Assembly (NCBI GenBank): GCA_964579845.1
Contig: CAZOHC010000001.1
Location: forward strand, 27,196 to 91,195
From: an uncultured Gammaproteobacteria bacterium
Lineage (GTDB): Bacteria; Patescibacteriota; Microgenomatia; Levybacterales; UBA12049
Reading direction: 5' to 3'
DNA: 64,000 nt
Within the stretch, counting starts at the first letter, position 1; the number at the start of each line of letters is the position of its first letter. Position numbers and translations under genes: made by a program. This document shows positions 1 to 64,000 of this stretch, one piece after another. Below the pieces are notes generated by a model. It worked only from the letters and a program-made list of their open reading frames with translations. It ran no database searches and had not been told where the DNA came from.

Positions 1-300
1 ATGTGCCTGTTGAGCAAACGCGGCAAGACCTTGAGCACCGGGGTCAGTTGTATCCAGACCACGTTCACCTGGTTTCACACCGAAATAGAGCAGAACGGTA
101 TCAGTATCAACGGCGATCTCATCACCCAGTGTCCAGTAGGGGACAAAGACTGAGTGTTTCTGCCTGCCCGGCTGCTCAATAATGTCGGCCTCAGGTGAGG
201 TAGGTTTATGAACAGGGCTCATGATCGGTTCCCCCCGCAGGAAGAACCAGGATGCACCCAGAATACTGAAAAAAAGGAGCAGAAAAATAAATTTTTTCAT
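1..300 (-). CDS. partial CDS (N-terminal part only; continues off the window edge); hydrophobic signal-peptide-like N-terminus MKKFIFLLLFFSILGASWF; function unknown
   Basis: Open frame on the minus strand from ATG at 300..298 running off the left edge; N-terminal signal-peptide-like segment; TATAAT-like box directly upstream. Not in the ORF track because it is open-ended. Confidence 0.4.
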   Translation of the reverse strand, partial: MKKFIFLLLFFSILGASWFFLRGEPIMSPVHKPTSPEADIIEQPGRQKHSVFVPYWTLGDEIAVDTDTVLLYFGVKPGERGLDTTDPGAQGLAAFAQQAH

Positions 301-347
301 GGCAACATTATACGCTTTCTGCCACGAATAGCCAAAAAAAGCAGAAG

Positions 348-611
348 TTAATTCTTGGCAACTTTTCCTGTCTGGACATTTCCTTCCGTAATCGCGAGGA
401 GATTACCGAGCTCTCTCAGAAATTTCTTCGCATGCTCACGGCTCATTCCGACTCGCGCGACAATTCGTTGCTGATTCGTCCCGACTAACTTTTGCGCGAC
501 ATCAAGCGTAAGTCCGTCTTCACTCGTTGAGAGATAGATGTTCTCAGTATACAGAATCGGTGTCTCATCTAAGTTTATGTTTAATGCAACTTGTTTCTTC
601 GTCTCTGCCAT
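348..611 (-). CDS. DUF3467 domain protein
   Basis: 87 aa; pattern LNINLDE..Y.N....S..gLtLDv...QQRIVARVGMSREHAKKFLRELGNLL matches the DUF3467 family signature. Confidence 0.65.
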   Translation of the reverse strand: MAETKKQVALNINLDETPILYTENIYLSTSEDGLTLDVAQKLVGTNQQRIVARVGMSREHAKKFLRELGNLLAITEGNVQTGKVAKN

Positions 612-653
612 AGTTCACCTCCCTGTGTTGAATTTTGAATCGAAAATGTATTC

Positions 654-1643
654 CTACATTGAGGATTCCTGAATCTTTTCCACGATCTCCACCTCAACCT
701 CAGGCCTGAAACCGAACGTTTCTTCACAGCTATCCTGAATCTTCTGTATCACCGCTCTGACGTCAGATGCTTTCGCGCCGCCGAGATTAATGATAAAGTT
801 ACAATGCTTCTCAGAAACCTGTGCGTTGCCGACAGTATAGCCTGCTAAACCGAGCTTTCTTACCATATACCCCATTGATACTTTTCCGTGCCACCGACCC
901 TCCACTTGTTCTCGAATCTCAGGCCAGACACGCAAAATACGTGCCACCTGCTCTTTGTCTTTAATGTTTTTAAACACGCTTCCGCAGTTGGGATACTCAA
1001 GCGGATGATTTCTTTTTCGGTATGCCTTATTATTTGCATACGTCTCCTCGGCAGCTGTTACTGTCTCCTTATCAGCTGACGTGAGCTGAAACGTGGCCGA
1101 GAGCACCAGCAGATCTCTCTGTTCTTTTATCAGGCTATGCCGATAGGCAAATTTAAGATCATTCTTTGCGAGCGGAAAAATACCTTTTTCAGGATGACTA
1201 AGCGAGAAAACCTCGACCTGATCTAAACTATCTTTTATCTCACCACCGAATGCACCGACATTGCCGCGAACGCCGGCACCGACCGTTCCGGGCAATCCGC
1301 CTGCCCACTCAAGACCGACCAGATGCTCATGAAACCCGAACTGAATTGCTTGATCAAGCGTATTTCCGGCAAAAACTGTTAGTAGTCCGTCAGCAGTTAC
1401 TGCTAATGGGGACTTTTTTTCCGGTTCGACCACCGAGATGACAACCCCATCAAAATCCTCATCCTGAAAGACGAGATTTGAACCGAGGCCGCAGATAAAA
1501 ATACGCTTCGGGTTTTCCTCCTTGAGAAAGTCAACGAGTGCATGCACATCATCACGGGAGGAAATTTCAACAAAAAACTTTGCTTTGCCGCCTATCTTAT
1601 ACCAAAGAAACTCTGAAAGCGGATAGTCCTGTACAATGTTCAT
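654..1643 (-). CDS. murB: UDP-N-acetylenolpyruvoylglucosamine reductase MurB
   Basis: 329 aa; FAD-binding PCMH N-terminus (GLGSNLVFQD) and MurB C-terminal domain motifs; stop TAG. Confidence 0.9.
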   Translation of the reverse strand: MNIVQDYPLSEFLWYKIGGKAKFFVEISSRDDVHALVDFLKEENPKRIFICGLGSNLVFQDEDFDGVVISVVEPEKKSPLAVTADGLLTVFAGNTLDQAIQFGFHEHLVGLEWAGGLPGTVGAGVRGNVGAFGGEIKDSLDQVEVFSLSHPEKGIFPLAKNDLKFAYRHSLIKEQRDLLVLSATFQLTSADKETVTAAEETYANNKAYRKRNHPLEYPNCGSVFKNIKDKEQVARILRVWPEIREQVEGRWHGKVSMGYMVRKLGLAGYTVGNAQVSEKHCNFIINLGGAKASDVRAVIQKIQDSCEETFGFRPEVEVEIVEKIQESSM

Positions 1644-1658
1644 AAAGGTTGGGCAGGG

Positions 1659-3464
1659 TTAGGCTTCGTTCTCCATCTCAACGTGCACGACGTGGTGCTC
1701 TTCCAAACGGAAGAGTCCTTCGTCAAGTCGCTTCTGATCAAGGAAATGGGAGATAAAGCCGACTGAGCGTGAGAGAACGAATAACGCATTAAAGAACTCA
1801 ACCTCTGTCAGGTGCCGCAACTCATCATCAGAGTAGCCCTCTTTTTCTGAGAGGATATCAAGTAAAACAGCAGCGATGGTACCGTCAACGTTAAGGATTA
1901 AGTTGCCTTTTTTAGCAACGGTAACCTGTTCAACTGCAAGCGCAAATGATGTAAAGCGTTTGCTTTCCAGTCCGTCACCGTATGACAGTAGAGCTTTTAC
2001 GCGAGGATCAGGCATATCAACGCGATATTTCCTATGACCGATTCCGAGAATGTATTTTTTCTTGGCTGCAAACTCTTCAACAAAGTGATCCGCATCTACC
2101 TTACCGGTTACGCCTGTTATCCAGTTTGCTGCAGCTTCATTGATCGCACCGCCGAACCGGGGACCGACGGTCAAAAGTCCTGCCGACAAAGATGAGACGA
2201 GATCTCTTCCTGCACGTGCGGTGACGATGGTATTTACCGCACCTGAGACATGCGGTCCGTGATCAACAAGCAACCTGAGAATAAAATCAATAAAGGACAC
2301 AAGCTCTTTCGATGAGGCTTTTCTACCTAAAAAGAGATTTGCGACAATCTCAGCAAATGAGTGATCATGTGAAAATGCGAGCAGGTCTTCATCAAGCACT
2401 TTCACCACACCGTTATCATCTGTTGAGATACTGCTTGTGATGAGTGCTTTTTGTCTGTTTTTTGCTTCCTCCATATGCGTAGTATAGTCGATATACTCAT
2501 CGTTGTGTACTGCATCTGATTGCTCGATCTTTTTTACAAAATCAGAAAACGAAGATTCTGCCTGAACGCCAACATCGCGTAAGGCCTTCCGTTTCGCTTC
2601 TGCTGTTTCCGTTCTGGTTTTGGCCATTGCTTTCGCATGACCGAATTGGGGAGCACTCGGAAACAGGGTTGAGACCGTACCGCCGATATAGCAGATAACA
2701 GGTTTTGTGACTTTTCCGTCGCTAATAAGGTCGACAAGCTTATACTCGTCCGTCCCTCCGAGTTCACCGTAATACACGATTACCTCAGTTGCGGGGTCCT
2801 GCTCAGCTGCGAGAAAGGCATCCTCCGGGGTAAATATCGGAAATCGGTCGCCGCCGAATGAGAGTGCGAACGAGATTCGTTTCCCCGATCTGACAACAAT
2901 ATTAATCAGTTCGTTTGTCATACCGCCTGAGGCAGAAAACACCGCAATGCTTCCTTTTGTGAATAATTGTGCTTCAGCAAGTTGCCTGATATCCACACCG
3001 CCGATGGCACCGAGTTTGAGAACCTGCGGAATCAGTAATCCGACGCTGGCAGGACCGATGATACGTACATCTCGTTTTCCGGCATCTTCGTACAGGGCAA
3101 GCGCATGCCGTTCCGGCACATTTTCCGCAAAGACAGCACCTGCCCGTATGGAAGGGAAAGTACTCAACACTGAGCGTGTAGACGTGAGAACACGTCTTGC
3201 AGAACTGAGCTGTAAGAAAAAAGATACTTCCTGCCTCAGGCGCTGAGGAACTGCTTCCCCTGACTGGTAGACCGGGAGCAATATTTCTTTATTTCCGAAA
3301 AAATAACGCTCGAACCGCCGACCTGATGCGATAATACCAACCAGGCTCGGTGACTGTTTTCCGGCCAGGTAATCAAAATCCAGGATTGACTGGAGAATGC
3401 CTGGGTGGCTGCCGACGGCGATAATCTTCGGCTCAATTGATCGAAATGTTTGGATATCTATCAT
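1659..3464 (-). CDS. aclA: ATP-citrate lyase subunit A (CoA-binding/SCS-alpha-like domain plus citrate-synthase-like domain)
   Basis: 601 aa; phosphohistidine loop SAPQFGHAKAMAKTRTETAEAK; block-wise collinear with the human ACLY C-terminal half (HRKYRVDMPDPRVKAL / NLILNVDGTIAAVLLDIL / FVLSRSVGFISHFLDQKRL). Confidence 0.8.
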   Translation of the reverse strand: MIDIQTFRSIEPKIIAVGSHPGILQSILDFDYLAGKQSPSLVGIIASGRRFERYFFGNKEILLPVYQSGEAVPQRLRQEVSFFLQLSSARRVLTSTRSVLSTFPSIRAGAVFAENVPERHALALYEDAGKRDVRIIGPASVGLLIPQVLKLGAIGGVDIRQLAEAQLFTKGSIAVFSASGGMTNELINIVVRSGKRISFALSFGGDRFPIFTPEDAFLAAEQDPATEVIVYYGELGGTDEYKLVDLISDGKVTKPVICYIGGTVSTLFPSAPQFGHAKAMAKTRTETAEAKRKALRDVGVQAESSFSDFVKKIEQSDAVHNDEYIDYTTHMEEAKNRQKALITSSISTDDNGVVKVLDEDLLAFSHDHSFAEIVANLFLGRKASSKELVSFIDFILRLLVDHGPHVSGAVNTIVTARAGRDLVSSLSAGLLTVGPRFGGAINEAAANWITGVTGKVDADHFVEEFAAKKKYILGIGHRKYRVDMPDPRVKALLSYGDGLESKRFTSFALAVEQVTVAKKGNLILNVDGTIAAVLLDILSEKEGYSDDELRHLTEVEFFNALFVLSRSVGFISHFLDQKRLDEGLFRLEEHHVVHVEMENEA

Positions 3465-3479
3465 AGTCTTTCACGTGTC

Positions 3480-4676
3480 TTAGACCTGTCCGGTCGCATT
3501 ATGGACGATCTCGGTTAACAAGACGTCAGGACCGACAACACGTCCGAGCAACGCTTCCTGTGTCAAGAATTCACTCATCTGTTTAAGCCCTTCTGCCTGG
3601 TTCGGCCCGCCCCGCCTGACATACACTCGAACTTGCTGTTCGCGGAGCTCATGTGTATAGTCTGTCAGCGCTCGGATCACACCTCGAAACGTTGCTTTGA
3701 TGTCAGTAAAATTTGCCACCCCACCACCGATAATCAGTACTTTTTTCTCCGCTTTCGAACGAAGCAACAGTTTGAGTACCTGTGTTGTATAGATATACGT
3801 CTCCTCTTCATTCGGATTGCCGCTGTATTCTCCGTAATTCGCGAGTTCTTCGCCCAACCCCATGTTCGCAACCTCATCGGCCAGAACCAAACTCGCACCC
3901 CCACCTGAGAGAAGCATAAAAATACTGCCGTTTGGGTTTAAAACAGTAAGTGTAAAGGCTGCCTGAGAATTTTCTTTGAGCTCCTGAACAACACCTTCTT
4001 CCGCAGTTTGCGCTCCATGTTCGCCATAGGTAAAGTCATGAGCACCCCAACTCTTACCTGCGAAAAAGTCTGCGACACTGTCTACTTCAACAGCAAGATC
4101 AATAACATGCAGTTCATTTCCCTGAAGCACGAGCGGATTAATTTCTAAGAATGAGAAGTAATGTTCATCAAAAACAGCGATGAACGTTTCGATAATATCA
4201 GGAGATAGCCCGATACTTGCTGCAATCTGTGCTTTTCCTTCTGTCCGTTGCTCCTGCTGGTAGGGGAGAAGCACCTGCTGCACAGTATCCTCGTACTCCT
4301 CGATGTCAATCCCACCCCGAGGCGATATCGAAACCACGTAGCCGTCCCGCTGCCGTTCCATGGCAAAATATTTTTCATGCTCACCATCATACCGTGCCAT
4401 CGGTTCAATAAGAAACTGCGAAAAACCCTTGGCAGTGATATCACTCAGTACTGCAGGAATTTCTTGAGGATTAAGGTTCAGACCGATAAGTCCACGCTTC
4501 ATACGTTTTTTCACACCTTGGTCGACTTTTACCACATATTTTTGTTCAGGAGAAAGACTCTTCAGTTGCGGCTCGATATCCCGATCTGAGAAGACCTGGA
4601 TGCCGAAATAAGGACGGTCTAGCCGAGCAAAGAGGAGGGTTTTTGCCCGAAATTCAGTGATTCGCTGTCTGGCCAT
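3480..4676 (-). CDS. aclB: ATP-citrate lyase subunit B (ATP-grasp, SCS-beta-like)
   Basis: Collinear with the ACLY N-terminus: LIEPM, TVLNPNGSIFMLLSGGGASLVLADEVANMGLGEELANYGEYSGNPNEEETY, LIIGGGVANFTDIKATFRGVIRAL. Start chosen at internal ATG (MARQRITEFRAK, 4676..4674); the track ORF extends to 4736. Confidence 0.8.
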   Translation of the reverse strand: MARQRITEFRAKTLLFARLDRPYFGIQVFSDRDIEPQLKSLSPEQKYVVKVDQGVKKRMKRGLIGLNLNPQEIPAVLSDITAKGFSQFLIEPMARYDGEHEKYFAMERQRDGYVVSISPRGGIDIEEYEDTVQQVLLPYQQEQRTEGKAQIAASIGLSPDIIETFIAVFDEHYFSFLEINPLVLQGNELHVIDLAVEVDSVADFFAGKSWGAHDFTYGEHGAQTAEEGVVQELKENSQAAFTLTVLNPNGSIFMLLSGGGASLVLADEVANMGLGEELANYGEYSGNPNEEETYIYTTQVLKLLLRSKAEKKVLIIGGGVANFTDIKATFRGVIRALTDYTHELREQQVRVYVRRGGPNQAEGLKQMSEFLTQEALLGRVVGPDVLLTEIVHNATGQV

Positions 4677-4766
4677 AAATTCTGTGCTTATTGTACCATA
4701 GAAGCATGAAAAGAGCGCGAATAGAGGAAGTATCACGCATCGGATACCAGGGTGCGAGAAGAAGTC

Positions 4767-6875
4767 TTATTCAACCCGACCGGTGAAGTTTGATTTTGCA
4801 ACCATTTGGTCGACAATATTCTTCGGAACGATGTCATAGTGAGACGGCTCCATGTAGAAGTGAGCACGGCCCTGTGACATTGAGCGAACCTGTGTTGCAT
4901 ACCCTGAGAGTTCAGCCAACGGAACCTGCGCTAAAATAATTGTTGAGTTTCCTCGCTCTTCTGTTCCGTTAATCTGCGCTCGCTTACTCGAAAGATCACC
5001 GATAATATCTCCCATGAATTCAGACGGTGTAGTAACTTCTACTTTCATAATTGGCTCAAGAAGCCCCATGCCAACCTTTTTTGAAGCTGCTTGAAGCGCT
5101 TGTGACGCCGCGATCTTAAAAGCAACTTCAGATGAATCAACTTCATGATACGATCCGTCGTAACACGTGACTTTTACGTCAATGACCGGATAGCCGAGCA
5201 AGACACCGTTTTCAAGCGTTTCTTTTACGCCTTTTTCGACTGCCTTCACGAACTCAGCAGGAATAGCGCCGCCTTTGATGGCATCAACGAATTCATTCCC
5301 CTCACCGCGAGGTTTCGGCTCAACCTTAAGCCAGCAGTGACCGAATTGACCGCGACCACCTGACTGACGGACGTATTTTCCTTCCGCTTCGGTCGAATTT
5401 TCAAACGTTTCTTTATATGCTACCTGCGGCGCACCGACATTTGCTTCAACATTAAATTCTCGCTTCATACGGTCAACCATAACCTCAAGCTGAAGCTCTC
5501 CGATACCTGAAATAACAGTCTGGTTGGTCTCCGGATTTGACTTCACACTGAATGTCGGATCTTCCTCAGTCAATCGCTTAATTGCCAGACCGAGTTTTTC
5601 CTGGTCTGATTTTGTTTTCGGTTCAATAGCCAGTGAGATAACCGGTTCCGGAAAGGTAATCTGCTCAAGAACAATCGGCTTTGTCTCATCACAAAGCGTG
5701 TCACCGGTCATGGTTTCTTTCAGCCCCACGATAGCAACAATCTCTCCTGCGTATGCTTCCTTAATTTCTTCTCGCTGATTTGCGTGCATAAGAAGCAGTC
5801 TTCCGATACGCTCTTTCACACCACGGTTCCCGTTATAGGCATAAGAGCCGGAGGTCAGTTTTCCGGAGTAAATTCTGAAGTATGTCAATTTTCCGACATG
5901 AGGATCATTCTGAATCTTAAATGCAAGTCCGGAGAATGCTTCCTCTGGAACGAGCTTTCTTACTTCCTCAGCTTCTGTTTTCGGATTAATCCCATCAACC
6001 TTGTCCAGGTCAACAGGAGATGGAAGGTAGTCGATGACAGCATCCAAGAGCGGCTGAACACCTTTATTTCGGAGTGAGGTTCCGGCATAGATCGGAACAA
6101 GTTTATAAGCGATAACAGCAGCTCTGAGTGCTTTTTTCAGCTCTTCAACAGTCGGTTCTTCCCCTGAAAGATATTTCTCAAGCAGTGCGTCATCTGTCTC
6201 AGCAATTTTTTCGATGAGTTTCCCGCGGAATTCTTCGACTTTCTCCTTCATATCTTCCGGGACTTCATCTTTTACTTCAAACTTCGCTCCGAGTTCATCA
6301 GAACCCCAGATATATGACTGCCGTGTCAAAAGATCAACATTTCCGACGTAGGTGTTTTCGCTTCCGATAGGGAGAACCATGATCGCAGGATTTGCTCCGA
6401 GGCGATCAACGATGCTTTTAACTGTCGCGAGAAAATCAGCTCCGAGTTTATCCATTTTGTTGACAAAACAGAGTCGAGGTACTTTATATTTATCAGCCTG
6501 TCTCCACACTGTTTCGGACTGAGATTGAACGCCTTCTTCAGCGTCCAGCACTGTAATACCGCCGTCAAGTACGCGCAATGAACGCTCTACTTCAGCCGTG
6601 AAATCAACGTGGCCTGGGGTGTCGATAATGTTGATGCGATTGTCCTTCCAGAAGGTCGTGGTGGCAGCTGACATGATCGTGATACCACGCTCTTTTTCCT
6701 GGTCCATCCAGTCCATCTGCGTATCACCTTCATCAATGTCACCGATTTTATAGGTACGACCGGTGTAAAAGAGGATTCGTTCCGTCGTTGTGGTTTTTCC
6801 CGCGTCAATGTGCGCGATAATCCCGATATTTCGGATTTTGTCCAACGGATAGGTGCGATTATTTGTGTCTGCCAT
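4767..6875 (-). CDS. fusA: translation elongation factor G
   Basis: G-domain AHIDAGKTTTTERILFYTG, DTPGHVDF, NKMD; the full five-domain EF-G length. Start set at MADTNNRTYPL (6875); the track ORF carries a spurious hydrophobic N-extension to 6959. Confidence 0.95.
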   Translation of the reverse strand: MADTNNRTYPLDKIRNIGIIAHIDAGKTTTTERILFYTGRTYKIGDIDEGDTQMDWMDQEKERGITIMSAATTTFWKDNRINIIDTPGHVDFTAEVERSLRVLDGGITVLDAEEGVQSQSETVWRQADKYKVPRLCFVNKMDKLGADFLATVKSIVDRLGANPAIMVLPIGSENTYVGNVDLLTRQSYIWGSDELGAKFEVKDEVPEDMKEKVEEFRGKLIEKIAETDDALLEKYLSGEEPTVEELKKALRAAVIAYKLVPIYAGTSLRNKGVQPLLDAVIDYLPSPVDLDKVDGINPKTEAEEVRKLVPEEAFSGLAFKIQNDPHVGKLTYFRIYSGKLTSGSYAYNGNRGVKERIGRLLLMHANQREEIKEAYAGEIVAIVGLKETMTGDTLCDETKPIVLEQITFPEPVISLAIEPKTKSDQEKLGLAIKRLTEEDPTFSVKSNPETNQTVISGIGELQLEVMVDRMKREFNVEANVGAPQVAYKETFENSTEAEGKYVRQSGGRGQFGHCWLKVEPKPRGEGNEFVDAIKGGAIPAEFVKAVEKGVKETLENGVLLGYPVIDVKVTCYDGSYHEVDSSEVAFKIAASQALQAASKKVGMGLLEPIMKVEVTTPSEFMGDIIGDLSSKRAQINGTEERGNSTIILAQVPLAELSGYATQVRSMSQGRAHFYMEPSHYDIVPKNIVDQMVAKSNFTGRVE

Positions 6876-6992
6876 AAGTAAGAAAATCAAAAGCCAAAAT
6901 GCAAAAATCAAAATTATTTTTTGACTTTCACCTTTTGACTTGAGCATAAAGTATACCATATTTTTTTTCTTCCTGCTATACCTGTTTTTGCT

Positions 6993-7021
6993 TTGACAAA
7001 CCTTTAAAAAGCACCTAGACT
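6993..7021 (+). promoter_or_regulatory. candidate sigma70 promoter for the pilN operon (TTGACA-17-TAGACT)
   Basis: TTGACA at 6993-6998, 17-nt spacer, TAGACT at 7016-7021, about 70 nt upstream of the pilN ATG in the fusA/pilN divergent intergenic region. Confidence 0.3.
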
Positions 7022-7091
7022 GGAAGAAGACCGCTCAGACGTCGTGAGCTTTATTTCTCGTGGAGAAAAGCCTGTCCTGAGGGGAGCAAAG

Positions 7092-7646
7092 ATGGCAAAA
7101 GTAACCTCCATCAATTTAATTAGATCAGAGCAAACACACCACATTGACACCATTTTAAAATGGGCGCTGACAACAGGGAGGTTCCTGATTATTCTCACTG
7201 AAACAATAGCGCTTTCGGCATTTGTGTATCGTTTTAGCCTGGATCGTGAAATTATCGACTTAACGGATGAGATAAAAAATAATCAGGCAGTCGTCTCACT
7301 GTATACAGATGAACCTCGCTACCGAAACCTCCAGGAGCGGCTTACCTTTGTTGAGAGTATCAGACCGACACAGTCAGAAAAAACGATCCTCATGCATGAG
7401 GTTGTCAGCCTGTCAGACTGAAAAGTCACCTTTCAGCAGATAGCAATCGGATCAAGCGAAGTAAACCTTGCAATTACTACATCCTCAACAGGGGCACTCT
7501 CGTCATTTTTAGCCGGGATTAAGACCGTCCCCACGATTCAAGAAGTACGGGTGAACAATGTAGAAAACAGAGCGGGAAGTGGTGAAATCGTCGTCAACAT
7601 AACAGCAAGCCTGAAGACACAAGGAAAGGAACAGTCCGATGAATAA
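7092..7646 (+). CDS. pilN: PilN-like type IV pilus assembly protein interrupted by an in-frame TGA at 7419-7421; the frame continues 75 codons to TAA at 7644
   Basis: SD GAGGGGAG then ATG at 7092; N-terminal INLI(R) motif plus a single TM helix. After the TGA the same frame encodes VTFQQIAIGSSEVNLAITTSSTGALSSFLAGIKTVPTIQEVRVNNVENRAGSGEIVVNITASLKTQGKEQSDE and ends in an ATGA-type 8-nt overlap with the pilO start. Total length about 184 aa, as for PilN. Confidence 0.55.
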
Positions 7647-8274
7647 CGAACAAAGAACTTCACTGCATAATCTGCCGAAGAAGACATATTTGAACTACAT
7701 CAAGTCGTTTCCTGTTACGCAATCTGAGCAGGTCAGAAGTTATACAACGATAATTCTCACACTTTTGGCAATTATCGGATTCAGTGTATTTGCCATCAGC
7801 CCAACCATTAATACGATTCTCGAGCTCAGGAGGCAACTTGAAGATAACAGGTACGTAAATACCGCGCTCGAAGAAAAAATCACGGCTCTCGGATCACTTC
7901 AGGCTGAGTATACTGGTATGGGAAGCACGCTCGAGGTTATTGAGACAGCGCTCCCGACGAAACCGAATGTTCCGGACCTGTTTGCACGGCTGCAGACGCT
8001 TGCTACGAGGTATCAGGTAACGCTCATTACACTGGACTCTGAAGAAGTCGAACTCACCAAAACCGCACAGGGGAAAGAACCTTCATCGTTCGTTTTTTTA
8101 ATTACAGCTCAGGGTGCGTATGATAATATTTTTTCCTTTTCCGAAGCGTTAACCGATTTCAATCGCGTTGTCAGTATTGATGGAATTACGTTTACGAGAA
8201 AAGTAGGAGAAAACCAGACCGTCGAAGCGATCATCAGGGCACGAGCATACTTTCATCCGGAGGTAAAAGAATGA
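7639..8274 (+). CDS. pilO: PilO-like type IV pilus assembly protein
   Basis: 211 aa; N-terminal TM, coiled-coil (ILELRRQLEDNRYVNTALEEKITALGSLQAEY), C-terminal PilO-like fold; translationally coupled to the flanking genes (stop TGA overlapping the next ATG). Confidence 0.65.
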   Translation: MNNEQRTSLHNLPKKTYLNYIKSFPVTQSEQVRSYTTIILTLLAIIGFSVFAISPTINTILELRRQLEDNRYVNTALEEKITALGSLQAEYTGMGSTLEVIETALPTKPNVPDLFARLQTLATRYQVTLITLDSEEVELTKTAQGKEPSSFVFLITAQGAYDNIFSFSEALTDFNRVVSIDGITFTRKVGENQTVEAIIRARAYFHPEVKE

Positions 8275-8585
8275 AACTAAAAGGGGAAAATATTACCAAT
8301 TTACTACTTTCTGTGACTTTTGTGACGCTAGCGTATATTGGCTTTACGTTTTACCATACATCAGTCACCTCGACACTCGATGATGATCTTACCTTGCAGA
8401 TTCAGCCGATTTCGGCTAGCTTTAATAAAACGGCTATCGAACATCTTATCGGAAGAACTTCGGTACCACCAACCTATGAACTGGCAGGAGAAGCAGAAGT
8501 CACTGAAGAGGCAGCCTCAGCCGCTGGGTCACTGCAACCGGTAGAGGATACATCAGCTGAGGAAACAGAGGAAAGCGCGTTATGA
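8271..8585 (+). CDS. small membrane-anchored protein with an acidic tail (pilus accessory, PilP-like?)
   Basis: 104 aa; one N-terminal TM helix, Ser/Thr and acidic C-terminus; ATGA overlaps on both sides indicate it sits in the pilN-pilO operon. Confidence 0.45.
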   Translation: MKLKGENITNLLLSVTFVTLAYIGFTFYHTSVTSTLDDDLTLQIQPISASFNKTAIEHLIGRTSVPPTYELAGEAEVTEEAASAAGSLQPVEDTSAEETEESAL

Positions 8586-9973
8586 TAAAAAAACTATTAA
8601 GCATACGAATTCCTTCCGTCATCGGAATTCTTCTCCTGCTTATCGGAGTCGGCGTTACATCGTATCTTGTGGATCAGGGAATAATCTTTGAAGGAAGAGC
8701 AGCTCCTGAAAAAGAACCTGAGAATATCGCAATCACGAATGTCAGTCCGACGGGCTTTACCGTTCTCTATACGACCACGACAGCAGTACCGGGGACGATT
8801 TCATATGGAACGGAAAAAGAAGGAACAAATGTCGCGGTGGATGATCGGGATCGTGAAACAGGCAGATCAACTCCCTCAAAAATTCACCATATAACAGTAA
8901 GCAACCTGAACCCTTCAACGACGTACTATTTTTCTATTCTCTCAGGGGATGCAGTCTTTCTCAATGAAGACGAGCCGTATGAGGTGATGACAGCACCGAT
9001 GCTCCCCACACAGCCTGAAGAAACTCCGCCGATTACCGGATCAATTACGGTTCCTGAGGATGTCGAGGAGAAGCAGTCGATTGTCCTCATGACGTCTGAT
9101 GACTCGCAGATGGTCTCAGCGCTGGTCGATGAAGATGGATCCTATGTCATTCCGACCACAGGTATTCGCTCGGAAGACCTCTCAGCATACGCTGTCTTAC
9201 GTGACGACACCTTGTTTGATATGGTGGTATTGAATGCTTCCCGTACATCAACCGCTTCCGTACTGTACGAGAATACGAGCCCGATACCGCTCATTCTCTT
9301 GGGACAAGCATATGACTTCACCATCAGTAATGACCCACTCGATGACGGAACGATCGCATCAGAATCTGCAAATGTCAGCTTACCGGAAGTTACAACGAAC
9401 TCTTCAGACGAACCTTCCATTCAGATCGTTTCCCCTGAAGAAGAAGAAACATTTTCCGACCAACAGCCGGTTTTCCGCGGGAAGGCACTGCCCGGGAGTG
9501 AGATCGAGATACTCATCCATTCCGAGGGTCCTATCTCAGCAACTATTGAAGCAGACAGTGATGGGAGCTGGGAATTCCGACCTGAAACACCGTTAGCTCC
9601 CGGTAAGCATACGATTACGATTAAAACCCGTGACATTACCGGAACGCTTCGTGAATTCAGCAGGTCTTTTACGGTCTTCGCTCAAGGAAGTCAATTCGTC
9701 GAACCATCCGTCTCGCCGACCAGAACGCCCACGCCAACGCTGAGCCTAATGTCACCAACGCCGACCGCGAGTCCGACTGCTGTTCCGACACCGACTGAGT
9801 TCCCGACGCCGACACCGACCATAGTGTCCGAGGTGACTGCTCAACCATCCCCAACCAGGCCTCCGATGGAAGCTCCTGGAGCACGAGAAGTTGTTATCGG
9901 CGGTGTCATCGGTGTAACAACTATCCTGGCAGGGTTCCTGCTATTCTTCCTAACGAAAGGTTCGACGCTATGA
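8582..9973 (+). CDS. cell-surface protein with FN3/purple-acid-phosphatase-N-like and bacterial Ig-like domains, a Pro/Thr-rich stalk and a C-terminal TM anchor
   Basis: 463 aa; N-terminal TM; ITNVSPTGFTVLYTTTTAVPGTISYGTEKEG...STTYYFSI (FN3-like); PVFRGKALPGSEIEILIHSEGP...GKHTITIKTRD (Ig-like); PTRTPTPTLSLMSPTPTASPTAVPTPTEFPTPTPT linker; C-terminal hydrophobic helix. Confidence 0.7.
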   Translation: MIKKLLSIRIPSVIGILLLLIGVGVTSYLVDQGIIFEGRAAPEKEPENIAITNVSPTGFTVLYTTTTAVPGTISYGTEKEGTNVAVDDRDRETGRSTPSKIHHITVSNLNPSTTYYFSILSGDAVFLNEDEPYEVMTAPMLPTQPEETPPITGSITVPEDVEEKQSIVLMTSDDSQMVSALVDEDGSYVIPTTGIRSEDLSAYAVLRDDTLFDMVVLNASRTSTASVLYENTSPIPLILLGQAYDFTISNDPLDDGTIASESANVSLPEVTTNSSDEPSIQIVSPEEEETFSDQQPVFRGKALPGSEIEILIHSEGPISATIEADSDGSWEFRPETPLAPGKHTITIKTRDITGTLREFSRSFTVFAQGSQFVEPSVSPTRTPTPTLSLMSPTPTASPTAVPTPTEFPTPTPTIVSEVTAQPSPTRPPMEAPGAREVVIGGVIGVTTILAGFLLFFLTKGSTL

Positions 9974-11268
9974 GGATAGGTATTATCGGGGCAGGCTTCA
10001 CGGGACTGAGTGCCGGATACAATCTCGCAAAAAAAGGCCATGAAGTAACAATTATTGAGAAAGATAGCCACCCGGGAGGGCTAGCAATAGGATACAAGGA
10101 GCCTGCATGGGATTGGTCACTTGAGAAACACTATCATCATTGGTTCACAAATGATGACTTCGTTCTCCGCCTCGCAAAAGAAATAGGTCATGAGGTCATT
10201 ACCAAACGACCGAAAACGTCTGTATATCTGCGGGGCAAGTTGCATCAACTCGACTCTCCTGCACATGTCCTACGTTTTTCTGAACTCTCAATCATACAAA
10301 GGTTTCGGATGGCAACAGTTCTGGGACTGCTCAGGTACAACCCTTTTTGGAAACCACTTGAAAAAATAAAAGCAGAACCGTTCCTAAAAAAAACCATGGG
10401 AGAAAAAGCGTACACCCTGTTGTGGGAGCCACAATTTCAGAATAAGTTCGGCGATTTTGTCGGTGAGGTCTCACTTGCCTGGTTCTGGGCTCGTATTACT
10501 AAACGGACGCCGTCACTCGCATATCCGAAAAAAGGATTTCTCCCGTTTGCAGAACACCTCGTCAAATCCATCAGAGAAAAAAACGGAACAGTACTCTTTT
10601 CAACCGAGGTGACTACGCTGCGTGATGAGGAGAAAACAACGATTACGACAACAAACGAAAAAGGGGAGAAGCAAACACACATCTTTGATAAAGTCATCGT
10701 AACGCTCCCGTCATTCCTTTTCGTCAAAACAACGCCGCAACTGCCTGACAGCTATGTGCGCAGTCTGAATAAACTAAAAGGACTCGGTGCAACCAACCTT
10801 GTTCTGCGGCTTAAGAAACCGTTTTTTGCCGATAACACCTACTGGTTATGTGTTTGCGAGAAAAAAAGCCCTGTCATGGCAATTGTTGAACATACGAACT
10901 TTATGGAGAAAAAACACTATAACAACGAACACCTCCTCTATCTCGGCAACTACGTCGCACCTGATCATGCATATTTCTCTATGAATGAACACGAGATGCT
11001 ACAACACTTTGATCCCTTCCTGAAAAAAATAAACCCTGAATATCAAGACAACCTTATCGGGATGAAGCTCTTTAAAGCTCCCTTTGCCCAGCCGATTATT
11101 CCGGTAAACTATTCAAAAATCCTCCCATCAATGGTTACGCCTCTTCAAAACGTGATTCTCGCGAATATCGAACAGGTCTATCCCTGGGACCGGGGAACAA
11201 ACTACGCTGTCGAACTGGGTGAGATCGCCGCAGGGCTCGTTACACAAGCACATCATGAAGCTGAGTAA
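9970..11268 (+). CDS. NAD(P)/FAD-dependent oxidoreductase, UDP-galactopyranose-mutase/amine-oxidase-like Rossmann flavoprotein
   Basis: 432 aa; N-terminal GIIGAGFTGLSAGYNL...IIEKDSHPGG dinucleotide fold; HYHHWFTNDDFV resembles the Glf (UGM) motif GAHIFHTNDKYIW. Confidence 0.7.
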   Translation: MRIGIIGAGFTGLSAGYNLAKKGHEVTIIEKDSHPGGLAIGYKEPAWDWSLEKHYHHWFTNDDFVLRLAKEIGHEVITKRPKTSVYLRGKLHQLDSPAHVLRFSELSIIQRFRMATVLGLLRYNPFWKPLEKIKAEPFLKKTMGEKAYTLLWEPQFQNKFGDFVGEVSLAWFWARITKRTPSLAYPKKGFLPFAEHLVKSIREKNGTVLFSTEVTTLRDEEKTTITTTNEKGEKQTHIFDKVIVTLPSFLFVKTTPQLPDSYVRSLNKLKGLGATNLVLRLKKPFFADNTYWLCVCEKKSPVMAIVEHTNFMEKKHYNNEHLLYLGNYVAPDHAYFSMNEHEMLQHFDPFLKKINPEYQDNLIGMKLFKAPFAQPIIPVNYSKILPSMVTPLQNVILANIEQVYPWDRGTNYAVELGEIAAGLVTQAHHEAE

Positions 11269-12901
11269 TAAAACGTACGTCATCCTCATCATACTGCTCG
11301 TAATCGGTATTTTTCTTCGATTTTTCAATCTGGATTGGGGAGCGCCGTATTATTTTCACCCTGATGAGCGGAACATGGCATTTTCCGTTACACAACTTTC
11401 GTTCCCCGACCAGATGAATCCGAATTTTTTTGCGTACGGATCACTCCCTTTGTATGCTATCTTTTTTACCGGACTTCTCTCGAATTTTTTTACCGAATGC
11501 CGATTTGCACTCACCTCCTGTACAGTTTCGTTTGAACAAGCGATCCTCATAAGCAGATTCTTTTCAGCGTTATTTTCAGTCGGTCTTATCCCGCTTTTGT
11601 TTCTTACCGGTAAGAAGCTCTACGGGCAAATGCCGGGTCTCCTCGCTGCGACTCTGGCTACGATAAGTGTCGGTTTTATTCAGTTTGCTCATTTCGGAAC
11701 AACTGAGATGTGGTTAACATGCTTCAGTCTCCTCTTTTTTTATCTTTTACTGCATACAGAACGTCACATATCGCGTAAAATTCTGCTGCTCCTGGGGGTG
11801 ACGGCAGGAGTGCTCATCTCGACCAAGGTCTCAACCGCTGTACTTTTCATACTGCCATTTCCGGTTTTTTTATTTTCGTATAAAAAGCATCACAGCACGA
11901 CGCTTCATCAGATACGCAGAGCAGGACTCGTTTTTTTTCTATTCCTCTGGGTAGCAGGAGTGGTGTATCTGCTCACGAATCCTTTTGTAATCCTGGACAC
12001 GACAGCATTCCTAAACAGTATGCGGTACGAATCAACGCTCGCAACAGGTTCACTCCCGGTTTTTTATACACAGGAATTTTTCGATACCGTTCCTCTTTTG
12101 TATCAGTTCTCATCTATCTATCCGTTTCTTCTCAATCCTCTGGTGACGGTTTTTTTTCTTCCCGCTTTTTTATATCTGACAGTTTTCGCACTCAAACGAT
12201 TTGATAAACAGATCTTGCTTCTCCTGTGCTTTTTTCTCATACTCTTTTTCTCTCAGGCACTCCTTTTCGTGAAATGGACACGATATATGGTTCCAACCCT
12301 GCCGTTTATCTACCTCATCTTTTCAGGTGCGCTGTATAATCTGGCTGAGCAGCTTGACCGCAGTCAGCGCGTACTGATCCTTTACCGAGGCGGTCTATCA
12401 ATACTGCTCCTTGTATCAAGTTTCATTGCCGGATCCTATTTCATAACCGTTTACGGAAGAAGCGATACCAGAATTGAAGCGGCAGCCTGGGCAGAGAAGA
12501 GTATTCCTCACGACGCACAGATTTTGAGTGAAGTATACGACCTCGGGATTATTCCATTTAATGATCATTTTGCGAATGTGGCACTCTTTAACTTTTACGA
12601 GCTGGACGAAACAAGTACGGATACTACGCCTGAGCAATTATCAGCGTATATAGAAGATGCAGCGTATGTAATCTTACCCAGCCAACGCTTGTATAAAACC
12701 AGGCTTAAACAACAAGAGCGGTTTCCCCTCGGTCATGAGTTTTATACTGGCTTGAATGATGAGACTGCCTACCGTAAACTATATGAAACACACTGCGACA
12801 TGCTGTGTCAGATCGTTTACTTGGGCGACCCAGTCTTTTCGTATGAAGGAACAGCAACGGTTTTTGACCGACCGACGGTCATGATCTATCAGAAACTATG
12901 A
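11255..12901 (+). CDS. GT-C fold (PMT/ArnT family 39/83-like) membrane glycosyltransferase, paralog 1
   Basis: About 548 aa polytopic membrane protein; first extracytoplasmic loop NLDWGAPYYFHPDERNMAFSV...FFAYGSLPLY (Asp-Glu motif typical of GT-C transferases that use polyprenyl-P-sugar donors). Start at MKLSNKTY (11255) overlapping the upstream stop. Confidence 0.65.
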   Translation: MKLSNKTYVILIILLVIGIFLRFFNLDWGAPYYFHPDERNMAFSVTQLSFPDQMNPNFFAYGSLPLYAIFFTGLLSNFFTECRFALTSCTVSFEQAILISRFFSALFSVGLIPLLFLTGKKLYGQMPGLLAATLATISVGFIQFAHFGTTEMWLTCFSLLFFYLLLHTERHISRKILLLLGVTAGVLISTKVSTAVLFILPFPVFLFSYKKHHSTTLHQIRRAGLVFFLFLWVAGVVYLLTNPFVILDTTAFLNSMRYESTLATGSLPVFYTQEFFDTVPLLYQFSSIYPFLLNPLVTVFFLPAFLYLTVFALKRFDKQILLLLCFFLILFFSQALLFVKWTRYMVPTLPFIYLIFSGALYNLAEQLDRSQRVLILYRGGLSILLLVSSFIAGSYFITVYGRSDTRIEAAAWAEKSIPHDAQILSEVYDLGIIPFNDHFANVALFNFYELDETSTDTTPEQLSAYIEDAAYVILPSQRLYKTRLKQQERFPLGHEFYTGLNDETAYRKLYETHCDMLCQIVYLGDPVFSYEGTATVFDRPTVMIYQKL

Positions 12902-14610
12902 GGAACCTGCGATTTTTTATTCTCTTTTATGCCGTTTTTTTTCTGGCCGGCATCCTTCGCCTCTATAACGTGAACTGGGATAGCGGTTTCCACATGCATC
13001 CTGATGAACGTTCCATCACACTTTCTGTGATCTCCCTCGCGTTTCCTACTAGTCTGACGGAATTTTTCTCACCAGATAGTCCGTGGAATCCCAAGTTTTT
13101 TGCGTACGGGAGCCTCCCGTTTTACCTGTTATATGTGGCAGGAAACATCGGTGGACTCCTCCAGCCTGCATTCGCGACCTATGAAAGTATTAACATTATC
13201 GGACGGTATCTTTCAGCATTTTTTGACTTGGGAACTCTTGTTTTTGTTTTTCTCATCGGACGAAAAATTCTCCCGGTGAGATATGCGTTGCTGGGTATGT
13301 TTTTTTATGCCATCAGCGTGCTGCCGATTCAGCTATCTCATTTTTATGCAGTCGATACGATCCTGACTTTTTTTATCACAGGAACACTGTATTTCCTCAT
13401 CCGGTACTATGAATCGTATTCAACAAAAGATGCAGTTCTCATCGGCTTGTTTTTCGGTGCAGCGCTCGCGACAAAGATCAGCGCAATGGTTCTTCTGGTC
13501 TCAATCGGCACGGCACTAACCGTTGATTACCTCCTGCTTATCCTTAGACAGCCGAGAAAGCAGGCAAACTATCTTCCCCATCTCCCGAAGTTTTTGCGAC
13601 GGTTCCTGAAGCACACACTGATCATTCTCATCGTTGCATTCCTAACCTTTTTGCTTCTTGAACCGTATGCGCTCATCGATTTCCCGACCTTTATCCGCCA
13701 AACTATCGAGCAATCAAAAATGACTGCGAGTGCCTTTACCTTTCCTTATACTCTGCAGTACGTCGGGAAACTGCCGTATATATATGAAATCAGGAATCTC
13801 ATGCTATTCGGGCAGGGTATCTTGTTGGGGATTCTCTGCCTCGCGGGAATACTGTTCCTGACGTATCATGCTTTTCTGAAGCAAAAAAAGGATGCATGGG
13901 CGAAAGAATTCATACCGGTCATGTACTTCTGGATCTATTTTATTATCGTCGGCAATTTTGCAATCGGCTTCATGCGCTACATGCTGCCTCTCTATCCGCT
14001 CCTGGCAGTCACCGGTGCTTTCTTCCTCTACCAAGGTGTGAAATTCTTTCCGGTCCTTAAAAGTCGTTTCTTGCTGACAGTCGGAGGAGGCATGCTGTGT
14101 CTCCTTCTTTTGATTTGGCCGCTTAGTTTTATGCAGATTTACCAAACGGAGAATACCAGAATCAGAGCCAGTAACTGGATTCACACGAACATACCACCGG
14201 GGAAAGTTCTGGGTATTGAGCACTGGGATGACGCACTTCCCCTGACCGGGCAGATGCAGTATCCGCTCGTCACTCTCACGCTCTATGATGAAGATACACC
14301 GCAGAAATGGGACGTAATCAGACAACAACTACGTGAGATCGATTACCTTATCCTGGCTTCAAACCGACTGTATACTCCGCTTATGAAATTAACCGACTGC
14401 AAATCACTTCCTCCCGGAAGATGTTACACTGACACAGCTGAATACTACACCAGCCTTTTTAACGGCTCACTCGGTTTTGAGAAAGTTGCGGATATCTATG
14501 AGTATCCGACGGTTCCTCTGACAAACATTTCCATGCCTGACCAACACGCTGATGAATCCTTTACCGTCTATGACCACCCCCGTATCATGATTTTTAAGAA
14601 AATAGAGTAA
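12898..14610 (+). CDS. GT-C fold membrane glycosyltransferase, paralog 2
   Basis: 570 aa; NVNWDSGFHMHPDERSITLSV...FFAYGSLPFY, same motif arrangement as the upstream paralog; ATGA overlap with it. Confidence 0.65.
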   Translation: MRNLRFFILFYAVFFLAGILRLYNVNWDSGFHMHPDERSITLSVISLAFPTSLTEFFSPDSPWNPKFFAYGSLPFYLLYVAGNIGGLLQPAFATYESINIIGRYLSAFFDLGTLVFVFLIGRKILPVRYALLGMFFYAISVLPIQLSHFYAVDTILTFFITGTLYFLIRYYESYSTKDAVLIGLFFGAALATKISAMVLLVSIGTALTVDYLLLILRQPRKQANYLPHLPKFLRRFLKHTLIILIVAFLTFLLLEPYALIDFPTFIRQTIEQSKMTASAFTFPYTLQYVGKLPYIYEIRNLMLFGQGILLGILCLAGILFLTYHAFLKQKKDAWAKEFIPVMYFWIYFIIVGNFAIGFMRYMLPLYPLLAVTGAFFLYQGVKFFPVLKSRFLLTVGGGMLCLLLLIWPLSFMQIYQTENTRIRASNWIHTNIPPGKVLGIEHWDDALPLTGQMQYPLVTLTLYDEDTPQKWDVIRQQLREIDYLILASNRLYTPLMKLTDCKSLPPGRCYTDTAEYYTSLFNGSLGFEKVADIYEYPTVPLTNISMPDQHADESFTVYDHPRIMIFKKIE

Positions 14611-14657
14611 GCGAGCGCATTTGCTACAGTAGGATATCGCATAGTACAATAGTCCTA

Positions 14658-15695
14658 ATGACAAAACGGGTCTTTATCACAGGCGGAACCGGCTTTTTAG
14701 GAGTCCATCTGGCCAGGCGTTTTTTACGGGAAAAATGGGATGTCACCCTCTATGACATCGCACCGCTTGATGCCAAAGACCTTATCGGAAAAGTAGAGGT
14801 CATAAGAGGAGATATCCGTGACCTTGCTGCCGTTAAGAAGGCAATGAAAAAGCATGACTACGTCGTTCATGCAGCAGCAGCACTGCCGATACAGCGCACG
14901 AAACAAGCGATTTACAGTGTGAATATTGACGGGACCAATAACGTCCTCACGGCAGCACTTGAACAGCATGTCAAACGAGTAGTCTTCATTTCAACAACAG
15001 CCGTGTACGGTGTTCCGAAACATTTACCGGAAAAAGAAGACAGTCCGCTTGACCCGATCGGCTACTACGGTGAATCAAAAGTTAGAGGCGAAGAACTTTG
15101 TTTTGCGTTTGAGAAGCGAGGGCTCGAGTCCAATATCATCAGGCCGAAAACTTTTTTAGGACCTGAGCGTTTAGGCGTTTTCTCGCTCTGGTTTGAGGCG
15201 ATGTTTAACGGACATAGGATTTTCATTCTCGGTAACGGCAACAATAAATACCAACTTCTCGCAGTCGAGGATGTTGTTGACGCAGTCTTCAGAGCACTGA
15301 CTTCCCGAGTTCACGGAGAGATATTTAATATTGGCGCAGAAAAATTCCAAACCTGGAGAAAGGATCTTGAGGACATTATCAGAGAACATAACTCCGCTTC
15401 AAAAGTCACCGGCCTTCCCGTCTTGCCGTCACAGATCATCCTCCGAGTCCTCGAAACTTTGAAGCTCTCTCCACTTTCAGCATGGCACTACATGACAATG
15501 CCGGTCCCGTCGTACGTCTCAACCGAGAAAGCACAGAAGCTTCTCGGCTGGCAAGCGACACAGTCAAATAAAGAGATACTTTCGACCAGTTACCGCTGGT
15601 ATAAAGAAAATCGGAAGAAATTACTGAGTCGAAAAGGAAACACACACAGAGTAGGATGGAACTTCAAACTGCTTTCGTGGGTTGCACGACTGTAA
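14658..15695 (+). CDS. NAD-dependent epimerase/dehydratase (extended SDR)
   Basis: 345 aa; ITGGTGFLG Rossmann motif, catalytic YGESK, extended-SDR length; TACAAT -10 box 7 nt upstream of the ATG. Confidence 0.85.
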   Translation: MTKRVFITGGTGFLGVHLARRFLREKWDVTLYDIAPLDAKDLIGKVEVIRGDIRDLAAVKKAMKKHDYVVHAAAALPIQRTKQAIYSVNIDGTNNVLTAALEQHVKRVVFISTTAVYGVPKHLPEKEDSPLDPIGYYGESKVRGEELCFAFEKRGLESNIIRPKTFLGPERLGVFSLWFEAMFNGHRIFILGNGNNKYQLLAVEDVVDAVFRALTSRVHGEIFNIGAEKFQTWRKDLEDIIREHNSASKVTGLPVLPSQIILRVLETLKLSPLSAWHYMTMPVPSYVSTEKAQKLLGWQATQSNKEILSTSYRWYKENRKKLLSRKGNTHRVGWNFKLLSWVARL

Positions 15696-15740
15696 ACGTA
15701 CCGGATTTCTCACACCGCAGAAGTTGCGGTTAGTATTACT

Positions 15741-16307
15741 ATGAACATAGGTTTTGATTTTGATAAAGTATTTATAGATTACCCACCTGTTATTCCTGAT
15801 TATTTCTTTGATCGTTTTTATAAAAAAAAAGCAAACGGCCAACTCCTCTACAGAATTCCGTCAAAGCCTGAACAGACATTACGCCTACTCACCCACTTAC
15901 CTTATCTCAGACCGGTCATCAAAGAAAACCTGCGTTTTCTTAAAACTCTCCCGCAGGAAAAACATCATCTTTACCTTATCTCAAGCAGATTCGGTTTCCT
16001 CGAGGAGGTGACGGATCGAATTGTGAAAAAACATGGTTTTGATAAGATTTTTGATGAGCTCTTTTTCAACTTCCGAAATGAGCAACCGCATACATTTAAG
16101 AACAAGGTGATAAAAAAACTCAAACTCGACGTGTATATTGATGATGACCTTCCACTCGTGCGTTATGTCGCTAAAGATAACCGCCAAACACAGTTCTACT
16201 GGCTGAATAGTAAAATAACAGGAACTATCTCGCCTAATATTACCGCCATAACCAAGCTTTCAGATATTTCGCATACTACTCCGAAAAAAAACGCTACCGG
16301 AAAATAA
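15741..16307 (+). CDS. HAD-superfamily hydrolase-like protein
   Basis: 188 aa; motif I FDFDKV, distal YIDDD motif. Confidence 0.55.
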   Translation: MNIGFDFDKVFIDYPPVIPDYFFDRFYKKKANGQLLYRIPSKPEQTLRLLTHLPYLRPVIKENLRFLKTLPQEKHHLYLISSRFGFLEEVTDRIVKKHGFDKIFDELFFNFRNEQPHTFKNKVIKKLKLDVYIDDDLPLVRYVAKDNRQTQFYWLNSKITGTISPNITAITKLSDISHTTPKKNATGK

Positions 16308-16331
16308 TATTGTATACTGGAGATTAATTCT

Positions 16332-18632
16332 ATGGCTTTAAATGAGATACTGCTTGTCCTCAGATGGTGGGGCATGTTTTTTTTGCTATCTGTGACGGTT
16401 CTTCCGTTAACTGCTGTTTTATTCCGGTCATTTTTCGATAAAGGATACATTTTCTCAAAAGCGATCAGCTTAATACTGCTCTCATATATTACGTTGCTGT
16501 TTGGCACTTTGCAGGTGTTTCCCTTTACCTCGTACACGCTGATTTTCTATTTGTTGCTCATTACCGTTTTGAGTTACTTCGGACTGAGTTTCATACCATC
16601 CTTTGAAACAGGCAGGAAACACCTGCCCGCACTTATTTCAAAGTACTGGAAGATTATCTTCGTTGAGGAGGTGCTGTTCCTGGCAGGATTGTTCTTTTTA
16701 GCGTACATACGGGCTTTTTCTCCTGACATTCACGGACTCGAAAAGTATATGGACTACGGCTTTATGAACAGTATCCTGCGTTCTGATGTTTTCCCTCCGA
16801 AAGACATGTGGCTTACTCCGTTTTCAATAAACTACTATTACTTCGGTCACTTTACCGGGGCAGTACTGACCAAGCTTTCGCACATCGCCCCGAATCTTTC
16901 GTATAACCTTATTCTTGCCGGGGTATTCTCGCTGAGTTTTACCATGGCTTTTTCACTGGGAGCGAACCTCTTCCATCTGATTGGGCTGAAAGGGCGATTT
17001 CAGCAGTTGAAAACTACCGTGGCAGGGTTGTTAACAGCATTCCTCGTCACACTCGCAGGCAATCTCCATACGATGTATGCATTCTTCAGCCCGTATGAAA
17101 ATGAGAAGCCGGTCCCTGTCTGGGAATTATCATTTCTTCCTGCATCATTTCCTAACAGCTATTGGTACCCGAATGCGACCCGATTTATCTACAACACGAT
17201 TCATGAATTTCCGATCTATTCCTGGGTCGTCGCTGACTTACACGGGCATGTCTTCGATATCCCATTCGCCCTCACGACACTCGCTTTGCTTCTCTCTTTT
17301 CTCGTAACGTTCTCGCAGAAGAACACTCAAGGATCATCGACAATGCATAAGAAGTCGTCGCTTAGCTCCATCATTCGAAATCATCCTTTTCCGATGTGGT
17401 CGATACCGATCCTCGGATTTATGCTCTCGGTATTGTACATGACCAATGCATGGGACGGCTTGATATATTTACTACTGAGCGGTTTATTTATTCTCTACAT
17501 CCATCTGGTTCTTTTTCCCCAGAAGCAGAAAAGGTCATGGAGATTTCTTTTATCAGCTCCGTTCATGTTTCCGCTCGTACTCTCAGGTTCGATCTTATTC
17601 ATCAGCTTTTCTGTCTTCTCACTTCCGTTTTCGCTTCACTTTAAGCCTTTTGTCTCAGGAATCGGAGTCCTCTGCGCACCGGAATTTCTCGTTCAAATGA
17701 AGACACTCGGTCCATTTTTATTTGAGGCAGATCACTGTCAGCGTTCTCCTTGGTGGCAGCTTATGATGCTATACGGATTTTTTTACATCTACATCTTCTC
17801 TTTTCTCATCTTCCTGTTCAAAGTACGAAAAGTCAGAATTTCTGACACCTATGTTTTGCTCCTTATTATTCTGGGTACGCTCTTGATTCTTATTCCTGAG
17901 TTTATTTACGTGAAAGATATTTACCCTGCACACTACCGAGCGAATACGATGTTTAAGTTGGTATTTCAGTCATTTATCTTATTTTCAGTTGTCAGCAGTT
18001 ATACCATTGTCCGAATCACAAGCGCGATGCGAAGCCGCACGCTCACTTTTTTTGAGAAGTTGGCATCCGTCGGCTTCATTCTGCTCACGCTGCTACTTTT
18101 AACATTAGTCGGTATCTATCCGGTCCAAGCAATTAACTCGTATTATGGCGAATTAAAACACTACGCAGGAATCGACGGAACAAAGTATCTAGAAAAGCTC
18201 TACCCGTCTGACTATCAGGCTATCCGCTGGCTTAATGAGCATGTGACGGGACAGCCGGTCATCCTTGAAGCACAGGGAGATTCTTACACTGACTATGCGA
18301 GAGTTTCTGCCAATACCGGCTTACCGACTGTCCTCGGCTGGACAGTACATGAATGGCTTTGGCGAAATTCTTATGATGTCCCGAATCCACCTGCTGATCC
18401 GAACGTGATCTACGAAGTTCCGGCACCGAGAATTGTTGAAGTTCAGACATTGTATGAGACTGCTGATATTACCGAAACCAGGCGCTTACTTCAAAAGTAT
18501 ACGATTGAGTATGTTTTCCTCGGAGCACTGGAGCGACAGAAATACCCGAGTCTCAATGAAGAGAAGTGGAACCATCTCGGCGAACGTATATTCTCCCATG
18601 ACTCCACGATGATTTATCGAGTCACCAAGTAG
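16332..18632 (+). CDS. large polytopic membrane protein (DUF2298-like; possible GT-C-type glycosyltransferase)
   Basis: 766 aa with more than 12 predicted TM helices and a C-terminal soluble domain (GLPTVLGWTVHEWLWRNSYD) reminiscent of DUF2298/COG5427 proteins. Confidence 0.55.
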   Translation: MALNEILLVLRWWGMFFLLSVTVLPLTAVLFRSFFDKGYIFSKAISLILLSYITLLFGTLQVFPFTSYTLIFYLLLITVLSYFGLSFIPSFETGRKHLPALISKYWKIIFVEEVLFLAGLFFLAYIRAFSPDIHGLEKYMDYGFMNSILRSDVFPPKDMWLTPFSINYYYFGHFTGAVLTKLSHIAPNLSYNLILAGVFSLSFTMAFSLGANLFHLIGLKGRFQQLKTTVAGLLTAFLVTLAGNLHTMYAFFSPYENEKPVPVWELSFLPASFPNSYWYPNATRFIYNTIHEFPIYSWVVADLHGHVFDIPFALTTLALLLSFLVTFSQKNTQGSSTMHKKSSLSSIIRNHPFPMWSIPILGFMLSVLYMTNAWDGLIYLLLSGLFILYIHLVLFPQKQKRSWRFLLSAPFMFPLVLSGSILFISFSVFSLPFSLHFKPFVSGIGVLCAPEFLVQMKTLGPFLFEADHCQRSPWWQLMMLYGFFYIYIFSFLIFLFKVRKVRISDTYVLLLIILGTLLILIPEFIYVKDIYPAHYRANTMFKLVFQSFILFSVVSSYTIVRITSAMRSRTLTFFEKLASVGFILLTLLLLTLVGIYPVQAINSYYGELKHYAGIDGTKYLEKLYPSDYQAIRWLNEHVTGQPVILEAQGDSYTDYARVSANTGLPTVLGWTVHEWLWRNSYDVPNPPADPNVIYEVPAPRIVEVQTLYETADITETRRLLQKYTIEYVFLGALERQKYPSLNEEKWNHLGERIFSHDSTMIYRVTK

Positions 18633-18687
18633 ACACTTGGAAGCTGCACGACGTTATACACTGACTGAGACGTGTTATAATCCATGC

Positions 18688-19188
18688 ATGAATGCCTCTG
18701 ATAAAAAATCTCTCCAAAATCCGTTGCGGGTCACGACACTGACATTTCTCCTGCGGAACGATGAAATTCTCTTGGCGATGAAAAAACGAGGATTCGGAGA
18801 AGGGAAGTGGAACGGCATGGGAGGAAAGCCGATGATTGATGAGACCATTATCGATGCTGCGATCAGAGAGACTACGGAAGAAATCGGTGTGACACCGACG
18901 CAGTTAAAAAAAGTCGCAACCCTGAACTTTCATTTTCCCAAAAGGCCGGAATTTCAGGATTGGGATCAACAGGTTATTGTCTTCTTTGTCGACGAATGGG
19001 AAGGCGAACCGAAGGAAACGGAAGAAATGGCACCGAAGTGGTTTCCTATAGCAGCAATCCCGTTTTCTCAGATGTGGCCTGATGACATCCACTGGCTGCC
19101 TAAAGTCATCCAAGGTAACATTATCACCGGAGAGTTTCACTTTAATAAAGAGCTGCAGCTTGCATCTTTCTCGGTAACAGAAGAGTGA
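18688..19188 (+). CDS. NUDIX hydrolase (MutT-like)
   Basis: Nudix box GGKPMIDETIIDAAIRETTEEIGV; start at MNASDKK with TATAAT 6 nt upstream; stop TGA. Confidence 0.8.
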   Translation: MNASDKKSLQNPLRVTTLTFLLRNDEILLAMKKRGFGEGKWNGMGGKPMIDETIIDAAIRETTEEIGVTPTQLKKVATLNFHFPKRPEFQDWDQQVIVFFVDEWEGEPKETEEMAPKWFPIAAIPFSQMWPDDIHWLPKVIQGNIITGEFHFNKELQLASFSVTEE

Positions 19189-19199
19189 GAAAAAAGACA

Positions 19200-20345
19200 T
19201 TACTCATTTGACATCGGCGGTGTCGTCGGTGTTATCGTACAGTTGCCGATGGTTATCTCACATTGGACATACTCCTGAATCTCACTGAAATCTCCGTTTC
19301 CGGCCCGCGGGATAATAACCCACTGTCCTCTGAATTCGGCCCTCGGGAGCGGAGAGTCGAGAAGTCCTGCCCTATTTTCTGCTTCATTCCCTTCATCAAG
19401 CACGATACTTTTCATTTCAGCCTTTTCCATCTTACGGGCGAGCTTGATGAAGTCATCATACTCTTCTTGTTTTATGTCAGTATCAATGCTTCCTTCCAGA
19501 ACATTATAGAGGTTAACTAACTTAAGAGGGTTGAGAATCGTCCCCAGTGAAAACACTTTATTCCGCAGCGCACTGATCACTTTTTCTTGACGCTGTGATC
19601 TGGCAAAATCAGACCCCTCTATACCCGTTGCATGTCGTGAGCGGACAAAACGAAGCGCCGTTTCACCGTCCATGGACTGTTTGCCGGCATCAAAGTGAAG
19701 ATGCTCATAACGGCACGGGAATGCTTCCAGCTGCGATGAGGCTGTTGCCCGTTTTTCAAACTCTTCCCCTTCAAACCCGCAGGTGTCTGTCTCTTTCCCT
19801 GAGATCGGATACTCATAGTCATCAAACCCACGGGCGACGTCAACCTCTATGCCGCCTACCATATCAACTGCACGGACGAATCCGTTAAAATCTACTCGCA
19901 GAACATAGTCAACGGGCTGACCTAAAACCTTCTCTACAACAGCACGGGAAAGGGTGATTCCTCCTCCTTTTTGTTTGACCTCTGCATCAGAATACGCTCT
20001 GTTTATCTTTCCGTTTAAATCAGGGATCCAAAGATCCCGCGGGAGGGAGATGAGGGTGACCTTGTTTTGTTCCGGGTCAATGCTGGCATAAATTATTGTA
20101 TCAGTCAGTAACGGACCGTCATGTTTTCCGCCTCCGATGCCAAGCAACAAAATATTCACCCGTTCATCTTTTTTATCAACTTTTTCAAGCGCGATTTCTT
20201 GCTGGAAGAACAGCTCATAGAGGACAGGGATGTATGACCCGAAACGGTACAGCAACACGCCCATGATAATGAGAAATACCACGAAGAAAAAAAGTTTGAC
20301 TCTCTTTTTTCCGCGCTTTGATCCGTGAGTGGAAGTACTTTTCAT
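19200..20345 (-). CDS. LCP family (LytR-CpsA-Psr) cell-wall polymer transferase
   Basis: 381 aa; N-terminal TM then LCP core (ILLLGIGGG...TDTIIYASID...TLISLPRDLWIP). Confidence 0.85.
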   Translation of the reverse strand: MKSTSTHGSKRGKKRVKLFFFVVFLIIMGVLLYRFGSYIPVLYELFFQQEIALEKVDKKDERVNILLLGIGGGKHDGPLLTDTIIYASIDPEQNKVTLISLPRDLWIPDLNGKINRAYSDAEVKQKGGGITLSRAVVEKVLGQPVDYVLRVDFNGFVRAVDMVGGIEVDVARGFDDYEYPISGKETDTCGFEGEEFEKRATASSQLEAFPCRYEHLHFDAGKQSMDGETALRFVRSRHATGIEGSDFARSQRQEKVISALRNKVFSLGTILNPLKLVNLYNVLEGSIDTDIKQEEYDDFIKLARKMEKAEMKSIVLDEGNEAENRAGLLDSPLPRAEFRGQWVIIPRAGNGDFSEIQEYVQCEITIGNCTITPTTPPMSNE

Positions 20346-20348
20346 AAC

Positions 20349-21014
20349 TTATGCGTTTTTGACTAGGGAGAGAAAAGAATCTGCAGATAAACTCGCACCT
20401 CCGATAAGCGCACCGTCAATTGAGGATTGATTCGTAAAAGTCGCGATATTCTCAGGCTTGACACTTCCACCGTAGAGGACAACTTTTGCCTGCTTTTCCT
20501 GTTTTAAAAAGCGGGCAACTTCTTCCGCATTGTCCGGCGTATCAGGAGTTCCTGAACCGATTGCGAACACAGGCTCATAGGCAACGATCGCAACACCGTC
20601 CGGGATCATGGTTTCTTTCCCCTGAACACAGAAGATCACGTGCAATCCGGCATCATGTGCCCGAACGACCTTCTCTGCCAACATCTCATCTGTTTCATTG
20701 AAAAGTTTTCTTCTTTCAGAGTGACCGATAATCACATAGTCACACAGCTCACGTAATTGACCGGCTGTGACTTCACCCGTATAGGCTCCTTCTTCATAAG
20801 GAGAGCAATTCTGCGCACCTACACGGAGCGGGAGGGAGTTCCGGTCGATATAGTGCTTCATCTCTGACAGTGCAGAAAAAGGAGGACACACAACAGCTAT
20901 TTTCTCTTCTTCCTGTCCGGCAGGCCAGCTGCTGTTTACGGTTTCTTCAAGCCAGGCAAGAGACTGCTCAACAGTTTTATATGATTTCCAGTTTCCGATA
21001 ATATATTTCGCCAT
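20349..21014 (-). CDS. tpiA: triose-phosphate isomerase
   Basis: IIGNWKSYKT, IIGHSERRKLF, AYEPVFAIGSG; a short (221 aa) TIM. Confidence 0.85.
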   Translation of the reverse strand: MAKYIIGNWKSYKTVEQSLAWLEETVNSSWPAGQEEEKIAVVCPPFSALSEMKHYIDRNSLPLRVGAQNCSPYEEGAYTGEVTAGQLRELCDYVIIGHSERRKLFNETDEMLAEKVVRAHDAGLHVIFCVQGKETMIPDGVAIVAYEPVFAIGSGTPDTPDNAEEVARFLKQEKQAKVVLYGGSVKPENIATFTNQSSIDGALIGGASLSADSFLSLVKNA

Positions 21015-21116
21015 ATGCTACAATGAAGTTTACTTCCAGATTACTGCTCTTCACCACGTTGTCAGCTGAAACGATCTCAGCATGACATTTTTGAAGACGT
21101 AATGTCATTATAGTCT

Positions 21117-22961
21117 ATGGAAAATGCACTTCTCAAGCAGTTAAATAAGGATCAACAGGAAGCAGTACTTCACACCGACGGTCCTGCAATTATCCTTGCC
21201 GGCGCGGGAAGCGGTAAGACACGAGTACTGACCTATAAAGTTCTCTACCTCGTTTCAGAGAAGCAGATTAACCCTAATGCAATCCTCATGGTAACGTTTA
21301 CTAATAAAGCAGCACAGGAAATGCGCGAACGGATCACAACCTATTTCGCAGAACACAACATCAAAGCTTCAACCCAACCCTTTGTATCTACCTTTCACTC
21401 ACTCTGTGCACGCATACTCAGATTGGAAGGAAAACATATCGGACTTGGCCCTCAATTCGTAATCTATGATACATCTGACCAGATAGAAGCGATTAAGGAA
21501 GCAATGAGTCAGCTCCATATATCAGTGAAAGATTTTAAGCCTGCTTCTGTTCTGGCCACCATCTCAGGTGCGAAGAACGAACTGATCACGGATAAAGAGT
21601 ACCCTTCATTCGCACGAGGATATTTCCAAGAGACCGTCGCGAAAATATTTACCGTCTACCAAAAAATCCTGAAAGAAAATGATGCGCTGGACTTTGATGA
21701 TATCTTACTGAAAACAGTGAAGTTGTTTCAGAATAATGAGCAGGTACTTGAAAAATATCAGGAAATGTTCCGGTACATCATGATTGATGAGTACCAAGAT
21801 ACAAATAAAGTACAGTATGCGCTGACGAAATTACTCGCAAAAAAATATAATAATATCTGCGTTGTCGGTGATTTCTCACAAAGCATCTACTCCTGGCGCG
21901 GGGCTGATTTCCAAAACCTGGTTCGATTTAAACAGGATTTTGAGAATGTGCAGGAATTCTCCCTCTCTCAGAATTACCGCTCCACACAGAAAATTCTTGA
22001 TGCAGCTTCATCTGTCATCGCCAGAAATAAATCGCACCCTGTGCTCAAGCTCTGGACCGAGAATCCGTCGGGTGAAGAACTTCAGCTCTATGAAGCAAAA
22101 AATGAGCAAGATGAAGCGGAGTTTATCGTCCGGATGATCAGCCACCTCGGTATCCAGGACTTAAGTAAGGTCGCGATTCTTTACCGAACCAATGCACAGT
22201 CACGAGTCATCGAGGAAGTCTTTCTGCACTTTGCCATTCCGTATCTCTTAATCGGTGGCACCAGATTCTATGAGCGAAAAGAGATTAAAGATGTTATCTC
22301 ATACCTCAGACATCTGAACAACCCGAAAGACAGTATCTCACTTAAGCGGATTGAGAAATTGGGGAAGGGGAGGCTACAAAAATATTTTACCTTTCAAGAA
22401 AACAATGATCTGACGAATGTTGCAACGATTGATGTCCTCGACCGGGTTCTTCATGCGACTGACTACCTCTCGCTCTACGACGAAGACGATGAGGAAGATC
22501 GAGCCCGGCTTGAAAACATTAAAGAACTTCGATCTGTTGCACTGGCATACCCTGACCTGACTGAGTTTTTGGAAAATATCACGCTGGTCGAACAAGAGGC
22601 ACTGAACCAGGATACGAACAGACGGAAAAACGGGGTGACACTCATGACACTCCATGCTGCCAAAGGACTGGAATTCCCGGTTGTCTTCATGATCGGTATG
22701 GAAGAAGGTGTTTTCCCTCATGCCAGGTCACTCATGGATAGGTCAGAGCTTGAAGAGGAACGAAGACTCTGCTATGTCGGCATGACCCGTGCCAGGGAAA
22801 AATTATTCTTAACATATGCACGACGGAGACTTTTTTTCGGACAACGGGCGTCAAATACAACCTCACGGTTCTTGCTAGAGATCCCTGAACACGTCATTGC
22901 AAAAAGTCGAAATGCACTCAGTCTTGAAAAAACAGATGCATCATCAACCGATTTTTTTTAG
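21117..22961 (+). CDS. pcrA: ATP-dependent DNA helicase, UvrD/PcrA/Rep family
   Basis: 614 aa; Walker A AGAGSGKTRVL; motifs DEYQDTN, YRS, TLHAAKGLEFPVVF, VGMTRAR. Confidence 0.9.
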   Translation: MENALLKQLNKDQQEAVLHTDGPAIILAGAGSGKTRVLTYKVLYLVSEKQINPNAILMVTFTNKAAQEMRERITTYFAEHNIKASTQPFVSTFHSLCARILRLEGKHIGLGPQFVIYDTSDQIEAIKEAMSQLHISVKDFKPASVLATISGAKNELITDKEYPSFARGYFQETVAKIFTVYQKILKENDALDFDDILLKTVKLFQNNEQVLEKYQEMFRYIMIDEYQDTNKVQYALTKLLAKKYNNICVVGDFSQSIYSWRGADFQNLVRFKQDFENVQEFSLSQNYRSTQKILDAASSVIARNKSHPVLKLWTENPSGEELQLYEAKNEQDEAEFIVRMISHLGIQDLSKVAILYRTNAQSRVIEEVFLHFAIPYLLIGGTRFYERKEIKDVISYLRHLNNPKDSISLKRIEKLGKGRLQKYFTFQENNDLTNVATIDVLDRVLHATDYLSLYDEDDEEDRARLENIKELRSVALAYPDLTEFLENITLVEQEALNQDTNRRKNGVTLMTLHAAKGLEFPVVFMIGMEEGVFPHARSLMDRSELEEERRLCYVGMTRAREKLFLTYARRRLFFGQRASNTTSRFLLEIPEHVIAKSRNALSLEKTDASSTDFF

Positions 22962-22982
22962 CATTTCCGCTATACTCTAATC

Positions 22983-23474
22983 ATGGAGCAAGAATCAGTA
23001 TCGTCGCCTGAAGCGACAGAACCAGGACCCGAACGTGCACGTTCACGGACACCCCGGTCGCTTATCGTCATGCTTTTGCTCATCCTTCCTCCGCTTGCCT
23101 GGTTTCTGATGTGGCGGGATAAAACATACCATCATTGGTTCGGGAAAATTCTTCTCGTTTCAGCAGGAATTTCACTCGCGTTTCTGGGATTTTTTTATAT
23201 CTTCGTTTATCTACGGATCGGAGAGCTGTATCAGTCACTCGGACTTCCGACTGCGAATGAGACGCTGGCTGTGAGTGCAATCGGCATTGGTATCTTCCTG
23301 ACACTGCTTGAAATTTTCTATGCATGGTATGTGTACCGCATGACAAAAAATGGCTACCTGACACCGTTTCAACTTCTGGTAACGATCATATTTCTTCTCC
23401 TAAATAGTTATCTCACCATGATCGGCCCGCTCATCGTGCTTCGGTCCATCTATCGACTTGTTGGTTCGTTGTAG
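22983..23474 (+). CDS. hypothetical membrane protein (4 TM)
   Basis: 163 aa; hydrophobic helices; no recognisable motif. Confidence 0.45.
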   Translation: MEQESVSSPEATEPGPERARSRTPRSLIVMLLLILPPLAWFLMWRDKTYHHWFGKILLVSAGISLAFLGFFYIFVYLRIGELYQSLGLPTANETLAVSAIGIGIFLTLLEIFYAWYVYRMTKNGYLTPFQLLVTIIFLLLNSYLTMIGPLIVLRSIYRLVGSL

Positions 23475-23516
23475 GCTCCTCTTTCAGGAAATCTCCGAAT
23501 CAACTACAATAACATC

Positions 23517-24548
23517 ATGCGTTTTGAATCAATCCTCCCGAATCAAAAGTCAGCCTATAACAGTATCGTCTCCCATCCGCTCCAAGCATACGAATGGGGG
23601 GAGTTCCGGGAAAAAACAGGGGTTAAAGTTATCAGAAAGGGAGTTTTCGATGGCGAGAAACTTATCGACGGATTTCAGCTCACGATTCATCCTGTTCCGA
23701 AAACGAACTTCACCATCGGCTATCTACCGAAAGGAAATCGTCCGAGTAGGGAAGTCCTAGCAGAACTGCAAAAGATCGGAAAAAAAGAAAACTGTATCTT
23801 TATTCAATTGGAGCCAAACATACGAGAAAATTCGAAATTCGAAATTCGAAATTCGAAATTCCGGCTGCAGCCGGCCGCACATCCGCTTTTTACCAAATAT
23901 ACTTTTGTCCTCGATTTGACGAAGTCTGAGGAGGATTTACTCAAGCAGATGCATGCGAAAACCAGATATAACATACGGGTCGCGACACGACACGGGGTGA
24001 CTGTTCAGGAGGAGAAAACACCTGAGGCATTCGAAAGATACTGGCACCTGACTGAAGAGACGACTAAGCGACAAAAATTCTATGCACACACGAAAAATTA
24101 CCATGAACTGCAATGGGAGGTTTTACAACAAGCCAAAGACCGCGAGCCGAAAGCGAAAAACGCTTTGACGTCCCACTTACTGACAGCACGATATGAAGGG
24201 AAAATTCTTACCACCATGCTGTTCTTTGTATTTAAAGACACGCTCTACTATCCGTACGGTGCTTCGAGTAATGAAGCCCGAAACACGATGCATTCAGTTC
24301 TCACGATGTGGGAGGGAATTCGTTTCGGAAAAAAGCTTGGACTGAAATCATTTGATATGTGGGGAAGTCTCGCTGAGAATCCTGACCCGAAAGACCCATG
24401 GTACGGTTTTCATCGCTTTAAACAGGGTTTCGGTCCAGAACTTGTGGAGTTCGTCGGGAGCTATGATCTGGTGATACATCCACTCGCGTATCAGGGATAC
24501 AAAATCGCGGATAAACTTCGATGGTTGTACCTGAGGATAAAAAAATAA
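23517..24548 (+). CDS. FemAB-family aminoacyltransferase (peptidoglycan interpeptide-bridge formation)
   Basis: 343 aa; FemAB/GNAT-fold blocks (MHAKTRYNIRVATRHGV, LLTARYEGKILTTMLFFVFKDTLYYPYGAS). Confidence 0.7.
   Translation: MRFESILPNQKSAYNSIVSHPLQAYEWGEFREKTGVKVIRKGVFDGEKLIDGFQLTIHPVPKTNFTIGYLPKGNRPSREVLAELQKIGKKENCIFIQLEPNIRENSKFEIRNSKFRLQPAAHPLFTKYTFVLDLTKSEEDLLKQMHAKTRYNIRVATRHGVTVQEEKTPEAFERYWHLTEETTKRQKFYAHTKNYHELQWEVLQQAKDREPKAKNALTSHLLTARYEGKILTTMLFFVFKDTLYYPYGASSNEARNTMHSVLTMWEGIRFGKKLGLKSFDMWGSLAENPDPKDPWYGFHRFKQGFGPELVEFVGSYDLVIHPLAYQGYKIADKLRWLYLRIKK
23826..23861 (+). repeat. heptanucleotide tandem repeat (TTCGAAA/GAAATTC) x about 4.7 inside the FemAB-like CDS
   Basis: gaaaattcgaaattcgaaattcgaaattcgaaattcc, encoding ENSKFEIRNSKF; a 7-nt unit within a coding frame. 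Confidence 0.8.
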
Positions 24549-24620
24549 ATTTCTAATGACGAATTACTACTTTCTAATCAATGCTCACTTTCCAATGTCT
24601 CATTTCATTCATGGGATTTT

Positions 24621-24647
24621 ATTAGAAATTAGATATTAGAAATTAGA
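24621..24647 (+). repeat. tandem 13-nt direct repeat ATTAGAAATTAGA x2, with two upstream inverted TTTCTAAT copies, immediately 5' of the 24655 gene
   Basis: attagaaattaga t attagaaattaga at 24621-24647; TTTCTAAT at 24550-24557 and 24571-24578; ATG at 24655. Confidence 0.6.
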
Positions 24648-24654
24648 CATTCAT

Positions 24655-26100
24655 ATGAACCGTTATTTGCCTTTTTTACTGCTTGCTGCGTGCTTTTTAC
24701 TCCTCAAACTCTCGAATCTCGGCATTCGTCTTTCTGATAAGAATATCTATTTCTACACCGGCCTGCAGCTTCTTAAAGGAAATATGCTGTATAAAGATGT
24801 TTTTTTTACTAACTTTCCGCTATTTCCGTATGTCTCAAGTCTGTATGTTCTGCTGAGTTTTAAGCAGTTGCCACTTTTCTTCTTTACAGCAGTTATCGAG
24901 GCATCACTCGTCGGATTTCTGCTCTATTCCATCATTCTCAAGCAGACGAAACATATGCTCACCGCGACACTTTCTGCAATGGTGTACCTATTCTCCTTTA
25001 TGATTCTCTCGACCACGGACCACCAGACAGGCGTCTTTCTCGCCTCAGTTTTTGCGGTCGCGAGCTATTATTTTTATACTGAAAAGAAGTATCTGCTCAC
25101 TGGCATATGTGTCGCACTGGCATTACTAACCAAGGCATATTTTCTGCCGGTCTTTCTGACATACATATTTGTTCTTTTGTTCAAACAGAATAGGGGAGAG
25201 GATTCAGAAAAAAATGTCCGTAATCCTGAACGTAGTGATGGATCACTAGGAAACAGATCCCTCGTCTCTACTCAGAATGACAGACTTGGGTTTTTTATCG
25301 GGTTTACGGTAACATTGCTCCTCGTACTTCTTCCGTCGCTCTTCTTTGCACCATCTGATTTCTTCCATAATGTCTTTGAGTATTCATTAACTCGCTCACA
25401 GGGCATAGGGAAAGGAAATCTTCTCTGGTTTTTTATTACCCATGATCTGCTGCTTTTTACCGCGTTCATCTACTCACTGATCTCGATTCGCAAACACCTG
25501 TTCTTAGGAATTTTCTCGATTTTTTCGTTGCTTTTTATCTTCCTATATCAGGATATCTACTATCTCTATCTGAACTTCATGCTCCCTTTCCTCGTACTCT
25601 CTTTTGCTAACCTCTACCGGGATCTGGAACAAAAAATCAGTATGCAGAAAATGATAATCCCGACTATTATCATAATATTTCTTCTGATCAATTTAGGGAT
25701 CTATATTTCAGGATATAGAAATCTCCAGAAGATTGAGAACATAGAACACCTCACCACGGCGATAGAAGAGAACAACCCACCCGCACTCTACGGAATAAAT
25801 TCACTGACGCCAGCCCTCGCATATTTGACAGCCACACCGCTGCTTAACAGTACAGTCGATACGAATCCGAACATCTATCGGAAAGGATTTCTAAGCGCAG
25901 AGACTATGACGAGGGATGCGATAGATCAAGGCGCACTCTTTGTAACACAGGGACTCTTCTATCCCGAGTTCGGGGTTGAACAACCGGTGACAGATGAGAT
26001 CTTTGACATGGAGCAAATGGGAAACTGCCGACTCATGCAAAGTATCCCGATTCAAAACGAAGGCCCACAGAATAGGATCAACCTGGTCCAGTGTAAATAG
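24655..26100 (+). CDS. polytopic membrane protein, probable third GT-C (ArnT/PMT-like) glycosyltransferase
   Basis: 481 aa; first loop SDKNIYFYTGLQLLKGNMLYKDVFFTNFPLFPY resembles the ArnT/PMT loop-1 pattern (DE.RY...G.W..P.....PYF.KPP). Confidence 0.5.
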   Translation: MNRYLPFLLLAACFLLLKLSNLGIRLSDKNIYFYTGLQLLKGNMLYKDVFFTNFPLFPYVSSLYVLLSFKQLPLFFFTAVIEASLVGFLLYSIILKQTKHMLTATLSAMVYLFSFMILSTTDHQTGVFLASVFAVASYYFYTEKKYLLTGICVALALLTKAYFLPVFLTYIFVLLFKQNRGEDSEKNVRNPERSDGSLGNRSLVSTQNDRLGFFIGFTVTLLLVLLPSLFFAPSDFFHNVFEYSLTRSQGIGKGNLLWFFITHDLLLFTAFIYSLISIRKHLFLGIFSIFSLLFIFLYQDIYYLYLNFMLPFLVLSFANLYRDLEQKISMQKMIIPTIIIIFLLINLGIYISGYRNLQKIENIEHLTTAIEENNPPALYGINSLTPALAYLTATPLLNSTVDTNPNIYRKGFLSAETMTRDAIDQGALFVTQGLFYPEFGVEQPVTDEIFDMEQMGNCRLMQSIPIQNEGPQNRINLVQCK

Positions 26101-26265
26101 CCACCCCGTATACTAAAAAGGAAGAGCTCCAAGCATCTCAAATATTTCTGAATTGAATCCAGCTTCTAGATTCTATGAAGCAATAGAAAAGCATTAATCA
26201 TGTTTGAAGCTATTTAATTTTCATTTCTACTATCACAGTATATTAAAATCGTATATAATCTCGAT

Positions 26266-26922
26266 ATGATCGATGTTGCTGAGTTTCAGGATAGATCAAT
26301 CGAAAAGAGCCAAAGAGTCGCGTCGATTAATCGTTCATTTAAAGAAGGGCAAGATGCATTAGATATTTCAGAGTCTTTAAAAGCTATCGAAAAACCAATT
26401 CTAGTTGATTTTAATAATGTACTTTTCAATAATAGATCACCATATGTACCTAATCCAGAGGCGGGAACATTTCTTCACGAGCTACAATCTATTGGTGATG
26501 TGATTATTGCAACTACATCAAGGGACTGGGATGGCGTGCAAGGATTATTACAAAGAGCAGGAATGTGGAGTGACAACATAGTCCTAATGACGGCTTCAAA
26601 TTATGAGTCTACCAGACTCAATGAAGAGTTACTGAATGAATTTCTCCAAAAAAGAGATTTACCCGTTATAGGGAAGAGATTCTATGATATATCCCCGGGA
26701 GGTAAGCCTCTTTCGCCACTCTTCGATAAATCTTTTGATATACCATTATTGGATGACGACAGTGTTGCAGAACATCCTTTTCCGGGATTACTTGGGGTAA
26801 AGATTCGTCCTTTTTTCGCCACTGAGGAAGAAGGAGCATTCAGAGGAGATCAAGAACGAGGAAAATCACTCTCAGAAGCAGTCGAAATAGTTAGAAACCA
26901 TTACTCGACGATTTCAAAGTAA
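26266..26922 (+). CDS. hypothetical protein with HAD-like motifs, in an AT-rich (about 38-40% GC) segment
   Basis: 218 aa; ILVDFNNVLF (motif I-like), IIATTSRDW, LLDDD; markedly lower GC than its neighbours; TATAAT 6 nt upstream of the ATG. Confidence 0.45.
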   Translation: MIDVAEFQDRSIEKSQRVASINRSFKEGQDALDISESLKAIEKPILVDFNNVLFNNRSPYVPNPEAGTFLHELQSIGDVIIATTSRDWDGVQGLLQRAGMWSDNIVLMTASNYESTRLNEELLNEFLQKRDLPVIGKRFYDISPGGKPLSPLFDKSFDIPLLDDDSVAEHPFPGLLGVKIRPFFATEEEGAFRGDQERGKSLSEAVEIVRNHYSTISK

Positions 26923-26993
26923 TAATTCTAGAGCGTGTGACCCAGAGGAAATTCGAAACAGAATAAATACCTTCTTAATTTGAATATCTGAGG

Positions 26994-27604
26994 TTATTTC
27001 GAGGCTTCTTCGAGGCGGCGGGCTACTTCTTCCCAATTAATGACATTAAACCATGCCTCAACGTACTCAGGGCGTTTGTTTTGGTATTTCAGATAGTATG
27101 CATGCTCCCAGACATCGATACCCAGAATCGGATGCTTGCCCTCCATGACAGGGGTATCCTGGTTCGGAGTGGTGACAATCTTCAGACCGTCTCCATCTGT
27201 AATAACCCAAGCCCAACCACTGCCGAAGACGCCAAGTGCTGCTTTGGTAAATTCTTCCTTAAATTGATCGAATCCGCCGAACTGATTCCCGATTTTATCA
27301 CCGATCGTGCCTTTGGGTGTTGTATCCACACCGGGTGCCATCATCGTCCAGAACAGGGTATGATTCGCATGGCCACCACCGTTATTTCGTACTTTGGTTC
27401 TGACATCTTCAGGGACTTTATCAAGGTTTTGAATGAGGTCGTTGATGTCCATGTTCAGTAATTCATCATGGCCTGATAAGGCATCGTTGACGTTTTTTAC
27501 ATACGTCGCATGGTGCTTACTGTGATGCAACCGCATGGTTGTCTCATCGACCCATGGTTCAAGTGCGCTGTAGTCATAACTGAGATCGGGGAGTGTGAAC
27601 ATCG
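26994..27604 (-). CDS. sodA: Fe/Mn superoxide dismutase
   Basis: MFTLPDLSYDYSALEPWVDETTMRLHHSKHHATYV...DVWEHAYY; SD AGGAGA; start at internal ATG 27604. Confidence 0.9.
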
Positions 27605-27709
27605 TGTCTCCTAGACTACACCTGTTCTGGAATTTAGTCAAGCAAGAACTTTCTTACAATGCAGTATGTCATTCTGGAACGGAGTAATAATGAAGCGAGA
27701 ATGGAGCAT

Positions 27710-28339
27710 TTATTCAGGAATACCGGCCAGCGTGTTCGCGAGTTTGTCTGCTCGGTTGTTATTCACGTCATCTGCGTGTCCTGCAACTTTTTCATACTGA
27801 ACCTCAAGATCATGGTCGGTAATCAGATTGTGAATTTTTTCAAAGATTTCGCGGTTCGCGATTACTTTATGAACAGGCTTTGACAAACTGTGAATACTGA
27901 TTTGGCTGTCTGTATAAATTTTTATCCGTTTATGCTTGTTCTGAGTAGCCCAGCGCAAGGCATTGTAGATCGCATATGCCTCAGCAGTATTATTGGTCTG
28001 TTTTCCCTCAACAATGCCGCTTGCTTCATGCGCACCTGAGACAAACGCCCAGGCTGCAACCGCATGATCAGTCCCGTTGCCGCGACAGGCGCCGTCAGTC
28101 CAGATATGGACATCAACATCATCTGTTGAAGACTTCATATCTGTGAAGAGATTCTTATGATTATTTATAACTTTAAATTTGTCATTATGGTACATTTTTC
28201 GGCATTTCGGGCAGAAATAATACGCGGTATAGTAATACGCTTTTTGCAATTGTTCAGGAGTTCTTTTGGTTGCTTTCCTGAGGAGGGGAGTGCCGCATGT
28301 TTTACAAGTCATAAGCTGAATTTCTGAATACTCAGACAA
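27710..28339 (-). CDS. rnhA: ribonuclease HI with an N-terminal CxxC...CxxC zinc-ribbon extension
   Basis: RNase H catalytic blocks WTDGACRGNG, NNTAEAYAIYNAL, IYTDSQ, KVAGHADDVNNNRADKLA, preceded by CKTCG...CPKC. The track start is a TTG; an ATG (MTCKTCG) lies 9 codons inside. Confidence 0.85.
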   Translation of the reverse strand: MSEYSEIQLMTCKTCGTPLLRKATKRTPEQLQKAYYYTAYYFCPKCRKMYHNDKFKVINNHKNLFTDMKSSTDDVDVHIWTDGACRGNGTDHAVAAWAFVSGAHEASGIVEGKQTNNTAEAYAIYNALRWATQNKHKRIKIYTDSQISIHSLSKPVHKVIANREIFEKIHNLITDHDLEVQYEKVAGHADDVNNNRADKLANTLAGIPE

Positions 28340-28478
28340 CTCAGTGTCTCAAAAGTTATTGATATATCGGAAAAATTCAGAAGTATCAGTATCAAATAGT
28401 CTGAAACTCTGACTTTCTGAAACACCGACTGCCGACATGCAGATCTGAATATCCTGAGTTTTCTGAAGTACAAAAGTA

Positions 28479-30626
28479 TTATACTACAAGTTTCTCGTTC
28501 TCGACTGTCGGGCTGACTGTGTCGCCTGGCTTTATCGTCCCTTCAATAATCCGCATCGCTATTTCATCAACAAGCTGTTCCTCGATAGCACGGCGGAGCG
28601 GTCTTGCCCCGAAGACCGGGTCAAACCCTACTTCAGCAAAGTAGATTGCAACGTCATCGCTTATTTTCAGATCAATATCACTCTCACGGAGTCTTTCACG
28701 GACTTGTTCTAACTGTAGTTTCGCGATCTCGACGAGCTCTTTCGGCGTTAAGGCGTTAAAAATAACGACTGAATCAAGCCTATTGAGAAACTCCGGCTTG
28801 AATGCTGTATGTAACACTTCCCAGACTTTTTTATCCATTTCTTTTTTATCCTTCTCTGCGTATTCTCTGATAATGTCACCGCCGAGATTACTCGTCATGA
28901 TAATAATCGTATTCTTAAAATCAACGACGGTACCTTTGCTGTCAGTCAGCCGTCCGTCATCCAGTATCTGGAGCAGGATATTAAATACTGACGGATGTGC
29001 TTTCTCAATCTCATCAAAGAGAACGACTGAATAGGGTTTGCGCCTGACTGCCTCAGTCAGCTGTCCGCCTTCCTCATACCCGACATAGCCGGGAGGCGCA
29101 CCTATGAGTCGTGCGACTGCATGCTGTTCCATATATTCACTCATGTCGATACGGGTAAGTGCATGTTCATCACTAAAAAGGAGGGAAGCGAGAGCTTTGG
29201 CTGTTTCTGTTTTCCCGACACCGGTCGGTCCCAGAAAAAGAAATGAACCGATCGGGCGATTTTTCGCACTCAGCCCGGACCGTGAACGACGGATAGCGCG
29301 GGAGATAACTTCAGTCGCTTTTTCCTGTCCTACCACACGATTTTTTAGCTCATCCTCCAAGTTCAGGAGTCTCTCAGCTTCGGTTGAGAGAATCCTGGTT
29401 GCAGGAATTCCGGTCCACCGGGAGACAACCTTCGCGACGTCATCATCATCGACTTCTTCCCGTAACACACGATTTTCAGACGGAATCTGTGCCCATTCTT
29501 CCTGATAGGTATGCAGTGTTTTCTCAAGCTCCGGAATTTTTCCGTATTTTATCTCTGCTGCTTTCTGCAGATCAACATCACGCTCAGCTTTTTCCAGCTC
29601 AATCCGCAGTGCATCTATTTTTGCCCTGACATCCTGGATATGCTTAATAATTTCTTTCTGTTCATTCCAACGATTCTCAATCCCTGATGCATGTTCTTTC
29701 AGCTTCTCAAGCTCTTTTTCTACCTGAGTTCGACGGTTTTTAGCGAGATCAGTTTTCTCTTTTTTCAAAGCAGCAAGTTCGATTTCGTGCTGTGTTATTT
29801 TCCGTTTTAGCTGGTCAAGCTCAGCCGGCATACTTTCTGTCTCGATTTTGATTGCTGCTGCTGCCTCATCGATTAAATCAATCGCCTTATCTGGTAGAAA
29901 GCGATGGGGGATATACTGCGCGGATAATTTCGCAGCTGCGATTAAGGCGTTATCCGTGATCCTAATACCATGGTGCACTTCGTATCGTTCTTTAATACCC
30001 CGAAGAATTGAGATCGTGTCTTCGACCGTCGGCTCATCAACCATCACCGGCTGAAAGCGGCGGGCGAGGGCAGGGTCTTTTTCGATATACTTGCGGTACT
30101 CACCAAGGGTCGTTGCACCGATAACTCTCAGTGTCCCGCGGGCGAGAGAAGGCTTTAAGATATTCGCCGCATCAGTTGATCCTTCAGCGCCGCCGCCTCC
30201 GACCAGTGTATGCAGTTCATCGATAAACATGATGTATTTGCCGGCAGCATCTTCAACAGCCTTGATAACACCTTTGAGCCGTTCTTCAAACTCACCTCTG
30301 AATTTCGCGCCCGCCAGAAGCTGGGCAAAGTCCAGAACAATCACCTGTTTATCTCGAAGGGGAGTGGGGACTTCATTTGCGACGATTTTCTGAGCAAGCC
30401 CTTCAACGATAGCTGTTTTTCCGACGCCCGGATCACCGATTAAAATCGGATTATTTTTTGTCCGACGGGAGAGTATCTCCATAACACGACGGATCTCAAC
30501 CTCACGTCCGATCACGGGGTCAATTTTGCCTTGCGTTGCAGTCTCAGTCAGATTAATCGTGAACTTTTTTAACGCTTCTTCAGGGGAGACGGGCTTTAAA
30601 AAATCAGGCATCTGATTATTATCCAT
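28479..30626 (-). CDS. clpB: ClpB-type AAA+ disaggregase lacking the N-terminal domain (two NBDs plus a coiled-coil M-domain)
   Basis: 715 aa; begins directly at NBD1 ([15 protein letters not shown]); long coiled-coil between the NBDs; NBD2 [15 protein letters not shown]; sensor and GARPLRR motifs. Confidence 0.9.
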
Positions 30627-30646
30627 ATCATTAAGTATATATCGAA

Positions 30647-30673
30647 TTAGCAGTCATGTCAATACTCTGCTAA
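30647..30673 (+). promoter_or_regulatory. CIRCE-like inverted repeat (TTAGCAGTC-N9-CTCTGCTAA) 21-47 nt upstream of the clpB start
   Basis: Perfect 7-bp arms TTAGCAG/CTGCTAA; left half matches the CIRCE consensus TTAGCACTC 8/9, right half 6/9. Confidence 0.3.
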
Positions 30674-30936
30674 CATCTCTTGCCGGAAGCGTACTCGGGG
30701 ACGGGGCATCAAGAAGTTTCAAAAAAGCAGTATGCATATGCCGTCAACGTAGAACGTCTCAATATAGTGATCCCTGTTGGAGATTCGTTCTCAAAAGTTA
30801 TCCACAACGCCTTTCGTGTTTTTTTCTGTGAAAAGTTCTTCGTGAAAAGACTATATCATACTATATCTATATCAAACTATATCACCCTATAGGATATATA
30901 CCACTCCTCTCTTCCCTGTCTTCCTCCATCCGTACG

Positions 30937-30978
30937 AAAAATCCCGCTTGCTGCTTATCTGCATTGCGGGATTTTTCT
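30937..30978. terminator. bidirectional intrinsic terminator (11-bp stem AAAAATCCCGC / GCGGGATTTTT)
   Basis: Perfect 11-bp inverted repeat flanked by an A-run and a T-run, so a T-tract follows the stem on either strand. Confidence 0.5.
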
Positions 30979-31253
30979 GTCTGTAATGATTATTCATCTC
31001 GTAAGTTCTATCGCGAAACGATTCCGCTTCAGAAAGAAATAATCATTACCTGATATTATTTTACCGGTGACGAAATCACCACAAAAAATGATGCTACTAC
31101 TGTCTCAAAATATTGTCTTATTTTCCTCATCTACTCCTCCTTTCTGTAAGAATCGTGATTAATTAAGCTCAATATAAGCTCAATAATAGAGAAACGACAT
31201 AAGAAATAATTGAAAATTTTGTAAGAAATGACTAAGAAGAAGATGTTTGAAGA

Positions 31254-32012
31254 TTACAGTGGTTTACCGGCAAAGATGAGGTTTGTTGCCATGCCTGAAA
31301 CCCCGATTCCCACATGCGTCCAGTCGCTATGCAACTGATTCATATCATGAGGACGGTCACCTGCGTAGACATCCTCGATTAACTTTGTTCCTGACACTTT
31401 ATAGCCGTAACTTGAGTTCTCTCCGATTTTCATAAAACCTAACTTCGTAAATCCATCCTGACTATTGATAAAATCCAAAAAACCTTCATGGCTATCTGTT
31501 TTCTCTTTATCTGCAAAGAGTTGTGCACGGGAGGATGCGTATTCAGAGAGCTTTTCACTCAATTGGAGAGATGTTTTTCCGTTCTTCTGCCGGTACGAAT
31601 TCAGAGCCTGAAAAATCTCATCCGCTGTTCCTGCACGATCATCTTCCGGTACGTCAATCGTCCAGGTATATTCCCCTATCTGGCGAGATCGACTGTATTT
31701 GTCATGATCCTGTGCTTCAGAGGATTGCTGACCTGTCGGTGTCGGTGCGGATGACGGAGTGATTGTTGCTGAGATACGTTCTTCTTCCGGGTAGAAAATA
31801 GGATATTCCCATTCCTCCACTTCGCGGTCCTCAACTGTTGCTCCCAACACGTCTGGCTCCACTGAGATATATGCTTCACCTATCTGAGGAGGTGTCAGAT
31901 AACTATAAAAAACACTAAGAAATACAGCCCAGAGTATAAAGAGGAACCGAAGTCGATAGAACGAATAAGGCTTTTTTGTTCGTCTTACGGATGTTGTAGC
32001 AGAAGTATTCAT
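31254..32012 (-). CDS. secreted/membrane-anchored CAP (SCP/PR-1/YkwD-like) domain protein
   Basis: 252 aa; N-terminal TM/signal, Pro/Thr linker, C-terminal block EIFQALNSYRQKNGKTSLQL...HSDWTHVGIGV consistent with the CAP superfamily. Confidence 0.5.
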   Translation of the reverse strand: MNTSATTSVRRTKKPYSFYRLRFLFILWAVFLSVFYSYLTPPQIGEAYISVEPDVLGATVEDREVEEWEYPIFYPEEERISATITPSSAPTPTGQQSSEAQDHDKYSRSRQIGEYTWTIDVPEDDRAGTADEIFQALNSYRQKNGKTSLQLSEKLSEYASSRAQLFADKEKTDSHEGFLDFINSQDGFTKLGFMKIGENSSYGYKVSGTKLIEDVYAGDRPHDMNQLHSDWTHVGIGVSGMATNLIFAGKPL

Positions 32013-32102
32013 GGACAGTACGTATGTCTTATAAAAGTATCACAGCATTCAGGTCCCTGCAAGTTCATCTTTTCAGTACTTTCCTGTACAATACGACTCA
32101 GA

Positions 32103-32873
32103 ATGATCTCTGTGTATAAACCCCTTGGACTCACACCGCTTGAAACTATTCAACGGATTAAAGAGCAGGTGCCCTCGCTTCAGAAACAGAAAGTAAGCTA
32201 CGCAGGCAGACTCGATCCGATGGCTGAAGGGTTGCTCCTGCTATTAGTCGGTGATGAAAATAAAAAAAGAAAAGACTACGAAAATCTACCGAAAATCTAT
32301 GAGTTTGAAGTGCTTTTCGGAATCGAGACAGATACCTATGATCTGCTAGGACGCATTACGCAAACAAGCAATCAGCAACTTGTACTCAGTCGTCATGAGA
32401 TTAACTCCTTCCTGCCAAATTTCCTCGGGACATATAAGCAACCATACCCCCCTTATTCGTCAAAGCCAGTTCAGGGAAAACCTCTCTATCGGTGGGCTCG
32501 TGAAGGTAAACTTGGAGAAATACAAATTCCCGAACGGGAAATTACGATCACTTCCCTCTCACTGCTCAGTGAGGCCTCCCTTTCCCCTGCTACGCTCGCA
32601 GATGCTGTTAAGCAACGTATTACAAACGTAACAGGTGACTTTCGACAAGAAAAAATACTCGCTACCTGGGATGACTATCTCACTAATACTTCCCTTCTTT
32701 CCTTCCCGCTCTTTACTTTTTCAATTGCCTGTTCAAGCGGTACATATGTCCGCTCCCTAGCATATAGACTCGGGAGAGTAACAGTGACCGGCGCCCTCGC
32801 CTTCTCGATCAAACGAACAGGTGTGGGTACGTTTACTCTTGACGATGCGCTGTACCTTGAACCTCAGGAGTAA
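32103..32873 (+). CDS. truB: tRNA pseudouridine(55) synthase
   Basis: GRLDPMAEGLLLLLVG catalytic Asp motif; 256 aa. Confidence 0.9.
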   Translation: MISVYKPLGLTPLETIQRIKEQVPSLQKQKVSYAGRLDPMAEGLLLLLVGDENKKRKDYENLPKIYEFEVLFGIETDTYDLLGRITQTSNQQLVLSRHEINSFLPNFLGTYKQPYPPYSSKPVQGKPLYRWAREGKLGEIQIPEREITITSLSLLSEASLSPATLADAVKQRITNVTGDFRQEKILATWDDYLTNTSLLSFPLFTFSIACSSGTYVRSLAYRLGRVTVTGALAFSIKRTGVGTFTLDDALYLEPQE

Positions 32874-32917
32874 AATTGTTATACTTCGCCCACTCTCAGT
32901 GAGAGAGGAACATTTCA

Positions 32918-33193
32918 GTGTACGGAATAAAAAAGGAGAACGAAATGCCTAGAGAGAATAGACAGGAATCTGATTTCTGTGATCAGGTACTCTCCATTCT
33001 CAGGTCAGATCCTGAGGCCCAAAACGTCTACGCCTGGATTAAAGAGTGTGTCCCGGCTGAGAATCACTGTGGGTTCCTGAACGCAACTTTCAGCTATCTC
33101 AAGAGTGGAACGCTCGCAGAGCACATTCTACGCCGGAATTTCAGACAGATCGAGGCAGCATTCGAAGCATACGATTCAAGTGTGTTTATCTAA
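32918..33193 (+). CDS. hypothetical protein
   Basis: 91-aa ORF; no recognisable motif. Confidence 0.3.
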   Translation: MYGIKKENEMPRENRQESDFCDQVLSILRSDPEAQNVYAWIKECVPAENHCGFLNATFSYLKSGTLAEHILRRNFRQIEAAFEAYDSSVFI

Positions 33194-33208
33194 CAAGGAG
33201 GCATGGTA

Positions 33209-33583
33209 TGGAACGAAACATGTTCGAGAGAGCAGACGGATATGATCCGGAGCTCCATGAGCTCCGGGTACCTATCATCGTACTCATGAAGCCCACCTCA
33301 AGCATCCTATCGATCGATGGATTCGTCGCCACCTGAATATCGACACCGGATACTGCAGGAGAAACGGTTGACCTCACTATTAACGTCCAACTGCCTGACA
33401 GTATCTTTTTCGACGCTTGGTCATTCAGACCACCGATGCCACCGACCACATGGGAATACGAAGGACCGATACCATACAGGCATGGTGGAAACTATAACGC
33501 TCCTTTTCATCAGACCCTCCTGGGGGTCTACGCACAATCAGGGACACCGCTTATGTACACGCTTCACCTTTGGGAGCGGTAAT
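33209..33583 (+). CDS. small ORF with a perfect SD (AAGGAGG-6-ATG) interrupted by an in-frame TGA at 33335-33337; the frame stays open another 81 codons to TAA at 33581
   Basis: MERNMFERADGYDPELHELRVPIIVLMKPTSSILSIDGFVAT-TGA-ISTPDTAGETVDLTINVQLPDSIFFDAWSFRPPMPPTTWEYEGPIPYRHGGNYNAPFHQTLLGVYAQSGTPLMYTLHLWER; no homolog recognised; contains a perfect 9-bp-arm palindrome at 33248-33268. Confidence 0.3.
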
Positions 33584-33672
33584 ACCCTTTTCCGTACCCG
33601 CTTACAAGCACCCTAAGGTGCTGAAAGGAGGGATTTTTTTCTTCGCTCAAGACGCGAGCAGGAACGAAAAAA

Positions 33673-33710
33673 CCCGGTCTTTCAGGTCACACCGACCGGT
33701 GCTTTTTTCG
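33673..33710. terminator. bidirectional intrinsic terminator (CCGGTC...GACCGG hairpin between an A6 and a T6 run)
   Basis: aaaaaacccggtctttcaggtcacaccgaccggtgctttttt; lies between the + strand small ORF and the - strand membrane-protein gene. Confidence 0.5.
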
Positions 33711-33727
33711 TATACAGGAGAGATTTA

Positions 33728-34039
33728 TCAGCGGAACATCGAGAAGACCAAACCGACGATCAGCGCGATGATAATCAGACTCGGCAGTCCGGCGAGCGCG
33801 ATAATTCCAAGCGTTGCGAGAATCCATAACACTAATGCCACCCCGGCAATCTGCCTGAGTGGACTCGGAAGCACGCCGATTGCCCAGATGACCACAAAGA
33901 GGATAAGTATGTCCCACAGAGATATTTCTTGTCCGTTGAGTGTAAAGAGGACGATATCCGGGAGATTAATACTCCCGACATTTACGTAGCCGAGGAACCA
34001 AAGTGCCAATAAGATGAGGATAAGTACTGCTACCATCAA
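33728..34039 (-). CDS. small membrane protein (lmo0937-like repeats)
   Basis: 103 aa, three or four TM helices; LILLALWFLGYVNVG resembles the lmo0937-family core. Confidence 0.4.
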   Translation of the reverse strand: MMVAVLILILLALWFLGYVNVGSINLPDIVLFTLNGQEISLWDILILFVVIWAIGVLPSPLRQIAGVALVLWILATLGIIALAGLPSLIIIALIVGLVFSMFR

Positions 34040-34299
34040 CCTTTGTTGCTTTTACTGCTTCCCATTATATTGCTGACTTTCTTCATTGCACCTGTTGCAA
34101 CCGCTGAAACACTACTGGCAACAGTTTCGGCATTTGCGGTAATTCTTCCGACCGCATCAATCTGCTCGCTGATTTTGGCACTCAGCTCCCCGATTTTCGC
34201 CTTAATATAAAACAGGAGAATTACAATCACGACCAGAATGAGTATCATCATACTCATAAAAATAATATTCGTGAGGTAAAAAATATCTTGCAAGCTCAT
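34036..34299 (-). CDS. DUF948-like membrane protein
   Basis: N-terminal TM followed by an amphipathic helix (KIGELSAKISEQIDAVGRITANAETVASSV); start at MSLQDIFYL. The track ORF extends to 34380. Confidence 0.5.
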   Translation of the reverse strand: MSLQDIFYLTNIIFMSMMILILVVIVILLFYIKAKIGELSAKISEQIDAVGRITANAETVASSVSAVATGAMKKVSNIMGSSKSNKG

Positions 34300-34424
34300 C
34301 TGAATCGTCCTCTCCTTATCATGACCGAACACAGCTGTCCTGTCAATGGTTTCATAAAAACCAGCGTAATTGAGATACACTAACGATGAGTCAAAGGAGG
34401 GTAAGGATTTCGTAAGAAGACTGC

Positions 34425-35063
34425 TTAGTAGCCGAGTACTTCTTTGACAAAGATGAGGTGAATTCTCTCCGGATTCGGCTCTTTGTTCATAATCAGAACC
34501 TTACTGACGTTACTACCCGGAACACCGTACGCTTCTCTCGCCCGCTCTGATTCAAGTGGGAGAACATATTCGTCAATTCGCTTCATGCCTTCATCAACAT
34601 TTCGAACGATTTTGTGTGCTCCGACCACCCAGATCACCTGCTCCGCACCGTAGGCATAAGCAGGCAACTGGCTACCTGAGTTTGAGGCAATGAGTACCTT
34701 ACCGTCCTCAGTCACCGCATGCACACTGCCGACAGCATAATCAGGTGCTGCACCCATCTGCCGCATTACTTTTCCGTCTGTTTCTCTTGATAACGTCTGC
34801 AGGGTATTCTTCACGGCCTTGTACTTCCCTGAATTGAGAATGAGGTCCTGAATCCCGGTCTCAGCAAGCGTCACCGAGGTCATATCCATGACTTCCGCGT
34901 CTTCAGGAAGCATCGAGGCTATTTTCTCTTTCGCTTCTTCTTTTGTCTCAGCGACAAGCGCGTTGATACCGTTTTTTTGTAAATGCTGAATCGTCTTTTT
35001 CAGAACTTCGTCCGTTGGTAATGTTTTCCAGTTATTCATGACAATATCTATACTATCAATCAT
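34425..35063 (-). CDS. LUD-domain protein (LutC/YkgG-like)
   Basis: 212 aa; TSVTLAETG...VGSVHAVTEDGKVLIASNSG...VVGAHKIV pattern of the LUD family. Confidence 0.6.
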   Translation of the reverse strand: MIDSIDIVMNNWKTLPTDEVLKKTIQHLQKNGINALVAETKEEAKEKIASMLPEDAEVMDMTSVTLAETGIQDLILNSGKYKAVKNTLQTLSRETDGKVMRQMGAAPDYAVGSVHAVTEDGKVLIASNSGSQLPAYAYGAEQVIWVVGAHKIVRNVDEGMKRIDEYVLPLESERAREAYGVPGSNVSKVLIMNKEPNPERIHLIFVKEVLGY

Positions 35064-35129
35064 ACTTCATTTTGTAAAGTACTTACAAAAAGGGAAGTAT
35101 GCGATTTGGTTTAATGGTATAATATCCCT

Positions 35130-35438
35130 ATGATAAATCACGATAAAATCTGTGTCTCAAACACGATTAAGATCATCGGCAGTAAATGGACAATTTTGAT
35201 TCTTCGCGAGCTGTGTGAAGGGACAAAGCGCTTCGGTGAGCTGGAGCGTTCTCTTGAGGGTATCAGTCCGAAAACTCTTTCGCTTCGACTAAAAGAACTT
35301 GAACGACAGAAAATCGTTGCGAAGAAAATGTATAAAGAAGTCCCGCTTCATGTTGAGTATTCACTCACTCCCCGCGGACAGTCACTGCGTAACATTATTG
35401 AAAAAATGCGTGAATGGGGCGAGACCGCAACTATTTAA
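35130..35438 (+). CDS. HxlR-family winged-helix transcriptional regulator
   Basis: ISNTIKIIGSKWTILILRELCEGTKRFGELERSLEGISPKTLSLRLKELE...VEYSLTPRGQSL. Confidence 0.8.
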   Translation: MINHDKICVSNTIKIIGSKWTILILRELCEGTKRFGELERSLEGISPKTLSLRLKELERQKIVAKKMYKEVPLHVEYSLTPRGQSLRNIIEKMREWGETATI

Positions 35439-35445
35439 ACAATCA

Positions 35446-35763
35446 CTACCGTTTAAACGAATACAAAACTTCAAAAATCTCCGGTTCTGATTTTCCCCGC
35501 TTCATAAAGTAATGGACAATCTCGATTGCTTGCCTCCTGGTCTCCTGGAGTTGTTGTGTTCGAGAGTACGCAGTCCCATCCTCGTTTGTTTTATGCTCAA
35601 ACCCTTGAATAGGCTTCGTAATGTGTTGGTGAATCCAGAACATAAACTTCTTCGGAATTGAGAATTGGTCAATAATAAAATCACGTTTTATCATAAGATA
35701 ACGAATAACACGGCTACAATAGCATTTCTTTTCGGAGAAAGAGAAAAATACTACTCTTGGCAT
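35446..35763 (-). CDS. hypothetical protein
   Basis: 105-aa ORF; no motif recognised. Confidence 0.3.
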   Translation of the reverse strand: MPRVVFFSFSEKKCYCSRVIRYLMIKRDFIIDQFSIPKKFMFWIHQHITKPIQGFEHKTNEDGTAYSRTQQLQETRRQAIEIVHYFMKRGKSEPEIFEVLYSFKR

Positions 35764-35835
35764 AGCACTATAGTATCTTCTTATATTAAGAAGGTGATAA
35801 AAGAAACGTAACGTTTCTGAAAGAAGAAAGGCAGA

Positions 35836-36540
35836 TCAGCGTTCGATTTTTCCTGTGTGTTTTTCTAAAATCCCGAGGAATGTATGTGGTACCGATGCCT
35901 CACGAAATGTAAATGCAAGCCAGTGATAGTGACCATGAGACCATGCGGAAGCAAACCGCGCGTGTGAAAGCGAATGGAGTCGGCCGTCCCACGGATCGAT
36001 AAACGTAACATGCAGATCATCCATACCGTTCACGACAATTACATGGGAGTGTTCAGTTACACTTGCCTCGTTATAGAGCATATTCCGATCCGCCATATGC
36101 ACGATCACCGGTCGAGAAGCGCGAAGTTCACGCTTCAGGAGCTGTTTCCAGCTGTCTTGATCAACGTGTGAATACTCAAGGAAATACGTTTGTGAAGTCA
36201 GAAAAGGTGTCACATGTCGGAGTGCCTCAGGAGAGACACCTCGGGAATGATCAGGAGCAAAAATCCGTACCAGCTGTCTGACAGACGGATAGCTTATAGC
36301 ATGCTGTTCTGTCGGAATTTTGCCCTGCTGAGAAAGCACTTGTAGAGCGATTGCAAGCGAAGCTGGCATACAGTTGTGCATTCCGGTATCTCCACTCGCA
36401 TCAGCAGGAAGAAATCGCTGAGCGATAGTCGGAGCTGGAAGGAAGAGATTCTCAGCCCGCACAGTTGTTGCGCTGCCAAAAAATACCCACAACAGAAGTG
36501 TACAGACGATAACCTTATTCCGAACATTTTGCTTTTTCAT
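35836..36540 (-). CDS. secreted C39-like cysteine peptidase (Peptidase_C39_2/BtrH-like)
   Basis: Signal peptide; Cys motif HNCMPASLAIAL; His HSHVIVVNG; Asp FIDPWDG. Confidence 0.5.
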   Translation of the reverse strand: MKKQNVRNKVIVCTLLLWVFFGSATTVRAENLFLPAPTIAQRFLPADASGDTGMHNCMPASLAIALQVLSQQGKIPTEQHAISYPSVRQLVRIFAPDHSRGVSPEALRHVTPFLTSQTYFLEYSHVDQDSWKQLLKRELRASRPVIVHMADRNMLYNEASVTEHSHVIVVNGMDDLHVTFIDPWDGRLHSLSHARFASAWSHGHYHWLAFTFREASVPHTFLGILEKHTGKIER

Positions 36541-36605
36541 ACGCTATGGACAGGTGCTGCGTATTCTACACTACACCAGTGACCGCTGCAATCCTATGGG
36601 ACTGA

Positions 36606-37343
36606 TTGCTCTTCGCTTCAGGTTACCATACAATAGAATCAATGAAGAAAAAACACCTCAAACCCCACCCACTCATACCCGTGCTGACAGCAGAAATCAT
36701 ACTCGGCATTGTCCTGGCTGCCGGCTCTTTTTTACTTTTTGCCGATCTGTCACGACACGTGATCTCCGAGGAAATCCTTCTTCTTGATACGAGCCTCTCT
36801 GAAACTGTTTATTCGCTCAGAAGTCCGTTACTCACCCAGACATTCCTCTTCATTACCTTTCTCGGTGGAAGTACCTGGCTTCTGTTCGCCTCATTAGTCA
36901 TGTTCCTTTTTCTGATCCTGAAGAAGAAAACACATGCAGCTCTCCTGTTTCTGTTTACCTTTTCCCTGGGAGTCGCATTAAATTTGTTTATCAAATACAT
37001 TGTTGCCAGAGCACGACCTGATATTGAACCGATGATTGATGAGATTTTCTATAGCTATCCGTCAGGACATAGCATGAATGCTTTCGTGTTCTATGCACTG
37101 CTTGCGTACCTAACTTATCACGTCGGAAGAAATAGCATGGTCAGTGCCCTCGTAACGTTTCTCTGCGGTATATTAATTCTGGCAATCGGATTCAGTAGAA
37201 TCTACCTGGGTGTTCATTACCCGAGTGATGTTATTGCAGGATTTCTGGCAGGATGCGCATGGTTTCTCACGGTCTTAGTTAGTCACAAGACAATTCAGGC
37301 ATACAGGAGCTACCAACGTGCACCGCGGAAGAAAAAAATCTAG
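36606..37343 (+). CDS. PAP2-family phosphatase (undecaprenyl-diphosphatase/PgpB-like)
   Basis: KYIVARARP, YPSGHS, SRIYLGVHYPSDV; 6 TM. Confidence 0.8.
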   Translation: MLFASGYHTIESMKKKHLKPHPLIPVLTAEIILGIVLAAGSFLLFADLSRHVISEEILLLDTSLSETVYSLRSPLLTQTFLFITFLGGSTWLLFASLVMFLFLILKKKTHAALLFLFTFSLGVALNLFIKYIVARARPDIEPMIDEIFYSYPSGHSMNAFVFYALLAYLTYHVGRNSMVSALVTFLCGILILAIGFSRIYLGVHYPSDVIAGFLAGCAWFLTVLVSHKTIQAYRSYQRAPRKKKI

Positions 37344-37642
37344 CTACGTTTTCGAGCTGACTTCGTATGTATTTTTCGTGACATCCGTACCGAACGGTGA
37401 ATACCGACAGCAAGGATGAGGATACCGATGATAATTGAGACAATACCGATTCCTTGGAGCACGCTGTCTCTGCTCAGATGAATAAGCGTCATACCGACAA
37501 CGATTACAGCAAGTGTTGTCCTGACATACGAAAGGAGTGTTCGCTCATTCGCTAATATCGTTCGGTCAAGCGCAAGGTGGTCTCGCAAAATCAGCTCTTC
37601 TTCACGGAAATTTTCATACGGCCGTTTCTTCATTACGTTCAT
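37340..37642 (-). CDS. DUF202 (YidH-like) membrane protein
   Basis: RDHLALDRTILANERTLLSYVRT followed by two TM helices. Confidence 0.65.
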   Translation of the reverse strand: MNVMKKRPYENFREEELILRDHLALDRTILANERTLLSYVRTTLAVIVVGMTLIHLSRDSVLQGIGIVSIIIGILILAVGIHRSVRMSRKIHTKSARKRS

Positions 37643-37693
37643 TATACCAAACCCTGCTCAGGCAGAGCTTGTATACCATGGTACAATACCTCT

Positions 37694-38239
37694 ATGAATG
37701 AAACTGCTACATTCGCGTCAGGCTGTTTTTGGTGTACCGAGGCGATATTCCTCCGTCTTAACGGTGTGTCATCTGTCATTTCAGGATATACGGGCGGAAA
37801 AACTGTCGATCCGACATATGAACAGGTCTCAACCGGAATGACCGGACACGCTGAGGCAATACAGATCTCTTTTAATCCGTCGATTATTTCCTACCAAAAG
37901 CTGCTTGAGATATTTTTTGAGACACACGACCCGACATCCAAAGACCGACAAGGTGCTGATCACGGAACACAGTACCGTTCTGTCATTTTCTACCACTCAG
38001 AAGAACAAAAGCACCAGGCTGAAGACATGATTTCCACCCTGACAAAAACAAAACGATACCAAGAACCGATCGTGACCGAAGTTCTCCCCGCTCTTCCGTT
38101 CTATCAAGCTGAGGAGTATCATCAGGATTTTTATGCGAAAAACCGCGAGTATCCGTACTGCACCGTCGTTATCAATCCGAAATTGACAAAACTACTCAGT
38201 ACCTTTACGAAAGAAGTGAAAGAGGAATATCGCAGCTGA
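37694..38239 (+). CDS. msrA: peptide-methionine (S)-S-oxide reductase
   Basis: ATFASGCFWCTEAIF active site; start at internal ATG 37694. Confidence 0.9.
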   Translation: MNETATFASGCFWCTEAIFLRLNGVSSVISGYTGGKTVDPTYEQVSTGMTGHAEAIQISFNPSIISYQKLLEIFFETHDPTSKDRQGADHGTQYRSVIFYHSEEQKHQAEDMISTLTKTKRYQEPIVTEVLPALPFYQAEEYHQDFYAKNREYPYCTVVINPKLTKLLSTFTKEVKEEYRS

Positions 38240-38240
38240 C

Positions 38241-38801
38241 TTATGACCCCGGGCAAACCACTGTATCAACCAACCACGTTCCCTGCTCTTTAAGCACAAT
38301 GACCGAGATTTTTTGGGCAAAGCCATTGCCTGACTGTAAAACAACTGTTGCGACTGCACGTTGAGGATCCTCATAGTCTACCGTCTCAACTGATGTACTT
38401 CCTCCCGTATTCTGTGAACACAGCACCGGATCAGCCCTGAATAATGTGGCTTTATTTTCCTGCAGGTTTTCAAGAAACGCATCCGTCGTAAACGCTATCT
38501 CTTCCTGACAGTACAGACTTACCCGCCCCCTTGCCTCAGCAGGAGGCTGTGAAAGACACGACGTATACGCCGTATAGAACTCACTGATGACAGTCTTAAT
38601 CGCTGCCGTATCCTGCTCAATGATTGAGGTCGTTGGAGTCGTCTGCGAAGCAGGCGGAATCGTCGGCTGAAGCGGCGAGGTGACCTGTTCCGGTGCTGAA
38701 AAACCATAATAGAAAAAACCGACCCCCAGCCCAATGACCAGAAAGAGCCCGAAAAAGAGTAACAGTATTTGTTTCATGTGTATCCCGTTATTCATCAGCA
38801 T
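38241..38801 (-). CDS. secreted hypothetical protein
   Basis: 186 aa; signal/TM anchor, Pro/Thr-rich spacer, two Cys; no motif. Confidence 0.4.
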   Translation of the reverse strand: MLMNNGIHMKQILLLFFGLFLVIGLGVGFFYYGFSAPEQVTSPLQPTIPPASQTTPTTSIIEQDTAAIKTVISEFYTAYTSCLSQPPAEARGRVSLYCQEEIAFTTDAFLENLQENKATLFRADPVLCSQNTGGSTSVETVDYEDPQRAVATVVLQSGNGFAQKISVIVLKEQGTWLVDTVVCPGS

Positions 38802-38957
38802 GTGCGTTGGCAGAGGATCATACGATCAAACGTAGGTTTTCTACGGCAAGTATAGCAAATCATCGAAGCGTTCACTCCCTGCAAAAAGCCCACTCTTACA
38901 TGATCTTTGCGGAAATGTTACGAATCATTGGATTTTGATAGCTATACTTTAGATATG

Positions 38958-39995
38958 ATTCGTCTTGGCTATGCTCTCTCAGGTGAAGAACATGACGCAC
39001 CGACGCTCATCACACATGCAGCGCGTGCGGAACAGGCGGGCTTCTCCTTTGCATTAGTTTCTGATCACTACCATCCTTGGATCAATCAACAGGGAGAGTC
39101 CCCGTTCGTCTGGGCTGTCCTCGGAGGCATTGCTCAACAGACACAAACAATACAGATCGGAACCGGCGTCACATGTCCAATTATCCGAATGCATCCTGCT
39201 ATTATCGCACAGGCTGCTGCAACAGTCGGACAGTTACTCGAAGATAGATTCTTCCTGGGTGTCGGAACAGGAGAAAATCTGAACGAGCACGTCATCGGGC
39301 AGGGCTGGCCGCCGATCGGAATACGCCAACAGATGCTTCGTGAGGCAATTCAGATTATACGATTACTGTGGGAAGGGAAAAATACAAATTTTAACGGAGA
39401 GTTTTACACCGTTGAAGACGCCAGAATCTATTCGCTTCCTGCGACACTCCCTAAGATCATGGTCGCTGCCTCAGGTCCGTTCAGTACTATTCTCGCAGCG
39501 CAGGTTGGAGACGGCTTTATCACCACATCACCCAACCGAGAACTTGTACAGACATTTGAAGAAACAGCCGGAACGGAAAAACCCAAATACGGGCAGATCA
39601 CTGTTTGTGTGGCAAAAAACGAAACAGACGCACTCAAAACAGCGATGAAGTGGTGGCCAAACAGTGCCATTCCGGGACAGTTTTCTCAGGAAGCGCGTAT
39701 TCCTGCGTACTTTGAGCAGGCAGCCAAACTCGTCACACCTGATCATATCAAGAAAAACTATGTCTTAGGAGCAGACCCGAAGAAACATCTTGAGGAGATT
39801 AAAAAATATGCTGACGCAGGATTTGATCACATCTATATTCACCAGATCGGACCTGATCAGGAAGCTTTCTTTACGTTATATGAGAAAGAGATTCTTCCTC
39901 AGATCAAAACGCTATCACCTGCTCGTCAAAAAAATGGGCGCAAACGAGGAAGGCCGAAGAAAAACGGCAAGATTCGATTTTCTCCTTCGCTCTAG
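38958..39995 (+). CDS. LLM-class (luciferase-like) flavin/F420-dependent oxidoreductase with a C-terminal AT-hook-like basic tail
   Basis: IRLGYALSGEEH...AGFSFALVSDHYHPW...GVGTGENLNEHV typical of F420-dependent G6PD-like LLM enzymes; the tail QKNGRKRGRPKKNGKIRF contains an RGRP AT-hook core. Confidence 0.75.
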   Translation: MRLGYALSGEEHDAPTLITHAARAEQAGFSFALVSDHYHPWINQQGESPFVWAVLGGIAQQTQTIQIGTGVTCPIIRMHPAIIAQAAATVGQLLEDRFFLGVGTGENLNEHVIGQGWPPIGIRQQMLREAIQIIRLLWEGKNTNFNGEFYTVEDARIYSLPATLPKIMVAASGPFSTILAAQVGDGFITTSPNRELVQTFEETAGTEKPKYGQITVCVAKNETDALKTAMKWWPNSAIPGQFSQEARIPAYFEQAAKLVTPDHIKKNYVLGADPKKHLEEIKKYADAGFDHIYIHQIGPDQEAFFTLYEKEILPQIKTLSPARQKNGRKRGRPKKNGKIRFSPSL

Positions 39996-40010
39996 CTAGT
40001 ACTTCTCTCG

Positions 40011-40087
40011 TGTACCAGGGGTGGGGCACGATCCCACGACCTCAGCGTTATGAATGCTGTGCTCTAACCAGCTGAGCTACCCTGGCT
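40011..40087 (-). tRNA. tRNA with CAU anticodon (Met, or Ile2/lysidine type); non-canonical details (G1.U72, A31.C39, T-loop ATCGTGC)
   Basis: Reverse complement GCCAGGGTAGCTCAGCTGGTTAGAGCACAGCATTCATAACGCTGAGGTCGTGGGATCGTGCCCCACCCCTGGTA folds as a cloverleaf: canonical D-arm, anticodon loop TTCATAA, 5-nt variable loop. Confidence 0.6.
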
Positions 40088-40147
40088 TACCATTGACTCA
40101 AGTGAGTTTGAAATCCCGCTTTTAGCTTCCAAAGTATACCAAATTGT

Positions 40148-40176
40148 TTGACCGTGAAGCAAATAACCTGTATAAT
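40148..40176 (+). promoter_or_regulatory. strong sigma70-type promoter TTGACC-17-TATAAT driving the tRNA-like sRNA
   Basis: TTGACC at 40148-40153, exact 17-nt spacer, TATAAT at 40171-40176; predicted TSS about 40183-40186. Confidence 0.55.
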
Positions 40177-40187
40177 CTCCTTTACGC

Positions 40188-40253
40188 GCGGGGTAGTGTA
40201 AGGCGCACGCGAGGCTCATAATCTTGCAGTCTGGTTTCGATACCAGCCCCGCA
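40188..40253 (+). ncRNA. 66-nt tRNA-like small RNA (7-bp acceptor-like stem, anticodon-like loop CUCAUAA, UUCGAU T-loop-like hairpin; compacted D/T arms)
   Basis: GCGGGGTAGTGTAAGGCGCACGCGAGGCTCATAATCTTGCAGTCTGGTTTCGATACCAGCCCCGCA; 5' GCGGGGU pairs with 3' GCCCCGC; flanked by its own promoter and terminator; about 7 nt too short for a canonical tRNA. Confidence 0.45.
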
Positions 40254-40263
40254 ACACAGAGGA

Positions 40264-40295
40264 ATGAGGAGGATTTTATATCCTCCTCATTTTCT
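40264..40295 (+). terminator. intrinsic terminator (ATGAGGAGGAT-TTTAT-ATCCTCCTCAT then TTTCT)
   Basis: Perfect 11-bp stem and 5-nt loop with a T-run on the + strand; overlaps the stop codon of the convergent methyltransferase gene. Confidence 0.55.
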
Positions 40296-40817
40296 ATATA
40301 ACCTGAGGTTACCATTCTTTTGCACAACCTTCCAGTGAGGGAAAGAGAATGTGTTCAAAATAACCCATGTACCAGGTGTTACCTCGTTCTCCAATTTTTT
40401 CTCAAGACGACGCATCATATACGGTATACCGTAGATGATGAGGATGTCATACTTTGAAAAATCTTCACGCCAGAAGTCCCGCCAGTACACGCTTGCTTTG
40501 TTCTCTACACCGGCTTGCTTGATACGAAATCTGGAATAGATAACCAAGAGCGGGTTAACTTCGTAGCCATGAACTTCAATGCCTTGCCTCGCCAGTGCGA
40601 GCAATATCTTTCCATCACCTGAGCCCAGATCAACCGCTTTCTTCCCTGTGTGGTCCCCGATCATCTCCAGCAGATTTGCAACTGTTTTATCATCGGTTGC
40701 GACATACGGTGCACCACGAGAAGCGATGTAGACGAGAAATAGAAGAACGAGAACTTCAACCAGGAGAAAAAGTGTCAATATAACCAAAAGAACAATGTGT
40801 GCAACTGATAATTCCAT
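40287..40817 (-). CDS. membrane-anchored class I SAM-dependent methyltransferase
   Basis: N-terminal TM; motif I VDLGSGDGKILLALARQG; 176 aa. Confidence 0.7.
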   Translation of the reverse strand: MELSVAHIVLLVILTLFLLVEVLVLLFLVYIASRGAPYVATDDKTVANLLEMIGDHTGKKAVDLGSGDGKILLALARQGIEVHGYEVNPLLVIYSRFRIKQAGVENKASVYWRDFWREDFSKYDILIIYGIPYMMRRLEKKLENEVTPGTWVILNTFSFPHWKVVQKNGNLRLYRK

Positions 40818-41158
40818 TACATAAAGAGCTTATACCACTGCAGCCACACAGGATCAGGCGGAGCAATTTCCTGCTGCGTTTCCTCTTCTTGACCACCAGA
40901 TGCAGGCAGAACGATGACCTGCTCCCCCGGCTTGACCAAGAAGAGACTGTTTCGAGCTTCCTGCTCGAGGTATGCAGGGTGCTCTACCTTCTCTAATTGC
41001 TGCTGTAACATACGTTGTTCCTGCTTTTCCCTCGCCAATTCTTTTCGAGCTGTAACGACTAAATCCTGTTTCTGCCATAAACGGTGGATTGAGTGATAGA
41101 AGTTATTAATGATAAACAGAAAGAGGATGATACTGATAAAAAAGGTTATTTTTTTCAT
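40817..41158 (-). CDS. ftsB: septum formation initiator (FtsB/DivIC family)
   Basis: N-terminal TM, coiled-coil, then YLEQEARNSLFLVKPGEQVIVLP, the conserved DivIC/FtsB C-terminal motif. Confidence 0.65.
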   Translation of the reverse strand: MKKITFFISIILFLFIINNFYHSIHRLWQKQDLVVTARKELAREKQEQRMLQQQLEKVEHPAYLEQEARNSLFLVKPGEQVIVLPASGGQEEETQQEIAPPDPVWLQWYKLFM

Positions 41159-41241
41159 GTTATGGCATTAAAAGTGACTTTTCCCCCTATTTTGTGCTTG
41201 ACTAATGCTTTTTTTCTTGATATTATGGGATATACTAATCT

Positions 41242-42102
41242 ATGGACGCTGTAAAAGTGCGCGAAGCACATCAAAAATTTACTGACTTTTTAAAAGGAAA
41301 GAAGCACTCTAATGCTACTATTTTAGCATACGGGAAAGATATCGATCAGCTCGCCTCTTTCCTCGAAGAGTTGGACAAACACCATATCCACGAAGTAGAA
41401 AAAGGTGATATTGAGGCATTTTTAGCAAAAATGTCTGACAAAGGCTACACCCCGAAATCAATTTCCCGCAAACTCAACTCAACCAGGACATTTTACCGAT
41501 TCCTTAAAGTCAATGAAATCATAACAGACGATCCATCACTGCTTGTTTCACACCCACGCTATGAGCTTGCTCCTCCCCGTATTCTGAAACCGACTGAGTA
41601 TCGGGCACTTCGCGATGCTGCTCGTAATGATGCCCGCATGTACGCAATTATCGAGATTCTGTTGCAGACAGGCATCCGAATCGGAGAGCTTGCCGCACTC
41701 AGAATGGAAGATATTCAAGGTGACACGCTCCGTATCAGGCCGATGGAAAAACATGAAGAGCGGGTTGTTCCTCTTAATCGGCCGGCGAAAGATGCGTTAA
41801 ATCGCTACCTGGCACAACGCCCGCAGGTGGAAGATACACATGTTTTTATCACTAAATCAGGCAAACCGTTCCTCGTCCGAAATATCAGAACCGCGATCGA
41901 GCGATATTTCCGTCTCGCCGGTATCGAAGGTGCAAAAGTAAATGACCTTCGCCACACTTTCGTTGCACACCACATCAAACACGGTGTTTCACTGGTCCTT
42001 CTCTCAAAAGTACTGGGACATAAGAGAATCTCAACGACAGAACGATACCTTGAATACGTCAAAGAGCGCGCGAAAGACACAACACAGCTTTCAGAATTAT
42101 AA
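41242..42102 (+). CDS. xerC: tyrosine site-specific recombinase XerC/XerD family
   Basis: 286 aa; N-terminal core-binding (SAM-like) domain; catalytic-domain motifs LLQTGIRIGEL, HDLRHTFV, LGHKRISTTERYL. Confidence 0.85.
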   Translation: MDAVKVREAHQKFTDFLKGKKHSNATILAYGKDIDQLASFLEELDKHHIHEVEKGDIEAFLAKMSDKGYTPKSISRKLNSTRTFYRFLKVNEIITDDPSLLVSHPRYELAPPRILKPTEYRALRDAARNDARMYAIIEILLQTGIRIGELAALRMEDIQGDTLRIRPMEKHEERVVPLNRPAKDALNRYLAQRPQVEDTHVFITKSGKPFLVRNIRTAIERYFRLAGIEGAKVNDLRHTFVAHHIKHGVSLVLLSKVLGHKRISTTERYLEYVKERAKDTTQLSEL

Positions 42103-42108
42103 CAATCT

Positions 42109-42507
42109 ATGAGCCACGAACGAAGCGACAGACGACACGAAGAACTCCCCCAAAAGACTAATGCGCTCTTCAACCCTGGTTCTGTCTATGAAGGCATCGC
42201 ACCGGTTGTAGATATCTTAACAAGAAATCTTGCTGAACCGAAGTCATATTCTGAGGTATTTGACTTAATGAGAAAAAATGCTCCGGATCTGGATTATACC
42301 TACGGAATCCAGGTGGCACGAGATCACGGTATAATCAATGAACGATCAGTCGACAATAAGCTCGTTAATGGCCCACGTTTTACCAGACAACTCCTATTAC
42401 CGGGGTTTGATACAGAAGAACTCCAGAGGGAGCGGAGAGAGAACATGGTTCCCTTCACCAAAGAAGCGGTTGTTTTTCGTGATCCTACTCTAAAATCAGA
42501 CGAGTAA
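42109..42507 (+). CDS. hypothetical protein
   Basis: 132-aa ORF 6 nt downstream of xerC; no motif. Confidence 0.4.
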   Translation: MSHERSDRRHEELPQKTNALFNPGSVYEGIAPVVDILTRNLAEPKSYSEVFDLMRKNAPDLDYTYGIQVARDHGIINERSVDNKLVNGPRFTRQLLLPGFDTEELQRERRENMVPFTKEAVVFRDPTLKSDE

Positions 42508-43210
42508 ATCCTTCAGCGTACATGCATCCGGCATGTTTGCCAAAGACCTCAGCGCGACGACGAACTCTATCCTTTGTCTCCTCACTATCTGAAACCTGAC
42601 TGACGTGCGCTGCAATTGCCTGCCATTTCTTTTCAAACTGTTCGGAGATATCAATTACATGGTTCGGATTTTCAAACGCGACCATCCAAAGTTCTTTGAC
42701 ATGATGCGGTGAAAGTCCTGCTGCTTCATGCTCAGGATAGGTCAACCGGTCACGGGCGTACGGAAAACACGCATCCATGACAGCCTGACCACAAGCCCTA
42801 TGATCTGAGTGATTGACAAAGCTCCCTTTTCCCCACGGAGACTGTGTAATATATACAGTCGTCGGATCCCATGAGATTACAATGTCAGGCTTTATTTTCC
42901 TGATGATCTCGACAATCTCTTCGCGTACTTCCTGATTACAATCAAGCTGCGTATCCTTATGATCGAGAAAGAAGACATCTTTCAGGCCGAGGAGCTTTCC
43001 GGCATCGATCTGCTCCTGCCGTCTGATTGCCGCGAGTTGTTCGTGTGTCATCGATGGGTCTTCCGAACCACGTGAACCGTCAGTACAGATGAGATAGTAA
43101 CAATCATGCCCTTCTTCAGCGAATTTTGCAACAGTTCCTGAGGAAGTAAAATCCATATCATCAGCATGAGCTCCGACAGCCAGGATCACTTTTTTATCGT
43201 GCGTGTCCAT
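42485..43210 (-). CDS. PIG-L/LmbE-family N-acetylglucosaminyl deacetylase
   Basis: VILAVGAHADDMDF...HDCYYLICTDGSRGS...HSDHR zinc-binding motifs of the PIG-L family. Confidence 0.8.
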   Translation of the reverse strand: MDTHDKKVILAVGAHADDMDFTSSGTVAKFAEEGHDCYYLICTDGSRGSEDPSMTHEQLAAIRRQEQIDAGKLLGLKDVFFLDHKDTQLDCNQEVREEIVEIIRKIKPDIVISWDPTTVYITQSPWGKGSFVNHSDHRACGQAVMDACFPYARDRLTYPEHEAAGLSPHHVKELWMVAFENPNHVIDISEQFEKKWQAIAAHVSQVSDSEETKDRVRRRAEVFGKHAGCMYAEGFTRLILE

Positions 43211-43360
43211 AATGATGAGATTATACCATACAAACCAACAGGAGAACTACTACAGGCTTGGAGGTGGGAGTACTTGGGATCCCTGGCCGCACTCGGCGAC
43301 GACGAAAGCACTGCAGACGGGGAACCAAGGACCACTTCGTTACCTGCCTTGCTTTACTTG

Positions 43361-43432
43361 TGCGTCCGCTTGGGATCGAACCAAGGACCACTACTTTATA
43401 AGAATAGCGCTCTACCACTGAGCTACGGACGC
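43361..43432 (-). tRNA. tRNA-Ile with UAU anticodon
   Basis: Reverse complement GCGTCCGTAGCTCAGTGGTAGAGCGCTATTCTTATAAAGTAGTGGTCCTTGGTTCGATCCCAAGCGGACGCA: perfect 7-bp acceptor, canonical D and T arms (TTCGATC), anticodon loop CTTATAA. Confidence 0.7.
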
Positions 43433-43515
43433 AACGAATATGCAGGCTGGGTACTGAGCCACACACCCGATGTAGGTAATTTTAACAAAGCGAGCCTCAA
43501 GAAGACAAGGGAGAC

Positions 43516-45882
43516 TTATAATCGGGATCGCTGAGCAATCTCTGCTTCAACTGTCTGGACAGAGCGACCGTATTTGAGTCGTGAAAGCTCTTTTATAAGC
43601 TCAGCAACCCTCGGATTCATGAGGGCTTTTTCTTTTGAGATATCTTTGGTCGTATCAAGTGAGAATGGCGGCACAGGTTCACCGTTGACAAGCGTCCGCA
43701 TGTAGCAGTTAAAGCGATCGATATTAATCAAATCAGCTTCACCGAATGTCGGCTGGAACTCATGCTGCAGATAATTAGCATCAGTAACACCAACTCTGAA
43801 AGAAGCAATCGTACCGACATTACCGAAAATAGCATTCTTCACTTCCTCTTCCATCTGTCCGACAAACTGGTTCGCAACGATCAGGCTCAAACGATATTTC
43901 CTCGCTTCTGAGAGAATTTGTGCAAAGTCAGGCGTTGCGAAGTTTTGGAACTCGTCAACATACAGGAAAAAATCCCGTCGTTGATCCTGCGGCATATCCT
44001 GTCTGCTCATCGCTGAGATTAAGATCTTCGGAACCAGAATTAATCCCAAAAAACTCGAATTTTCCTCACCGATTTTACCCTTGGAAAGGTTTACCAGCAG
44101 AATTTTCCCGGTATCCATTACCTCACGGAAGTTAAACGCATTATCAGATTGCCCGATAATATTTCTGATCATTTTATTGGTCACAAACCGACCGAATTTG
44201 GAGACGATATAGTCAAGCGTCTCTGATTTATGGAAGTCAGACGTATTTGCGATCTGATCAGTCCAGTACCGCCTGATAACCGGGTCCTCAACTTTCGGCA
44301 ACAACTCCTGCACAAAACTCTGATCCGTAAGCGCCCGGACTACCTCCATAAAGGTTGCTCCCGGCTCATACATACAGGTCAACATCGCATTTCTGATTGC
44401 ATGCTCAAACCGAGGCCCGATAATTCCTGTCTTGTTCGGGTCAAAGAGCTTGTACATAAGGCCGATGACTGAGGAGACCATCAGATGCTTCTGCTGCTCG
44501 GTTTTCCCTTCAAGTAAATTAAATCCCATGGGACGCTCCGTATCCCCCGGATCAAACAAGATAACGTCTTCTGCGCGGTGTGGCGGCACCATCTGTAGGA
44601 TATCTTCGATCAAGTCCCCGTGCGGATCGACAACAGCCAATCCTTCGCCGTTGTTAATATCCTGCATGATCATCTGCTTTAAAAACTCTGACTTACCGGT
44701 ACCGGTTTTTCCGATGATATAGGTATGACGCATTCTGTCTTCCCGGCCGACATACACAGGCTTGGAGATGCCACGAAACGTACTCTTTCCCAGATACAGT
44801 CCTTCGGTCGGAATATTAGCAGGAGCAGGCGCACGCTTCGAGTTGACCCAGTGGATACCCGGTGTTGTGACTGATTTATTCGGAAAGTGGAAAAAGGTTG
44901 CGAGTTCTTCCGTATTCAGAATTGAGGTGTGCCCCCAGAGCGGAAAGTACCGATAAATAAAATCCTGCATGAAAAGCCCTTTCATGCGAATCTTCGATTT
45001 CGTGAACGAATTCTGGCCGCTGTACTGTTCCAACGAATGAACGATATTATCAAGGTGTGCACTTGCTGCTTCTTTGGTGCTTGAGGAGACGACGACCCGT
45101 ACTGTGGTCAAAAACCCCGGCTTACCCACTTTTGTCTCAATCCCCTCCAGCTCTTTCGAGTCAGCTGAATATTTGGCGGTTTCCGGGTTTGCTTCATTTT
45201 TTTTGGTTTTGGCGATATAGTCTTTCCCGGCTTTCTTCCAGTCAGAACCGGCAGGACTGATCATCAGTTGGATAGCAGCGCCTTCTCCCGGTCCCATTTT
45301 GGCAAGAATTGAGGTGAGTGAGGACAGCGGATCAACCGGCAGATCTTTAAAGACTTTGAGCGGTTTGTAATCAGCGTCTTTTAAGCGCAGACTCGCAAAA
45401 GCAACCTTCCCATCCTCTGAAAAGATGTTATACTCGCCGCCTACTAACGCATCTGAACGCTGTTTTGCTGCAGGATCGGTTATCTCGACAACTTCAGCCT
45501 CAGGATAGGCACCGTTTATCTGTTTTTCGACAAAGTCACGCAGTTTTTTCGGGACATGGATATAGAATCTGATATCGCCGGGCTGTCCGACCATCTCAAA
45601 GGTGAGGTGAGGTGCCCGCTTCATCTGATACCACTTCGGCTGCTTTCCGATCGATGCGAGCGAGGAAAATAACTGTTCTGCAGCATCTATCTTTACTTCA
45701 TTATCACGAGGAAGGGCAACCTGCAGTAACGATGATTCCAGTGAGTCCTGTTCTCTTTTTTTATTTCGAAGCCACAGCCGAAGCGCTAAGAAGCCGACAA
45801 ATCCCAGTCCGGCAAATACTCCGATCGCCAGCAGACTTATGATGAGGGTGAGCATTAATTGATTGATTGTATCTAGGTCCAT
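43516..45882 (-). CDS. membrane-anchored FtsK/HerA-superfamily ATPase with a TraD/VirD4 (type IV coupling protein)-like NBD and TraM-recognition-like C-terminal region
   Basis: 788 aa; N-terminal TM helix, about 350-aa unassigned domain, Walker A IIGKTGTGKSEF, Walker B LYVDEFQNF, C-terminal block RKYRLSLIVANQFVGQ...IASFRVG. Confidence 0.7.
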   Translation of the reverse strand: MDLDTINQLMLTLIISLLAIGVFAGLGFVGFLALRLWLRNKKREQDSLESSLLQVALPRDNEVKIDAAEQLFSSLASIGKQPKWYQMKRAPHLTFEMVGQPGDIRFYIHVPKKLRDFVEKQINGAYPEAEVVEITDPAAKQRSDALVGGEYNIFSEDGKVAFASLRLKDADYKPLKVFKDLPVDPLSSLTSILAKMGPGEGAAIQLMISPAGSDWKKAGKDYIAKTKKNEANPETAKYSADSKELEGIETKVGKPGFLTTVRVVVSSSTKEAASAHLDNIVHSLEQYSGQNSFTKSKIRMKGLFMQDFIYRYFPLWGHTSILNTEELATFFHFPNKSVTTPGIHWVNSKRAPAPANIPTEGLYLGKSTFRGISKPVYVGREDRMRHTYIIGKTGTGKSEFLKQMIMQDINNGEGLAVVDPHGDLIEDILQMVPPHRAEDVILFDPGDTERPMGFNLLEGKTEQQKHLMVSSVIGLMYKLFDPNKTGIIGPRFEHAIRNAMLTCMYEPGATFMEVVRALTDQSFVQELLPKVEDPVIRRYWTDQIANTSDFHKSETLDYIVSKFGRFVTNKMIRNIIGQSDNAFNFREVMDTGKILLVNLSKGKIGEENSSFLGLILVPKILISAMSRQDMPQDQRRDFFLYVDEFQNFATPDFAQILSEARKYRLSLIVANQFVGQMEEEVKNAIFGNVGTIASFRVGVTDANYLQHEFQPTFGEADLINIDRFNCYMRTLVNGEPVPPFSLDTTKDISKEKALMNPRVAELIKELSRLKYGRSVQTVEAEIAQRSRL

Positions 45883-45890
45883 GATCCTCC

Positions 45891-46370
45891 TTAGATGACC
45901 TTTTCCATGCCGAATTTTTCCAGGACATACTTGGAGAGCATTGCAAGCCAGGTCTTGGAGTTACCGGGGTTACCTGAGCTTTCTTTCTTTGCCTCTTCAT
46001 AGTTCATTGCTGTCGGGAGCTGAACAGATGGTTGTGTCGGTTCGAGCGTCGTCTGCGGCTCAAAAGAGACAGGAACCGCATCTTTTGCCGGCCTGACACC
46101 TGCATCTCTCGCCTCTTCAGGAATACTCGGCTGTTCGTGTGAGGGTACGACCTCAACACCTGCTTCTTTCACATCCGGCGGAAGCTCCGGTGATGCTTCT
46201 GCAGGATGAGGTGAAACATACTCACGCACCTGCCCTATCGGTCCGTGTTCTTTATTACCGATACTCACAGGGGCAACCGGTTCAGGCTGCTGCTTCGCCG
46301 TATCAGTCTGAGACTGCGTTGGTAAAGCGGTATCAACGGCAATGTTTTGTGTGGAAGTGTTGGTGTCCAT
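45891..46370 (-). CDS. hypothetical low-complexity Pro/Glu/Thr-rich protein with a C-terminal amphipathic helix
   Basis: 159 aa; 9 nt upstream of the ATPase gene on the same strand. Confidence 0.4.
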   Translation of the reverse strand: MDTNTSTQNIAVDTALPTQSQTDTAKQQPEPVAPVSIGNKEHGPIGQVREYVSPHPAEASPELPPDVKEAGVEVVPSHEQPSIPEEARDAGVRPAKDAVPVSFEPQTTLEPTQPSVQLPTAMNYEEAKKESSGNPGNSKTWLAMLSKYVLEKFGMEKVI

Positions 46371-46449
46371 ATAGGATTATCTTAGCATGAATACGAGGGA
46401 GACACAATGAAATTAGCCTTATACCAAGCTTACAGCATGCTTATAATCG

Positions 46450-47685
46450 TCAGCACCTGACATCCCGCCGACAGGAAACATTCTGACAGTTGGTTATGAG
46501 CTGATTATACGGTCGTTTATTTTCGAATTTGCAGTGAGGACAGGAAAACGTCAGTTTCCCGTAGCGATCGGTTGCTACCCCGAATTCCATAACACTGAAA
46601 GGAACACTCATTCCGAGGTCTAGTTTACCTCCTCCTGAGAAAGCTTCCTGAGCACCTATACTGAACCCTCCTGAAAACCCACATCCTGTCGTTACCTCTC
46701 TGACAGGCAACCTTCCCCAGTAGCTGATCTGCTCGTCGATACTTTCTTCATCAGCAACCCCCCGCTGATACAGTGTTACCCATTTCCCCGTATCTCGTGT
46801 TTCCCGCTCGAGGTGATCTGCTTTATTCATAATCGTATTTAACAACGTATTTCTCTCCGTAATCGCCCATGGACGTGTGGCGAGAACATTAATATATGCC
46901 AAAAAAAGCGGCTCACATCCTTTAAGGATGTATTCATAGTCCTCACGTGACAGTGTCGTATGCTCCTTATGAAGCACGTTGTGAATATCATCAGCTGAGG
47001 TAAGTCCTGTCTGATCAGGATCAATCATGATCGGTTTACTGAGGAAGTAAGCATCAAACGGCAGATCGGTATATTCATGTTCAGCAAAATACCCGGGAGA
47101 AACTGAGGCAGCAAAGTCGATATACTCATGCCTTTCCAGTGCGGAGCTATAACGGGAAACTTCGATGACACGCTCATCGTTCTTTTCTCTGAGGGTGAAA
47201 ATGTCATAAAAATTATGTTTATACTCCGAATCTTCCCCACCAGGAGGCGAAAGCGAGATCATCCTCGTCCCGACAGGTGTTGTTTCAATCCCGAGAACTT
47301 CCTGTATCTTCGAAAACCCATCCAACTCAGCCTGTTCACGCATTCTGTCATGGTCTGACGAATTTTCATATCGATAATCCCGTCCGCGAGCAAAAACAGT
47401 CTCCAAGGGTTCATCTGAGAATGTGCTATAGATTTTCCCGCCCATGACCCTGTCTTCCCGACTGCTGATACCGGCGTTATACCGTTCACCAAGCATTGTC
47501 TTGAGATTAAAGACCGTTTCCCCATCCAGCATAGCTTTTTTCGCTGCATATTCCTCGGGTAATGTGTCCTTAAGTGCATTGAGCGCTTCGTACTTCTGTG
47601 AATCAAAATCCGGATTATATGTCAGATGACGCTCTTTTTCTGTTCGAACTTCTTTTACATATGGTCTGCTTTCTATTGTTTGCAT
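46450..47685 (-). CDS. hypothetical soluble protein with a C-terminal CPHC...C..C zinc ribbon
   Basis: 411 aa from ATG 47685 (SD GAGGAG inside the leader hairpin); no recognisable catalytic motif; first gene downstream of riboswitch-like leader 2. Confidence 0.5.
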   Translation of the reverse strand: MQTIESRPYVKEVRTEKERHLTYNPDFDSQKYEALNALKDTLPEEYAAKKAMLDGETVFNLKTMLGERYNAGISSREDRVMGGKIYSTFSDEPLETVFARGRDYRYENSSDHDRMREQAELDGFSKIQEVLGIETTPVGTRMISLSPPGGEDSEYKHNFYDIFTLREKNDERVIEVSRYSSALERHEYIDFAASVSPGYFAEHEYTDLPFDAYFLSKPIMIDPDQTGLTSADDIHNVLHKEHTTLSREDYEYILKGCEPLFLAYINVLATRPWAITERNTLLNTIMNKADHLERETRDTGKWVTLYQRGVADEESIDEQISYWGRLPVREVTTGCGFSGGFSIGAQEAFSGGGKLDLGMSVPFSVMEFGVATDRYGKLTFSCPHCKFENKRPYNQLITNCQNVSCRRDVRC

Positions 47686-47840
47686 AAAAAAACTCCTCAC
47701 TACCGAGGAGCATGCATCATACTGCACTTCTACTCGGAAGATTTCTTGGGCTCTGACTTATCTCGCCTGCGGCGGAATCACAGTTGCGGTACAGTGCTTG
47801 AATCACACAAGCTTCACCTCTGACTTTTCCAGATTACTTC
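47686..47840 (-). ncRNA. cobalamin-riboswitch-like leader 2 (aptamer core GGUGAAG...AUUC...ACCGCAACUGUGA; expression platform = SD-sequestering hairpin plus U7 abutting the ATG)
   Basis: Minus-strand RNA GGAAAAGUCAGAGGUGAAGCUUGUGUGAUUCAAGCACUGUACCGCAACUGUGAUUCCGCCGCAGGCGAGAUAAGUCAGAGCCC...GCUCCUCGGUAGUGAGGAGUUUUUUUAUG; its 5' end overlaps the last codons of pduO; paralogous to leader 1. Confidence 0.45.
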
Positions 47841-48356
47841 TTTTTTTTGATCATGATAATTAATCAGACGTGCACTACTGAAAAGCAGGTCAGACAGCCG
47901 ATTCAGGTATCTGAGAACATCCTCTTCTATCGGCTCTTGTTGTATCAGCAAGACAATACATCTTTCTGCCCGCCTGCATACTGTTCTGGCATGATGGAGC
48001 GCTGCGCCTCCTGTTCCGCCGCCCGGGAGGATAAAGTTTCGAAGCGCGGGAAGTTCAGCGGTTTGCGCATCGATCAGTGACTCAAACACCGAAATTCGTT
48101 CACCAATCCCCGACAGCTGTGTTGCAGATGGGTTTGAGAGATAGGATCCGATCGTGAAAAGGTCATGTTGAATCGCTGTCAGCTCTTGCAGTAACGCACT
48201 CTCACGATCGGGAAGTGTTGCGAGCACCATCCCCAGTACACTATTTAATTCATCAACCGTACCGTATGACTCTACCCGGAGATCTGATTTCAGGACGCGC
48301 TTTCCTCCCATGAGTGACGTTTTTCCCTTATCCCCTGTTCGTGTGTAGATTTTCAT
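47814..48356 (-). CDS. pduO: ATP:cob(I)alamin adenosyltransferase, PduO type
   Basis: MKIYTRTGDKGKTSLMGG...; 180 aa; PduO/MMAB family N-terminal signature. Confidence 0.85.
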   Translation of the reverse strand: MKIYTRTGDKGKTSLMGGKRVLKSDLRVESYGTVDELNSVLGMVLATLPDRESALLQELTAIQHDLFTIGSYLSNPSATQLSGIGERISVFESLIDAQTAELPALRNFILPGGGTGGAALHHARTVCRRAERCIVLLIQQEPIEEDVLRYLNRLSDLLFSSARLINYHDQKKEVIWKSQR

Positions 48357-48895
48357 TCTTTTTTTAATGCCGTCGCACGTGGTATGAAAAATGCGCGGAC
48401 GATTTCATACCCTCCGAAGAAAAGAGCCGTATACATGAGATCACTCAGGACGGTGTTCCTAAAAAACGGAAGTGCATAGTAATAGGCATCCATCAGTCCT
48501 GACACGGTCTTTGGGTACAGCAGTCCTCCCATCCAGACACCGAAGTTCGTCAGAAGAAAGAACAACAATGACGACGTTAATGATGCGAGCAGGACAGTCG
48601 AAACCCTGGTGTGTTTTTTCAGTGCCATACCCAAAAACGCCGTCAAGAGAAAACTGCCGTACACGTAAGGCATCGTATCATGGAAGCCGATAATCACATC
48701 CGAGAGAAACATAGCACCGAGCGGAAGGATGAGGGCATATCGTTTGTCCAGGTAAAAACCGCTGAACAGCGCCAAGGCAGCGATTGGGGCGAAGTTTGGT
48801 GCATGCGGTATGACACGAATCAGTACTGCAACAGAGATGATGACAAGCGGCAGCAGGAACGGGGTGATCGCACTTAGTAGGTTTCTATTTTCCAT
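48353..48895 (-). CDS. solitary ECF-S-component-like membrane protein (BtuM/DUF6580-like, putative vitamin transporter)
   Basis: 180 aa, about 6 TM; N-terminal PHAPNFAPIAALALFSG pattern of the DUF6580/S-component type; lies between the DUF4430 and PduO genes. Confidence 0.45.
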   Translation of the reverse strand: MENRNLLSAITPFLLPLVIISVAVLIRVIPHAPNFAPIAALALFSGFYLDKRYALILPLGAMFLSDVIIGFHDTMPYVYGSFLLTAFLGMALKKHTRVSTVLLASLTSSLLFFLLTNFGVWMGGLLYPKTVSGLMDAYYYALPFFRNTVLSDLMYTALFFGGYEIVRAFFIPRATALKKE

Positions 48896-49275
48896 TCGAT
48901 ACGGTCTCCTTCCTTCGTAATGTATTGTTGAGGCCCGACAGGAGAAGAGGTTCCGTTCACATAAAATGCCCAGAACTCTCGCTTGTCAGCTTCTGCTTCC
49001 CGTCCGTTAATTGAGGTAACAAGGCCGGCCTCGTCCTGCGTTATCTGATAGTAACGCTCAAGAAGTAATAAAGCATTGACGCCTTCCTGTCCTTCATAGG
49101 AATAGTGAGGTTCTGCTGCAGGACGTATTTCTTCTTGCGAAGCAGGCGTCGTATTCCGGCTCGCAGTCTGTGATGGTGTGAGACGAACAAGCGTAGCTCC
49201 GACAGCGATCAACGTCACGACAGAGACAACTATGAGTATCAGTTTATATTTATGTTGTTGTAACACGTTCTGCAT
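48874..49275 (-). CDS. DUF4430 (transcobalamin/IF-beta-like) putative cobalamin-binding protein
   Basis: N-terminal anchor; ALLLLERYYQITQDEAGLVTSINGREAEADKREFWAFYVNGTSSPVG...GDRIEWK matches the DUF4430 signature (W.YYVNG...GD.I.W). Start at MQNVLQQ (49275) directly after the U-run of leader 1. Confidence 0.7.
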   Translation of the reverse strand: MQNVLQQHKYKLILIVVSVVTLIAVGATLVRLTPSQTASRNTTPASQEEIRPAAEPHYSYEGQEGVNALLLLERYYQITQDEAGLVTSINGREAEADKREFWAFYVNGTSSPVGPQQYITKEGDRIEWKIETY

Positions 49276-49419
49276 AAAAAAACTCCTCACCCGAGGAGTA
49301 TAGTCATCGTACGAACGATGCTTCCTGCTCGGGATAGAAACTACTGACTCGTTTTCTGACTGTCACAGTTACGGCATAGCCACGGACTTGCACCGTGCTT
49401 TCCGAATCAGTAGGATAGA
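49276..49419 (-). ncRNA. cobalamin-riboswitch-like leader 1 (GGUGCAAGUCC...GCCGUAACUGUGA core; hairpin+U7 platform that sequesters the SD)
   Basis: Minus-strand RNA ...GGAAAGCACGGUGCAAGUCCGUGGCUAUGCCGUAACUGUGACAGUCAGAAAACGAG...CUCCUCGGGUGAGGAGUUUUUUUAUG fills the 145-nt nrdJ/DUF4430 intergenic region; resembles the RF00174 core (GGUGnnAAUCC, CCGCnACUGU). Confidence 0.5.
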
Positions 49420-51903
49420 TTAACATTCGCTATAGCCACAACTATAGCATTTTTTACAACCCTCTTCATACGCAAAACTACTGGTTCCGCACTCAGGGCA
49501 GATATCAAATAGGTTTGTTGTGGAGCTTGATAGATCATAGCCTTTTTCCTGAGGGATCATCGCAAGCTGTCCTTGAGGAACTGCTGCTTCGGAAGAAACT
49601 TGCTCTGAGGGTTCATCATGTTTCACACCGCTTCCGTTCGTGCTCCCTGCTGATACTGTCGCCGGAGACTGGAGCACCTGCGCGACAACTTCTTTATCTT
49701 CGACTTTCCCGTTTACTTTAAAATTTGAGTGCTTCGCAAGTGTTTTCGCCACGGCATCCGGTAATGAGCGAACCCGATTCTCTCCGAATCCGATGCTTCT
49801 TGCACCGCCCAGACCTGATAATTCCGAGATGATCTCTCGCATACGCTCTCGTGTCGGAACAGGGCTGTGAACACGGAGAACAAAAGAAATCATTCTGCCT
49901 AAAGCATCTGCCATTGCCATCAGGTCTGAACCTGATTTACCGTTATTAATAAAGACCTCAAACGGCTCGTTCTTCTCGTTGTGATTAATCGTGATATAGG
50001 TTTTCCCCGTCGGACTGGCTGTTTTATATGTGGTTCCGGTCAGCATCATCGGTCGGGACACACGAGGTGTGGCAGGAATAACAGGTTCAACAGGCACTGA
50101 TTTTTCAGCAGCTTGTTTATCAACAGCAGCATCTTTCTTTTTCTCATCAACGCGCTCTAACACACCAGCACGTGAGCCGTCGCGGAAATACGTTACACCT
50201 TTCAGCCCCATATCATAGGCCATCATATATAACGTCTTCACGTCATCAATGGTATGAGCATTCGGTGCGTTAACGGTTTTGGAAATCGAAGAATCAATAT
50301 ACTCCTGAGCAACTGCCTGCACTCGAGCGTGCTCAAGCGGCGTCAGGTCATTGGATGAGACAAAGTAGTCAGGTCGCTCTTCAGTCGGGTGAGCGTTTTT
50401 CCAGATCTCAAGCAGTGGATGGTACAGGATGTGCTCGCCTGTTCTGTCACGTCGAACAAAGGTAAACTCATATACAGGCTCAATTCCTGATGAAACACCG
50501 GAGAGGAGGGATGTGGTTCCGGTTGGAGCAATTGTTAACAGGACAGCATTGCGAATACCGTTTTTCGCGATTTTGTTCTGGATTGCTTTCGGGAGTGCTT
50601 TAATGTGATGGCCTTGCATGTATTTGTCCGCATCAAACATCGGGAACGCACCTTTTTCTTTCGCAATATCAGCTGATGCGTCGTATGCATTATCTCTGAG
50701 TGTTGCGAAGATCTTCTTAATAACCGGAAGTGATTCCTCAGAGCCATATCGGATTTTCATTTTGATTAGAGCATCTGCAATACCCATAATTCCCAGACCT
50801 GTTCTTCTGATATCTTTTGCACATTTTTCATTTTCTTTATAGAAGTAATAGGTATCGTCAATAACATTGTCTAAAAAGCGCATCGCGATACGCACGTCAT
50901 TCCCGAATGCCTCGTAATCAAACGTACCAGCTTTATCATTGGCGAGGTCTTCTCCTTTGACATACGCTGAGAGGTTCATCGCACCGAGATTACAGACAGC
51001 CCATGGGCCAAGCGGCTGTTCTCCGCATGGATTGGTCGCCTGCAGTCGTTCAAAATACCAGGTATTACTCCATTTATTTGAGCGCTCCAGGAAGTGAAGG
51101 CCGGGCTCAGCTGATTTCCAGGCAGCGGTACAGATCAGATCCCAGAGTTCCCGCGCTTTAACTGTTTTATAGACTTTCACTGCTCCGCCGAGTTCTTTCC
51201 ACTTTGCCATATCGCCGTCCCAGTCTGAATCATACTTCGGATCATCAAGATCAGGATACATGAGGTCCCAGTCCGAATCATCTTTGACAGCCTGCATAAA
51301 TGAGTCAGAAATACAGACAGAGAGATTCGCACCGTTAATTTTTGAGACATCCTGTTTTACCGTAATAAACTCCTCAACATCAGGATGCCAATCCCAGAGC
51401 ATGAGCATGGTAGCACCGCGACGCGAACCACCCTGCTGCACAATATCATGGGTTGCGACTGAGAAGAGGTTTGCCCAGTTGACAGGCCCTGAGGACGTCC
51501 CGTTTACCTTACGGACACGAGCTCCACGAGGTCGGAGTGAGGATAGGTTCAGCCCGACCCCGCCTGAGCGAGCTTGAATTTCAACTAATTGGCCAAGGGA
51601 TTCGAGGATACCGCCACGGGAATCTTTCGGAGATGGAATCACAAAGCAGTTAAAATACGTAACCTGGTAATCAGTTCCTGCTCCTGAGAGGATACGACCG
51701 CCCGGGACAAATTTAAAATCCGTCATGACGTCGTAAAACTTTTTCTGCCATTCACGGCGGACTTCTTTACTTTCTTGTTTAGCAACCCCACGGGCAACTC
51801 GCTTCCACATCTCTTCAGGAGTAGTCTCCGTCGGATCTCCGGCTTCATTCTTTAAGGAATAGCGATCTAAGAATACTTTTTGTCTGATACCGTCAAGTTT
51901 CAT
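49420..51903 (-). CDS. nrdJ: adenosylcobalamin-dependent (class II) ribonucleotide reductase
   Basis: 827 aa; NCFVIPSP..GGVGLNLSSLRPRGARV, NPCGEQPL, C-terminal C..C...C..C zinc ribbon. Confidence 0.9.
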   Translation of the reverse strand: MKLDGIRQKVFLDRYSLKNEAGDPTETTPEEMWKRVARGVAKQESKEVRREWQKKFYDVMTDFKFVPGGRILSGAGTDYQVTYFNCFVIPSPKDSRGGILESLGQLVEIQARSGGVGLNLSSLRPRGARVRKVNGTSSGPVNWANLFSVATHDIVQQGGSRRGATMLMLWDWHPDVEEFITVKQDVSKINGANLSVCISDSFMQAVKDDSDWDLMYPDLDDPKYDSDWDGDMAKWKELGGAVKVYKTVKARELWDLICTAAWKSAEPGLHFLERSNKWSNTWYFERLQATNPCGEQPLGPWAVCNLGAMNLSAYVKGEDLANDKAGTFDYEAFGNDVRIAMRFLDNVIDDTYYFYKENEKCAKDIRRTGLGIMGIADALIKMKIRYGSEESLPVIKKIFATLRDNAYDASADIAKEKGAFPMFDADKYMQGHHIKALPKAIQNKIAKNGIRNAVLLTIAPTGTTSLLSGVSSGIEPVYEFTFVRRDRTGEHILYHPLLEIWKNAHPTEERPDYFVSSNDLTPLEHARVQAVAQEYIDSSISKTVNAPNAHTIDDVKTLYMMAYDMGLKGVTYFRDGSRAGVLERVDEKKKDAAVDKQAAEKSVPVEPVIPATPRVSRPMMLTGTTYKTASPTGKTYITINHNEKNEPFEVFINNGKSGSDLMAMADALGRMISFVLRVHSPVPTRERMREIISELSGLGGARSIGFGENRVRSLPDAVAKTLAKHSNFKVNGKVEDKEVVAQVLQSPATVSAGSTNGSGVKHDEPSEQVSSEAAVPQGQLAMIPQEKGYDLSSSTTNLFDICPECGTSSFAYEEGCKKCYSCGYSEC

Positions 51904-51906
51904 AGT

Positions 51907-52356
51907 TTAATTAGTTAAGGTCTTCACTTCTTTTTCAAAATCCTCTGCATCAACAAACCGTTTAAAGACACTCGCAAATCTGATATAGGCGACTTTATCG
52001 AGTTTTTTCAGCTCACCTGCAACGATCTCACCTATTCTCGCACTCTCAATCTCACTTTTCTCAGCGCACCTGGTCTCCCGTTCGATTGCAGTCACAATCC
52101 GCTCTATCTCTCCTACAGGAACAACTGTTTTCTCACATGCCCTGAGAATTCCTGTTTTTAATTTATCCCGATCAAAACGTTCACGTTTTCCGTCACGTTT
52201 GATCACGATCAAATTAACTGTTTCGATACGCTCATACGTCGTAAACCGCTTCGCACATGAAAAGCATGCCCTCCGCCTTCTGATCGTATCTAGGTCTTCA
52301 TTATCCCGTGTTTCAACAACTTCTGTTTCCCGGCTACCGCAATAAGGACAATGCAT
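51907..52356 (-). CDS. nrdR: transcriptional repressor NrdR
   Basis: MHCPYCGSRETEVVETR...CFSCAKRF zinc ribbon plus ATP-cone; start at internal ATG 52356. Confidence 0.9.
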   Translation of the reverse strand: MHCPYCGSRETEVVETRDNEDLDTIRRRRACFSCAKRFTTYERIETVNLIVIKRDGKRERFDRDKLKTGILRACEKTVVPVGEIERIVTAIERETRCAEKSEIESARIGEIVAGELKKLDKVAYIRFASVFKRFVDAEDFEKEVKTLTN

Positions 52357-52395
52357 ACATCTCGTTTCTCCAGTATTTCGAGCCTGATCCGAAAA

Positions 52396-52445
52396 CACTA
52401 GATTTAGTATCCAAGAAAATCATAGGCCACTACATAGGTAGTGTC
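52396..52445 (-). promoter_or_regulatory. two NrdR-box-like palindromes upstream of nrdR-nrdJ
   Basis: cACTAGATTTAGTat (52396-52410) and cCACTACATAGGTAGTGtc (52427-52445), centres about 33 bp apart; resemble the NrdR-box consensus acaCTAtATaTAGtgt. Confidence 0.45.
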
Positions 52446-52522
52446 AAGAGATCAGAATAGATCAGGAAAAAAGCTTATGCGTAACGACATGTATTCCATA
52501 ATGTTTTCTTACATTTCAGGAC

Positions 52523-53086
52523 CTATTTCCCCGCGACAGAACCGGCAAGTTGTATATACTCCCGGGAACGTTTTAAAAGGAGTGAAAAATCTTCTTTCTT
52601 CTCTCCATCGAACCGGTCAGCTTCCTTGTGCAGCAGCTCATCATGTTTTTGGGCTGCAGTATAGAGTTTATCAGGAAGAGTGCCGAGTGTGTCTTTAACT
52701 GACGGATCTTCACGCTGTATGGTTGATAAGCCTGTTATCGCTTCATGCAGGTAGTTTTGTCCTTTAGAAATAGTAGTTATGGCGAGTCCGACATCCGGGT
52801 CTTCCTTATGCAGAAGAAATAAACCTGCTTGAAGCCGTTTATCTGCTTGCAAAAGATCAAACTCAGCTTTTTTTACAGGATCAGCAATAAAAAAACTCAC
52901 AATTCTGTCACGGGCTGCTTTCAGCAGATAAAAAGGATTATCAGGCAACAACCCGGGATATGGTAAGGCATATGAGACCGAAGGAACAGGTGTCGGTGTC
53001 TGGGTATCTATTTTTAGCGATTCTTGGGCAAATGAAGGAGTTACGAGGAGAAACAGGAAAACTACGACTGAAATGATACCTTTCAT
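52523..53086 (-). CDS. secreted DUF5667-domain protein
   Basis: Signal peptide; LPYPGLLPDNPFYLLKAARDRIVSFF motif characteristic of DUF5667. Confidence 0.6.
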   Translation of the reverse strand: MKGIISVVVFLFLLVTPSFAQESLKIDTQTPTPVPSVSYALPYPGLLPDNPFYLLKAARDRIVSFFIADPVKKAEFDLLQADKRLQAGLFLLHKEDPDVGLAITTISKGQNYLHEAITGLSTIQREDPSVKDTLGTLPDKLYTAAQKHDELLHKEADRFDGEKKEDFSLLLKRSREYIQLAGSVAGK

Positions 53087-53110
53087 AGTTGCGCTCCTAT
53101 ACTACTCAAA

Positions 53111-53764
53111 TTACTCAGTGTTTGCAAGCGAATGATCAGGGAGCAGTGCCATTCTTTGGGCATTCATAATCGCTTCGACTGCGCGAAGTGTTTCATCAAG
53201 AGCATTGTCTTCGTTTTCAACGAGGTAATCACAGTCCCGATATTGCTTCATTTCCCAAACGACTAACGGTTCGTTCCACCTAATCTTGGCCTTTTCTTCA
53301 CCTTCTGATGCGTATACACGCCGCTTCATTTCAGTAATGTTGGGTGCGGAGATATAGACAAAGACAGATCTTGGCACCATTTCTTTTATTTTTGCTTTAA
53401 TATTCTTCACGCCCTTTGCCTCAATCCGCCAGACAACATCAACACCCTGTGCCAACGCATCGGTCAGAGTTTTTTTCTGCGTTCCGTAGAGCTCTCCTCG
53501 AAACTCTACCCATTCAAAAAATGCTTCCTCAGCGATTAAACGTTCAAACTCTTCTCTGGAGAGGAAGTGATACGCCTTGCCTTCTTCTTCCCCGTCGCGT
53601 GGTTTCCTGCTCGTTGTTGTCACGATCTTTAGTGCAGTCGGGTACTTTTTTAAGAAGGCTGCGATAACGGTATCTTTTCCAGCACCACTCGGACCGGTCA
53701 AGACAAGCAAAACGCCTCGTTTCTTTTGGTCTGTCAGTTCTTCTTCAAGAGGTTTTACCATCAT
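53111..53764 (-). CDS. gmk: guanylate kinase
   Basis: LTGPSGAGKDT P-loop, TTTSRKPRDGEEEGKAYHF (GMP-binding), YISAP... Confidence 0.8.
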   Translation of the reverse strand: MMVKPLEEELTDQKKRGVLLVLTGPSGAGKDTVIAAFLKKYPTALKIVTTTSRKPRDGEEEGKAYHFLSREEFERLIAEEAFFEWVEFRGELYGTQKKTLTDALAQGVDVVWRIEAKGVKNIKAKIKEMVPRSVFVYISAPNITEMKRRVYASEGEEKAKIRWNEPLVVWEMKQYRDCDYLVENEDNALDETLRAVEAIMNAQRMALLPDHSLANTE

Positions 53765-54801
53765 ACCGCGGAGTTATGGACCAGGAGGACTTCTTCAACA
53801 AGCCGATTAGCGTAGCCATACTCATTATCATACCAGGCAATAATTTTCACCATATTCCCGCCGACCACCTGCGTCAGAGATAAATCAACAATAGAGGAAT
53901 GAGAGTTTCCGATAATGTCTGAGGAGACCAGCGGATCCTCGGTTACCATCATGATCCCTTTGTAAGCATCAGTCTCTGCTTCTTTTTTCAGTAAGTCATT
54001 TACTTCTTCAACAGTCGTATCTTTCTTTAACAGAAAGGTGAAATCAGAGAGTGATCCGACGGACACAGGAACGCGAATCGCGAGTCCGTTAAAAATTCCT
54101 TTCAGCTCAGGGATCGCCTCAGCAGCAGCAAGCGTCGCACCGGTCGACGTCGGAATAATATTCAGTCCCGCAGCTCGTGCTCGACGATAGTCTTTATGTC
54201 CTCCGTCATGGAGTCGTTGATCTGAGGTATATCCGTGGATCGTCGTCATCATTGCTTTTTCAATACCGTAGGTTTTCTGCATGATGTTAGCAACCGGTGA
54301 GATACAGTTCGTGGTACACGATGCATTACTGATTACTTTTTCTCCTTGGTACTGGTCAGCATTTACTGACAGAACATAGGTCGGGACTGATCCTCCTTTG
54401 ACAGGTGCTGAGAGGATAACTGCTTTCGCTCCTGCATCAAGGTGTTTTTTCAAGTCTTCCTCTTTCGTAAATGCACCGGTTGACTCGATAACCACATCAA
54501 CCTCGTGCTTTCCCCACGGAAGAAGTGAGGGATCGCGCTGAGAGTAAACAGGAATTTCCTTGCCATCAATGAGGAATGATCCGATATAATCACCTTTTTC
54601 TTCTGCCTTTTTAAAGGAAATATCCATCGGCAAAAATCCATAGACGGAGTCGTACTTGAGGAGATACATCCACCCTTCGATATCAGTCGAGTGACCTGCA
54701 TTAATCGCGACAACTTCAATCTCATCACTGTGGTGTTCAAGTATCACCCGATGCGCGACGCGCCCGATTCGACCGTAACCGTTAATCGCAACTTTTACCA
54801 T
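53761..54801 (-). CDS. gap: glyceraldehyde-3-phosphate dehydrogenase (type I)
   Basis: VAINGYGRIGR, SNASCTTNC, 346 aa. Confidence 0.95.
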   Translation of the reverse strand: MVKVAINGYGRIGRVAHRVILEHHSDEIEVVAINAGHSTDIEGWMYLLKYDSVYGFLPMDISFKKAEEKGDYIGSFLIDGKEIPVYSQRDPSLLPWGKHEVDVVIESTGAFTKEEDLKKHLDAGAKAVILSAPVKGGSVPTYVLSVNADQYQGEKVISNASCTTNCISPVANIMQKTYGIEKAMMTTIHGYTSDQRLHDGGHKDYRRARAAGLNIIPTSTGATLAAAEAIPELKGIFNGLAIRVPVSVGSLSDFTFLLKKDTTVEEVNDLLKKEAETDAYKGIMMVTEDPLVSSDIIGNSHSSIVDLSLTQVVGGNMVKIIAWYDNEYGYANRLVEEVLLVHNSAV

Positions 54802-54850
54802 ATATCTAAACTATACCGAAGACATGTTTATTACGCAAGTAGAAATCCCA

Positions 54851-55882
54851 TTAATTCGTAAACTCTTGGGTATACATCTTCCCGTAGATCCCCCCATCCA
54901 TCACACCGATGCCGATTTTCCCGAAATTCTCAGAGAGGATATTTGCTTTATGCCCAGGAGAATTCATCAATCCCTGCATCGCAAAAACAGTCGTGGGTGC
55001 CAGTGCGAGGTTTTCACCTGCGGCTAAGAATGCTATGCCTGATGCTTCCATTCGGTCAAATGGTGACAGCGGTGGATCGTCCGGTGTGTAATGTGCGCAG
55101 TTGCACCTGCTGAACATGTCCGCCGAGTTTCCTCTCGCCAGATCACGAAGCTCTGTATCAAAAATAAGTGGTTTCAGTCCGCGCCTAACTCGCTCATGAT
55201 TTACCATGTGAAACATCTCTTGCTCTGCGTCTTCATCAACGCTCGGGTGCTGTACCGTAAAGCCCAGGTCCACTGACTCACTACTCTCCGGTTCAATCGT
55301 CAAATAGGTCAGCGTATCCTTGAGCGCACCTCCGAAAACTTCATTTATTTTTCCTTCAATTACCGCCGTGTTAGCAATCAGTAACGGGCCGGTCCGCGAA
55401 CCTGAGACCAGCTCTTTTAAAGCCGGTGATGAAGGGAGAGCGATAACAACACTAAGCAAAAATGTCAGGACGATAAGTGCTGAAATCAGACCCGGTACCA
55501 TGCCGAGCCAATGATTAAGCCCTGAGAAGCGCTCGCGGACAACATCAGGCAGTGACGGAATAGGATAGCGGTGAACGAGAAATTTCAACAGCAGATTCAG
55601 CCCGATCTCAGCTCCGAGTGCGATACAGAAAAACCCGAGCGCATTAGCAAAGCCTTGTGGCATAGCAAAAAGCATCATGAAGACAGTACCCGCAGCTGTA
55701 TAAAATAACAGTGCCAGAAGAAAAGAAAGGATAAAGCTCAGGAGGTCAAGCGTGGCCAAGAAAAAACCGACGACATACCCCTCATACAGATAAAACGCGA
55801 CAACCGCAAGAACGATAATGTCTAAAATATTAAACGGTAAGGTCGGAAACTGCAGTAATGTGAATAACTCGGTAAAGCTCAT
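54851..55882 (-). CDS. CvpA-like membrane domain fused to a C-terminal CAP/YkwD-like domain
   Basis: N-terminal 4-5 TM (CvpA pattern), then ...GIAFLAAGENLALAP...MNSPGHKANIL..FGKIGIGV, a CAP-domain signature. Confidence 0.6.
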   Translation of the reverse strand: MSFTELFTLLQFPTLPFNILDIIVLAVVAFYLYEGYVVGFFLATLDLLSFILSFLLALLFYTAAGTVFMMLFAMPQGFANALGFFCIALGAEIGLNLLLKFLVHRYPIPSLPDVVRERFSGLNHWLGMVPGLISALIVLTFLLSVVIALPSSPALKELVSGSRTGPLLIANTAVIEGKINEVFGGALKDTLTYLTIEPESSESVDLGFTVQHPSVDEDAEQEMFHMVNHERVRRGLKPLIFDTELRDLARGNSADMFSRCNCAHYTPDDPPLSPFDRMEASGIAFLAAGENLALAPTTVFAMQGLMNSPGHKANILSENFGKIGIGVMDGGIYGKMYTQEFTN

Positions 55883-55978
55883 ACGGTCGTCTTCTTATTA
55901 TACGCAAAACCCGATTCCCTGTCCCCTGGAAACTGAGAGTTTTTGATAGGAAGAAATGAAACATGGTATTATTACCAC

Positions 55979-58138
55979 ATGAAAGTGAAAGTTATCAAGA
56001 AGAAAAAGCTGCCCCGGAAACGGTTTCTTTTCCTGTGGCTCCTCCTTCTCTTACCGATTCTGATCGCAGTCGGTGTTTTTTACTATTATATTCTGAAAGA
56101 CCTTCCCTCACCGACGCATCTGAGCACGAATTCGCTCGGCCAATCAACCCAGATCTATGATCGTAACGGTGTCAGGCTGTATACAATCTATGATAATAAA
56201 AATCAGACCTTCGTTCCGTTAAAGACGATTCCCAGAAACCTTCAGCTCGCAACCTTGGTGGCTGAGGATAAGGATTTTTATAAACACGGCGCGATTGACC
56301 TGCGGGGTGTCGCCAGGGCGTTCTACGCAACAATCTTCCAGAAAAACCTTCAGGGTGGGTCAACACTCACACAGCAGTTAGTAAAAAACAGCTTGCTGAC
56401 GCCGGAGCGCACTATTCAGCGTAAACTCAAAGAACTCATTCTCTCATTCGCAACTGAAGCGCTCTATTCTAAAGATGAGATTATCGAGATGTATCTGAAT
56501 CAGGTTCCTTACGGTGGGACAGCCTACGGTGTTCAAGCTGCGTCAAGAATGTATTTCGGAAAAGACGTGGATAAACTGACACTGGCAGAGAGTGCACTGT
56601 TAGCCGGATTTCCTGAATCACCTTCAACCTATGCACCGTTCGGATCACGCCCTGAACTCGGCAAGCAGCGACAAGAATATATCCTCAGGAGAATGCAGGA
56701 AGAAGGATTTATCACCGCGAAAGAACGTGAAGAAGCACTGAAGCAAAAAATAAGCTTCAGAAGCACGATCAGTGAGATCAAAGCACCGCATTTTGTGTTT
56801 TATGTACGGGATCTTTTAGTAAAAAAATACGGTGAACGAACGGTCAACGAAGGCGGGCTCCAGGTCAAAACCAGCCTGGATCTCTCAATGCAGGAATTTG
56901 CAGAACAAACCGTTGCCAGTGAAGTTGCGGAGTTAAAGCGATTTAACGGTAGTAACGGCGCAGCGCTGGTCACCAACCCCGGGACAGGAGAGGTACTGGC
57001 AATGGTTGGTTCCAGGAACTACTTTGACCAGGAAATTGACGGGAATGTGAATATTACCCTGTCACATCGACAACCAGGCTCTTCAATTAAGCCGATTAAC
57101 TATGCTGTAGGATTGATCAAGGGATATGCTGCTTCAACCCCTTTCATCGATAAAGCAAGTTGCTTTCCAGGAAGGCCGACGTACTGTCCGAAAAACTATG
57201 ACGGGAAATACCACGGTGTTGTTTCTTTCCGAAATGCACTCGGCAACTCACTGAATATCCCGGCCGTACAGATGCTGAAAGTAAACGGGCTGGATGCTAT
57301 GATTGCAACAGCCTCGGCGATGGGTATTACAACCTTTAAAGATCCGGAGCGCTATGGATTATCACTCACCTTAGGCGGTGGTGAGGTCACGATGACTGAT
57401 ATGGCAACTGCCTTCGGTGTCTTCGCAAACAGAGGCTATCGTATTGACCTGCATCCGATTTTAAAAGTCACTGATAAAACAGGAAAAGTGCTCGAAGAAT
57501 ATACCCCACCTGAAAGTCCTATTTTCGGAAAAAAAGTATTACCACCCGGCGTTGCGTTTATAATCTCAGACATTTTACAAGATAACGGAGCCAGAACAAT
57601 GGCGTTCGGGCCAAACTCCATGCTTCGCATTCCGGGACAGACAGTGTCAGTCAAAACAGGTACGACCAATGATTACCGGGATAACTGGACGATCGGCTAT
57701 ACCCCTTCCCTGCTCACAGCTGTTTGGGTAGGAAATAATGATAACACCCCGATGAGCGGCGTTGTCTCAGGTGTCACAGGAGCTGCTCCGATATGGAACA
57801 CACTGATGACGGAGTTTCTCAAAGATAAACCTGCCGAACCGTTAGCACAGCCTTCTGATGTTATTTCGCGAGCAGTCTGCACCAGTAGCGGGAGCATTCC
57901 TCCTGCTGAGGGATGTCAGACACGACGCGAGTATTTCCTCAAAGATTATCCTGTCAAGCAACCGATTACCAGGCGGGAAAAAGTGTTTATTGATAAAGAA
58001 ACCGGCGATATTGCACCGGCAGGTAAGACAGAAAATGTTGAAGAGCGGGAAGAGACGATTATTATCGACCCACTAGGAAACCGTTACTGTCTGACATGTC
58101 CGCACCCCTCCCCGAGTGAATCTCCTCAACCCGAATAG
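55979..58138 (+). CDS. class A penicillin-binding protein (bifunctional glycosyltransferase GT51 / transpeptidase), copy 1
   Basis: GT51 motifs EDKDFYKHGAIDL, GGSTLTQQL; TPase SSIKP, SLN, KTGT. Start at ATG 55979 (the track start is TTG 55943). Confidence 0.85.
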   Translation: MKVKVIKKKKLPRKRFLFLWLLLLLPILIAVGVFYYYILKDLPSPTHLSTNSLGQSTQIYDRNGVRLYTIYDNKNQTFVPLKTIPRNLQLATLVAEDKDFYKHGAIDLRGVARAFYATIFQKNLQGGSTLTQQLVKNSLLTPERTIQRKLKELILSFATEALYSKDEIIEMYLNQVPYGGTAYGVQAASRMYFGKDVDKLTLAESALLAGFPESPSTYAPFGSRPELGKQRQEYILRRMQEEGFITAKEREEALKQKISFRSTISEIKAPHFVFYVRDLLVKKYGERTVNEGGLQVKTSLDLSMQEFAEQTVASEVAELKRFNGSNGAALVTNPGTGEVLAMVGSRNYFDQEIDGNVNITLSHRQPGSSIKPINYAVGLIKGYAASTPFIDKASCFPGRPTYCPKNYDGKYHGVVSFRNALGNSLNIPAVQMLKVNGLDAMIATASAMGITTFKDPERYGLSLTLGGGEVTMTDMATAFGVFANRGYRIDLHPILKVTDKTGKVLEEYTPPESPIFGKKVLPPGVAFIISDILQDNGARTMAFGPNSMLRIPGQTVSVKTGTTNDYRDNWTIGYTPSLLTAVWVGNNDNTPMSGVVSGVTGAAPIWNTLMTEFLKDKPAEPLAQPSDVISRAVCTSSGSIPPAEGCQTRREYFLKDYPVKQPITRREKVFIDKETGDIAPAGKTENVEEREETIIIDPLGNRYCLTCPHPSPSESPQPE

Positions 58139-58216
58139 TCACTCATCCGGTTTTACTGCTTTTCAAGGCCAAACTGCTTTAGTATAATCGTCTGACCTCC
58201 TGCTCTCGTTCTTGCT

Positions 58217-60436
58217 ATGCAAATTGTTGTCTCGTTCATTATTTTACTGTACGTACTTTTCCTAAAACTATGTGCTCGTCTCCTGAAACCGTTTGCGTTT
58301 CTTGCTTCAAAGATTAGACAGCTCGCTGAGAACAGCAAAGACGGAATACGAACGATTCGCCACAAAACAAGAAGTCTCGTGAGGAAACTCACTCCCAGAA
58401 AAGAGTCAAGAGTCCTGCAGACAGACACCGCTGGTACAGACGTGAGCAATCTACTGAAAATCCCGTTTCGATTTAAGCTTCGTTACTTTATCCTCGGATC
58501 TGTTTTTTCACTGCTCTTTGCGTTTCTGCCGCTACTTTTTTATCTGTTCCTCCAGGATCTTCCCAACCCGAAGGAACTCAGTATCAGACAAATTCCCCAA
58601 GCAACCAAGATTTACGACCGAAACGGCACCCTGCTCTACCAGATCTATGCACAGCATAACCGAACGATTATTACTCTCAACGATGTCCCGAAGTCGCTGC
58701 AACACGCAACACTCGCCATTGAAGATAAAAACTTTTATTCTCACCCCGGCTTTGATCTCCCGGCGATAACCCGAGCTTTCATCGAGAATATGAAAGGGAA
58801 CAATATCCAAGGAGGATCAACAATTACCCAGCAGCTCATTAAATCCTCCATGCTCACACCGGAGCGGCTCATCTCGCGGAAAATTAAAGAAGTTATCCTC
58901 GCATTCTGGACAGAGCGGATGTATACGAAAAATGAAATTCTTGAAATGTATTTCAACCAGATTCCTTATGGCGGAACCGCCTGGGGAGTAGAAGCAGCAG
59001 CTGAGATATACTTCGGCAAATCAGTCCAGCAGCTTACACTGGCAGAAAGTGCGTTTCTGGCAGGAATAACCGCAGCACCCAGTGCATACTCTCCGTACGG
59101 CCCCAATCCGACGGCCTGGAAGTCCAGGCAGAAAGAAGTGCTCAATCGCATGGTTATTCTTGGTTATATATCCGAAAAAGAAGCAAAAACAGCTGAAGAA
59201 CAAGTCCTTACCTTCCAGCCGCTCAGAACAGCGATGCGTGCTCCTCACTTCATCCAGTATGTCAAAGACGTTCTCACCGAACGGTATGGACTTCCCATGC
59301 TCGAGCGGGGCGGGTTGACGGTCGTAACTTCGCTCGATCTGAGTCTGCAAGAGTCCACCCAGGAGATTGTGGCTGATGAGGTCGCACAGGCTTCATACCT
59401 CCAGGTCAGTAATGGCGCAGCATTAATTACTGACCCGAGAAACGGTGATATCCTGGCAATGGTCGGCTCCAAAGACTTCAATAACCCGAACGGAGGAAAA
59501 GTGAATCTGACAACAGCATACCGTCAACCGGGAAGCACGGTCAAAGTTATCACCTACAGCGCTGCATTAGCAAACGGATTCACGGCTGCATCTATTGTTG
59601 ACGATACCCCGATCACATACCCGAATCCGGGAGGAACACCGTATACGCCGGTGAACTATGACGGCACATACCGAGGAAGAGTCCCCCTGAGATTTGCTTT
59701 GGCAAATTCACTGAATATTCCGGCAGTAAAAATTCTGCAGCAGGTAGGTATTCCGACCATGGTGACACTTGCCCAGGAAATGGGAATACGAAGCTGGCAG
59801 GATCCTGAAGCATATGGCCTCGCGGTGACACTGGGAGGGTCGGAAGCGACAATGCTTGAGATGGCTACTGTTTTCGGGACGTTGGCACATTCCGGAAAAA
59901 GAACTGATCTCAACCCTATTCTGAAGATCAGCGACGTGAAAGGTGAAATTATCGAAGAAAAGACTAACCCACCACAACCACAGGTACTGGACGAACGAAT
60001 AGCATTTATTATTTCAGACATTCTGTCTGATAACCAGTCCCGTGCTGCTGCCTTCGGAGCAAACTCTATTCTGACGATTCCAAATCACACGGTATCGGTC
60101 AAAACAGGAACTTCTGATAACAAACGCGATAACTGGACCATCGGGTATACTGATCACCGCGTTGTCACCGTCTGGGTTGGGAATAATGACAACTCTCCGA
60201 TGAGCCCCACACTCGCTTCAGGAATTACCGGTGCAGCTCCAATCTGGAACAGAGTTATGACAAATCTTCTTGAAAAAATACCGGAGAAAAAAAGAGCAAT
60301 CCCTTCAGACATTGTGCAGCGCGCATGTTTCGGGAGAATGGAGTATTTTATCAAAGGAACGGAAAACAGTGTCAGCTGTTCCCGTTCTCGAGAGGCAACA
60401 CCGACGACTCAACCTCTTTGGCAACGATTTCGCTGA
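58217..60436 (+). CDS. class A penicillin-binding protein, copy 2 (tandem paralog with a long cytoplasmic N-tail)
   Basis: EDKNFYSHPGFDL, GGSTITQQL, GSTVKV, SLN, KTGTS; its 3' end overlaps the convergent rpe by 65 nt. Confidence 0.85.
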   Translation: MQIVVSFIILLYVLFLKLCARLLKPFAFLASKIRQLAENSKDGIRTIRHKTRSLVRKLTPRKESRVLQTDTAGTDVSNLLKIPFRFKLRYFILGSVFSLLFAFLPLLFYLFLQDLPNPKELSIRQIPQATKIYDRNGTLLYQIYAQHNRTIITLNDVPKSLQHATLAIEDKNFYSHPGFDLPAITRAFIENMKGNNIQGGSTITQQLIKSSMLTPERLISRKIKEVILAFWTERMYTKNEILEMYFNQIPYGGTAWGVEAAAEIYFGKSVQQLTLAESAFLAGITAAPSAYSPYGPNPTAWKSRQKEVLNRMVILGYISEKEAKTAEEQVLTFQPLRTAMRAPHFIQYVKDVLTERYGLPMLERGGLTVVTSLDLSLQESTQEIVADEVAQASYLQVSNGAALITDPRNGDILAMVGSKDFNNPNGGKVNLTTAYRQPGSTVKVITYSAALANGFTAASIVDDTPITYPNPGGTPYTPVNYDGTYRGRVPLRFALANSLNIPAVKILQQVGIPTMVTLAQEMGIRSWQDPEAYGLAVTLGGSEATMLEMATVFGTLAHSGKRTDLNPILKISDVKGEIIEEKTNPPQPQVLDERIAFIISDILSDNQSRAAAFGANSILTIPNHTVSVKTGTSDNKRDNWTIGYTDHRVVTVWVGNNDNSPMSPTLASGITGAAPIWNRVMTNLLEKIPEKKRAIPSDIVQRACFGRMEYFIKGTENSVSCSRSREATPTTQPLWQRFR

Positions 60437-61049
60437 GGTGATGATACGCCTCTTGAGGGTCATCTTTTGAGAACAATGCTGAGGTCGCGACAAAACGTCT
60501 GGCTCCTGCCTGATACACCTTCGTAATCGTTTGATCGGTAATTCCCCCGTCAACCTCAATTGTCAGCATCGGATGCTGTTTGGCAAGTGAGGCAATTTTG
60601 TGCAATGAATTTTCAAGAAACACTTGCCCTGAGAACCCCGCCTTCACACTCATCACGAGCACGCTATCAAGATTCTCAAACGGAACGGTAATTGCGCTCA
60701 AAGGTGTATCAGCATCGAGCACAAGCCCAACCTCACCGAGTGACTCAGTGACTGCAACAAATTCTGTCTGGTCAGGCATCATCTCCACATGTCCCAAAAA
60801 CCGTCGGAACCCTGCCTCAGCAAATGGCTTCACGTATTGGAGAGGATCTTCAACCATGAGGTGGAGCTCAAAAAGCGTATCCTTTGTATACGAAGTAAAC
60901 GGATGAGGATCACGAAACGTAAAATTCTCAGCAAATTTTCCGTCGAGCAAATCGATATGAACCGTTTTCGCAAACGAGGTAACCACATCAAGTTTTGCTT
61001 TCATGGCTTCCCATTCCTGCTCTAGTATACCGGGTACTATTTCAGTCAT
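60372..61049 (-). CDS. rpe: ribulose-phosphate 3-epimerase
   Basis: VHIDLLDGKFAENFTF, MMPDQ, VDGGI. Confidence 0.85.
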   Translation of the reverse strand: MTEIVPGILEQEWEAMKAKLDVVTSFAKTVHIDLLDGKFAENFTFRDPHPFTSYTKDTLFELHLMVEDPLQYVKPFAEAGFRRFLGHVEMMPDQTEFVAVTESLGEVGLVLDADTPLSAITVPFENLDSVLVMSVKAGFSGQVFLENSLHKIASLAKQHPMLTIEVDGGITDQTITKVYQAGARRFVATSALFSKDDPQEAYHHLSEIVAKEVESSVLPLENGNS

Positions 61050-61504
61050 ACATTTGTTCTCTGTTTCTCAAGTGCTGCAACTTTATCAAGACGTTTACTA
61101 TATCGTTCATTTGAAGAAAACGGCGTCGACAGAAAGGATTTCACCATTTTTTTCAGTTCTTCAGGAAGCGTATAATCAGTTGCAAGTGCGAGCACGTTAA
61201 TATCATCGTCCTTTCGTGCTGCCATCACCTGATCTTCAGCAATTCCCAGTCCCGAGCGAATACCGTTGACTTTATTTGCCACCATATCCACACCAACACC
61301 ACTCCCGCACAGTACAATTCCCCGAGAAGTAGAGTCTGTTGCTACCTTTGTTGCGACTGCGTGCGCATAATCAACATAGTCATCATCAGGAATCACACGA
61401 TCAGCACCGAGATCAAGAACCTCAACACCCAGTTCTGCTAACAGTAGCTTTACCTGTTCTTTGGCGGGAAACCCTCTGTGATCAGCACCGATATATACTC
61501 TCAT
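61046..61504 (-). CDS. rpiB: ribose-5-phosphate isomerase B
   Basis: MRVYIGADHRGF...VLCGSGVGVDMVANK; 152 aa. Confidence 0.85.
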   Translation of the reverse strand: MRVYIGADHRGFPAKEQVKLLLAELGVEVLDLGADRVIPDDDYVDYAHAVATKVATDSTSRGIVLCGSGVGVDMVANKVNGIRSGLGIAEDQVMAARKDDDINVLALATDYTLPEELKKMVKSFLSTPFSSNERYSKRLDKVAALEKQRTNV

Positions 61505-61507
61505 CGC

Positions 61508-62494
61508 TTATTTCTCCGTGACGATTTCACGAACTCGTACTCGCTTTTCTTCCAGCTCGTCATTCATCTGTTTTTTCGTCAGCAACCCTGGCTGCGAGCC
61601 GACCTGACCGATAACTGATGAGGAGCTCAATGTTCCCCATTGCATCGCCTCAGTAATATCTTTTCCGGAAAGAATAGCGCCTAAAAATCCGGTCGCATAA
61701 CTGTCACCTGCTCCTGTTTTTTCAATAACCGGGACTTTCAAAATCGGCGCGTGATAGATCGTCCGTGTCGCATCCATCGCATACGAACCATCCTCACCAT
61801 CTGTCACGACGACTGTCTCAGCACCCAGCGTATGCAGAGAGTTAAGCAGCAGTTCCATATCCTGTTTCCCTGTTTCCCGTCCGATAAGACGAAATCCTTC
61901 TTCTTTATTAATAAACAATATTCCCGTCATTGCCAGCATATCCCGGATAAAGCCGGGCGCATCTATAAGCTGTCTGGTACCGGGGTTTAAGACTAAGAAT
62001 GTCTTTTTCTCCCGAACATACTCTCTGACCATCTGATAGACATGCTTCCAGTCATTGCCGATTGAGGTCAGATAGAGGCAGTGTGCACCCACGCCATAAA
62101 GCGAAAAATCATGCTCACGCTCAACATGCTGAACAAGCAGTGTGCGTTCCCCTTTAAGATTAATACCGATCGCGAATGAGGAACGTCCTTTTCTTTTCAC
62201 CTTAACGGTTTCGACTTTTTCTTTTTTCAGCCGTAATAGAATCGTCTCACTGAATTCATCTTCCCCAGTCTCAGCCATGAGACCGGTAACAAAGCCTAAC
62301 CGGGATAATCCGACGGCAACATTACAGGCATTGCCGCCAACCTCAAAGACACAGTCTGTCAGCTGAATTTTCTCTCCTGAGGCCAAGCGAAGTTCATTCC
62401 GTTCTTTATCCAAGCGAATATTCTTCTCATCATCCCCGATTGAGAGAAACGCGTCTATCAGTGCATTACCGATCGTGAGGACATCAAAGTGCAT
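61508..62494 (-). CDS. PfkB-family carbohydrate kinase (ribokinase-like)
   Basis: N-terminal LTIGNALID; C-terminal VVTDGEDGSYA and TGAGDSYATGFL anion-hole motifs. Confidence 0.8.
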   Translation of the reverse strand: MHFDVLTIGNALIDAFLSIGDDEKNIRLDKERNELRLASGEKIQLTDCVFEVGGNACNVAVGLSRLGFVTGLMAETGEDEFSETILLRLKKEKVETVKVKRKGRSSFAIGINLKGERTLLVQHVEREHDFSLYGVGAHCLYLTSIGNDWKHVYQMVREYVREKKTFLVLNPGTRQLIDAPGFIRDMLAMTGILFINKEEGFRLIGRETGKQDMELLLNSLHTLGAETVVVTDGEDGSYAMDATRTIYHAPILKVPVIEKTGAGDSYATGFLGAILSGKDITEAMQWGTLSSSSVIGQVGSQPGLLTKKQMNDELEEKRVRVREIVTEK

Positions 62495-62539
62495 ACTTCC
62501 ATGCTATATGATGCATGAGGCTTTGACAAGTCACGCTAC

Positions 62540-63100
62540 TTACTCCTCAGCTTCAGTTTCTTTCTCATCTCTGTCCCGGCCGATAATTACGACAACATCA
62601 GCATTTGCGCTCACATCTTCTTCTTCGATTGATTCAACGGTATAGTTTGCTGACAAAGCCTGTCTCACAGCATCAGCCGCTCCTTTCTCCCCTGCCCGAT
62701 ACTGAATCGAAAGCCCCACTTGATCATAGCTTTCGGCATTCCCGGTCGTCACCGTTGTGAAACCTGCATCCTTTAACACCGTTGCAGCGTCGCCTGCAGC
62801 TCCAGCCACACCGCTGCCGTTGAGCACTGAAATTCGGACCGTCTTTTTATCTTCATCTTTGAATGGTTCAGCAGTCGGAGTCGGGGTGGTAGTCGGCATG
62901 ACCTGTGCTGTGGGTGTCGGCTGGGTATTGAGTTGGTCAAGTGTCGGCAGCTCAGGAAGCGTAAAACCGTTCTGTTTGAGGTAAAAATTAGCTGCAAAAA
63001 GCAAAAACCCGAGCAGTAGGCCGATCGGGATAATATAATAAAGCCCGATTCGGCGATGTTTCGGGCTTTGTGTAGACACTGGTCGTGCCACATCATCCAT
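62540..63100 (-). CDS. membrane-anchored LytR_C-domain protein
   Basis: TM anchor, Pro/Thr linker, C-terminal VRISVLNGSGVAGAAGDAATVLKDAGFTT...VVVIIGRD (LytR C-terminal domain); start at MDDVARP. Confidence 0.6.
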   Translation of the reverse strand: MDDVARPVSTQSPKHRRIGLYYIIPIGLLLGFLLFAANFYLKQNGFTLPELPTLDQLNTQPTPTAQVMPTTTPTPTAEPFKDEDKKTVRISVLNGSGVAGAAGDAATVLKDAGFTTVTTGNAESYDQVGLSIQYRAGEKGAADAVRQALSANYTVESIEEEDVSANADVVVIIGRDRDEKETEAEE

Positions 63101-63178
63101 AGCAGTTGTACTATAACAGATTTTGTCTCCTTGGCAAGAAAATGAGCTTCGCATTACCCCTTTACCCGGTTTGCTATA

Positions 63179-64000
63179 ATGAAAGATATGCCCTTCAAGA
63201 ATCGTCTTCTGCTTGCCTGTTGCTTCATTGGCTTAGTTCTCATGATGATGCTTCCGTACACTGCATTCGGCCGGGACGAGCTGGATGAAATTAATGATCA
63301 GATAAACGACCTTACCACGAAGCTCAATCAATCAATTGCTGCGACAAAACCTCTGGAGTCACAACTCGCAGGACTCAAGACACAGATTGAGGGAATTAAA
63401 GGACGGGTGAATTCGATCGATAAGGACTTAGAAGCCAAGAAAAAAACGATTGATGACGGATATAAGTCACTTGAACAGAAACAAATCGTCTTGAATAAAA
63501 CAATCAGGGATTACTACATAAAATCGTATTATAACTCACCGCTTCTGATCTTTTTTTCATCAGACTCTGCCTCCGATGTTACCCGTGTTATGGCGTATCA
63601 ACGAGCCGCAGCAAATCAGGATAAAAGTATTATCACCGGTATCGTGGTGTCAATCACAGGACTTGAAGAAAAACGCGAGCAACTGAAGCGGGAGCAGGCA
63701 CGACTACTTATCGCGAGGAATAACCTGGATGAACAGAGCCGAAAACTTGATGAAGTTATCCTCGGTGCGAAGACCTACCAAGCAGAGGTGTCAGGAAAAA
63801 TTGCGGCACTCTCCTCAAAACAGCAAGAAATTGTCAACGCGAGATCGGGAAACTATACCTTTACCATCGGCAACGGTGAACTGGCTGATGAGTACCTGTC
63901 CTCCGCCAAGGGCTTTCGAGAATCAGCCCCGGCAGGATCATTTGCGATTTTCTCATTCGGCGGGTATACACACCGAAAGGGTATGAGTCAGTATGGAGCC
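63179..64000 (+). CDS. partial CDS (5' part): signal peptide, long coiled-coil, then SpoIID/LytB-like domain (runs off the window)
   Basis: Open frame from ATG 63179 to the window end, absent from the ORF track because there is no stop; ends ...FAIFSFGGYTHRKGMSQYGA, resembling the SpoIID GHGVGMSQ.GA motif. Confidence 0.55.
   Translation, partial: MKDMPFKNRLLLACCFIGLVLMMMLPYTAFGRDELDEINDQINDLTTKLNQSIAATKPLESQLAGLKTQIEGIKGRVNSIDKDLEAKKKTIDDGYKSLEQKQIVLNKTIRDYYIKSYYNSPLLIFFSSDSASDVTRVMAYQRAAANQDKSIITGIVVSITGLEEKREQLKREQARLLIARNNLDEQSRKLDEVILGAKTYQAEVSGKIAALSSKQQEIVNARSGNYTFTIGNGELADEYLSSAKGFRESAPAGSFAIFSFGGYTHRKGMSQYGA

Follow-up and report, generated by a model that had tools for sequence, protein, structure and literature searches.

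Which genes does a cobalamin riboswitch control when it precedes three tightly spaced genes, the last encoding a membrane-anchored ATPase that resembles type IV coupling proteins (T4CPs)? Such an arrangement occurs in the 64,000-nucleotide stretch of DNA analysed here (the window), and an earlier note had read it as a riboswitch-gated cluster, possibly acquired horizontally, and perhaps a novel B12-conditional translocation or defence module. The features described there are all present: three minus-strand genes (p411, p159 and p788) at the positions given, with the GKTGTGKS and VDEFQNF motifs and T4CP-like Pfam matches above cut-off, a tRNA-Ile, a cobalamin-riboswitch-like leader and the absence of T4SS or relaxase genes nearby; the three-gene gating, the horizontal origin and the novel module were not supported. 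That reading missed the larger B12 locus (NrdJ, RS1, DUF4430, DUF6580, PduO) of which the cluster forms the tail, and overlooked the gene of interest, which is that of the 411-aa protein. In our judgement, the region probably forms the downstream end of a vitamin-B12 locus inherited vertically in Levybacteria (Patescibacteria/CPR), in which the second riboswitch (RS2) is real, p411 is its conserved target and p159-p788 is a separate pair. The features are as follows.

49420..51903, minus strand: NrdJ, class II ribonucleotide reductase dependent on adenosylcobalamin, at the head of the B12 locus (TIGR02504, 591.7 bits; cut-off 399.95)
49341..49413, minus strand: RS1, AdoCbl-II riboswitch aptamer (RF01689, 51.1 bits; gathering score 36.5)
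49276..49340, minus strand: RS1 expression platform, with L13 hairpin UCC-CGAGCA-GGA, terminator/SD-sequestering hairpin (49299-49282), U7 and ATG at 49275
48874..49275, minus strand: DUF4430 protein with N-terminal hydrophobic segment (PF14478, 52 bits)
48353..48895, minus strand: DUF6580 polytopic membrane protein (PF20221, 173.6 bits)
47814..48356, minus strand: PduO-type cob(I)alamin adenosyltransferase (PF01923, 194 bits; TIGR00636, 191.4 bits versus 108.45)
47746..47821, minus strand: RS2 aptamer, 'RS2 type', short P6 extension (R1, 64.3 bits; RF01482, partial)
47787..47791, minus strand: RS2 L5 loop UACCG (A at 47790), proposed kissing-loop partner of L13
47727..47740, minus strand: RS2 L13 hairpin CUUC-CGAGUA-GAAG (U at 47732), with alternative antiterminator pairing to the terminator 5' arm
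47686..47711, minus strand: RS2 terminator/SD-sequestering hairpin GCUCCUC-GGUAGU-GAGGAGU plus U7, up to the p411 ATG
46450..47685, minus strand: p411, 411 aa, ATG start, conserved riboswitch target
46379..46407, minus strand: promoter-like motif TTGTGT-N17-TAAGAT, with TGC immediately before the -10 and its end 8 nt from the p159 ATG
45891..46370, minus strand: p159, Pro/Glu-rich, mostly low-complexity, upstream partner of p788
43516..45882, minus strand: p788, membrane-anchored DUF8128 plus VirD4/TrwB-like P-loop ATPase (PF10412, 35.3 bits; PF01935; PF12696)
43360..43432, minus strand: tRNA-Ile(UAU) (TAT in DNA), syntenic neighbour of p788
43322..43335, minus strand: 14-nt exact duplicate of the tRNA-Ile T-arm region, GTGGTCCTTGGTTC (two matches versus 0.01 expected by chance)

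A second cobalamin riboswitch inside the B12 operon

The gene order at this locus among related Levybacteria and Microgenomates is NrdR-NrdJ-RS1-(DUF4430-DUF6580)-PduO-RS2-p411, and almost every related locus has NrdJ upstream of PduO-p411. Judging from their context, the DUF4430 protein, whose gene start was set at the ATG after the U-tract, is a putative corrinoid-binding or uptake component and the DUF6580 protein a putative corrinoid transporter; no PDB sequence relatives were found for either, including ECF-CbrT for the latter. The interval 49270-49430, to which the earlier note had also drawn attention, contains RS1, a certified AdoCbl-II riboswitch above the RF01689 gathering score.

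RS2 lies 1.6 kb downstream of RS1, with its 5' end overlapping the PduO stop codon (47814-47816). The Rfam comparison suggested for this leader returned a partial match to RF01482 (47747-47815, 31.9 bits, E = 4.5e-4 in a 501-nt search), but below the gathering score of 50, and the window copy falls under every Rfam gathering score. A covariance model built from 10 orthologous aptamers of other genomes, with the window copy left out (R1), matched 47746-47821 with 64.3 bits (E = 3.2e-16), the top match in the whole 64-kb window, and scored RS1 at 38.4 bits. RS2 aligns with orthologous elements lying between PduO and p411 in other genomes, among which those of L009 (46.6 bits) and L017 (40.1 bits) exceed the RF01689 gathering score. 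When the 37 elements of the family are aligned, paired cells make up 92.9% (slid controls, 33-44%), with compensatory changes in 11 of the 15 pairs. Downstream of the aptamer, a terminator-like hairpin (47711-47692), whose 3' arm includes the SD GAGGAG (47698-47693), is followed by U7 (47692-47686) and the p411 ATG at 47685. This hairpin is near-identical to the RS1 terminator and to orthologous terminators, with SD, U7 and ATG intact, and RS1 carries the same succession of L13 hairpin, terminator/SD-sequestering hairpin, U7 and ATG. RS2 is, then, a genuine second cobalamin riboswitch inside the operon, with the terminator/SD-sequestering platform that had been proposed for it. A longer, GTG-started p411 reading frame from 47727 has its start inside this expression platform.

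RS2 shares with AdoCbl-II riboswitches (RF01689, clan CL00101) the core (GUG..AAUUC loop on P4, CUGUGCCGCAACUG and AGUCAG), the P4, P5 and P6 helices with a closing stem, and an off-switch acting through a downstream hairpin. Orthologous RS2 copies reach the Rfam threshold, whereas the window copy, with its weakened closing stem, stays under all of them and fits RF01482 better because of its short P6 extension, unlike AdoCbl-II. RS2 also differs from AdoCbl-II riboswitches in lying inside an operon, overlapping the preceding stop codon and regulating a gene without known B12 function. Tandem riboswitches in series are familiar from the SAM and AdoCbl elements on Bacillus clausii metE and from tandem TPP riboswitches; there, as proposed for RS1/RS2, both ligand-sensing terminators must be read through for expression of the last gene. 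However, RS1 and RS2 are of the same class, unlike the SAM and AdoCbl pair, and are separated by three genes, which places the upstream genes under one switch and p411 under two.

The window copy could alternatively be a decaying relic, leaving RS1 and read-through from PduO as the sole control, if any, over p411. Apart from the sub-threshold Rfam score, two of the four closing-stem pairs are non-canonical, and RS2 is absent at the equivalent position in L035 and L037, the two closest relatives found, which keep RS1 alone, so RS2 is not indispensable and may be in decay here. Nevertheless, the remaining core positions are all conserved, and the copy keeps an intact L13 hairpin, antiterminator complementarity, terminator, SD and U-tract; six loci (L012, L022, L033, L038, L040 and L041) retain both RS1 and RS2. 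Moreover, L5 reads UGCCG in all 36 other elements with a readable L5, and the other recognisable L13 loops read CGAGCA or CGAGCGA; among the 39 elements examined, the sole L5 variant (G to A, giving UACCG in the window RS2) coincides with the sole complementary L13 variant (C to U), a kissing-loop argument comprising one compensatory event (n = 1). Judged by its sequence, the window RS2 looks functional, and its being a relic is quite unlikely.

Complementarity and covariation also suggest how a functional RS2 might switch. Of 26 elements, 23 have an L13 segment complementary to the terminator 5' arm (mean z -3.2); the duplex has a dG of -9.2 (z -1.97) in RS2 and -12.6 (z -2.2) in RS1. In the ligand-free state, the L13 segment CCGAGUAG would pair with the terminator 5' arm CUCCUCGG, so that RNA polymerase would read through and the SD GAGGAG would be free. 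Upon cobalamin binding, L13 would fold as a hairpin and dock on L5 (UACCG with CG-A-GUA), so that the 5' arm, once released, would fold into the terminator/SD-sequestering hairpin extending up to the ATG. If this off-switch operates as proposed, p411 would be made only when B12 is scarce. In the window genome, p411 would stand behind two such switches in series, RS1 and RS2; no promoter was detected between them, although one may be present.

p411 as the riboswitch target and its possible role

We fetched 42 related Levybacteria/Microgenomates loci, of which 40 were assessable and 2 were cut by contig ends. A p411 homologue lies behind a cobalamin riboswitch in 40 of the 40. The riboswitch is directly upstream of p411, as in the window, in 14 loci (L003, L008, L009, L010, L012, L017, L022, L027, L029, L030, L033, L038, L040 and L041), and three further loci (L020, L028 and L032) contain stand-alone riboswitch-p411 units. 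The remaining 23 assessable loci have the riboswitch ahead of PduO or the transporter genes; in 15 of these 23, the p411 start overlaps the PduO stop or lies no more than about 6 nt from it. Breaks in synteny come straight after p411; the consistent riboswitch target across related Levybacteria is the first gene, p411, only.

The p411 family, found in records from Levybacteria, Daviesbacteria and other Microgenomates, comprises soluble proteins with a C-terminal Cys4 zinc ribbon ending in an invariant Cys, an invariant TGCG motif, and invariant His and Cys residues. A PAS-like core plus the zinc ribbon is predicted; searches of p411 returned no Pfam family, no detectable structural relative and no B12-binding motif. 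The C-terminus recalls the zinc finger of class II ribonucleotide reductases: the neighbouring NrdJ (CPEC...CKKCYSCGYSEC) and p411 both end in a CxxC...CxxC ribbon with Cys as the last residue, a resemblance in pattern only, as BLASTP gave no alignment between them. In NrdJ, reducing equivalents are shuttled by a terminal Cys pair; p411 has only one terminal Cys.

Its regulation and gene coupling lead us to favour, as a still unproven reading, that p411 handles scavenged corrinoid alongside PduO; it might capture or escort the corrinoid, remove its upper ligand, or reduce cobalt before adenosylation. Readying scavenged corrinoid for a PduO-type adenosyltransferase would align p411 with cytosolic B12-processing and escort proteins, such as CblC/MMACHC, BtuM with its Cys-ligated decyanation, and the PduS/CobR-type cob(II)alamin reductases. 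The invariant Cys and His of p411 could act as ligands for cobalt or another metal; searches revealed no similarity of sequence or fold to CblC/MMACHC, BtuM or PduS/CobR.

A B12-off switch is equally consistent with a B12-independent backup function, and p411 might be a substitute or starvation-response factor, switched on when NrdJ is out of action and serving, for instance, in the supply of deoxynucleotides or in regulation. A parallel is the repression of metE or of B12-independent ribonucleotide reductases by B12 riboswitches, and the riboswitch covers p411 alone, without PduO, in six loci (L008, L009, L010, L017, L029 and L030), besides the stand-alone units. On such a reading, the double gating in the window would confine p411 expression to the lowest B12 level, and a PAS-like core with a zinc ribbon could suit a sensor or regulator. 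Yet the abutting or overlapping of the p411 start and PduO stop in 15 loci argues for a joint function with the adenosyltransferase, and the predicted fold resembles no ribonucleotide reductase or nucleoside-salvage enzyme. We therefore regard a B12-independent p411 as unlikely and retain corrinoid handling as the preferred role.

The p159-p788 pair and its tRNA neighbour

p788 combines a single N-terminal hydrophobic segment with Pfam matches to TrwB_AAD_bind, DUF87 and TraG-D_C and, by precomputed annotation, DUF8128 (PF26449); its similarity to TrwB (1e9r) is confined to the P-loop. Its partner p159, which matched no family in family searches, has the conserved motifs KEHGPI, EAGVE and a C-terminal SKxWLxxLSxYxLxKF, and homologues lie directly upstream of p788 in ten loci (L003, L004, L005, L017, L030, L031, L035, L037, L038 and L040). 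Among the orphan VirD4-like T4CP homologues described in Patescibacteria, for which exaptation has been suggested, 5,565 of 5,713 are encoded away from virB4 and relaxase genes (PMC12102498). p788 resembles these in its TM anchor, TrwB/VirD4-type nucleotide-binding domain and location away from virB4 and relaxase genes, and differs from them in a DUF8128 domain of ~350 residues that separates the TM segment from the ATPase, and in the small p159 that always precedes it in this lineage. p788 is a conserved housekeeping neighbour and one of these known orphan T4CP homologues, which leaves the proposal of a novel B12-gated translocase or defence module unsupported.

Would the riboswitch nonetheless gate all three genes as one module, rendering a T4CP/FtsK-like translocase B12-conditional or, in a variant, enabling DNA import as a deoxynucleotide source when NrdJ is without its cofactor? 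The genes are co-directional, with gaps of 79 nt (p411/p159) and 8 nt (p159/p788), and p159-p788 may receive read-through transcripts, because the p411/p159 gap has no predicted intrinsic terminator. The p411-p159-p788 order recurs in many Levybacteria, including on complete-genome-scale contigs, and where p159-p788 is missing p411 is followed by ComF, annotated as competence-related. ComF, however, belongs to a ComF-tmRNA-SmpB housekeeping block, which replaces p159-p788 after p411 in 11 loci; in 7 of these 11, those with p788 inside the fetched stretch, p788 lies 7-8 kb off on the opposite strand. Nor does p788 accompany the three stand-alone riboswitch-p411 units, and in many loci it is not adjacent to p411. 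Its family is far wider (more than 5,700 homologues versus 87 for p411 in the same kind of search) and evolves much more slowly (91% versus 52% identity to L035). The promoter-like motif directly 5' of p159, passed over by a generic promoter scan because position 6 of the -10 breaks the rule, is clearly conserved in L035, L037 and L040 and recognisable in part in L038 (TTGTTG, TAAGAT), though the flanks there have diverged; it suggests a separate, near-leaderless p159-p788 transcript. With the riboswitch-p411 link alone conserved, joint gating is very unlikely, and p159-p788 looks like a separate conserved pair, placed beside p411 through conserved gene order.

Nor do the surroundings of the tRNA point to horizontal acquisition, as had been supposed. 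The NrdR-NrdJ-...-p411-p159-p788-tRNA-Ile-...-Xer-DivIC block is syntenic across Levybacteria, GC content is flat, and the best 120 p788 homologues listed are 70-91% identical. The same tRNA follows p788 in 11 of 11 related loci examined; it is a conserved neighbour and no integration landmark. What was reported beside it as a tRNA-fragment remnant corresponds to the 14-nt exact copy at 43322-43335.

The B12 locus and its two riboswitches

Three minus-strand genes, a tRNA-Ile and a leader with a Shine-Dalgarno (SD)-sequestering hairpin ending at the ATG, all described in the earlier note, are present in the window. Genes for PduO, DUF6580 and DUF4430 proteins, the AdoCbl-II riboswitch RS1 and NrdJ lie immediately upstream on the same strand, so the cluster forms the downstream end of a B12 locus.

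Features of the B12 locus (positions in the window)
43360-43432: tRNA-Ile(UAU), downstream of p788
43516-45882, minus strand: p788, 788-aa protein; Pfam TrwB_AAD_bind, DUF87 and TraG-D_C above cut-offs
45891-46370, minus strand: p159, 159-aa protein, open reading frame in the window
46450-47685, minus strand: p411, 411-aa protein; ATG at 47685, GAGGAG and U7 directly before it
47814-48356, minus strand: PduO-type adenosyltransferase; TIGR00636 and PF01923
48353-48895, minus strand: DUF6580 membrane protein
48874-49275, minus strand: DUF4430 protein
49341-49413, minus strand: RS1, AdoCbl-II riboswitch; 51.1 bits against a gathering score of 36.5
49420-51903, minus strand: NrdJ, AdoCbl-dependent reductase; TIGR02504

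The PduO-type ATP:cob(I)alamin adenosyltransferase exceeded the equivalog-domain cut-off of TIGR00636 (191.4 versus 108.45) and matched PF01923 with 194 bits, and the class II ribonucleotide reductase NrdJ exceeded the equivalog cut-off of TIGR02504 (591.7 versus 399.95). DUF6580 gave no sequence match to CbrT, so that homology between the two is unsupported, and DUF4430 gave none to PDB entries. For the DUF4430 gene and for p411, a mechanical ORF list picks GTG starts inside the riboswitch expression platforms (49276-49290 and 47686-47727); the true start is an ATG in both cases, at 49275 and 47685 respectively, directly after the U-tracts. In two related loci, the NrdJ homologue is split into two tblastn segments near residue 290-330, with interruptions of ~1.2 kb (L010, 1-3234) and ~1 kb (L018, 3555-7088) that could be an intein or intron.

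At Rfam gathering thresholds, RS1 is the only riboswitch reported in the window, RF01689 passing (51.1 versus 36.5) in the second region that the earlier note had marked for a covariance-model check (49270-49430), and nothing is reported in 47686-47840, where that note had placed a cobalamin-riboswitch-like leader ahead of p411. A search judged by E-value instead matched this element, RS2 (47686-47821), to the RF01482 core at 47747-47815 with 31.9 bits, below the gathering score of 50 (E-value 4.5e-4 for 501 nt searched) and limited to model positions 29-95 of 149, which taken alone is weak evidence for a riboswitch. Two RS2 orthologues located between PduO and p411 surpassed the gathering score of RF01689, that of L009 with 46.6 bits and that of L017 with 40.1 bits, the latter overlapping the PduO stop codon in the same way as RS2 of the window. 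Ten RS2-type aptamers align closely to the window RS2, with GGGUGAA...GUG.AAUUC...CUGUGCCGCAACUGU, an optional P6 hairpin and then AAGYCAGA.CCCCG in common. The reading as a cobalamin riboswitch was borne out by R1, a covariance model of 10 orthologous RS2-type aptamers from which the window copy was left out: its top match in the whole 64-kb window was 47746-47821 (64.3 bits, E-value 3.2e-16), followed by RS1 (38.4 bits).

The core nucleotides are present in the window RS2 (L4 GUG.AAUUC, the B12-box region GCCGCAACUG and AGUCAG), the sole exception being a G-to-A change in L5. Over 37 elements, 92.9% of the cells in helices P4, P5, P6 and the closing stem are paired, versus 33–44% in slid controls, and 11 of the 15 pairs have changed on both sides. 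P4, P5 and P6 are intact in the window RS2, two of four closing-stem pairs are non-canonical, and a P1 helix for RS2-type elements could not be made out convincingly by inspection. We assign RS2 as a new member of a known riboswitch class; a literature search combining Patescibacteria, cobalamin and riboswitch found no papers. Two further candidates in the window are attributable to chance, namely an R1 match at 18874-18956 (13 bits, E-value 0.21) and a third B12-box-like string at ~34132 on the minus strand, which lies within coding sequence and is not matched by the model. RS2-type elements, directly 5′ of p411, mostly carry a variable hairpin in P6 (47760-47779 in the window; also L003, L008, L012, L022, L029, L030, L033 and L038), resulting in aptamers of 76–111 nt, whereas RS1-type elements, 5′ of PduO, mostly lack it and measure 57–58 nt, a difference that could mean distinct ligand selectivity of the two types.

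RS1, RS2 and the elements of other genomes have one expression platform in common: a small hairpin with a CGAGCA loop (L13), sometimes a spacer hairpin, and then (A)CUCCUCGG...GAGGAGU, U6-8 and ATG, a layout in which a terminator-like hairpin holds the SD in its 3′ arm. In 23 of 26 elements, the 5′ arm of this hairpin and the L13 segment are complementary (mean z −3.2 versus shuffles), with a duplex dG of −9.2 for the window RS2 and −12.6 for RS1, which is what an antiterminator or anti-sequestor would be expected to look like. The L13 loop (CG-A-GCA) can alternatively pair with L5 (UGCCG) in a putative kissing loop. All 36 other elements with a readable L5 have the same sequence there, and every recognised L13 loop is CGAGCA or close to it; only the window RS2 combines UACCG with CGAGUA, a complementary double change (UGC to UAC, GCA to GUA) constituting a single event among 39 elements. 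Judged from these sequences, RS2 would be an off-switch in which cobalamin steadies the docking of L13 on L5, whereupon the terminator/SD-sequestor would form and no p411 would be made.

The PduO stop codon marks the 5′ end of the RS2 aptamer, and a promoter-like site was not detected between RS1 and RS2. RS2 therefore probably belongs to the transcript of the RS1 operon, so that p411 would sit behind two switches in series. The locus offers a natural case of serial riboswitches of one class, two in number and separated by genes, an arrangement that should grade control, with the uptake genes and PduO under one switch and p411 under two. In L009 (4733-4860), the ATG following the U-tract opens an 11-codon mini-ORF, which separates the RS2 terminator from p411; p411 itself starts ~50 nt further downstream with its own SD.

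The p411 family behind the switch

We compared 34 genomic loci encoding p411 homologues and later eight more, 42 altogether.

Position of the cobalamin riboswitch in loci with p411 homologues
Directly ahead of p411: L003, L008, L009, L010, L012, L017, L022, L027, L029, L030, L033, L038, L040, L041
RS1 and RS2 both present, window-like (subset of the line before): L012, L022, L033, L038, L040, L041
Isolated riboswitch-p411 unit, unrelated neighbours: L020, L028, L032
5′ of PduO/transporter genes, p411 after PduO: L001, L002, L004-L007, L014-L016, L018, L019, L021, L023-L026, L031, L034, L035, L037
Same PduO-first arrangement, assigned by near-identity: L036, L039
Contig ends, arrangement not assessable: L011, L013

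By these arrangements, p411 lies behind a cobalamin riboswitch in all 40 assessable loci, and in 15 PduO-first loci its start overlaps the PduO stop or lies within ~6 nt of it. In this lineage, a cobalamin riboswitch accompanies the family everywhere the gene goes, be it beside PduO and NrdJ, after a second switch within the operon, or in an isolated unit. The best-supported interpretation of the compared sequences is that RS2 acts as a functional intra-operonic cobalamin off-switch, with p411 as its conserved target.

A word-indexed search recovered 87 homologues of p411, and an exhaustive profile search yielded 568 representatives at 50% identity, with nearly all of the matches listed spanning most of the profile. 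Neither p411 nor p159 belongs to a family in Pfam, NCBIfam or PADLOC, and no structural relative of p411 was found. The protein is fast-evolving, with 52% identity between the window and L035, versus 89% for NrdJ and 91.5% for p788; the same comparison gave 94% for Xer, 78% for PIG-L, 64% for PduO and 54% for p159. (Near-)invariant in the family are S.SP.G...S.Y.HNFYD, TGCG (C335) and three histidines on one helix face (H235, H239 and H242), and the C-terminal CxxC...C ribbon ends in an invariant cysteine as the final residue. Several more specific readings were discarded: the SPPGGEDS stretch is not a PP-loop, since family members do not keep its GGxDS part and the motif sits in a beta-hairpin loop of the structure model; the Glu position of HKEH varies, which argues against an inverzincin; and BLASTP produced no alignment with the NrdJ C-terminal ribbon.

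We favour a role in which p411 would handle scavenged corrinoid together with PduO, in capture or escort, upper-ligand removal or cobalt reduction, because its start codon so often lies a few bases from the PduO stop, because it stays beside NrdJ, and because it has invariant Cys and His residues as well as a Cys4 site potentially able to bind Zn or Fe. We consider it plausible, if somewhat less likely than not, that p411 is the founder of a new protein class for processing or escorting corrinoids that feeds PduO. A serious rival is that p411 serves a B12-independent starvation function: in several genomes, p411 alone, with PduO excluded, is behind the switch, and stand-alone riboswitch-p411 units exist. 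Levybacteria, ultra-small epibionts, apparently depend on external B12 for DNA synthesis, and p411 is a candidate for a missing step, either in scavenging B12 or in the physiology of B12 starvation. For the annotation of "dark" CPR proteins, few clues are independent of function, and riboswitches are one of them; the main value of the locus lies in p411 as a robustly riboswitch-linked, structurally novel CPR family. Counting ~570 clusters at 50% identity and lacking both a Pfam model and a structural relative, it becomes a concrete, testable candidate for the missing B12 step.

The p159-p788 pair and the chromosomal setting

The earlier note had treated the trio as one riboswitch-gated cluster. 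This holds for p411 and is not supported for p788: after p411, 11 loci have a ComF-tmRNA-SmpB block, and p159-p788 is not there (p411-ComF order in L001, L002, L007, L011-L014, L016, L018, L019 and L021; tmRNA and SmpB after ComF where checked). In seven of the 11, those with p788 in the fetched stretch, p788 lies 7–8 kb off on the opposite strand. The ComF block and the distant p788 together indicate a synteny break exactly between p411 and p159; the rearrangement breakpoint in the ComF-order loci is the precise 3′ end of p411. No RNA element was found in the ~290-nt p411-ComF gaps. The motif TTGTKT-N17-(TGC)TAAGAT (46379-46407 in the window) ends 6–8 nt before the p159 ATG, which has no SD. 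It is kept in the window, L035, L037, L040 and partly L038 despite diverged flanks, and looks like the promoter of a leaderless or near-leaderless p159-p788 transcript. No terminator is predicted after p411, so read-through into p159-p788 is possible. The best-supported view of the pair is that p159-p788 would be an adjacent, separately promoted housekeeping unit.

The translated p788 contains one N-terminal hydrophobic segment (residues ~9-34), GKTGTGKS and VDEFQNF, and its TrwB-type domain scored 35.3 bits with PF10412 (cut-off 20.5) and above cut-off with PF01935 and PF12696, so that membrane anchor and nucleotide-binding domain are both present; PF26449/DUF8128 is the precomputed assignment of the N-terminal domain. 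Against the NCBIfam T4CP equivalogs, p788 scores below every cut-off (at best 50.8 versus 250 for the CD1115 family and 50.2 versus 366 for SXT_TraD), and a TrwB PDB entry matches over only 50 residues around the P-loop. Consistent with the earlier note, no relaxase, VirB4 or T4SS genes occur among the p788 neighbours in the window, of which ~10 kb was annotated, or in L035, L038 and L040. More than 5,700 homologues exist; the best 120 are 71–91% identical, and those with a source name are labelled Patescibacteria or Levybacteria, with one Methylomirabilota exception. Its partner p159 is fast-evolving, with few conserved motifs. A survey of Patescibacteria counted 5,713 VirD4-like T4CP homologues, 148 of them near virB4, and suggested exaptation (PMC12102498), which makes p788 a known kind of orphan. 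In this lineage, the p788 gene is near those for a Xer-type tyrosine recombinase (41242-42102) and a DivIC/FtsB division protein (40817-41158); a role of the orphan ATPase in chromosome segregation might be worth considering.

A B12-gated translocase, as envisaged in the earlier note, survives solely as possible read-through in the window gene order, and its ATPase is of a kind already described. On a broader version of this idea, Levybacteria would run a B12-starvation programme in which p411 acts with DNA-translocation proteins (p788 and p159, or ComF) to obtain deoxynucleotides from imported DNA, needed when NrdJ, the only ribonucleotide reductase, is without cofactor. The possible read-through from p411 into p159-p788 and the presence of p788/p159 or a ComF gene after p411 in most loci fetched would be compatible with such a programme, which we nonetheless consider highly improbable; corrinoid processing or escort by p411 is the more likely reading.

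Many genomes share the order NrdR-NrdJ-...-PduO-p411-p159-p788-tRNA-Ile(UAU)-(PIG-L)-Xer-DivIC, some of them on contigs >1 Mb, and tRNA-Ile(UAU) follows p788 in all 11 loci examined (L003, L004, L008, L009, L017, L030, L034, L035, L037, L038 and L040), on the opposite strand in L008, L030 and L038, which indicates local inversion. The UAU anticodon is unusual in bacteria, in which AUA is mostly decoded by a modified CAU tRNA. GC content stays at 0.43–0.50 across 38–54 kb of the window, with no compositional deviation. A 14-nt exact fragment of the tRNA-Ile (T-arm region; 43322-43335), 43 nt downstream of the tRNA, exceeds the chance expectation of 0.01 and flanks no insert, and the Xer-type recombinase close by is encoded by a chromosomal gene conserved in relatives (66–94% identical). 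The hallmarks of an island at a tRNA gene, absence from the relatives' site and deviant composition, are lacking here, and the horizontal acquisition proposed in the earlier note is contradicted by the flat GC and by a gene order, tRNA included, shared by related genomes. The earlier interpretation is partly supported overall, and a false lead is removed, since neither a conjugation-like translocase under B12 control nor a mobile element has good evidence behind it.

The window has a divergent pair of tRNA-Met(CAU) genes ~100 nt apart (40012-40086, minus strand; 40187-40255, plus strand), and L038 and L040 have a similar pair near DivIC. In L008, a group I intron match (RF00028, 56.2 bits; 14252-14444, minus strand) is found ~2 kb past Xer/DivIC. 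Many of the CAY.../CAZ... MAG records (L001, L002, L003, L012, L014, L016 and others) bear the title 'uncultured Gammaproteobacteria', with 'Candidatus Eisenbacteria' for one, yet their locus is of the Levybacteria type, with Xer 66–84% and p788 ~70–79% identical, so that the titles look like taxonomic mislabels.

Follow-up and report, generated by a model that had tools for sequence, protein, structure and literature searches.

Class II cobalamin riboswitches of the RF01689 AdoCbl-II (env8) type have a compact four-way junction of helices P3 to P6 with no large peripheral domain, a conserved L5 with CC, the B12 box AGUCAG and an L5-L13 kissing loop as their regulatory link. In env8, the L13 hairpin itself bears the ribosome-binding site (PMC5028336), and in env8 and env50 the P1 helix together with the J1/3 internal loop (a T-loop) determines the selectivity between AdoCbl and MeCbl (PMC6158498). 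The corrinoid riboswitch of Priestia megaterium metE uses a kissing-loop/P13/antiterminator/terminator mechanism that has been validated by mutagenesis (Kennedy et al. 2023, PMC10327014). Both the riboswitch class and this switching logic are already known, and the locus described here holds little that is new for riboswitch biology; what it does offer is natural covariation evidence for the platform logic and a P1-less subtype that is often missed by standard annotation.

The locus lies in a 64 kb window (the whole stretch of DNA that was analysed) and contains two leaders, all of whose features fall on the minus strand at the positions originally predicted (Table 1). Leader 1 is followed by the genes for a DUF4430 protein, a DUF6580 membrane protein and PduO, in that order, and leader 2 precedes a gene for a 411-aa protein. 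Upstream, nrdJ adjoins leader 1, its stop codon being 6 nt ahead of the aptamer. The order of pduO and its DUF4430, DUF6580 and nrdJ neighbours is kept in related loci. The DUF4430, DUF6580 and pduO genes probably serve B12 capture, uptake and adenosylation, and NrdJ is the likely consumer of AdoCbl. The last 9 nt of pduO overlap leader 2, as had been proposed: the pduO stop codon UGA (47814-47816) sits inside the GGUGAAG of an aptamer whose model match begins at 47822. Both leaders share the features of RF01689 listed above, and their sequences suggest that they are compact class II cobalamin riboswitches.

Table 1. Predicted features of the two leaders and the adjoining genes, in order of transcription (window positions).
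Feature	Position	Strand	Evidence or remark
nrdJ, class II (B12-dependent) ribonucleotide reductase	49420-51903	-	Pfam PF02867, PF00317, PF12637
Leader 1, whole, matching Rfam AdoCbl-II	49273-49413	-
Leader 1 aptamer, type A	49341-49413	-	RF01689 and model R1
Leader 1 continuous P1/P3 helix	49403-49413 paired with 49341-49351	-
Leader 1 P4	49381-49397	-
Leader 1 P5/L5	49369-49379	-	kissing bases UGCCG 49372-49376
Leader 1 P6 with B12 box AGUCAGA	49355-49368	-
Leader 1 P13 hairpin UCC-CGAGCA-GGA	49323-49334	-	pair counts, partner-swap test, folding
Leader 1 P13 loop, kissing partner of L5	49326-49331	-
Leader 1 antiterminator strand CCCGAG	49328-49333	-
Leader 1 spacer hairpin CAUCGU-UCGU-ACGAUG	49305-49320	-	folding, -6.8 kcal/mol
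Leader 1 terminator/SD-sequestering hairpin, U7 and AUG	49273-49299	-	terminator scan, covariation, folding
Leader 1 terminator hairpin ACUCCUC-GGGU-GAGGAGU	49282-49299	-
Leader 1 CUCGGG, pairing with antiterminator strand	49290-49295	-
Leader 1 SD GAGGAG	49283-49288	-
Leader 1 U7	49276-49282	-
DUF4430 gene AUG	49273-49275	-
DUF4430 protein, 133 aa from ATG at 49275	48874-49275	-	Pfam PF14478, E = 9e-14
DUF6580 membrane protein, 180 aa	48353-48895	-	Pfam PF20221, E = 4.8e-51
pduO, PduO-type ATP:cob(I)alamin adenosyltransferase, 180 aa	47814-48356	-	Pfam PF01923, E = 2.7e-57
Leader 2, whole	47683-47822	-
Leader 2 aptamer, type B, without P1	47748-47822	-	model R1; RF01482 sub-threshold
Leader 2 P3, cut down to GG/CC	47817-47818 with bases within 47748-47750	-
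Leader 2 J3/4 UGAAG, holding the pduO stop codon	47812-47816	-
Leader 2 P4	47796-47812	-
Leader 2 P5/L5	47784-47794	-	kissing bases UACCG 47787-47791
Leader 2 P6 with one-hairpin extension	47753-47783	-
Leader 2 B12 box	47751-47758	-
Leader 2 P13 hairpin CUUC-CGAGUA-GAAG	47727-47740	-	compensatory change, folding
Leader 2 P13 loop, kissing partner of L5	47731-47736	-
Leader 2 antiterminator strand CCGAG	47733-47737	-
Leader 2 spacer hairpin UGCA-GUAUGA-UGCA	47713-47726	-	folding, -3.5 kcal/mol
Leader 2 terminator/SD-sequestering hairpin, U7 and AUG	47683-47711	-	terminator scan, model R1, folding
Leader 2 terminator hairpin GCUCCUCG-GUAG-UGAGGAGU	47692-47711	-
Leader 2 CUCGG	47703-47707	-
Leader 2 SD	47693-47698	-
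Leader 2 U7	47686-47692	-
411-aa protein gene AUG	47683-47685	-
411-aa protein gene, behind leader 2	46450-47685	-	no Pfam or NCBIfam match

Family membership and structural covariation

Leader 1 matched Rfam AdoCbl-II (RF01689) over the full model (1-81) with 51.1 bits against a cut-off of 36.5 (E = 1.7e-9). The best Rfam match of leader 2, RF01482 AdoCbl, scored 31.9 bits where the cut-off is 50 (E = 0.0019 in a 2.1 kb search); its core positions 29-95 matched and the outer helices of the model did not, and the score of leader 2 lay below every Rfam gathering threshold. The two Rfam families belong to the same clan, CL00101, and RF01482 was also the best match for type B relatives with a short P6 extension (47.2 bits for L014 and 51.6 bits for L003). 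Several of the relatives that were scanned exceed Rfam cut-offs independently. Rfam thus upholds the assignment for leader 1 and falls short for leader 2.

Model R1 is a covariance model for which 15 riboswitches preceding 411-aa gene homologues in other Levybacteria were used, the window sequences being excluded from its construction. Leader 2 matched this model at 95.8 bits (E ~1e-16) over its full length, 1-141 of 141, and leader 1 at 64.9 bits; the next-best match in the window reached 11 bits. Candidate further riboswitches at about 34130 and at 18873-18988 were rejected, having at best 11 bits and no report from either Rfam scan. Both leaders align full length to the model, with the P3-P4-P5-P6 four-way junction and the conserved core (a purine-rich J3/4, the L5 GCC and the B12 box AGUCAG). 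In 73 related loci, found by a search with a 12-sequence alignment, model R1 identified 74 instances, 61 of them distinct, all on the gene strand and situated ahead of pduO, DUF4430 or the 411-aa gene.

Structural covariation among these 61 distinct relatives is strong. Paired cells amounted to 95.3% compared to 76.2% in shuffles, and 25 of 30 pairs had changed on both sides, a count reached in none of 500 shuffles, while sliding the partners lowered pairing to 36-47%. All aptamer helices covary, as does the P13 hairpin: pairing in P3, P4, P5 and P6 runs at 84-100%, and 12 of their 14 pairs carry double changes. In the terminator/SD hairpin helix, 97% of cells are paired and all seven pairs show double changes. 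The proposal of cobalamin-riboswitch-like leaders is thus borne out by the Rfam match of leader 1, the R1 match of leader 2 and the covariation.

The P13 platform and how it may switch

The P13 loop CGAGCA is complementary to UGCCG of L5 and forms with it a kissing loop of five proposed pairs and one bulged base, 97.5-99.4% paired across the relatives. Two compensatory events were found, G-C to A-U in leader 2 and U-A to A-U in L023/L024, so that two pairs covary with one double change each, a single event behind each, and neither has a broken cell. The original prediction overlooked P13, the part that links sensing with the hairpin: its loop kisses L5, and its 5' half can instead pair with the terminator and act as antiterminator.

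The antiterminator consists of YYCGAG pairing with CUCGRR. In a partner-swap test, a register-free permutation of duplex energies, partners from one and the same sequence had a mean energy of -8.69 kcal/mol compared to -7.02 +/- 0.24 for permuted ones, and none of 20,000 permutations was as low; within subtypes, 3 of 20,000 were as low in type A and 2 of 20,000 in type B. A base insertion in L049 and L057 is likewise compensated (CGAAG with CUUCG). Counted column by column on the alignment from the covariance model, antiterminator pairing came to 74% and did not exceed that of shuffles; the terminator arms of the two subtypes are out of register there. By the partner-swap test, the two leaders possess a P13/antiterminator/terminator corrinoid platform such as that of P. 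megaterium metE. [quoted passage not shown] Also unlike metE, the terminator 3' arm doubles as the ribosome-binding site, and the U-tract runs directly into the start codon; unlike env8, P13 is a separate hairpin upstream of the terminator/sequestering hairpin. P13 alone folds at about -1.4 kcal/mol in leader 1 and about -1.0 kcal/mol in leader 2, the terminator hairpins at -9.9 to -11.2 kcal/mol, and there is hardly any energy difference between the platform's ON and OFF folds.

We consider it very probable that both leaders are class II cobalamin riboswitches repressing the genes downstream of them, leader 1 controlling DUF4430, DUF6580 and pduO and leader 2 the 411-aa gene; we infer ligand binding, the sign of the regulation and its transcriptional/translational split. 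The compact four-helix aptamer (P3-P6) is followed by P13, an alternative helix and a 7-8 bp hairpin. P13 is a weak hairpin of 3-4 bp; its loop, CGAG(C/U)A, can kiss L5, and its 5' arm and loop can instead pair with CUCGRR of the next hairpin, giving an antiterminator or anti-sequestering helix. That next hairpin carries the GAGGAG ribosome-binding site as its 3' arm, followed by U7 and the start codon. Without B12, P13 would be too weak to persist, the antiterminator would form and the ribosome-binding site would stay free, leaving the gene on. Once B12 is bound, the L5-L13 kissing loop would lock P13 and free CUCGRR for the terminator/sequestering hairpin, transcription would end at the U-tract, and in any full-length mRNA the ribosome-binding site would be buried. 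Most likely, then, B12 locks P13, the hairpin forms and expression is turned off, and both switches most likely shut off genes of B12 uptake and salvage.

Control might instead be purely translational, with a hairpin that only hides the ribosome-binding site and a U7 that is an A/U-rich 7-nt spacer and no terminator. Such a design would fit a ribosome-binding site that forms the hairpin 3' arm, an AUG directly after the U-run and stems that are modest (-9.9 and -11.2 kcal/mol), and it has a counterpart in L007 (second riboswitch), L033 and L034, where the hairpin is absent and AUG directly follows P13 in an env8-like translational arrangement. However, a run of U6-U8 is present in nearly all relatives although a spacer could vary freely in sequence, and both window hairpins fit the pattern of a terminator scan (7-8 pairs, four of them G-C, and a seven-U run). 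Moreover, in L017, L040, L066 and L067 the same hairpin and U-run lie 25-70 nt ahead of the start codon, apart from the start region, where the hairpin can only be a terminator. We therefore hold purely translational control to be unlikely. No demonstrated case of intrinsic termination is known from CPR bacteria.

Leader 2 and the relationship between the leaders

The family comprises two subtypes, type A with a long P1/P3 helix (leader 1) and type B with a 4-bp P3 only (leader 2). Other Levybacteria have them too, each subtype keeping to its own place ahead of pduO/DUF4430 or of the 411-aa gene. Both depart from RF01689. Leader 1 and the other type A members have P1 and P3 fused into a single uninterrupted helix, the 7-nt J1/3 of the model being absent when leader 1 is aligned to Rfam, and P1 covaries in type A (none of 5000 permutations as low); type B, including leader 2, has no P1, own partners giving -1.0 and permuted ones -1.3 kcal/mol, a difference that is not significant. 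Neither leader thus has the P1 and J1/3 internal loop feature of env8, and the env8 rules give no inference on the form of B12 sensed here.

Leader 2 deserves separate consideration, as it could be a decaying type B relic that no longer usefully binds B12, its hairpin being a constitutive attenuator or a plain ribosome-binding-site context and the 411-aa gene being controlled by read-through from leader 1. Besides its score under the Rfam cut-off, only two of the four family pairs in its closing helix P3 are canonical, and the 5' strand of that helix lies within the pduO coding sequence, overlapping the stop codon, so that affinity may be weakened or pduO translation may disturb folding. Its antiterminator is short (5 bp, -8.0 kcal/mol, compared to 7-9 bp in many relatives), and the three closest relatives (~50% protein identity) have no riboswitch at this position. 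Decay is nevertheless hard to reconcile with the full-length R1 match, in which P4, P5, P6, P13 and the terminator are all intact. Likewise, the L5 G to A change of leader 2, unique among the 61 sequences, is offset by a precisely matching C to U change in L13 (UACCG with CGAGUA), which argues for selection on the kissing loop in leader 2 itself. Nor is the overlap peculiar to this window, since locus L009 is also a two-riboswitch operon with the pduO stop codon within GGGUGAA. We thus regard a relic as distinctly improbable.

What the two leaders most conspicuously have in common is their 3' module. A 20-nt exact repeat (47681-47700 and 49271-49290) spans GUGAGGAG-U7-AUGCA, and the 64 kb window contains exactly two copies of GAGGAGTTTTTTTATG, compared to zero expected from shuffles. 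As originally described, both leaders have a hairpin with the GAGGAG SD as its 3' arm followed by U7 and the start codon. The seven-U run starts at the last base of the hairpin, and both hairpins were picked up by the terminator scan. Both also contain the CCG(U/C)AACUGUGA and AGUCAGA boxes; the further box given as GGUG-N-AUYC is only loosely right, the actual sequences being GGUGCAAGUCC and UGUGUGAUUC. The view that the leaders are mere duplicated terminator and ribosome-binding-site modules, resembling B12 boxes by chance and sensing no ligand, draws on this conspicuous likeness but is scarcely credible, refuted as it is by the above-threshold Rfam match of leader 1, the R1 match and the covariation behind all aptamer helices and the kissing loop, and with aptamers of different subtype that each have orthologues elsewhere.

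The leaders themselves are distinct subtypes and did not arise by recent duplication; their almost identical 3' module follows a plan common to the whole family, made up of P13, the antiterminator and the hairpin with the ribosome-binding site. The earlier description of them as paralogous does not therefore imply recent duplication, each subtype being conserved at its own position. An additional shared 8-mer upstream of the hairpin, GUAYGAUG, was considered as a sign of recent duplication and rejected, as it is not conserved in close relatives; by a rough estimate its sharing is compatible with chance. The spacer hairpin, which in leader 1 would cap the antiterminator, is optional, being found in 16 of 58 relatives, and was rejected as a universal element.

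The 411-aa family and a small B12 regulon

The more interesting part of the finding is that the riboswitches tie an uncharacterised protein family to B12 physiology. The 411-aa protein has a TGCGxSGG motif and a C-terminal 4-Cys zinc ribbon. It had no match in Pfam or NCBIfam, only weak zinc-ribbon matches in a PDB profile search (E about 0.1-0.3) and nothing at E <= 0.001 in a Foldseek search against the PDB. Homologues numbered 87 in one search and 577 cluster representatives in another, and a cobalamin riboswitch precedes the gene in 64 of 66 loci, often one of the minimal P1-less subtype, which Rfam thresholds frequently miss. The gene may well represent a previously unrecognised cobalamin-related family of CPR bacteria (Levybacteria and relatives), which could take part in salvaging or processing B12 or have a B12-sparing function. 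Its 577 cluster representatives and the lack of any relative in sequence or structure make the family a concrete experimental target.

The practical use of the finding lies in annotation: the riboswitches flag a small B12 regulon in CPR bacteria with reduced genomes, which rely on scavenged B12 for the single ribonucleotide reductase that they possess. The two aptamer subtypes within one operon could sense different corrinoid forms or concentrations; if so, control would proceed in two steps, with uptake and adenosylation on the one hand and the 411-aa gene on the other.

Two leaders in a B12-related operon

The leaders 5' of the DUF4430 gene (leader 1) and of a gene for a 411-aa protein (leader 2) had been predicted to be paralogous and cobalamin-riboswitch-like, with an identical platform sequestering the Shine-Dalgarno (SD) sequence. 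All relevant genes lie on the minus strand.

Features of the operon and its flanks (window positions)
Feature	Position	Strand	Place
nrdR	51907-52398	-	first in order of transcription
nrdJ, class II B12-dependent ribonucleotide reductase	49420-51903	-	after nrdR
Leader 1	49276-49419	-	between nrdJ and DUF4430
DUF4430 gene	48874-49275	-	after leader 1
DUF6580 membrane protein	48353-48895	-	after DUF4430
PduO-type cobalamin adenosyltransferase	47814-48356	-	after DUF6580
Leader 2	47686 to ~47822	-	3' end of pduO to 411-aa gene
411-aa protein, without Pfam family	46450-47685	-	after leader 2
159-aa proline-rich protein, then VirD4/TraG-like ATPase	43516-46370	-	after 411-aa gene
tRNA gene	40013-40086	-	
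tRNA gene	40187-40254	+	
tRNA gene	43361-43432	-	

Against Rfam, leader 1 matched the whole AdoCbl-II model (RF01689) with 51.1 bits (cut-off 36.5), whereas leader 2 matched RF01482 only partially and below threshold (31.9 against 50 bits). Levybacteria and further CPR bacteria yielded 87 homologues of this 411-aa protein, and we fetched 17 genomic loci, 52 metagenomic loci and 4 from close relatives. On the gene strand these carried cobalamin-clan Rfam matches, several exceeding the cut-off, directly 5' of the homologue or 5' of the preceding pduO. A covariance model, R1, was trained on 15 riboswitches directly 5' of homologues, window sequences excluded. Under R1, leader 2 reached 95.8 bits over positions 1-141 of 141 (E about 1e-16) and leader 1 reached 64.9 bits; no other site in the window exceeded 11 bits. 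Because a model built without window sequences scores it so highly over its full length, leader 2 appears to be a genuine member of a lineage-specific cobalamin riboswitch group missed by the Rfam cut-offs.

R1 instances numbered 74 (61 distinct) in 73 loci plus the window. On their alignment 95.3% of cells were paired (shuffles: 76.2%), both sides had changed in 25 of 30 pairs (reached by 0/500 shuffles), and sliding partners by 1-3 columns lowered pairing to 36-47%, although these counts are biased towards R1's nested helices, to which the alignment was fitted. The kissing loop lies outside the model. Its two strands, L5 (the loop of helix P5, UGCCG) and L13 (the loop of P13, a small hairpin 3' of the aptamer; CG-A-GCA, one bulged base), are nearly invariant, with 97.5-99.4% pairing at the five proposed pairs. 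Only two L5 variants were seen, each with a complementary change in L13: UACCG with CGAGUA in window leader 2 (G-C to A-U), and AGCCG with CGAGCU in related loci L023/L024 (U-A to A-U). A compensated change of its own speaks for selection on leader 2 as a functioning switch. The RF01689 and R1 matches, together with covariation among relatives, uphold the cobalamin-riboswitch-like character of the leaders; both are new representatives of an established riboswitch class, and their type of expression platform is likewise known.

Expression platform and proposed switching

An exact 20-nt repeat is common to both leaders (47681-47700 and 49271-49290), and GAGGAGTTTTTTTATG occurs as two exact copies in the window where none is expected. 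In both, GAGGAG makes up the 3' arm of a 7-8 bp hairpin, and seven consecutive U, the first being the final base of the hairpin, precede the start codon; a terminator scan picks up both hairpins. CCG(U/C)AACUGUGA and AGUCAGA boxes lie upstream in both, and the pduO UGA stop (47814-47816) falls within the GGUGAAG of the leader 2 aptamer. The hairpin with its U run, the upstream boxes and the overlap of leader 2 with the 3' end of pduO had been predicted and are confirmed. The leader 2 B12-box 12-mer GAUAAGUCAGAG (47751-47762, -) recurs with one mismatch as GAAAAGUCAGAG (47818-47829, -), directly 5' of the aptamer and within the pduO coding sequence; no such copy was seen in L009, a related locus, and the second copy may be coincidental or offer an alternative partner for pairing.

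Among relatives the platform comprises P13 (3-5 bp, loop CGAGCA), a spacer that forms a hairpin in 16/58 relatives, both window leaders included, and a hairpin with the ribosome-binding site (RBS) as 3' arm, followed by U6-U8 and usually AUG. The platform common to both leaders is a family-wide design, not particular to this genome. YYCGAG (P13 5' arm and first loop bases) complements CUCGRR (5' arm and loop of the last hairpin), a pairing mutually exclusive with both P13 and the terminator. This antiterminator covaries: flanking positions switch from C-G to U-A, and pairings include CGAAG with CUUCG (L049, L057) and CCCGAG with CUCGGG (leader 1). As register shifts defeat column-wise counting on the model alignment, we tested it register-free by partner permutation: mean duplex energy was -8.69 kcal/mol with own partners versus -7.02 +/- 0.24 permuted (0/20,000 as low; within subtypes A and B, 3/20,000 and 2/20,000). 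When the window leaders were folded, P13 by itself gave -1.0 to -1.4 kcal/mol and the terminator hairpin -9.9 to -11.2 kcal/mol; the platform's ON and OFF folds lay at most ~3 kcal/mol apart with the RBS kept free, and the antiterminator fold was the unconstrained minimum. The computed energies fit a bistable switch in both leaders.

From these features we infer how both leaders would switch. Without B12 the antiterminator would form, leaving RBS and transcript available; with B12 the L5-L13 kissing loop would lock P13 and let the terminator/sequestering hairpin form. Mutagenesis has established the same logic in the Priestia megaterium metE corrinoid riboswitch (PMC10327014). The window leaders differ in that their kissing-loop bases also belong to the antiterminator strand and the 3' arm of their terminator serves as RBS too. 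The hairpin probably terminates transcription rather than merely masking the RBS, because the U-run keeps its character across very divergent relatives and because in L017, L040, L066 and L067 hairpin and U-run sit 25-70 nt 5' of the start codon.

Three platform designs occur in the family: the RBS-fused terminator, a terminator set apart from the start region by 25-70 nt, and AUG right after P13. The last, without terminator (L033, L034 and the second riboswitch of L007, 3860-4019), resembles the translational design of env8. Riboswitches of L001, L016, L032 and L070 are also listed among the design variants, and some members have one or two extra hairpins inserted into L13 after CGAGC. In L029, L038, L045 and L053, a variant of type A, P13 is followed by UCCUCCUUGGGA...AAUAUG without a U-tract hairpin; their CUUGGG segment can still pair with CCCGAG.

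Two subtypes at two positions

Leader 1 is of type A: its P1 is long, covaries and runs on into P3 without an intervening J1/3 internal loop (P1 own partners -5.6 versus -2.3 kcal/mol permuted; 0/5000 as low). Type B, including leader 2, lacks P1 (partner permutation there not significant); its P3 has only 4 bp (CGGG with CCCG), and P6 often carries a one-hairpin extension. Among 66 loci with enough upstream DNA, 33 had a riboswitch only 5' of pduO and 23 directly 5' of the 411-aa gene (5' of pduO none was found or upstream DNA was too short); eight, like the window, had both and two neither. L009 has the window's operon, with DUF4430-like and DUF6580-like genes (ORF translations judged by eye) and the pduO stop codon likewise within GGGUGAA. 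A second riboswitch was not found in the three closest relatives (about 50% identity). The leaders are two distinct subtypes rather than a recent duplication, and each type recurs in other loci at the position it has in the window; the predicted common platform stands, as family-wide design.

Leader 2 has only two canonical pairs in P3 and a 5-bp antiterminator, and ribosomes completing pduO would cover the 5' strand of its aptamer. Compared with its relatives it may be less effective, or its action may be confined to co-transcriptional folding or to a transcript of its own. J1/3, the element that decides between AdoCbl and MeCbl in env8-type RNAs (PMC6158498), is missing from both leaders and so gives no pointer to the form of B12 they would sense.

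The 411-aa gene family and its surroundings

Neither Pfam nor NCBIfam has a match for the 411-aa protein; it has no fold match and, except for weak zinc-ribbon similarity, no solved relative in the PDB. Its AlphaFold model is confident (pLDDT 84). Its invariant motifs are GER, HNFYD, TGCGxSGG and a C-terminal 4-Cys ribbon. At 50% clustering the family comprises 577 representatives; of those listed, 150/150 match in a single stretch. As the gene is constantly behind a cobalamin riboswitch (64/66 loci), beside pduO and nrdJ, a B12-related role is likely. In CPR bacteria the gene is a candidate addition to the B12 regulon. The main value here lies in a P1-less subtype below Rfam thresholds and the uncharacterised gene family under its control.

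The proline-rich protein (~160 aa) and VirD4/TraG-like ATPase (~790 aa; TrwB_AAD_bind and DUF8128 domains) lie 3' of the 411-aa gene in most Levybacteria loci examined, a conserved, unexplained linkage to the nrdJ/B12 cluster. As in many related loci, a tRNA gene (43361-43432) comes just 3' of the ATPase gene. GAAUGUUAAUCU (49420-49440, -) contains the nrdJ stop codon, 6 nt 5' of where the leader 1 aptamer begins, and might also act as a TG-extended -10-like box (TGTTAATCT) immediately 5' of P1. In a whole-window start-site survey, only 7/39 ORFs of at least 200 aa had an SD-like motif within 22 nt of ATG, and many had in its place a TATAAT/TACAAT/TATACT-like box 6-12 nt 5' of ATG (e.g. ORFs 42485-43210 (-), 14658-15695 (+) and 38955-39995 (+)), a sign that leaderless mRNAs may be widespread. 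The two riboswitch-controlled genes stand out by their strong GAGGAG.
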